Shown: positions 1 to 32,000 of the stretch, piece after piece | Layout: the number at the start of each line of letters is the position of its first letter | Position numbering within the stretch: the first letter of the stretch is position 1 | Origin: Zygophlyctis sp. KS116 | Taxonomy: Eukaryota; Fungi; Chytridiomycota | Length of the DNA: 32,000 nt | Reading direction: 5' to 3' | Assembly (NCBI GenBank): GCA_054661495.1 | Contig: BAAFSQ010000008.1 | Coordinates: 1-32,000 of the forward strand | Translations under genes and position numbers: made by a program | Notes under the pieces: model-generated | The model's database searches: none | The model's input: only the letters and a program-made list of their open reading frames with translations | What the model was told of the DNA's origin: nothing

Positions 1-112
1 GAAAAGTAACTTCAGACAGTGCAGTCTATTACTTTAATGTTTACACTAGAGAAACTAAATGGGCCTTGTAATAAAAATTCCCGTATCCGAGTCATACGTC
101 ATATAGTATTAA

Positions 113-2149
113 ATGGCTTCTGATAATGAGAGCGAAGATCCTCCCACAGAGAAGAAGATCAAGGGAGGCAAGAAGAAGGGAAAGAAGGAGAAGAAAAAGA
201 AGGGCAAAAAGTCAAAGATCCCAAAAGGATTTGTTACAAATTCAAAGGGGGAATTAGTTTCTGGCAATGAATTTGTTCTACAGTCTGCGTACTTTATTTA
301 ATGTAATATTAGATTGGATGCTACTCAAGGATCATTGTCTCAATTGAGAGAGCGAATGAATTTAATGTATGTCCGATTATCTATCAGAATAGCGATAGAG
401 TCATGTTTTAATACTAACTGACAGGATTCAATCAAATCAAGAACTTCAAGAGTCGTTTGTTCAGCAAGAGAAAGATTCGGTATTTTTGAATTTTTATTAA
501 ATGGAAGCTAGAAGTAATCGCCGCATTACAGGCAGAAAATGAGATAAAGAATGGGGAAATCAGAAAACTAGGAGTTCAGATTGAAGAGCTCAAGAAAAGT
601 TTTAATATAAAAGAATCAGAACTCAAGGAAAATAATGAAAAAAAGATTCAAGGTACTCTCTTAAATTATCTAATAAGTAGATATGAAAGCGATCGTTGCG
701 GAAAAAGATGCTGCATTTAAAGTCATACAGCAGGAACTTGTTGTTATTAAAGATTTTAGAGTATTTTTAACTATATTTAAAACTAGAAAAAGCGGCATGA
801 TTTAATGAAAGAGCTGGAAAATCAAAAATTAGAGTTAGTAGAGACAGATAAAAGGCATCAGGAAACGATAAGCAAACTGGAAAGAAAATTCTTTGAAGAT
901 AAAATAAGACTACAAAAAGAAGCAAATAGAAAAATTAGCGAATTAGCGGCGAATGCACATAAAGTAAACATGGATAGTTTAAATAATCTAGGAGGCTGTA
1001 ATGAATTTAGAAGAAACTTCAAAAGATGTTTTCAAAGAAAATCAGAGAATGTCAGAAGCTTTGCGATATCATGTTATTGAAGGGGACGAGCTAAATAGGA
1101 CCAATTCTCAGTTGTCACAAACAAATAGGCAGTTATCTGATGAAAAAGAAATTCATAATGTCGTTGTCAAAGAAAAAATAATTCAATGCAAGCAACAATC
1201 ACAAACTGTAATAAAAAAATTGCAAACTAAAATTTAGATACGGTCACTAAACATTAAAATAAGAAATATGGAGCATTCTTTATCGCATGTTGTCCGGGAA
1301 TTCGAATATGAACGAGAAATCATTGGAAATCTCGCAAAAAAAGAGCTGCAGGAAGTCAGAGAGGTGGCGAAAAAGTTAAGAAAGCGGCTTGAGAGAAAAA
1401 CACAAGAAATGCAACATATCCGAGTAAGCCCAAGCTTTTAAATTTTAGAGACTTGCCCAACATATTTTGGATCAAAGAACCGATTTGGAACAATATTTCA
1501 TGGATGCTTTAGATGAAGTTAAACAAGAAATCCAAAAGAAGAATATTACAAAAAGGCGACAAGCAGAAGCAGAATACAATCGGAGAATGAGGCAGGTAAG
1601 CTATTTTGGATTAAACTTTAGGCTATATTTTCAAAAAATAAACCGATACCTCCGGTTAAGTCTTTCCGCAACAATGGAAACCAAAGGGCTATCAGTTTAG
1701 AAACGGAATTTGTTGAAAATACTGGAGATGATGAAAAAGTTGATATCAAGGATTTTACCTGGGAAGAGAAGGAAAAACTTTTGCGGGTCTTGTTCGCTAA
1801 AATGAATGGATTAGCAATTGTACAGAGTTATCAATCTTTAGGACCTGGAGAAGGGGGTACAGCAAATGGAGAAATTCGCTCATATCGTGGTGCAGAATAT
1901 CCTATGGGTCCATCAGCCTTTTCAGGATCCTTGGCAAATCGGGTTGATCGCATTAGTACCATTGATCACGATCAGGATGATTTGGAATGTGATAATAGAG
2001 AAGCAGAAAATGTTTTAGTTTATGAAGATAACAAAACAGAGAATCTCAAGAATACAGAAATGGAACAAAATATATTCACCAATCAAATCTCTGTACCTAT
2101 CATAACCATGGAGGAGGAAGGTGAAGAAAATCAATCCTCTGTTTATTGA
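113..2149 (+). CDS. BBOF1: Basal body-orientation factor 1 (CCDC176-like) coiled-coil protein, about 9 tiny introns
   Basis: Lys-rich N-terminus (KGGKKKGKKEKKK), coiled coil with LERKFFEDKIRLQKEA and C-terminal VDIKDFTWEEKEKLLRVLFAKMNG, as recalled for BBOF1. Track ORFs join in frame via GT-AG introns (e.g. 289-312, 480-507, 761-786). Confidence 0.85.
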
Positions 2150-2197
2150 CACCAAATCAATGCTATTTAATATCATTCATTTTTTCAATGTAATTAT

Positions 2198-5100
2198 TTA
2201 GCTATTGGATTTATTTTCCTGCAATGAAGCCTCCTTGTTTTCCTTCTCCATATCATTTCGCACAACTTTCTCTTCCGCAATTTCCAGCTTGTTCTCCATC
2301 TGTTCAGCCTCTAATACTATCTTTTTAGCCTCCCTTTTCTTTGAGAATTGTAAAATAGATGTCTGATTTTTACGCTTCATCTCTTTCTTTTTAGGTCCTA
2401 ATTCGGTTTCTAATTTAAATTATTATGAACATGATCATACCTTCAGTTTTAGTTTTAGTAGCTATAGCACTTAACAAGCTTTTTCCATTAGAACTTGAAA
2501 CGCCTTTCTTTGGTTTAGAAACAGCGAACGGATTTTGAACCTTGGAAACTTTTTTTGATTTGGATTGTAATGATGTGTCCGGTATTGGAGATCCAGAAAC
2601 TAGTTTATCAAAAAGCCCAAACATACCTTCTGTTAAACTAATATTTGATTCTGTTTCGTTTACTTGAATCATAGATTCTGAGTGATCATCTTCAACAATA
2701 GCTCTGGATAAGGAATCCGTTAGGTTATTAGAAGGCAGACTCAGTTGTTGTGTAGATATATGTTTCTCTAATTCCTCTCGTATGTAATCCTTGATATCTT
2801 CAGTCGAAGGAATAGCATTTTCTTCCACATCCTCTTGATTCAATTTGCGTTCCTTCAGCTGATTTATTTTTTCTGCTAGAGCCGGATAATGATGCTGGGC
2901 AGCAAGTCGAATAGCCCCATCTAATCCTCGAATGCTATTTAGCCCCGAGCAAAAGTCGAGGGCTCTTTGGGACCGCTCAGATGTTACTGCGTTCTGATGG
3001 TTAACCGAGCGCTCTAATAATTACCTGTATCAACAGCAAAGAAGATTTATCCATTTCAATTTCAAGTTTCTTAACTTGCGATTCATCTGCTTCAAACCCA
3101 TTACTTTTTTTCTTTGCAAAAAGTCTTTTCAATCCAGAATTCACCAATCTTACATTTAAATTATCATGCACTTACTTTTCTTCCAAGCCTCCATTCGAAG
3201 TATCAAGTTGCAAAAGAGGAATTTGAAGGGGGAAATTGAAAAGTATTGGCTTCGGAAAAACTGGGTATTTTTGTATTCCTTTGCAGATCACACAGATAAT
3301 TTCATCTAATTTTACTCCTACAGGCCAGTATGTCTCCTGCCTATCTTTATTTTGAGATGAAGACAGAAATATAGGTATCCATGCGAATTGTTCATAGATG
3401 TTCATCATTCGCAAGATTCCCCTCGAGTCAAAAGTTACAGGAGCCTTGCAATCAATTTGAAATATCTTACACCGTACTCAGAAAATCCTACCCAGGTTAA
3501 AAATGCGCCTTGAGATAAAGGAAGTCTTTCAGTGATTAAAATTTCTCTGGTTTCCACATCCATTAGAAAATAAGATAAGCATGGATTATCTAAAATTAGT
3601 AAAGAGTGAATTACTATGGTAAGGAGCACCCGATTCATACACTACAAACAAATGCCGCGTAGACCCTACCATGGTAATAATAGGACCATTGAGGCACTTG
3701 ATTAATGTTTGAATACCCGAAAAAGTAAAGAATCGAAGAAAATACATATCTGTAGCAATTACAGGCCCTTTCCCGGTGATCGCCAGTCCTGATATTCAGC
3801 AATTTTTTAATTCATACCTTTTGCACTTTCTTCCTGGCCAAGTTGAATAGACCAATCTGACTTTGAAGACCAGCCATCAAAAGGTTTGAAGAATACGGTG
3901 CTAGGATTAGTTTCCGTAGCCTCGCTTGAAAAAAGGGCGCCAGATTCCGCTAAGCAAGCGCGATCATAATTGTTATGATCTTGAAAATGAAACGGACGCT
4001 GAGATCTATCATGAAATTCAACACTAACGTTTGAATGTGTATGGCTGTCAATAGTGTATATAATTCCTTGATCAGTAAATGCCAAGTAACGACGATTCCC
4101 CTGCATCGGAGTAGATCCCGGCTGAAACGATTCTTGAAGAGGTTCGATATTTTCTAGATACCGAGCTGTTTCCTGAATTGACTCCCTATCATCCACGAGC
4201 TTATTATCTGATTTTAAGAGTATTTATGTACCTCTATACAATTCTTTTATAGCCCGCTTTTTACCATCTTCGTAATACTTTTTTAAATCGTGTGACTTTT
4301 CAATATCTAAAGCATAGCCGGCGCCATCATCATCATCGATAAAATTGTCAATGCTCCCACAGAGAGAATCATCCATTGACTCATCTTAAATTATAAAACT
4401 ATACAATACCATCCATATCCTCATCGGCCTCAACGTCCAAATACGATGGAGCATTTGGTTTCTCTGTAGAATCACTTGTTCCAGAAACGCTAAGGGGATT
4501 CTCCCAATAAAGCAATCGACCCTGATCATCTGCCTATTTGGATTATCAAAAAATCTAATACCAAACAGATTGAATTTGAGTTTGGAATCCATAAAACGCT
4601 ACATATCTTACATGTATGAGTTTCACTAAACCTTATATAAATTATTTTACATAGAAATTGGTTTTTTTGTCCCCTTTGAGACTTTCCATACACATATGAT
4701 ATTATCTGAGCCTACAGAGACCAAGTGCGAACCATCAGAGTTCCAAGCAACCGCGACAATTGGCTAGTACATTAAACTTTTAAGTCTACCTTGACATGAC
4801 CTCCCTTAAGATTACCAAGAACTTTCCATGACAATTTTTGAATCAGTAAAATATCCCCTTTTCTCCCTGGTACGGCAAAAAACTTTCCATTTGGATTCCA
4901 AGCCATTCTAAAAGGCTCCTTATCTTCCACATCAAGAAAATCAATTTCTTTTTCAATGGATTTTATACAGTCTCCTTCATCCCCATTAAACTTCCAGACT
5001 TTTAAAAGCCCATCTGTTCCTGCAGAAATTAGATACTCCCCTTTAGGATCAAAACAAAGCGACTTTATCGGTTTAGCATGGCCCGCTAGAAGAGAAATTT

Positions 5101-5584
5101 TTGTAATATCATACATATTTACATATTTAATAGTGTTCTCCCTAATAAATTAATAAATTAGTTAAGACTCTTACTCTGAAATAACCGCGACGTGCGTTCC
5201 ATTTGGCGAAATAAGAACATCATGCACAGTTACAGTACCTCTAAACAATAGTTTTTCAAATTTATCCATAGAAAAGAGGCATGCTGTAGACTCTTCGCTT
5301 GCCGCAATGATATTTTGATTCTAGATTTACAAATTTAAATCGTACATTCGCATGTATCGAAGTACAAGGCTTCTTAAAGTAACTGATAGATGATGGTTCC
5401 TGAGATGAATCTTGGTCTTTGAGCTGCTCAAAGCCAAAAACCTTGATAATTCCATCGTCCCCACCAGAGATCAATCGTCTAATAATAAACCAATAAATCA
5501 TTACTTCCCATCAGGTGTGCTGCATATCAAAGTATTTCCTGGCTCATGCGCAACAGTCCTTACACATTTAGAAATGAATGACAT
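2198..5584 (-). CDS. CTF4: Ctf4/AND-1/Mcl1 (SepB) replisome WD40 protein, about 14 introns
   Basis: N-terminal WD40 repeats (GHAKPIKSLCFDPKGEYLISAGTDG), acidic linker (DNFIDDDDGAGY), SepB domain (QESFQPGSTPMQGNRRYLAF, VSVEFHD, LTWVGFSEYG, YWPVGV), C-terminal NPFAV. ATG at 5584 inferred by splicing. Confidence 0.9.
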
Positions 5585-5697
5585 ATTGTATTTAACAATT
5601 AATTAATTATCTGCGCAAGAAACTGCGTCGGACTTGGCAAACTATTTTCTACTGATCTGTCTAATCAACATTGGCATTCTGAACCGTATGATTTGAC

Positions 5698-7121
5698 TTA
5701 GCTATCTGAACTATCTGAACTATCACTAAAGATCTCAAAAGAATCTTCTTGAGCCTGGAGCATATCAAAAAAATTTAAAACTGATGCATCTTCAGATAAG
5801 TCTCCTTGCGGCTGATCAACAGGGACGAGATTGCCCTTGATGCGCTCTTGTGTAGAGGATATTACAGTAGGATCACTAAAGGGGAACGGAGAGAATATCC
5901 TAACTAGTTTTTCTACTCCTGCAGTATATATCAATGGTAGATGTGGATGAAATAAAAGAGAGTTAACAATCGATCGATGAGATTTTAGAGTGAATAGTGG
6001 TTTGGGAACTACTTTTATAAAAACTAATATACCTGATTTACAAGGCGGAGATGATTCTCGATAACTTATTCCATGACTAGTATCAAAATTAGCTAGTGGA
6101 TCATCGATACTAGGAATTTTCCAGACATATCCACGGAAATCATCGCTTCCACAACCAAATAATGTACCAGAAGAATCAAAACATCCAGTTTTAAGAGTTG
6201 AAACACTTTTGTATCCATGATATCTAGTAGTAGGACTTGTTAAAAAACACATTGGATCTACATCATCCATGTTATATATTGTAGGATAAAATCCATTTAA
6301 AATAGCACCTATTTTGATTCCATTCGGACTCCAAACAGCAGAAGGAATATCAACAATTCTACCTTGAATTCGCCCTCTAAATAATGATGTAGTAAACGCT
6401 TTTAGAGGGTTACATTCTCGCCCAAAAGCCTTCCGATCATCAAACAATAATATTCCACCATTTTGATCACTTGTAACGAATAAATGCTCAAAAACTGGAT
6501 TAAATTGAACGCAATTCTGGGGTGTAGTCATTTGAATAGCTCCAGCATTTTCACTTAATCTTGAGTCCCATCTCTGAATCGACCCATCTAGAGAAGCTGT
6601 AAGTATTGTTGTATCACAGTGAGGATCTACTGAGAGTTTAGTAACTGCATTTTCGTGATGTAAGTTGATATCTCCAATGACTGAATTCCTAATCATTTTT
6701 CTCAATGCAACATCTGATTCTAAATCATACTGCACCAAATACCCATCATTTCCACAAGAATATAGCATTTGACAATGATAATCAAATTCTATAGAAAATA
6801 TATTAGACAGATGACCTCTAAAAGTTCTTTGGTGATCTAATGCAGTGATGGCCGGTCCAAACGATCTCTTAACCTTTTATTTACGCATTAAAAGAATACC
6901 AAAACTCTGCAATCATCCCCGCCAAATGCTAAAAATGTTCCTGCTCCTTTAGACAAACTGATTGCGTTCACACAACCAAAAGAGCCTCGAATCGCACGGG
7001 AAAAGCTAAACTTTGATCCATGATCCTTGATTGCCAGTTCTAATAGTCTATTGTTTGTATTACAAGATGAAGGCTGTATAGATCTCTTTTCCAGTTCATT
7101 TACTAACCTGTCGTTGTGCAT
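5698..7121 (-). CDS. DCAF5: DDB1-CUL4-associated WD40 protein, DCAF5/WDR22-like
   Basis: FGCVNAISLS..GGDDCRVL, GHLSNIFS, CGSDDFRGYVWKIP, LKSHRSIVNSLLFHPHLPLIYTAGVEKLVRIFSP, D..VLNFFD. One clear intron near 6874-6899 and a probable in-frame intron at 6012-6041. Confidence 0.8.
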
Positions 7122-7207
7122 AAACACCTACCCTCTCACTGTTACTAAAATCCAGACACGTACATAATTATGTAGTTTATTATAAATTAAACAATTGATC
7201 TTGAGAT

Positions 7208-7960
7208 CTATAATGCATTCAAGAATCTCATTGATTTTTGTACATTGACCTGAAGAGTCAACATCTTATTTTTAGTGAGATTCATATCCTGAGAAATAGT
7301 TGCAAATTGTAAGGATGCAGCAATAGCAATTAACATTTGATACGCACATATAGACACTTCATGTACTCTTTCATAAGTTATAGTTGAATCATGCATAATA
7401 ATATTTTGGACCAGTCCGACATGAATCATATCCAACACTTCAACATTTTCCCTTAAGTTTATATACCAAGATTTGAATTCATATTTGGACATGATTTTCT
7501 TAATTTCAGCCCATTTTTCTACAGGATCAGTAGCAGTTAAAGACCCTTGTTTTAGAATTACTAGACATTCACAGACTGTTAAAAGTTCATGTGGTACAAC
7601 TGTATACCAAGATGCTTCTTGAATATGAGTAATTGGTAATTGTTGAAGGAAACCTCTGAAATGATCTAATCTAGGCTTCTTATCATCCACCATCTCCTGA
7701 TAAACCTTTTGAACTGAAATAAATTCAGCATTCAGGAATTGCATTCTTAATTTTGTTCTAAATATTAGAATCTCCTGTGCAATTGCTCCTAAATGACCAT
7801 TGACTGATCTTAATTTCAACAAATCAGCATTCGGCAATTGATTAAAAATAATTAAAAGCAATTCATCAGGCAATCTATTTAATCTGGAAATGCTAGCTTT
7901 GACCAATGTAAGGGATCTGGGAAGAATAGGATCAGTTGAGAATTTATGTATAGCACACAT
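7208..7960 (-). CDS. F-box protein with C-terminal dynein stalk/microtubule-binding-domain-like region (intronless, 250 aa)
   Basis: F-box RLNRLPDELLLIIFNQLPNADLLKLRSVN. The downstream pattern P-L..L..L....I.E......P..L..V.E.L.IL.K ... W.EIKKIM....F ... ITYERVHEVS..A resembles the dynein heavy chain MTBD flanked by coiled coils. Confidence 0.75.
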   Translation of the reverse strand: MCAIHKFSTDPILPRSLTLVKASISRLNRLPDELLLIIFNQLPNADLLKLRSVNGHLGAIAQEILIFRTKLRMQFLNAEFISVQKVYQEMVDDKKPRLDHFRGFLQQLPITHIQEASWYTVVPHELLTVCECLVILKQGSLTATDPVEKWAEIKKIMSKYEFKSWYINLRENVEVLDMIHVGLVQNIIMHDSTITYERVHEVSICAYQMLIAIAASLQFATISQDMNLTKNKMLTLQVNVQKSMRFLNAL

Positions 7961-8176
7961 TTTTTTCTAATTTTAAATCTATTCTAGTCTAAATTAAGCT
8001 ATTAATGCATCAAGACTAAAAATAACACTACAAATGTCTAAAATAGACTAAAAGTAGCAAGAACACGTAAACTACATTAGAGTACTTGTCGTTTCATAAT
8101 CCAAAATTCAAATCTACTCATTGCAAATAATTATCTTGAACTTAATTTATTTCTTGAATTTCTAAACTTGTAAATA

Positions 8177-8614
8177 CTAAAATTTCAACATTCCAAGTGG
8201 AGTATCTTCATCCTCGTATTTTGATGACGTTGCATTCATCATCATATTTAATCGAAGTACTTTCTTCTTACTAGACTTTGTCTTTACATGTCTTGGTTTT
8301 TGCTCGATACCAAAGTAATTATCCATAGAGTTTAGAATCAATGTTTGATCTAATAATGAAGATCTATATCTGAGTTTTTGACAAGATAATTTATAAATGA
8401 GATTTGGATTATCAGGTTCTGGAATGACTGTAATTGCCTTGTAATGGCTATTCTCCTTTTGAAAGATCTTTTTAAGGAATTTAACGATTCTAGTTTGTTG
8501 AGAACCATCTAGTCCAATCACTGGTTCCCTTTTGTATGAATCTGATTCTGGTAAATGAGGCAAGATATGAAAATTAGCATGAACTATAGGAGAACCGGCC
8601 TGACCTTTTTTCAT
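8177..8614 (-). CDS. Small Zds_C-domain-like protein (Zds1-family PP2A-Cdc55 regulator motif)
   Basis: LIYKLSCQKLRYRSSLLDQTLILNSMDNYF matches the recalled Zds C-terminal consensus IYxLSxxKL...RxLxxQxLxxNxMxxY. C-terminal EDEDTPLGML. Intronless 145-aa ORF. Confidence 0.6.
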   Translation of the reverse strand: MKKGQAGSPIVHANFHILPHLPESDSYKREPVIGLDGSQQTRIVKFLKKIFQKENSHYKAITVIPEPDNPNLIYKLSCQKLRYRSSLLDQTLILNSMDNYFGIEQKPRHVKTKSSKKKVLRLNMMMNATSSKYEDEDTPLGMLKF

Positions 8615-8768
8615 TTTTTAGGAATCTATTTTTAGAGTATTCAAGATATAAACAGGTTTGAGATATTTTTAGATTTTTTGGTAAGGATCAGCGTTCTCAA
8701 AGCACATGCAAGCACGCACAAGCACTATAATTTTTTATGGGCAGGTGTAAATTCTAGAGCCTGCAGCC

Positions 8769-10003
8769 ATGGAGGGAGGGGGGCCATGGAACCAGCAAGG
8801 TGTCGGATAGGTCCAAGGGTAATTAGAAATGCCGAAAAGAGATGTTGATGATATGGACTATACTCAAGACTCAGAGGTTGACGAGAAGGGTGAAATGAAG
8901 GTTGATGAAGATGGGGAATTATTACAAGGTAAAAGAATTTATTCAAAGACAAAGGTCGGCAGTACAAGGTGGATGCTTTTAATCTTCCAAGACATCCATC
9001 AAGACTCTATATGCTGACTGTGGACGTTGCAAAAATTCTAGGATTTAAAGATACTCATGTTTTTCTATCAAAGAATCCGTCTTTTACTAAACTGGTGGCA
9101 ACAGATGAAGATAGAGAGGCTCTGGAAGAACAGGATTTAGTACCAAGTCAGCTTAAAAATAAGACAATTTCTATTCTTCCTGCTAGAAATGTTTTCAAAA
9201 AATTTGGACACAAGATTATTAAAAAGGGGAGACCGGTAAGAGATGATTATCTGGTGGGAGATAGAGAGGAAGTTGCTGAAATTTTGGAAAAAAAGATTTC
9301 TGATATTTCTCAATATGGGGATTTTGTGAGAGATTATGTCGAAATTTACAAGGATTTTCCTTATAGGACAAATGATACTCATAGGGCCGATCCTGGTCAT
9401 CTAGAGCCTTTAGATGGTCCAGATGGGCTAAAAAAAGATGAATGGATGTATAGATGTGTTTTATCTGCTGCAGAGTTTAATCGGACAATGGCCATAGGAA
9501 GACCCAAAAGATTTTGGGATCCTCATACAAATATTGAGCATGTACCAAGGTAAAAGTATATATTTTTACTCTAAAGATCAACTCAACCGGCTAGGGCGTT
9601 TGTTCAAACTAATATGGCCTATGATCAGTCAGCTCCAGGAAAAGTCAATGTAAATGTTCATATATCAAGAAAGGAAAATACTAACTGGAAAGAAGTTGAA
9701 TTAAACCAAGATTGTGAAAAATATCCAATTGCAGTGATTCCAGGTCAACGTCAGTATGCATTTTCAGTGTATTTTGTTTTATGTTGAATTTTAGATTTAG
9801 CAAACGATTTGGTGTTCATAAAAAGAAACAAATCCTCCCTCCGGCAGATATTCCTCCAGCACCTGTAGAAGAGTCAGCCTCTAATGGACGTGAGGCAGAT
9901 ATTATTAACCCGGATGCAATGGACGAGTCTTTTGATCTACCGGTGAGAATTTATATGCTAATTATTGTAGAGAAAGAGGGCAAAAGCATCTGAGCAATAT
10001 TAG
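8769..10003 (+). CDS. RSC7: Chromatin-remodelling complex subunit Rsc7/Swp82 (CRC_subunit domain)
   Basis: Spliced DEKGEMKVDEDGELLQGRQYKVDAF..YML..VAKILGFKD..FL.KNP..ARNVFKKFGHKII..G..VRDDY; SAAEFN..R..FWDPHTNIEHVP.STQP. Start is either 8769 (gccATGg, needs a 27-nt intron at 8800-8826) or 8829. Confidence 0.8.
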
Positions 10004-10087
10004 TAATTGTGTAGTCAGCAATTTTGCGGAAATCAATTCGGATATCATGGGAATTTGCTGATTTCTCCGGGGTTGTCGTAAATAAAA

Positions 10088-11550
10088 ATGACGAAATTAA
10101 TATTTGGACTATTATGTTCAGTCTTATCCACTTTTTCTACTGGCTACCATTCTGGAGTGATAAACGCTCCAAGAGCTTCAATGTCTGACTGCTTGGAGCC
10201 AAATGAGAACTGTATTCCAATGAATGACTTACAATGGGGACTTTTTGTATCGCTTTTCGTTATTGGTGGAATATTTGGTAGTTTTGCTGGAGGGCCGATC
10301 ACTAAATTATATGGTAGGACACGAGTTGTAAGATTTCAAATAATTTAGTTTAGCTATTTTGGAATAATTTATTCTTGCTGGCCGGATGCTTGTTGATTTA
10401 TTTTGGGAAAGACATTGTTGCATTGTGCTTTGGTCGTATACTGATTGGTTTTGGTAGCGGGGTTTCAACTGCTATTGTGCCTCTCTATATCTCCGAAATT
10501 TCACCACTGGAACAAAGAGGCATCAATGGATCATTTGTACAGTTGTCTATAGTTTTAGGGATCCTTATTTCAGTAATAATGGGGATACCTTTTTCAAAAC
10601 GTGAATCATGGAGAGAACTATTCGCTATTGCTATTATTCCAATTTTGATGCAAATGATCCTAATTCCTTTTATTGTAGAAAGTCCGCTGTGGCTTGTCAT
10701 GCAAAATGAGCATGATCATGCTAGAGCATCATTGCAGGAAGTTCGCGGTGTCGATGATGTAGAAGAAGAATTACAAGATATTTTTAGAGCATGTGGTATA
10801 TCAACTGCAAGACAAGAAAGCAACATTAGTGTTGACGAAAGTACATCTTTAATACTTTCAGGTAAAAAAACGATTGGTTTTTATGGACTTTGGGAAGATA
10901 AAACACTATGGAGGCCATTGTTAGCCGCTGTTGGTCTTCAAATAATTCAGCAATGTAAGTCATATATTTGCAATATAATATTTAGGCAGCGGAATAAATT
11001 CAGCGATATATTACTCTACAAGCATTTTTAGAAGTAGTTATTCTCCTGAAACTGCTATTAAATTAACCCTCCTGATTTCAATCATCAATTTAGTTGCAAC
11101 AATCATCTCCATGTCCTTAATTGACCGTTATGGTAGAAAATCTCTTCTGCTTTCTGCAGAAACATTGATGGCAATATTTGCTATATTGATACCCATTTTG
11201 GATAATTGGAAAATAGATCCTATATATATCGTTGTATCACTACTGCTCTTTGTTTTTGGATTTGGTCTTGGACTTGGGAGCATTCCTTGGCTCATCGTAC
11301 CAGAGATAATTCCCCTTCATGCACTTGATGTGTCATCATCTATATGTTCGGGAATGAACTGGGCTTTCAACTTCATTTTGGCTTTAGTAATGCCAATTCT
11401 TATCCACGAACGTAATTTGATTATGTACTAATGGTAGTCGGTTACAAAATATTCATCATATTTGCGGTATTTTTAATCTTGTCATCATTATTTACTCATT
11501 TCATGGTTCCAGAGACGACCGCCAGGTTATCTGTTCAGCAACTAGAATAA
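10088..11550 (+). CDS. MFS sugar porter (GLUT-like hexose transporter), 3 introns
   Basis: GYHSGVINAP, GRILIGFGSG, PLYISEISP..RG, ESPLWL, QQCSGINSAIYYS, IDRYGRK, GLGSIPWLIVPEI, VPET. Confidence 0.92.
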
Positions 11551-11669
11551 TACCCACAAGATTGAGATAACTGATAATTCAAGATGGCATGTATCTCAAA
11601 GATTAGTTTTAAAGACGGCACAAGCTTTATTGTATTCTGATCGAAAATTAAATATCTGAATTTCTTGGA

Positions 11670-12900
11670 TTAGTTTTTCTTTTTAACAATCTGAATCACA
11701 TCTTCGTCTTCACATATATGACTCATCCCAACTCTTTGTGCATTATGCTTGGATGATGAACCTAACTTTAATGATATATTATAATACCCCAGACAAGTGC
11801 AAACTTGAACTCATCAAGAAGAGATCTATGAATATTCCTGCATACATCGTCCACGGTACAATTACGCTTAAGAATCAGTCCACCATCAAAATCGGGAAAT
11901 TCACCCCTTTTTTTAGTATAGACTCGGATAAGATCCAAATGATGCCATATAGTTCCGACTAAAGAATCCATATTCAAATCCATTTCACAAGAAACTACTA
12001 CTGTATTATCCTCCCTAGAAAGTTCATCAATCTCTTCTATTGTTATTTGATCAATTTTATTATAGCAATAGATGCATTTGATATACTTCCGTGTTCCCAA
12101 TATAACATCGATAAATTCATCAACAGTTGCATCTTCTCTTACCAAAACTTCAGCATTATGAATCTAAAACTTTAGAATTTGTCAAAATTACCTTGTAGTC
12201 GTGTAGAATACTGTACACTATTCTTTCATTTAAGTGAGTTAATTTTGTTGTACTATTGAAAGAAATACCTCCTCCTTTCTTAATCTTAAAATATATATTT
12301 GGTTTTTTAGTATTGATCCTTATTCCCACTGCCTCTAACTCTGCCTCCAAAAGTTCCCTTTGCTTTGGCCCTTTAGTAGCATCCAACATCATTAAAATTA
12401 AATCAGAAGTTTTTGCAACTGCAATAACTTGTCTTCCCCTCCCTTTTCCTTGCGCAGCTCCTTCAATGATTCCAGGCAAATCGAGTAGCTGAATCTGCGC
12501 ACCATTATGAGATATTTTCCCGGGCACACAAGTCAGAGTAGTAAACTATAATTAGATATTGCTAAAATTACTTCATATGCACCGATTTCAGACTTTGTTT
12601 CAGTGATCTTATTCAAAAGTGTTGATTTTCCCACTAAAATTGAGCCATATCTTGCTTACCGGATGGAAATCCAATCAGGGCTACTCTTGCATCACCCGAT
12701 CTCACAACATCAAAACCAACACCTTTAGGACCAGATTTCCCAGTTGGCTCTAGGAGCATTGCCCGATATTTTGCTAATTTCGCCTTTAGTAGCCCAAGAT
12801 GATATTCGGTTGCCTTGTTTTTTTGTGTTCTAGCAATCTGGAATCAGTGAAGTAAACTTACTTCTTTTTCAATATCAGCAATCTTATCCGTTATCCCCAT
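11670..12900 (-). CDS. DRG2: Developmentally regulated GTP-binding protein 2 (Rbg2), 5 introns
   Basis: [58 protein letters not shown] domain, [11 protein letters not shown]. Confidence 0.93.
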
Positions 12901-12946
12901 TCTTGATCGTAGGAAGTCTCAACCTAAACAAACTCCAGTTAACTGA

Positions 12947-15900
12947 TCATTTATTAATACGTCTAAAAATTAGCTTGATAAATTCAATGATGAACAGATG
13001 AATTATAGCAGAAATAAAAACTACTGCCCATCCAATCCCACCGATGCTTGTAAAACCCAGCCAGGTCTGAATCGTTGGGGCTTCAATTCCGATCACTAAA
13101 AGAATCAGACTGACAAAGAATGCTATAATCATCCACTTATTGTTAGTGACACCAGTGACAAACAGTGAATTATGAACTGATTTAGATAGAAAACTTTGAA
13201 CTAAATGGCCTGTCACGAGAACCCCAAATGTAAGACTTTGTTGTTCAGACACTGCGTCTTGACCAAAGGCTGAATAACTCTTTGATAAAAGAAACACAGC
13301 CAAAGATATCATACTGATAACTAGTCCCTGAATTAAGACTAAGATGCTGATCTTCACTGTTAGAACATGTTCTTGAACAGGTCGAGGCTTTCTAGTGATC
13401 AGTGATTTTTTTATCATACCGTTCCATAATATCAAACTCTGCAGGCTCAAGTCCCAACGAGAGAGCAGGTGGGACATCAGCGATTATATTTGCATATAAA
13501 ATCGGTAATTTTCCAAAAGGTTCACCTGAATTAATTATTGCAGTTCTAGAACGTTAAAATTAGAAATATACGCTAAAAATAAAAATACTTCAGAAGCACT
13601 GCATGTCATAATATATGAACAAAACTTTCTGATATTATCAAAGACTAATCTTCCTTCTTTGACTGCAGTTACAATTGTTGTAAAATTGTCATCAGAAAGC
13701 ACAATATCAGCGGCCTGTTTAGTAATTTCAGTGCCACTGATTCCCATGGCTACACCAACATCTGCTTTTTTGATTGCAGGAGCATCATTGACACCATCTC
13801 CAGTCATGGAAACCGATTCACCCCGTTTTTGTAGTGCTTTAATGATTTTTAATTTATTATCAGGACTAACACGAGCAAATACGCGAGGAAATGGGTTCAT
13901 GGCTGAAAGGTTATCCTCTGACAATAGATCAACTTCATAGCCCTTCATGGCGATAGCCTAATTTTAAATATTCCTGGATTACCGATTCTTCATCTGTTTC
14001 CTTGATGATAGATAGCTGCTTTGCTATTGCCACAGCAGTAGATATATGGTCTCCAGTGATCATTATAACTTTAATTCCAGCAACATGACACAATTCAACA
14101 CTTTCTTTCACTCCCTGTCTAAAATCAATTAAAATAGTAATAAACATACTTTGGCGGATCTATCTAGTAAGAAAATTATTAAAAAATACCAATAAGTCCA
14201 ATCAGTCCCACAAAAGTCAGATTTGTTTCTGACATGCTACTTTTATTGCTTTTTATGATCTCAGAAGCTTCAGAGGAATCAACAATTCGTATCGCAAATG
14301 CTAAAACTCGCAAGCCTAAATTCGCCATAGAGGAGCTTTCCTTTGATATTTTTTCAATAGAATCATCTGTAAGGGGCATGTGAGACCTAGTACATAAATC
14401 TTTATAATTCTGATTATGTGGCAAATACCCTGTGCAATTTTTGAGAATTCCCTCAGGAGCGCCCTTTGCCAAGATGAACGTGGAGCCAGAGGGGAATGAT
14501 TTTTCATTGTTAACTTTGGGTTTTTGCTCATAAATAACTGACATCATCTTCCTATCACTATCGAATGCAAATTCCCCAATCTTTTCCAGTCCTAGACTAT
14601 CTTGCAACCATTCTCTACTTATTCCAGCTTTTCGGCCAGCCACAAGCATGGCAATCTTCAAAATGAGTCAATAATTCATACCTCTGTTGGATCACCAACT
14701 GTTTTCCATTTAGAAGACGCTTCTGGATCTCTGATAATTGATGAGTTATTACAAAGCGAAGCTGACATCATACTTGCCATTAAATTGGAGCTATAGTTTA
14801 ATGGATTCTTCTTCAGCTGAATTAATTCAGATCCTTTCTTTTGATTTATACCACCCATTTCTGGATCTATATTCGTAGATTCAGTAAATACATATGATGC
14901 ATCATCTGAAGTCCATAATGTAGAAGCTCCCATTTTACCTTCAGTTAAAGTACCCGTCTAATCATTATTATAGAAATAATTACTTTGTCTGAGCAAATAA
15001 CCCCCACCGATCCAAGAGATTCGACTGCCGGTAATTTTCTTACAATAGCGTTCTGTGCGGCCATACGCTTCACCCCAATCGCCATAGCAACAGTTACAAC
15101 GGCCACAAGTGATTCAGGGATAACAGAAACTGCTAAACTTACTCCTAATAAAATTGTTTCTTTCACATCACGGCGATTTCCCAGACTAATGAAAATAATT
15201 ATCAAACACATTGCCACGGCTAACGCCACCAATATTTTGCCAAGTGTATCTAACCTTTTTTCCAAAATTGTTCTTTCGTGAGGTGTAGCTGAAATCGCCT
15301 GACTGATACGTCCAATTTCAGAGCTATTCCCGACTCTGACCACAATACCTTTTCCACGTCCTCTAGCAACGACTGTCGCCATGAACACGTTTCCTTTACA
15401 ATCTCCCAATGGTAATTTTCTCGTCTATAGTGTAAGCTTTTAATTTTAAAAAGTAAATTACCCTTTTGCGAATAGTCCGAGTACTTTTAGGAATCCCCAA
15501 TGATTCACCAGTGAGAATAACTTCAATAACCTCTAATTGTGATACTTCACATAAGCGCATATCAGCAGGTACAATATCACCTTCATCTAGTGACACTAAA
15601 TCTCCCGGTACTAATTCTGAAGCATCAATAATCGTAGTTTGACCATCCCTTGTAACTTTAGCCTGAGGAACAGATAGAGAAGATAATGCGTCCAAAGCCT
15701 TTCTAGCTTTTAACTCTTCTGTAAATCCAATGGTAGCATTTAAAAAGACTACAAGCATTAGAGCCACACCCGAGGGAACTTCATCAGTAAAAAAATCTAT
15801 GATTGCTACAACTATAAGAATTATGATTATAAAATCAGTAAACTGTCCTAAAATCATTTTGCTAACAGATGCTTTTGGTGGTTCTGGAATCCTATTTGCT

Positions 15901-16629
15901 CCATAATGATCCCTATGCTTTTGTACCAAACTTTGCGCAAGTCCAGTGACAATATTTGATGAAAACATCAAGGCCAATTTCTCAGAATTTTTATCAAAGT
16001 ATAGTGCTAAAAATCAATTAGTCTTTAACCTTACATTGCGGTGGGAATGGCTTTACTACTGGAGAAAGCATTCCAGGATCTTTAAACTTATACTTTAACA
16101 TGAGTTCTTCAATTTTATCTTGATCACTTTCAATCACTAGCTCTCTCCAATCAGAAATCTGATAACAGTATTGTAGTACAACACTTAAAAAAGAAGCCGT
16201 AGTCTCTTCGTGTTCTGAATCCAATCTTTTATGCAAAGCAAAAGAATATTGTAGATCACTAGCAGACTGTTTATTCACAGCCTGTCTAAATTCATCCACT
16301 TCTTCCAAGAAATGCCCAAACAAAATAAAAGCCTTTTGGGCTTCTGACGTAAACTTCTTCTTGAGTAATCCTCCAGTCCTCTTTGACATATTAGCCAACA
16401 ATCCTTCCATTAATCTAGCCATTATTTCATAATTTAGATTAGGCATTTTCCCTCCAGTGATCCTATATTCCATAACATACTGAATCCCATCCAACACATC
16501 TGCCAATTCTATATCAGGATTATGACAAGACTCTACAAGATCAATTACATGAATATCCAACTGATGCTCAATAGACTCCCTTCCATCTAATTTTACAGAT
16601 ATTGATCTCAACTCAAAGTCTTGAGTCAT
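12947..16629 (-). CDS. P-type II cation-transporting ATPase (Ca2+/Na+ class) with an approximately 200-aa N-terminal extension, 9 introns
   Basis: TGES, IPESL, DK|TGTLT (split by an intron), GDPTE, FDSDRKMMSV, KGAPE, DPPK (microexon), MITGDH, TGDGVNDAPAIKKAD, NIIADVPPALSLGLEP. Confidence 0.92.
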
Positions 16630-16768
16630 CGCCTTTCTTGTTAGTCAATTCTAGGGGGGTTCTGGTGGCTAAACTAACCGTTAATGTAAACTAAACAATT
16701 GGAATTGTAAAATCTCTAAAAAACTATAAATTCGTAAAATGTGTATTAAGAACACACTCAAGATTAAT

Positions 16769-17230
<462 letters not shown>

Positions 17231-17258
17231 CTAGCGTCAAAGATTTAAAGGGACTTAC
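17231..17258 (-). other. 28-nt 5'UTR intron immediately before the ubiquitin ATG
   Basis: Minus strand reads caat|gtaagtccctttaaatctttgacgctag|ATGCAG, with a consensus GTAAGT donor and TAG acceptor. Confidence 0.75.
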
Positions 17259-17460
17259 ATTGAATTCGTCTACGATCTAAAGACTTCCTCACTCAAAAGT
17301 TAAAAAAAATCCTAGACCTCTAGACCTGAAATGTGGCACTTTTAGAGTAAGTGGCAAATGTAGCCTAGGATTTTATAGTTTAGGTTATGGGAGGAGGAGT
17401 ATTGAGTGCAACAGTCATTCTACCATTATAAAATACAAATATTAATATTAATAATAATAG

Positions 17461-18424
17461 ATGGGAGGAGCTTCAAGTACACCAATGCCATCAAAGGATG
17501 ATATTTCTAAATCTTTTCATTCTAAAATCATTACTACCGGACTAGATATTCCAAATACAAGTGCCAATGCAAATACAAGGGTTGCGGATGGTATGTTTGG
17601 ATCTCCTCTGTTGTCTGTGGATACAAATTCAGATGATCTAGAAGGACATATGAGTCATATGAATTTGATTAATAGTCCAGATGCTTTTAGTAAACCAAGG
17701 GAAATTGGGGAATCTACGACTGTTCCAGTTCAAGTGTTTTGGAACGGGTCGGGGAAATCAGTGTAAAGTATTTTTAGTACTAAAAATTAGGTTTTTAACA
17801 GGTACATTTAATGGATGGAAGGCTAGAATTCCATTAGATAAGACTGATGTTGAATTTTCTACAATTGTACAAATGCCACTTGGAACGCAAAATATAAAGT
17901 TTATAGTTGATGATGAATGGAAATGTAGTTCAGATTTACCTATAGCTTCAGATAATGATGGGAATTTAGTAAATTATCTTCAAATTTCTTTAGAATCTGG
18001 TGATGTTGGGGATGGACTAGATGATATTTCTGAATCATTTAATACTTTAAATGGTATTTTTTTTATATTTTAAACTTAGGTATGAAAGAATCTCAGTCTT
18101 CTTCACCTCCAGGATCTTATACAAGTGAAATTCCTTCAAATTTAGATAAAATGTCTGCAATGTCTGAAGAACCTTTACCGCTTCCAATATATTTAGAAAA
18201 GGTGTTACTTAATGACAAGATAGTTCCAAAAGATCCAACAGTTCTTCAGATTCCATCTCACGTTTCTTTGAATCATTTATACACTTGCTCAATACGCGAA
18301 AATGTCTTATCAGTTGCATGTACATCAAGGTAGTTTTATTATTTTAAAGACTAGATATCGTCAAAAGTTTATAACTACTGTATATTATTCACCTTGTGTG
18401 GATAAATCCTTGGAAAATCAGTAA
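17461..18424 (+). CDS. AMPK/SNF1 beta subunit (Gal83/Sip2-like), 3 introns
   Basis: MGGASS myristoylation motif, CBM48 domain (VFLTGTFNGW..KFIVDDEW..D.DGNLVNYL), ASC domain (P.HVSLNHLYTCSIRENVLSVACTSRYRQKFITTVYY). Confidence 0.93.
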
Positions 18425-18487
18425 TTGTCTAGTATTTAGAATGCAAATTCTTTCTGTTTTATGACCCTTAAGCCTAGAATTTGTTTA

Positions 18488-19313
18488 ATGAGAAAAGATC
18501 GATTTAGAGTCAATGGTCCAGAATCTACATTTATTGATTTGGTGCATTTACCAGAAATAGATTCTAATGAACGGAGAGACGGGAGATCTCTTGATCAGAT
18601 GAGATCTGTTTTTGGGGCTGTCGGAATAATTGCAAAAGCTCATGGATCTGCATTGATTGAAACTGGAAATATCAAAGTTGTTTGTGGAGTTCATATAAAG
18701 CAAGCATCATCAGCTAGATCGGATTCAAAAGTATATTTTGATTTCAAGTTTGCCCCATTCTCGACACAAAAAAGATCAGGATTTATAAAGGTATGATATG
18801 TTACTAAACTTTAAGAATAGTAGAGAAAAAGAATTCTCTAGGCTTTTAGAACAAGCATTAGGCCCTGCAATATTATTTAATCTTCCACAATCATTTATTG
18901 ATATTTACGTGACAGTCTTGGAAGCTGATGGTATCGCTTCATCACTTGCATTAGCAATCACTTGTGCTTCTATGGCATTAATAGATGCAGGAGTAGAAAT
19001 GTATGATATTGTCGTTGGATCTGCAATTGTAGTTTTAAATTTGAAATTAAACATTAGGGATATCTTGACAAGGATATTTATGTGGATCCTACCATGGAAG
19101 AAGAATCAAATATTACAGGTACATTCATGATTGCCCATATGCCAAATATGAATCAAATTACTCATATAATTCAAAGCGGAGTTATAGATACTGATCAAGC
19201 GGTTGAGGTATGAAAAGTATGAGATAAAATTATAGATTTCTGAACTTGCGATTGATAGTTGCTGTCAGATACAGGGTATAGTAGAACAAATCCTTTTAAA
19301 TAAATTATCCTAG
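18488..19313 (+). CDS. MTR3: Exosome RNase PH-like subunit Mtr3/EXOSC6, 3 introns
   Basis: DRFRVNGPES, RRDGRS, A.GSALIETGNIKVVCGV, FAPFS, IDIYVTVLEADG, ITCASMALIDAGVEMYD, DPTMEEE. An in-frame upstream ATG lies at 18461. Confidence 0.82.
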
Positions 19314-19384
19314 ACTAAATATCTTTTGAATTTTGTAAGATATAGAAGAGCAAGAGCTGATTGTTAGGGCCAGAAAATCACTGC

Positions 19385-20595
19385 ATGTTCCGTCTTATCA
19401 AAAGATACAATTCCACAAAAGAGCTAGTCCAATCAAGCTCAGATCACATCTTTGAAATATCTCGCCTTTTCAAACTCATCGATTCTAATAAAGATTGGGA
19501 AGGCATTCGTCAAAGGCTGCAGACACTTGATAAACAATTGAAATCTGATAACTTATGGAATGATAATGCAAAAGCGATTGAAATGCAAATTGAATCAGCA
19601 AAGCTCAAAGAAACACTGGATGAATATGATCTGATGAAGAGCAAATTTATAGACTCGAAAGAATTGCTAGAAATGATAAAGGTTGATGACATTGATCAAG
19701 ATCTTTTGATTGATTTGAATCAGGAAACTACAAATTTACAGCCGTTAGTTTCATCATATTTTATGAAGATACTAATGAATCAGGATTCTGATAAGAGCTC
19801 ATGTTTCCTTGAACTTCGTGCTGGGGCTGGAGGAACAGAATCTTGTGATTGGGTTTCATCCATGACTCGAATGTATACAAAATGGGCTGCTGCAAAAGGA
19901 TATTCATGTAGTTTTTCAAATTTTAAATCATATAGGTACGATTATAGATGAGATGAAGGCTGAAACTGCGGGATTCAAGAGTGTAACATTAGAAATATCT
20001 GGCGCTTATGCTTATGGCTGGCTTCAATATGAAGCAGGAGTTCATAGATTTGTTAGGATTTCTCCATTCGGAGTAGCAAAAAGGCATACTTCATTTGTAT
20101 CCATTCAATGTTATCCTGATCTGGATGATAGTTTACCAGACATACAAAATTTTACAATTCCAATTTCAGATTTGAAAATAGAAACAATGAGATCACAAGG
20201 GGCTGGAGGTCAGCATGTCAATAAAACTGAATCTGCAATTAGAATAACACATTTACCTACAGGTTTGGCTGTATCTTGTCAAAATGGACGTTCTCAGCAT
20301 CAAAACAAGGCAAAAGCTCTGCAAATGATCAAGGCGCGTCTTTACCAATTAGAACTGAATAAACGGTAACTTTACTTTTACCTAAGAACACAGGGCTTCA
20401 GAAAAAGCTGATGCACATTCTGGACTATCAGATAATTCATGGGGATCTCAAATTAAATCGTATGTTTTTCATCCGTATCAGATGATTAAAGATTTGAGAA
20501 CTGGAGTTGAAAAGAGAGACGTACAAAAGATATTAGATGGAGATTTGGATGATTTTTTAGAATCAGCTCTAACATACTTTAGATCGGTAAAATAA
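19385..20595 (+). CDS. prfB: Bacterial-type peptide chain release factor 2, predicted mitochondrial, 2 introns
   Basis: [32 protein letters not shown] (SPF = RF2 specificity motif), [50 protein letters not shown]-terminus [11 protein letters not shown] looks like a presequence. Confidence 0.92.
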
Positions 20596-20647
20596 AGCTA
20601 TTTATTATAAATTTGTGGCACTGAAGAGTTGAGGGTGTGGAGAAAAA

Positions 20648-22861
20648 ATGACGGCCAATGATGGAATACAACAATTGTCTCTAAAACCAGATTATATTGA
20701 TCATCGTATTCAAATGTTTGATGAATTAAAGAGGGAATATGATGCATGGGTTGCTTCTCAACCTAGAACGGATATTGAAATTACTCTTCCGGATGGCAAG
20801 GTTATTCCAGCTAAAGCATGGGAATCTTCTCCGATGGATATTGCAAAATCTATTTCCAAATCACTCTCTGAAAAAATAGTCATTGCCAAGGTTGATGGTG
20901 TTTTATGGGATCTTTGTCGAGTATTTGAAAAATCATGCAAATTACAGCTAATTGATTTTGAAGATGATCAAGGGAAAATGGTATTTTGGCATTCTTCTGC
21001 CCATGTTCTTGGAGAGGCGTGTGAACTTAATTACGGTTGCCACTTGTGTATTGGCCCTCCAATTGAAGAAGGATTTTATTACGAGATGGCAATGGAAAAG
21101 TAACTTTTTTAAATAATTAATTCAAGGTCAGTACAAGCTGCCGATTACACTAATATCATGAATCTATCGAAAAAAGCAATCAATGAAAAGCAAGTGTTTG
21201 AGAGATTAGTGGTTTCAAAGGAAAATTTACTGAAAATGTTTAAACATAACAAATACAAAGTTCACATTATTAATGATAAAATACCTGATGGAACTTCTAC
21301 AACGGTTTATCGTTGTGGGCCACTTATTGATTTGTGTTATGGCCCTCACATTCCAAACACTGGGAAAATTAAGGCCTTCAAGGTTACAAAGGTAACAAAC
21401 ATCGCCAAACTCTAACTACAAGAATTCTGCATCATACTTTCTAGGAGATCAAAAGAATGACTCTTTGCAGAGAGTTTATGGTATATCTTTTCCAGACACA
21501 AAACAAATGAAGGAATATGAAAAGTTTATCTTGGAAGCCGAAAAAAGAGATCATCGCAAGATAGGAATAGAACAGGAATTATTTTTCTTCCATGAATTAA
21601 GTCCTGGAAGTTGCTTTTTCTTGCCTGCAGGAACAAGACTCTACAACACATTGATGGAGTTGCAAAGGGTGATCTTGAATAATTCTAATATTTTAGTCTG
21701 AATATAGAAAGCGTGGATTTGAAGAAGTTGTCACTCCAAATATGTACAATGTTAAACTGTGGGAAACCAGTGGACACTGGCAAAACTATCAGGTGAGATT
21801 TTCAAGGAGTTTATTATTAAGGATGATATGTTTTCTTTGGAGGTTGAAAAAGAAAAATTTGCTCTGAAACCAATGAATTGCCCCGGACATTGTCTAATGT
21901 TCAAACAAAGAGAACGCTCTTATCGTGAACTTCCAATCCGAATGGCTGATTTTGGTGTGCTGCATCGTAACGAAGCATCTGGTGCATTAACCGGACTAAC
22001 AAGAGTTCGCCGTTTCCAGCAAGATGATGCGCATATATTCTGTATGATTGAGCAGGTATGCAATTTATTATTTATTATTAGCTTGGGAAAGAAATGGATG
22101 GTTGTTTAGATTTCCTAAAAGCTATTTATGGAATATTTGGTTTTACTTTTTCCTTGAAACTCTCTACTCGCCCTGAAAAATATTTAGGAAATATTGAAAC
22201 TTGGAACAAGGCTGAAGCTCTTTTAGAAGAAGCGCTCAACAAATTTGGACATCCCTGGACATTAAACCCTGGAGATGGAGCATTCTATGGCCCTAAAATT
22301 GATATAGTAATCTCTGATGCCCTTCGCCGTAAACATCAGTGTGCAACTATCCAATTGGACTTTCAACTTCCTGAAAGGTTTCAGTTATCTTATAGAACTC
22401 CTAGTTCTACTTCTACTGAATCATCTGAACATTTTGCTAGACCTGTAATGATCCACCGTGCTATTCTAGGCTCTATTGAGCGTATGATTGCCATCTTGAC
22501 TGAAAACTATGGTGGAAAATGGCCATTTTGGCTTTCACCATTTCAAGTTTGTATTATCCCCGTGTCTACTAATTTTATCGAATATGCTCAATATGTAGCA
22601 CAGAGATGTTCGGATGCAGGATTATATGCATCAGCTGATGTTTCTGATTCTACTCTGAATAAGAAAATTCGTAAAGCTGAAGTTAGTCATTGGAACTTTA
22701 TATTTGTTGTTGGAGAGCAAGAAGCCAATGCCAAGTCTGTGAATTGCCGTAATCGTGATGATCCTAATACCAAATCAAAAGGACAGATGATGGCACTGGA
22801 TGATATTCTTTTAAAGTTGATTAATCTTAAAGACAAGAGATCAATAGATCAAACTTTATAA
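20648..22861 (+). CDS. THS1: Threonyl-tRNA synthetase (cytosolic type), 5 introns
   Basis: TGS domain, [69 protein letters not shown]. Confidence 0.97.
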
Positions 22862-22919
22862 AAAAATTAAAATGGTACTTAACGACTTGAGTTGTTAACC
22901 CTTTGTCGTGATTAAAAAA

Positions 22920-23418
22920 ATGCTGTTTCGTCGACTATTTTCTGTAACTTTTTCTTACTCATGATGAAGGCACTCCCCTCCAAATCTTTATTCACCCGGT
23001 ATTTAGAAGGGATTAAACCTAATGTCAAAGAAATCCCATGGGAAACTCTTGATAGTAAATTAACTGCTTCGCCCACTGGAGGCCCACACGAACATTTTCA
23101 TCTCATTGATGTTCGAGAAACATATGAATGGAATGATGACCACATTCCTCATGCTCTATTTGCATCTCGGGGTACACTAGAAAGAGACATTGTATATTTT
23201 TTAATGTAAAAAATTAGGAATCTCTAGTTCCTGATGTGAATGATGAAATTGTAGTTTACTGTGCTGCTGGCCCAAGATCTATGCTAGCTGCAGATGCTCT
23301 AACTAGAATGGGATATAGAAATGTAGCTTCCTTGAAGGGCGGAATTGCTGACTGGAAGAGCAATAATAATAATATAGTTAAAAATATGATGGCATTCTCC
23401 CCAATTCAAAAATATTAA
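22920..23418 (+). CDS. Single-domain rhodanese/sulfurtransferase with a short presequence, 2 introns
   Basis: LIDVRETYEWNDDHIPHA, active-site loop YCAAGPRS, MGYRNVASLKGGIADW. Spliced start MLFRRLFS|ALPSK. Confidence 0.88.
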
Positions 23419-23507
23419 AAAGATTTGGTCTAAAGAATACAATCATTTCTATGTGATCTTTTATCTTTTCTTGAGCCTTTAAGTCACTTTAGATCTCACT
23501 TGAGTCT

Positions 23508-23542
23508 TCTAGAGGTCTTTGGGAGTTTAAAAGACCTCTAGA
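23508..23542. repeat. Perfect 13-bp inverted repeat (hairpin) between convergent rhodanese and U1A/U2B'' genes
   Basis: tctagaggtcttt (23508-23520), 9-nt loop gggagttta, aaagacctctaga (23530-23542). Confidence 0.85.
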
Positions 23543-23593
23543 GTACTAAAGGAGAGAGAAATCTCTAAAAACACTTGTAAATTCTACTTTTTC

Positions 23594-24325
23594 CTATTTT
23601 TTTGCAAAAGAAACTTTAATTTCTACTTCTGGACTTATCCTATATCCATGTAAAGTCTTTTTCGCAACTGCAGCTAATCTTTCATTCTCATACTCTACAA
23701 AAGCAATATCAGGTTTACCTGGAACCATTCGAACTTCTTTAAATCCATTAAACCTATAATATAAAAAAATAAAAAATAAATACTGTCTAAATAGCGCTTC
23801 TACAAAGTCTTGAGATGTATCTAATGGCAAATGTTGAACAAAAAGAATAGAATTAGGATGTGCCATTGATTCTTCCATTGATTTAATTCTTTTTTCTTTT
23901 GGACCTCTTGAAGCTCTGACTTGATCTCTTTTTCTTTTATGTTCTTCTAAAGCTCCAAATTCTTTAGAAACTGCAAAAGACTCTTCTCTTGCATACTGAA
24001 TATCCAATTTTTTACCAAATAGATCATAACCTTGCAATTCCTTGATGACTTTATCAGCTAATTCTTGAGTAGCAAAAGATATAAACGCTTGTCCTCTATG
24101 TGGTATATTTCTCTTTGCTTTGATATCTAGTACTTTTCCAACTGTAGAAAATAGACTTTCTAGAGCCTTGTTCATTTCTAATTTTTTAAATTTGAAAAAG
24201 TTACTTTTTGGATTAACTTGTTCATTTAGATTTCGAACATAGAGAGTTAACGTAGGTGTTGTTGGAGGAGGGGCTCTGGGTCTTCTAACTCCAATAGGAA
24301 ATGGGAGAGGAGGAGGATACTGCAT
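23594..24325 (-). CDS. U1A/U2B'' (SNF-family) snRNP protein with two RRMs, 2 in-frame introns
   Basis: TLYVRNLNE, LF...GKVLDI.A.....RGQAFISF, LDIQYA, PNSILFVQHLP, GFKEVRMVPGKPDIAFVEYE, IKVSFAKK. Introns at 24178-24204 and 23754-23783. Confidence 0.92.
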   Translation of the reverse strand: MQYPPPLPFPIGVRRPRAPPPTTPTLTLYVRNLNEQVNPKSNFFKFKKLEMNKALESLFSTVGKVLDIKAKRNIPHRGQAFISFATQELADKVIKELQGYDLFGKKLDIQYAREESFAVSKEFGALEEHKRKRDQVRASRGPKEKRIKSMEESMAHPNSILFVQHLPLDTSQDFVEALFRQYLFFIFLYYRFNGFKEVRMVPGKPDIAFVEYENERLAAVAKKTLHGYRISPEVEIKVSFAKK

Positions 24326-24498
24326 TTGAATTTGAATTTATCCAACGATTGCAATTTCTTACAGTAGGGCTTCAAGTTTACTAGGTTTTGTAGTTTACAA
24401 TCTTTACTGAAGGGTTTATCAATCACATTATTAGGTTTATCATGCTGCTTACAACACTAGCTAGAGAATTTGCGTGTATAAATGGAAAGCCAAGCTAT

Positions 24499-24566
24499 AT
24501 CACGTCATTTTTAGGCGATTGCATTTTAAGCGATCACGTCATTTTTAGGCGATTGCATTTAAAGCG
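24499..24566. repeat. 34-bp tandem duplication upstream of SAM synthetase, each copy with TCACGTCA
   Basis: atcacgtcatttttaggcgattgcattttaagcg / atcacgtcatttttaggcgattgcatttaaagcg (1 mismatch), ending 29 nt before the ATG. Confidence 0.9.
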
Positions 24567-24595
24567 CTAGGTTTTTCATAAAAAATAATTGAAAA

Positions 24596-25842
24596 ATGAC
24601 CACGTTTTCGCAAGAGGGAGAAACTTTTCTGTTTAGTTCAGAGTCTGTTGGGGAAGGACATCCAGACAAGATCTGTGATCAGGTCTCTGATGCGATCTTG
24701 GACGCATGTCTGACTCAGGATAAGTTTTCTAGAGTTGCTTGTGAAACCGCGGCTAAAACTGGAATGATTATGGTCTTGGGAGAAATTTCTTCAAAGGCCA
24801 ATTTGGATTATCAGAAAATTATCAGAGATACAATTAAGAAAATTGGTTACGATGATTCAGCTAAAGGTAATTAGGAACAGTTTACGGTTTAGGTTTTGAT
24901 TATAAGACATGTAATGTTTTGGTTGCTATTGAACAACAATCCCCAGATATTGCAGGAGGTTTAGTTCAGCAAGGAGAAGATTTGGAAAAAATTGGTGCTG
25001 GAGATCAAGGGATCATGTTTGGTTATGCTGTGGATGAAACCCCCGAATTAATGCCTTTAACTATCATGCTGGCTCATCAATTAAATTCAAAGCTGGCTGA
25101 ATTACGTCGTTCTACTCTTACTTGGTTAAGAGCTGATACTAAAACTCAAGTGACTGTTGAATATAAAATTGTAAATGGTGTTCCAACTCCACAAAGAGTT
25201 CATACCATTGTTATATCTACTCAACATGCTCCAGAAATTACTCTTGCTTCATTGCAAAGAGAGTTGCTAGAAAAAGTTGTCAAGGTTTATTATCTTCATT
25301 TACAATTTAGGTTGTTATTCCTGCAAAATATTTGGATGAAAAAACTATTTACCATCTTAACCCCTCTGGAAGATTTGTAATCGGAGGTCCTCAAGGAGAT
25401 GCTGGTGTAACTGGTAGAAAAATCATTGTAGATACTTATGGTGGTTGGGGAGCTCATGGAGGTGGTGCGTTCTCAGGTAAAGATTGGTCAAAAGTTGATC
25501 GATCTGCTGCTTATGCTGCTCGATGGGTAGCAAAATCTATTGTTGCTGCAAAGTTGGCACGTAGATGTTTGATTCAAGTATCTTATGCAATTGGTGTTGC
25601 TGAACCATTATCTATTTTCATTGATACTTATGGAACTGGTATTAAATCCGATTCAGACTTGTTGAAAATAATTAATGAAAATTTTGATCTTCGTCCAGGT
25701 GTAATTGTTAAAGAATTAGATCTTTGGCGACCAATATATAGTGAAACTGCAGCTTACGGTAATTATATTTATATATAAAATTATAGGTCACTTTGGTAGA
25801 TCAATGTTTAGCTGGGAACAACCGAAAACGTTGAAATTTTAA
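24596..25842 (+). CDS. SAM2: S-adenosylmethionine synthetase, 3 introns
   Basis: [83 protein letters not shown]. Confidence 0.98.
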
Positions 25843-25893
25843 TTGATTAAAATACAAATTATCGTTTGAATTTTTCCTTTTAAAAGGGTTAAA

Positions 25894-27341
25894 ATGCTCA
25901 GACTTCTGAGAAAACCTCGTAATTTGATTTAGCGCTAAATACTAGTTTCTACTGTATCCATGACTAGAATAAAGGTTGCTAATCCTGTTGTTGAGGTGCG
26001 TTTTGTATTAGTTTTAACCGTTAGCTCGATGGCGACGAAATGACTAGAATATTGTAAGTTTAAAATACTAAAAACAGATGGGCCTGGATAAAGGAAAAGC
26101 TAATCATTCCTTTTGTAGATGTCGACATTAAATATTATGATTTGGGAATGGAGTCTAGAGATAAAACAAGGGATCAAATTACCATTGATGCAGCAGAGGC
26201 AATTAAAAAATATAATGTTGGTATTAAATGTGCTACAATCACTCCAGATGAAGCTCGTGTAAAAGGTAAAGTTTATATTTATTAACTGGAAGAATTTAAC
26301 TTGTCTTCCATGTGGAAGTCTCCAAATGGAACTATTCGTAATATTCTTAATGGAACGGTTTTCCGTGAACCCATTCTGTTGAAAAACGTTCCAAAAATAG
26401 TTCCTTCTTGGACCGAAGCTATTACGATTGGCAGACATGCGTTTGGTGATCAGTATAAAGCCACGGATTTTCTTGTTTCTGAACCTGGGACTTTCCAAGT
26501 AGTTTTTAAACCTGATTCTGGTGCAGCTCCCACTGTTTTAGATGTTTACAAGTTTGAGGTGAGATATCGATCTTTATTATTCAGGGCCCGGGTGTAGGAT
26601 TGGCAATGTACAATATTGATTCCTCTATTCGTGGTTTTGCGGAAGCTTGTTTTGAAATGGCACTATCAAAGAAGCAGCCATTATATCTTTCCACAAAGAA
26701 TACAATTTTGAAAAAGTATGATGGAAGATTCAAGGATATTTTTCAAGAAATTTATGCCAGGTAAATTTCTTTGAGTCATGTTTTAGTCGTTACGAGTCAA
26801 AGTTTAAAGAAGTAAAGATTTGGTATGAGCATAGACTAATTGATGATATGGTGGCTCAGGCTTTAAAATCAAGCGGTGGATTTGTTTGGGCCTGTAAAAA
26901 TTATGATGGGTAATTTAAATTTTTAATAAAAGGGATGTTCAATCGGACACTCTAGCACAAGGCTATGGTAGTTTAGGATTAATGACATCTGTTTTGATTT
27001 CTCCAGATGGTAAAACTTTGGAATCTGAGGCTGCTCATGGGACAGTCACCAGACATTATCGTGAACATCAAAAAGGAAATGAAACTAGTACAAACTCTAT
27101 TGCTAGTATTTTTGCTTGGACTCGTGGATTAGCACATCGTGCAAAGTTAGATAATTCTGAGGAACTAGCTGAATTTTGTCAAAAACTGGAAAATGCCTGT
27201 ATTGATACTGTTGAAAAAGACTCGATAATGACAAAGGATTTAGCACTTGCCATTCATGGAAAGAAGATGGAGCGTAAACATTATGTGAACTCATTAGAGT
27301 TTATTGATCATGTTGCAGCAAGACTAAAAGTATCAATATAA
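25894..27341 (+). CDS. IDP1: NADP-dependent isocitrate dehydrogenase with mitochondrial presequence, 7 introns
   Basis: NPVVE|[77 protein letters not shown]-like motif. Spliced start [19 protein letters not shown]. Confidence 0.96.
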
Positions 27342-27361
27342 GTGATTTCTTTGAGAAATAG

Positions 27362-27370
27362 ATGAGTCAT
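27362..27370. promoter_or_regulatory. AP-1/Gcn4(CpcA)-type site ATGAGTCAT upstream of HPPD
   Basis: Perfect ATGA(G/C)TCAT pseudo-palindrome 50 nt before the HPPD ATG, in a 79-nt spacer. Confidence 0.4.
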
Positions 27371-27420
27371 TTTGAAGCCTCTGAGTTTAGTGGAGTTTTG
27401 TGGCGCTTATTTGTCGTCAA

Positions 27421-28669
<1,249 letters not shown>

Positions 28670-28688
28670 AACGTTGAACTCTTTAATT

Positions 28689-29479
28689 TTATTCCTGACC
28701 TCTTTGTAACAAATATTCTACTTCCACTTCTTTTGTCAAGGGTATAATGATATCCTTGTATAATTTCTTTATGACTTCCAACGGTATCTTTAAACTATTT
28801 GAATCTACAAATAAAACACCTTGATTATTCACTATAACTTCTTGTCCATATATTAAAGCCTTTTGTTGTACTCTAACAAGCAAGGCCTCCTCAACTTTTG
28901 AGACTGTCAGCAACTCTAAAATTCCGTTTCTATCCTTTGCTTTAACCAAGGCCACATAAATATCATGAAGTTTTGGATCATTGTATTTAGCTTCTGCAAC
29001 AAACTTCCCAAAATGTATCCTCCTAGAAATTAGTTGCAATGCCTCGATATCTTTAGTAGCAGCTGATCCATAATTACCATCATCCCTATCAACCGTGATC
29101 ATTGGCAATATCTGATTTATATAGCAATCCTTAATTTTATCATTAATATTTATATCGTTTGGTTTTAGAATACTTGGAAATTCTAACGATGGTAATATCG
29201 GATCAGGTAATTTCAAATGTGAAAAGGGATATTCATCTGGCGAAGTATATCTTCTAAATTTAGCTATTGATCAGACTATAATCACTTACCATGAACTGCT
29301 TCAATCTCATTAATCAACAAATCCAGAAACGAAGTTTGAAAAGTATTTGGATTTGGCTGATAAACTGGTGAATTTAAAGCAAATTGAGCCCTTTCGATTA
29401 GAGCAAATATAATTGAATCTTCTAGTCTAATTAGCTCTGATCTGATTTTATCTAGCGAAGAGCCTGTAGTAAAGTTCAT
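28689..29479 (-). CDS. ARO7: Chorismate mutase (eukaryotic AroQ, Aro7 type), 1 intron
   Basis: LDKIRSELIRLEDSIIFALIERAQF, RRYTSPDEYPF, GNYGSAA..D...LQ.ISRRIHFGKFVAEAK, IIPLTKEVEVEYLLQR. Intron at 29264-29289. Confidence 0.95.
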
Positions 29480-29715
29480 TTGATGCGGTGCCACTTAAAC
29501 CCCAGTAAGTCAAGGCCTTGCAATTGCATAATCCTACTTTCAAAAGGAATTTAAGAATCCGGACAATCCCGATCAGCAATTTAAATGCTAATAATTCTAA
29601 TGCCCATAATCGTATTAATGATCATGACATACTCATGATAATACCAAAACTGAAAGACGATGCAAGTTTAGGCGGTTAAGTGAAGATTTGAAGATCAAAT
29701 TTGAAGACAAAAAAA

Positions 29716-31255
29716 ATGGTAAGTTGATACTTCATTGACTTTAATAGCTTCATGTACTAGTAGAGCTTGCTTCAGGCTATGCCCTCTTTGAGAAAAAAGC
29801 ATCAGAAGAAATTGCTAATGATCTAGATACTATCCAAATCTCAATTCTTGAACTCCAGAGATTCCAGTCAATGGTCAGTCTAAAATCTTTCATACCATTT
29901 AAGAATGCAGCTCATGCATTAGAGAATATGATGGATATTTCAGAAGGAATACTTAACCCTCATTTAAAAGCATTTTTGGAAATGAATTTACCTAAATCAG
30001 GAAAGAAATCCAAGGTTCAATTGGGAGTCTTTGAGCCTAATTTAGGCGGAGCTATCAAGGCTGAGATGGGTATCGATTGTGTATCCAATGAAGTTATCAA
30101 AGAATTGATGAGAGGGATTAGGTTACATGGTGATAAATTACTTAAACAATTGGTTTCCGGTGCGAATGAAAAGGCACAATTGGGTCTTGGACATTCATTC
30201 TCAAGAGCTAAAGTGAAGTTTAATGTTAACAGAGTTGATAACATGATTACTCAATCTATTGCATTATTAGATCAATTAGATAAGGATGTGAATACATTCT
30301 CAATGAGAGTTCGGTAATTTATTTTATTGTAAATTTTAGAGAATGGTACTCTTGGCACTTTCCAGAATTAGGAAAACTTGTTGCTGATAATGCAATTTTT
30401 GCTAGATTAGTCAAATTAATCAAAAACAAGGGAGATTTAAAGGACTCTAATTTAGGAGATATTGAAGAAATTACATCTGATCCCATTAAAGCTAAACAAA
30501 TTATTGATGCTTCAAAGTCATCAATGGGAACTGATTTATCAATTGTTGATATGATTAATATTGAACGTTTTGCAGATCGTGTTATATCATTAAACAATTA
30601 TAGAAAATCCCTTTATGGCTATTTAGTTAACAAGATGCATGCTGTTGCACCCAATGTTTCTGCATTAATTGGTGAAATTGTTGGAGCTAGATTGATTGCA
30701 CAAGCAGGATCATTAACAAATTTAGCAAAATATCCTGCATCAACAATACAAATTTTAGGAGCTGAAAAAGCCTTATTTAGAGCCTTAAAAACCAAGGGAA
30801 ATACTCCAAAATATGGATTAATCTATCATTCTACATTTATTGGAAGAGCTGCTACTAAAAACAAGGGTCGTATCTCTCGTATTTTAGCTAATAAGGTTTC
30901 TATTGCTTCTAGACTTGACTGTTTCCTTGAAACTCCTACATCTAAATTTGGAGAAATTTTAAGAGAACAATTAGAAGAAAGACTAGAATTCTATGAAACT
31001 GGAAAAGTCCCTAGAAAGAATATAGATGCAATGGCAAGTGCACTTTTGACTGTTGGAGTTCCCGTTGATGAAACAGAAGAACAAGTTGCTGTACCAGAAC
31101 CTACCAAGGAATCTAAAAAGGACAAGAAGAAGCGAAGTCATGATGATGAACCTGCTGCCGGTGAAGAAAAGAAAAAAAAGAAAAAGAAGGCTATTGAATC
31201 TACTGAATCTGTTGAAGAAAAGCCTAAAAAAACCAAATCTAAAAAGAAAAACTAG
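29716..31255 (+). CDS. NOP56: Box C/D snoRNP protein Nop56, 2 introns (first coding exon is ATG only)
   Basis: [71 protein letters not shown], Lys-rich tail. Confidence 0.97.
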
Positions 31256-31379
31256 ATGGATACTCTCGAGAATTTCTAGGAATTTGTTAAAAGTTTCTTG
31301 TAGTCTCTTGAAAAAGTCAAAAAAAATTTTATTTTTAGCGCAAACAAATTTTTCTTTTTCTTATCTATCGAGAATATCA

Positions 31380-32000
31380 ATGAATAGAGCAAAGGAATTG
31401 AGTCGGGAAATCTCAAATTTGGAAAAACTTGGGGAATTTTTTAAAGATTTAGGAGAAATTGAAAGAGACTACTCTAGAAAATTGAACAATTTGAGGAAAT
31501 ATAACTCAAATTTCCAGGATTTATTGGAATTTTGTTTGGAAAAATCATCAAATTCTTCAGAATTCTGTTTAGAAATTCAAGAAATTCTAAAATCCATTAA
31601 TTCTACTCTTGACAGAAAAGATCATTCCAAAAAAAATATTAATACTTGGCTTCAGAAAATAGAGTCTGAAAAGGATAAATTCAATTCAAATGTTGGAAAA
31701 GGAAAAGAAAACTTTGATAAATCTTGTGATTCTGTTCAACTGCTTCAGTTAAAATTGGGAAAAGTTGCATTGCCCAAACTACAAAAACTAAAAAAGGAAC
31801 TAAACTCTAAAATAATTGATATGAATAATGATAAAAATGACTATATAACTATGATAAAGGGAGTAAATTTAGTCAATCAAGAATTTAATGATAACTTTCA
31901 ACCCCAAATTTTAGAAAATATTCATGATTCAACAGAAACGGTTGTCAATGCTATCATCAAATCTTGTAAAGCTTTTCAGGAAAAACAGGCAAAGAACTAC
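31380..32000 (+). CDS. F-BAR (FCH) domain protein, Bzz1-like, truncated by the window end
   Basis: Frame open to the window end: LGEFFKDLGEIERDYSRKL (FCH motif) and IDMNNDKNDYITMIKGVN..FQPQILENI. Absent from the ORF track because there is no stop in the window. Confidence 0.7.
   Translation, partial: MNRAKELSREISNLEKLGEFFKDLGEIERDYSRKLNNLRKYNSNFQDLLEFCLEKSSNSSEFCLEIQEILKSINSTLDRKDHSKKNINTWLQKIESEKDKFNSNVGKGKENFDKSCDSVQLLQLKLGKVALPKLQKLKKELNSKIIDMNNDKNDYITMIKGVNLVNQEFNDNFQPQILENIHDSTETVVNAIIKSCKAFQEKQAKNY

What the first reader, a model, noticed from the sequence alone, without database searches (positions are those of the whole stretch)
7208..7960. F-box fused to a stand-alone dynein stalk / microtubule-binding domain
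Seen: an intronless 250-aa ORF with a clear F-box (about aa 26-66), a helical stretch, then KKPRLDHFRGFLQQLPITHIQEASWYTVVPHELLTVCECLVILK...KWAEIKKIMSKYEF...DSTITYERVHEVSICAYQML..AASLQFATISQDM and a coiled-coil tail. Known (recalled, not searched): the dynein heavy chain CC1-MTBD-CC2 stalk reads roughly P.L..A..AL..L...DI.EV.....PP..V.LV.E.VC..L ... W..I..I....F ... Y.V..AS.A..L..WV.A...Y..V. The spacing matches across about 130 aa. Inference: an SCF adaptor that uses a detached dynein MTBD to dock on microtubules or axonemes, which could target tubulin or axonemal proteins for ubiquitination (e.g. flagellar disassembly at zoospore encystment). I know of no described F-box with this architecture. 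Lack of introns in this intron-dense locus is compatible with a retro- or exon-shuffling origin.
Basis: partly seen in the sequence, partly recalled or inferred. Interest (0 to 1): 0.85.

Follow-up and report, generated by a model that had tools for sequence, protein, structure and literature searches.

The report
F-box protein carrying a detached dynein foot
A small gene of a freshwater chytrid fungus, conserved across swimming (zoosporic) fungi, joins the handle of a protein-tagging ubiquitin ligase (F-box) to a copy of the microtubule-gripping foot of a flagellar dynein motor. I found no earlier description of this combination, and it is a concrete candidate for how these fungi mark microtubules or the retracted flagellum for destruction.

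Summary
Window 7208-7960, on the minus strand, is a complete single-exon ORF of 250 aa.

**What was shown**
- Residues 27-67 are an F-box: Pfam above cut-off, and rmsd 1.2 A to the Skp1-bound Fbw7 F-box.
- Residues ~75-250 are a true homologue of the dynein heavy-chain stalk tip (CC1, six-helix microtubule-binding domain or MTBD, CC2).
  - The family profile scores E 5e-17 against DNAH10.
  - hhalign against this genome's own dynein stalks gives 98.7 % probability, E 2e-16.
- The family has at least 69 clusters. Every named member comes from zoosporic fungi (Chytridiomycota, Monoblepharidomycetes, Blastocladiomycota).
- Among this genome's dyneins the family groups with the DNAH10 / inner-arm I1-alpha class (bootstrap 99).
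- The F-box-to-stalk spacing is fixed at 44 residues in 68 of 70 members.

**What was not shown**
Microtubule binding, Skp1 binding and the substrate are all untested. The family lacks dynein's universal basic H1 residue and the CC2 proline, although basic residues on H3 and H6 are strongly conserved.

**Best reading**
It is an SCF substrate receptor that docks on microtubules, possibly on the retracted axoneme. I found no published description. I rate it a new variant of a known kind, of high interest.

The parts
7208..7960 (-). Complete single-exon gene, 250 aa plus stop codon: the F-box / dynein-stalk-MTBD protein
   Evidence: ORF list; open frame only 252 aa; relatives share the same start; orthologues in a 72 %-identical relative and in B. 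salamandrivorans are also intronless.
7889..7960 (-). aa 1-24: N-terminal tail, predicted disordered and variable in length across the family (0-149 residues before the F-box)
   Evidence: pLDDT below 50 for residues 1-24; length distribution.
7760..7882 (-). aa 27-67: F-box (three short helices; its last helix runs on into CC1)
7646..7759 (-). aa 68-105: CC1, the outgoing stalk helix (model helix 55-105). It holds the conserved dynein CC1 proline (P96) and the family-specific H100 / F101 / F104
   Evidence: Model secondary structure. P96 is conserved in 85 % of the family and in 9/9 own dyneins. Positions 100/101/104 are Ala in dyneins but H (93 %), Y/F and F (94 %) in the family. The R51-to-P96 spacing is exactly 44 residues in 68/70 members.
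7352..7645 (-). aa 106-203: globular six-helix domain homologous to the dynein microtubule-binding domain (H1-H6)
7514..7552 (-). aa 137-149: H2-H3 loop, hypervariable in length across the family (7-110 residues). It is the same site where some axonemal dyneins carry the 'flap'
   Evidence: Length distribution; flap between H2 and H3 in DNAH7 and other axonemal dyneins (PMC6629372).
7211..7351 (-). aa 204-250: CC2, the returning stalk helix, running to the C-terminus. It lacks the dynein CC2 proline
   Evidence: Model helix 204-249. Position 228 is Pro in 9/9 own dyneins and not in the family. Y207, L210, I211, A214, A215 and Q218 are at least 90 % conserved.

Best explanation
The gene encodes a substrate receptor of an SCF (Skp1-Cullin-F-box) ubiquitin ligase. 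Its target-docking module is a shortened, detached copy of a dynein stalk tip, derived from the inner-arm I1/f-alpha (DNAH10) class of axonemal dynein.

Proposed mechanism:
- The F-box binds Skp1.
- Its last helix continues without a break into a ~7-nm antiparallel coiled coil (CC1/CC2) of fixed length.
- The coiled coil presents the six-helix dynein-type microtubule-binding domain at its far end.
- With no AAA ring to slide the coiled coil, and with bulky aromatic residues where dyneins have alanines, the domain would be a constitutive binder rather than an ATP-switched one. It would hold the ligase at a set height above the tubulin lattice.
- From there the ligase would ubiquitinate tubulin or lattice-bound proteins.

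The most likely biological setting is turnover of flagellar or axonemal microtubules in zoosporic fungi, for example degradation of the retracted axoneme after encystment.

Shown: both domains, their homology, fold, ancestry, conservation and phyletic range.
Inferred: Skp1 binding, microtubule binding, fixed registry, substrate and life-cycle stage.
For: **Architecture**
- F-box above the Pfam cut-off, with a fold match at rmsd 1.2 A to a Skp1-bound F-box.
- Stalk/MTBD homology: E 4.9e-17 to DNAH10 and 2e-16 to the Chlamydomonas I1-alpha heavy chain with the 70-member profile. hhalign gives 98.7 %, E 1.7e-16.

**Ancestry**
- The best own-genome match is the C67 gene, at 54 bits against 18 for the next.
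- C67 is the DNAH10 orthologue (E 3.6e-95).
- The tree split {family + C67} versus {8 other dyneins} has UFBoot 99 and SH-aLRT 97.

**Selection and rigidity**
- 87 clusters at the 50 %-identity level, 69 of them at E <= 1e-10.
- F-box-to-stalk spacing is invariant in 68/70 members.
- The most conserved polar residues are basic and lie on H3 and H6 (K154 94 %, K155 92 %, R198 90 %, R200 86 %). These are two of the helices that face the acidic tubulin surface in dyneins. The helix roles are recalled from Redwine 2012 and Lacey 2019, not tested here.

**Detached stalk tips can bind microtubules**
- Laboratory chimeras that graft the dynein stalk and MTBD onto a seryl-tRNA-synthetase coiled coil do bind microtubules (3ERR, 6RZB; PMC6629372).

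**Phyletic pattern**
- All 19 named members are flagellated fungi, and none is from the heavily sequenced non-flagellated fungi.
- The family tree mirrors the Blastocladiomycota/Chytridiomycota split.

**Biology**
- Chytrids retract the axoneme and then degrade it, at least partly through the proteasome (Venard 2020 as cited in PMC8887899; PMC12659703).
- Alpha-tubulin is ubiquitinated during Chlamydomonas flagellar resorption (PMC2733750).
- The genome has Skp1 genes and at least 12 dynein heavy-chain loci.
Against: - Microtubule binding is not shown.
- The one residue that is basic in all nine of this genome's dynein stalks (H1, position 117) is Thr/Ser/Ala in the family (3 % basic).
- The H1 N-terminal Lys-Lys site is not basic either. 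The DNAH10-like parent also lacks it.
- The CC2 proline, present in 9/9 dyneins, is absent.
- The window protein itself does not reach Pfam MT PF12777. Only 3 of 70 members do.
- No stage-specific expression data could be linked to the gene. The only transcript evidence is one 170-nt metatranscriptome contig.
- The link to axoneme degradation rests on phyletic pattern and plausibility only.
- Only 31 of the 87 clusters were looked up for names. More distant members in other eukaryotes would have escaped a single-sequence search.
Confidence: 0.6

Rival explanations
1. This is a conventional F-box substrate receptor in which the dynein-MTBD fold has been repurposed. It no longer binds tubulin but recognises another protein, for example a partner that normally contacts the I1-alpha dynein MTBD, or an unrelated substrate. 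That protein is delivered to SCF for ubiquitination.
Against: The fold is closest to microtubule-bound MTBD structures. The best-conserved surface residues are a basic set on H3 and H6, as expected for binding acidic tubulin. The family is confined to flagellated fungi.
Confidence: 0.22
2. The role is non-degradative. The protein occupies dynein I1-alpha docking sites on microtubule doublets as a competitor or regulator of inner-arm dynein. Alternatively it acts as a Skp1-containing structural tether at microtubules or centrioles without Cullin, as some F-box proteins do.
For: The family has a specific affinity to the I1-alpha/DNAH10 stalk rather than to cytoplasmic dynein. Non-SCF Skp1/F-box complexes are established knowledge (yeast Ctf13, Rcy1; recalled, not tested here).
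Against: No evidence here separates this reading from the ligase reading. The default and by far the commonest role of F-box proteins is SCF substrate recruitment. The rigid, length-invariant link between F-box and MTBD fits positioning of a catalytic assembly better than simple competition, for which the F-box would be dispensable.
Confidence: 0.1
3. This is not a real gene. It would be a chance ORF, a decaying fragment of a dynein heavy-chain gene, or an assembly or annotation artefact.
For: One relative is auto-annotated as 'Dynein heavy chain 10, axonemal' although it is only 327 aa. One 708-aa gene model fuses a sugar transporter to a family fragment, and a 1462-aa Gonapodya model has 1185 residues without a Pfam hit in front of its F-box. 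These show that gene models in this family can be unreliable.
Against: Full-length conservation runs from 96 % down to ~27 % identity over 70 sequences, with invariant residues and fixed spacing. The architecture is the same in three fungal phyla or classes. The family is monophyletic and separate from all dynein genes (100/100). The model is confident. An RNA-library contig lies on the ORF.
Confidence: 0.02

Closest known systems
Stalk tip and microtubule-binding domain of axonemal inner-arm dynein I1/f alpha heavy chain (human DNAH10; Chlamydomonas I1 1-alpha, chain 8glv_Cn)
   Same: Homologous CC1, six-helix MTBD and CC2 region, co-linear over ~160-190 residues (E 5e-17 and 2e-16). It shares the CC1 proline, the Pro-Pro before H2, the H3 tryptophan, the H4 phenylalanine, the H6 serine and the CC2 tyrosine. 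The fold is the same. This is the nearest dynein class in the tree.
   Different: There is no AAA+ ring, linker or tail. The stalk is about half length (~45-50 residues per strand). The protein lacks the universal basic H1 residue and the CC2 proline, and has aromatic residues where CC1 has alanines. The open end of the hairpin is capped by an F-box instead of AAA4/AAA5.
Canonical F-box substrate receptors of SCF ligases (Skp2, Fbw7, beta-TrCP)
   Same: An N-terminal ~40-residue F-box with the Leu-Pro start and a three-helix fold, superposable on Skp1-bound F-boxes. A C-terminal target-binding module follows.
   Different: The target-binding module is not WD40, LRR or any other described F-box partner domain. 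It is a dynein-type MTBD on a rigid coiled-coil hairpin. I found no F-box protein with this module in the literature searched or in the ESM Atlas shape search.
Engineered seryl-tRNA-synthetase / dynein stalk-MTBD chimeras (PDB 3ERR, 3J1T, 6RZB)
   Different: Those are laboratory constructs. This is a natural gene family maintained by selection since an early fungal ancestor, and its base is a ubiquitin-ligase handle.

Membership tests
F-box proteins (SCF substrate receptors) | F-box motif matching the curated Pfam models above their cut-offs | tested here: met
   PF12937 scores 26.2 bits (cut-off 24.3) and PF00646 scores 25.7 bits (cut-off 20.5), at aa 27-67. 52/70 family members match.
F-box proteins (SCF substrate receptors) | Three-helix F-box fold as seen bound to Skp1 | tested here: met
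F-box proteins (SCF substrate receptors) | Physical binding to Skp1 and assembly with Cul1/Rbx1 | not testable with these tools
   Skp1 genes exist in the genome (PF01466 hits on C139 and C126).
Dynein heavy chain | Ring of six AAA+ modules with linker and tail (a protein of ~4000-4600 aa) | tested here: not met
   The protein is 250 aa with no AAA or other dynein Pfam domains. The family forms a clade apart from all dynein genes (100/100). It is not a dynein heavy chain, and the database label 'Dynein heavy chain 10' on P0042 is a misnomer.
Dynein stalk / MTBD domain (Pfam MT, PF12777) | Match to the Pfam MT model | tested here: not met
   The window protein gives no hit even at E <= 10. 3 of 70 relatives hit, best E 3.3e-7.
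Dynein stalk / MTBD domain (Pfam MT, PF12777) | Profile-level sequence homology to dynein stalks | tested here: met
   E 4.9e-17; hhalign 98.7 %, E 1.7e-16.
Dynein stalk / MTBD domain (Pfam MT, PF12777) | Fold: antiparallel coiled coil bearing a six-helix globular tip | tested here: met
Dynein stalk / MTBD domain (Pfam MT, PF12777) | Hallmark residues: CC1 proline, Pro-Pro before H2, H3 Trp, universal basic H1 residue, CC2 proline | tested here: inconclusive
   Present: the CC1 Pro, Pro-Pro (only the second Pro in the window protein), Trp, and also F162, S203 and Y219. Absent: the basic H1 residue (3 % of the family against 100 % of own dyneins) and the CC2 Pro.
Dynein stalk / MTBD domain (Pfam MT, PF12777) | Binding to the tubulin intradimer site of microtubules | not testable with these tools
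   A complex prediction with this genome's alpha- and beta-tubulin exons returned 'no answer', which is not evidence either way.

The most novel reading that the evidence does not exclude
Zoosporic fungi turned the microtubule foot of an inner-arm flagellar dynein into the targeting arm of an SCF ubiquitin ligase. The ligase would read the microtubule lattice and mark the internalised axoneme (tubulin or doublet-bound proteins) for proteasomal removal after encystment. This would be the first lattice-docking E3 built from a motor's MTBD, and the missing specificity factor for chytrid axoneme degradation.
Probability: 0.25. Interest if true: 0.9.

Novelty: new variant of a known kind. Interest (0 to 1): 0.75.

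Why it matters
1. As far as I could find, dynein's MTBD is known only as part of the giant heavy chains. A natural, selected, stand-alone copy shows the module is evolutionarily portable. It also provides a small natural protein for studying MTBD-lattice recognition without a motor.

2. It defines a previously undescribed class of F-box receptor whose 'substrate domain' would recognise a polymer surface.

3. It gives a concrete, testable candidate for an open question in chytrid cell biology. The retracted axoneme is selectively dismantled, partly through the proteasome, while centrioles are spared (PMC12659703, PMC8887899). How this happens is unknown.

4. Its restriction to flagellated fungi makes it a potential marker gene for the flagellar programme that was lost in terrestrial fungi. 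It is also present in the amphibian pathogens' genus (B. salamandrivorans).

Tried and rejected
- **Complex prediction.** I ran aa 90-240 with this genome's alpha- and beta-tubulin, using only the large terminal exon of each gene by reference, without joining exons. The result was 'no answer', score 0.00. It is evidence neither for nor against binding.
- **Pfam MT on the window protein.** No hit.
- **ESM Atlas feature search.** It found only a generic F-box cluster.
- **ESM Atlas shape search.** Dynein fragments and F-box clusters appeared separately, with no combined architecture.
- **Alignment-based word-index search.** It added only one new named member, Fimicolochytrium.
- **Literature.** Three searches found no description of an F-box with a dynein MTBD. 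The Venard 2020 paper itself is not held, so its result is cited through two papers that quote it.
- **Microtubule-contact residues.** Residue-level contacts could not be extracted from PMC6629372. The mouse residue numbers I used for orientation are recalled, not tested.
- **Synteny.** The upstream-ORF / F-box / WD40 order is kept in a 72 %-identical relative but not in B. salamandrivorans. There is no conserved functional neighbourhood.
- **Retro-origin.** I considered the intronless state as a sign of retro-origin and rejected it as uninformative, because the parental stalk region is intronless too.
- **Model coordinates.** They were not available to scripts, so no electrostatic-surface or coiled-coil registry analysis could be done.
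- **Tree omissions.** Three dynein loci (C28 and C94, whose stalks are split by introns, and the short C41 match) were left out of the tree rather than joined.

Full report
**1. The observation**

Window 7208-7960 holds an ATG-to-stop ORF of 250 aa on the minus strand. The plus strand of the same interval is full of stops. The open frame reaches only two codons upstream of the ATG. The nine closest relatives all begin at the same Met-Cys. The gene is therefore complete and has a single exon.

The region upstream (7961-8176) is AT-rich and non-coding. The next ORF upstream (8177-8614) is a separate gene that is also conserved in a relative. A freshwater metatranscriptome contains a 170-nt contig on 7293-7462 with two mismatches. 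This is compatible with transcription but is weak evidence.

**2. The F-box**

- Pfam F-box-like (PF12937) matches aa 27-67, and F-box (PF00646) matches aa 27-54. Both are above their curated cut-offs.
- 52 of 70 family members hit these models.
- The genome encodes Skp1.

**3. The dynein-like part: sequence**

- With the single sequence, seven of the eight PDB sequence hits were dynein heavy-chain stalks aligned in register, at marginal E-values (best 0.011).
- A profile of ten relatives raised this to E 2.4e-10.
- A profile of 70 relatives gave E 4.9e-17 for human DNAH10, 6e-17 for bovine DNAH10 and 2e-16 for the Chlamydomonas chain 8glv_Cn. These are more than 20 bits above any other dynein class. 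Cytoplasmic dynein scored E 5e-5 to 5e-3.
- A profile-profile comparison with nine stalks of this genome's own dyneins gave 98.7 % probability, E 1.7e-16, over 159 columns.
- The Pfam MT model (PF12777) does not detect the window protein but does detect three relatives, best E 3.3e-7.

**4. The dynein-like part: structure**

The model is confident (pLDDT 86.7, pTM 0.72). It shows a 50-residue helix (55-105), six short helices (111-202) and a 46-residue helix (204-249).

- In Foldseek all 50 top PDB hits are dynein stalks or MTBDs, each with probability 1.00.

**5. The family**

An exhaustive single-sequence search of 1.84 billion representatives found 87 clusters at E <= 1e-3, 69 of them at E <= 1e-10. 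Of the 31 clusters I looked up by name, plus one more from a further search, 19 proteins carry an organism name. All 19 are zoosporic fungi:

- Chytridiomycota:
  - Batrachochytrium salamandrivorans;
  - Phlyctochytrium;
  - Nowakowskiella (2);
  - Quaeritorhiza;
  - Blyttiomyces;
  - Chytriomyces;
  - Caulochytrium;
  - Lobulomyces;
  - Clydaea;
  - Irineochytrium;
  - Fimicolochytrium.
- Monoblepharidomycetes: Gonapodya.
- Blastocladiomycota: Paraphysoderma, Sorochytrium, Blastocladiella.

The labels are 'hypothetical protein' or 'F-box domain-containing protein', and once, wrongly, 'Dynein heavy chain 10, axonemal' for a 327-aa protein. No member came from the very heavily sequenced non-flagellated fungi.

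Rooted on dyneins, the family's first split separates the Blastocladiomycota members from the Chytridiomycota members. This fits vertical descent from an early fungal ancestor.

This genome has a second copy on contig C462, cut by the contig end, that arose by a later duplication. The genome itself is a flagellate. It has at least 12 dynein heavy-chain stalk loci, and earlier notes of the scan call it a freshwater chytrid.

**6. Ancestry of the stalk**

Among the genome's own dyneins, the family profile scores 54 bits on the C67 gene and 18 bits on the next best. C67 is the DNAH10 / inner-arm I1(f)-alpha orthologue (E 3.6e-95, against 2e-45 for the next class).

I built maximum-likelihood trees of the family plus nine own dynein stalks. 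In these trees the family is monophyletic (100/100). The split {family + C67} versus {eight other dyneins} has SH-aLRT 98 in two quick runs, and UFBoot 99 / SH-aLRT 97 in the careful run. The stem of the family is long, 2.0-2.4 substitutions per site.

**7. What is kept and what is changed** (a column-by-column comparison of 71 family rows and 9 dyneins)

Kept:
- the CC1 proline (P96);
- L98 and L105;
- E115;
- the Pro-Pro before H2 (only the second Pro in the window protein);
- the H3 tryptophan (W150, 100 % in both groups);
- F162, S203, V213, A215 and Y219.

Changed:
- The one position that is Lys/Arg in all nine dyneins (H1, position 117) is Thr/Ser/Ala in the family.
- The H1 N-terminal basic pair is absent. 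The DNAH10-like parent also lacks it.
- The CC2 proline (9/9 dyneins) is absent, so CC2 is one continuous helix.
- Three CC1 positions that are alanine in dyneins are His (93 %), Tyr/Phe and Phe (94 %).
- Several CC2 positions are newly invariant (Y207, L210, I211, A214, Q218).

The best-conserved polar residues of the globular part are basic and lie on H3, H4 and H6: K154 94 %, K155 92 %, K163 94 %, R198 90 % and R200 86 % (His in the window protein).

Two length features stand out:
- The distance from F-box R51 to P96 is exactly 44 residues in 68 of 70 members.
- The H2-H3 loop ranges from 7 to 110 residues. This is the site where some axonemal dyneins carry the microtubule-contacting 'flap' (PMC6629372).

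**8. Mechanism**

Shown: an F-box is rigidly and invariantly joined, through a continuous helix, to a half-length dynein-type coiled-coil hairpin with an MTBD at its tip.

Inferred:
- The F-box binds Skp1 and so recruits Cul1, Rbx1 and an E2.
- The MTBD docks on the acidic tubulin lattice through its conserved basic H3/H6 face.
- Without an AAA ring, and with aromatic packing in place of dynein's small sliding residues, binding is constitutive rather than ATP-switched.
- The fixed stalk length (~46 residues x 1.5 A, about 7 nm) sets the ligase at a defined height above the lattice. From there it can ubiquitinate tubulin or lattice-bound proteins.

Laboratory chimeras of the dynein stalk tip on a foreign coiled-coil base bind microtubules (3ERR, 6RZB). 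This shows that the detached module can work alone.

The biological setting I favour is flagellar microtubule turnover:
- The family is confined to flagellated fungi.
- It derives from an axonemal dynein rather than the cytoplasmic one.
- Chytrids retract and then degrade the axoneme over ~2 h, at least partly through the proteasome, while sparing centrioles.
- In Chlamydomonas, alpha-tubulin and a dynein subunit are ubiquitinated during flagellar resorption.

None of this ties this particular gene to that process.

**9. Rivals**

- The fold may have been repurposed for a non-tubulin target. The loss of the H1 basic residue, the family-specific invariant Trp, His, Glu and Gln residues, and the long stem branch all allow this.
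- The protein may act without degradation, as a competitor at I1-alpha docking sites or as a Skp1 tether.
- An artefact or pseudogene is effectively excluded by the conservation data.

**10. Novelty**

Three full-text searches found no description of an F-box protein with a dynein MTBD, or of a dynein-type MTBD outside heavy chains. A recent atlas of fungal flagellar proteins does not mention F-box or ubiquitin. The ESM Atlas shape search returns dynein fragments and F-box proteins as separate clusters only. Earlier notes of this scan hold nothing on it.

Both parts are well-known modules, and F-box proteins are known for swapping target-binding domains. I therefore file this as a new variant of a known kind, not as categorically new.

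**11. Limits**

- Microtubule and Skp1 binding are untested.
- The one complex prediction gave no answer.
- Only about a third of the clusters were checked for taxonomy, and distant non-fungal members could have been missed.
- The life-cycle stage of expression is unknown.
- Tubulin exons and split dynein stalks were used or omitted exon by exon, never joined.

Noticed in passing
window 8177-8614 (-): The 145-aa ORF just upstream of the F-box gene has no Pfam family. It is conserved at 51 % identity in the same position in a relative whose F-box gene is 72 % identical (L024 1-291). A 279-nt metatranscriptome contig covers it at 8322-8600. It is probably a real, fast-evolving gene of unknown function.
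   Followed up: partly
window 5698-7127 (-): A WD40 beta-propeller gene lies immediately downstream on the same strand, with at least two exons (6888-7127 and 5698-6768) and a short intron between them. The order upstream-ORF / F-box / WD40 is kept in relative L024 but not in B. salamandrivorans. The sequence contains a W-D-x-R motif of the kind seen in CUL4 (DCAF) receptors. That resemblance is recalled, not tested.
   Followed up: partly
G000 contig C462:12-515 (+) = L002: This is a second copy of the F-box/MTBD gene in the same genome, 47 % identical over aa 82-249 and cut off by the contig start. Its full-length orthologue P0007 has the F-box. The two copies come from a duplication within this chytrid lineage.
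   Followed up: partly
Family alignment A2, columns for query aa 137-149: The loop between MTBD helices H2 and H3 varies from 7 to 110 residues among family members. This is the position of the microtubule-contacting 'flap' of some axonemal dyneins. It could tune lattice or partner specificity between lineages.
   Followed up: partly
P0042 (Irineochytrium annulatum, 327 aa); P0052 (Nowakowskiella, 708 aa); P0080 (Gonapodya, 1462 aa): These are public annotation problems. P0042 is labelled 'Dynein heavy chain 10, axonemal' although it is an F-box/MTBD protein. P0052 is a sugar transporter joined to a family C-terminal fragment, probably two merged gene models. P0080 has 1185 residues without a Pfam hit in front of the F-box.
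   Followed up: partly
L022/L023 (B. salamandrivorans, gene at 8001-9134): In one assembly (L022) the orthologue lies downstream of a Ty3/gypsy-type retroelement ORF (RVT_1, RNase H, integrase). In both assemblies it lies upstream of a ~1200-aa multi-propeller WD40 gene with IFT122-like propeller hits and a DUF4515 gene. No tblastn match links that WD40 gene to the window's WD40 gene.
   Followed up: no
G000 contigs C121 (L014) and C699 (L015): The main beta- and alpha-tubulin genes each have one large terminal exon (433 and 428 codons) that lacks only the first ~15-25 residues. Each therefore has a tiny first exon and an early intron.
   Followed up: no
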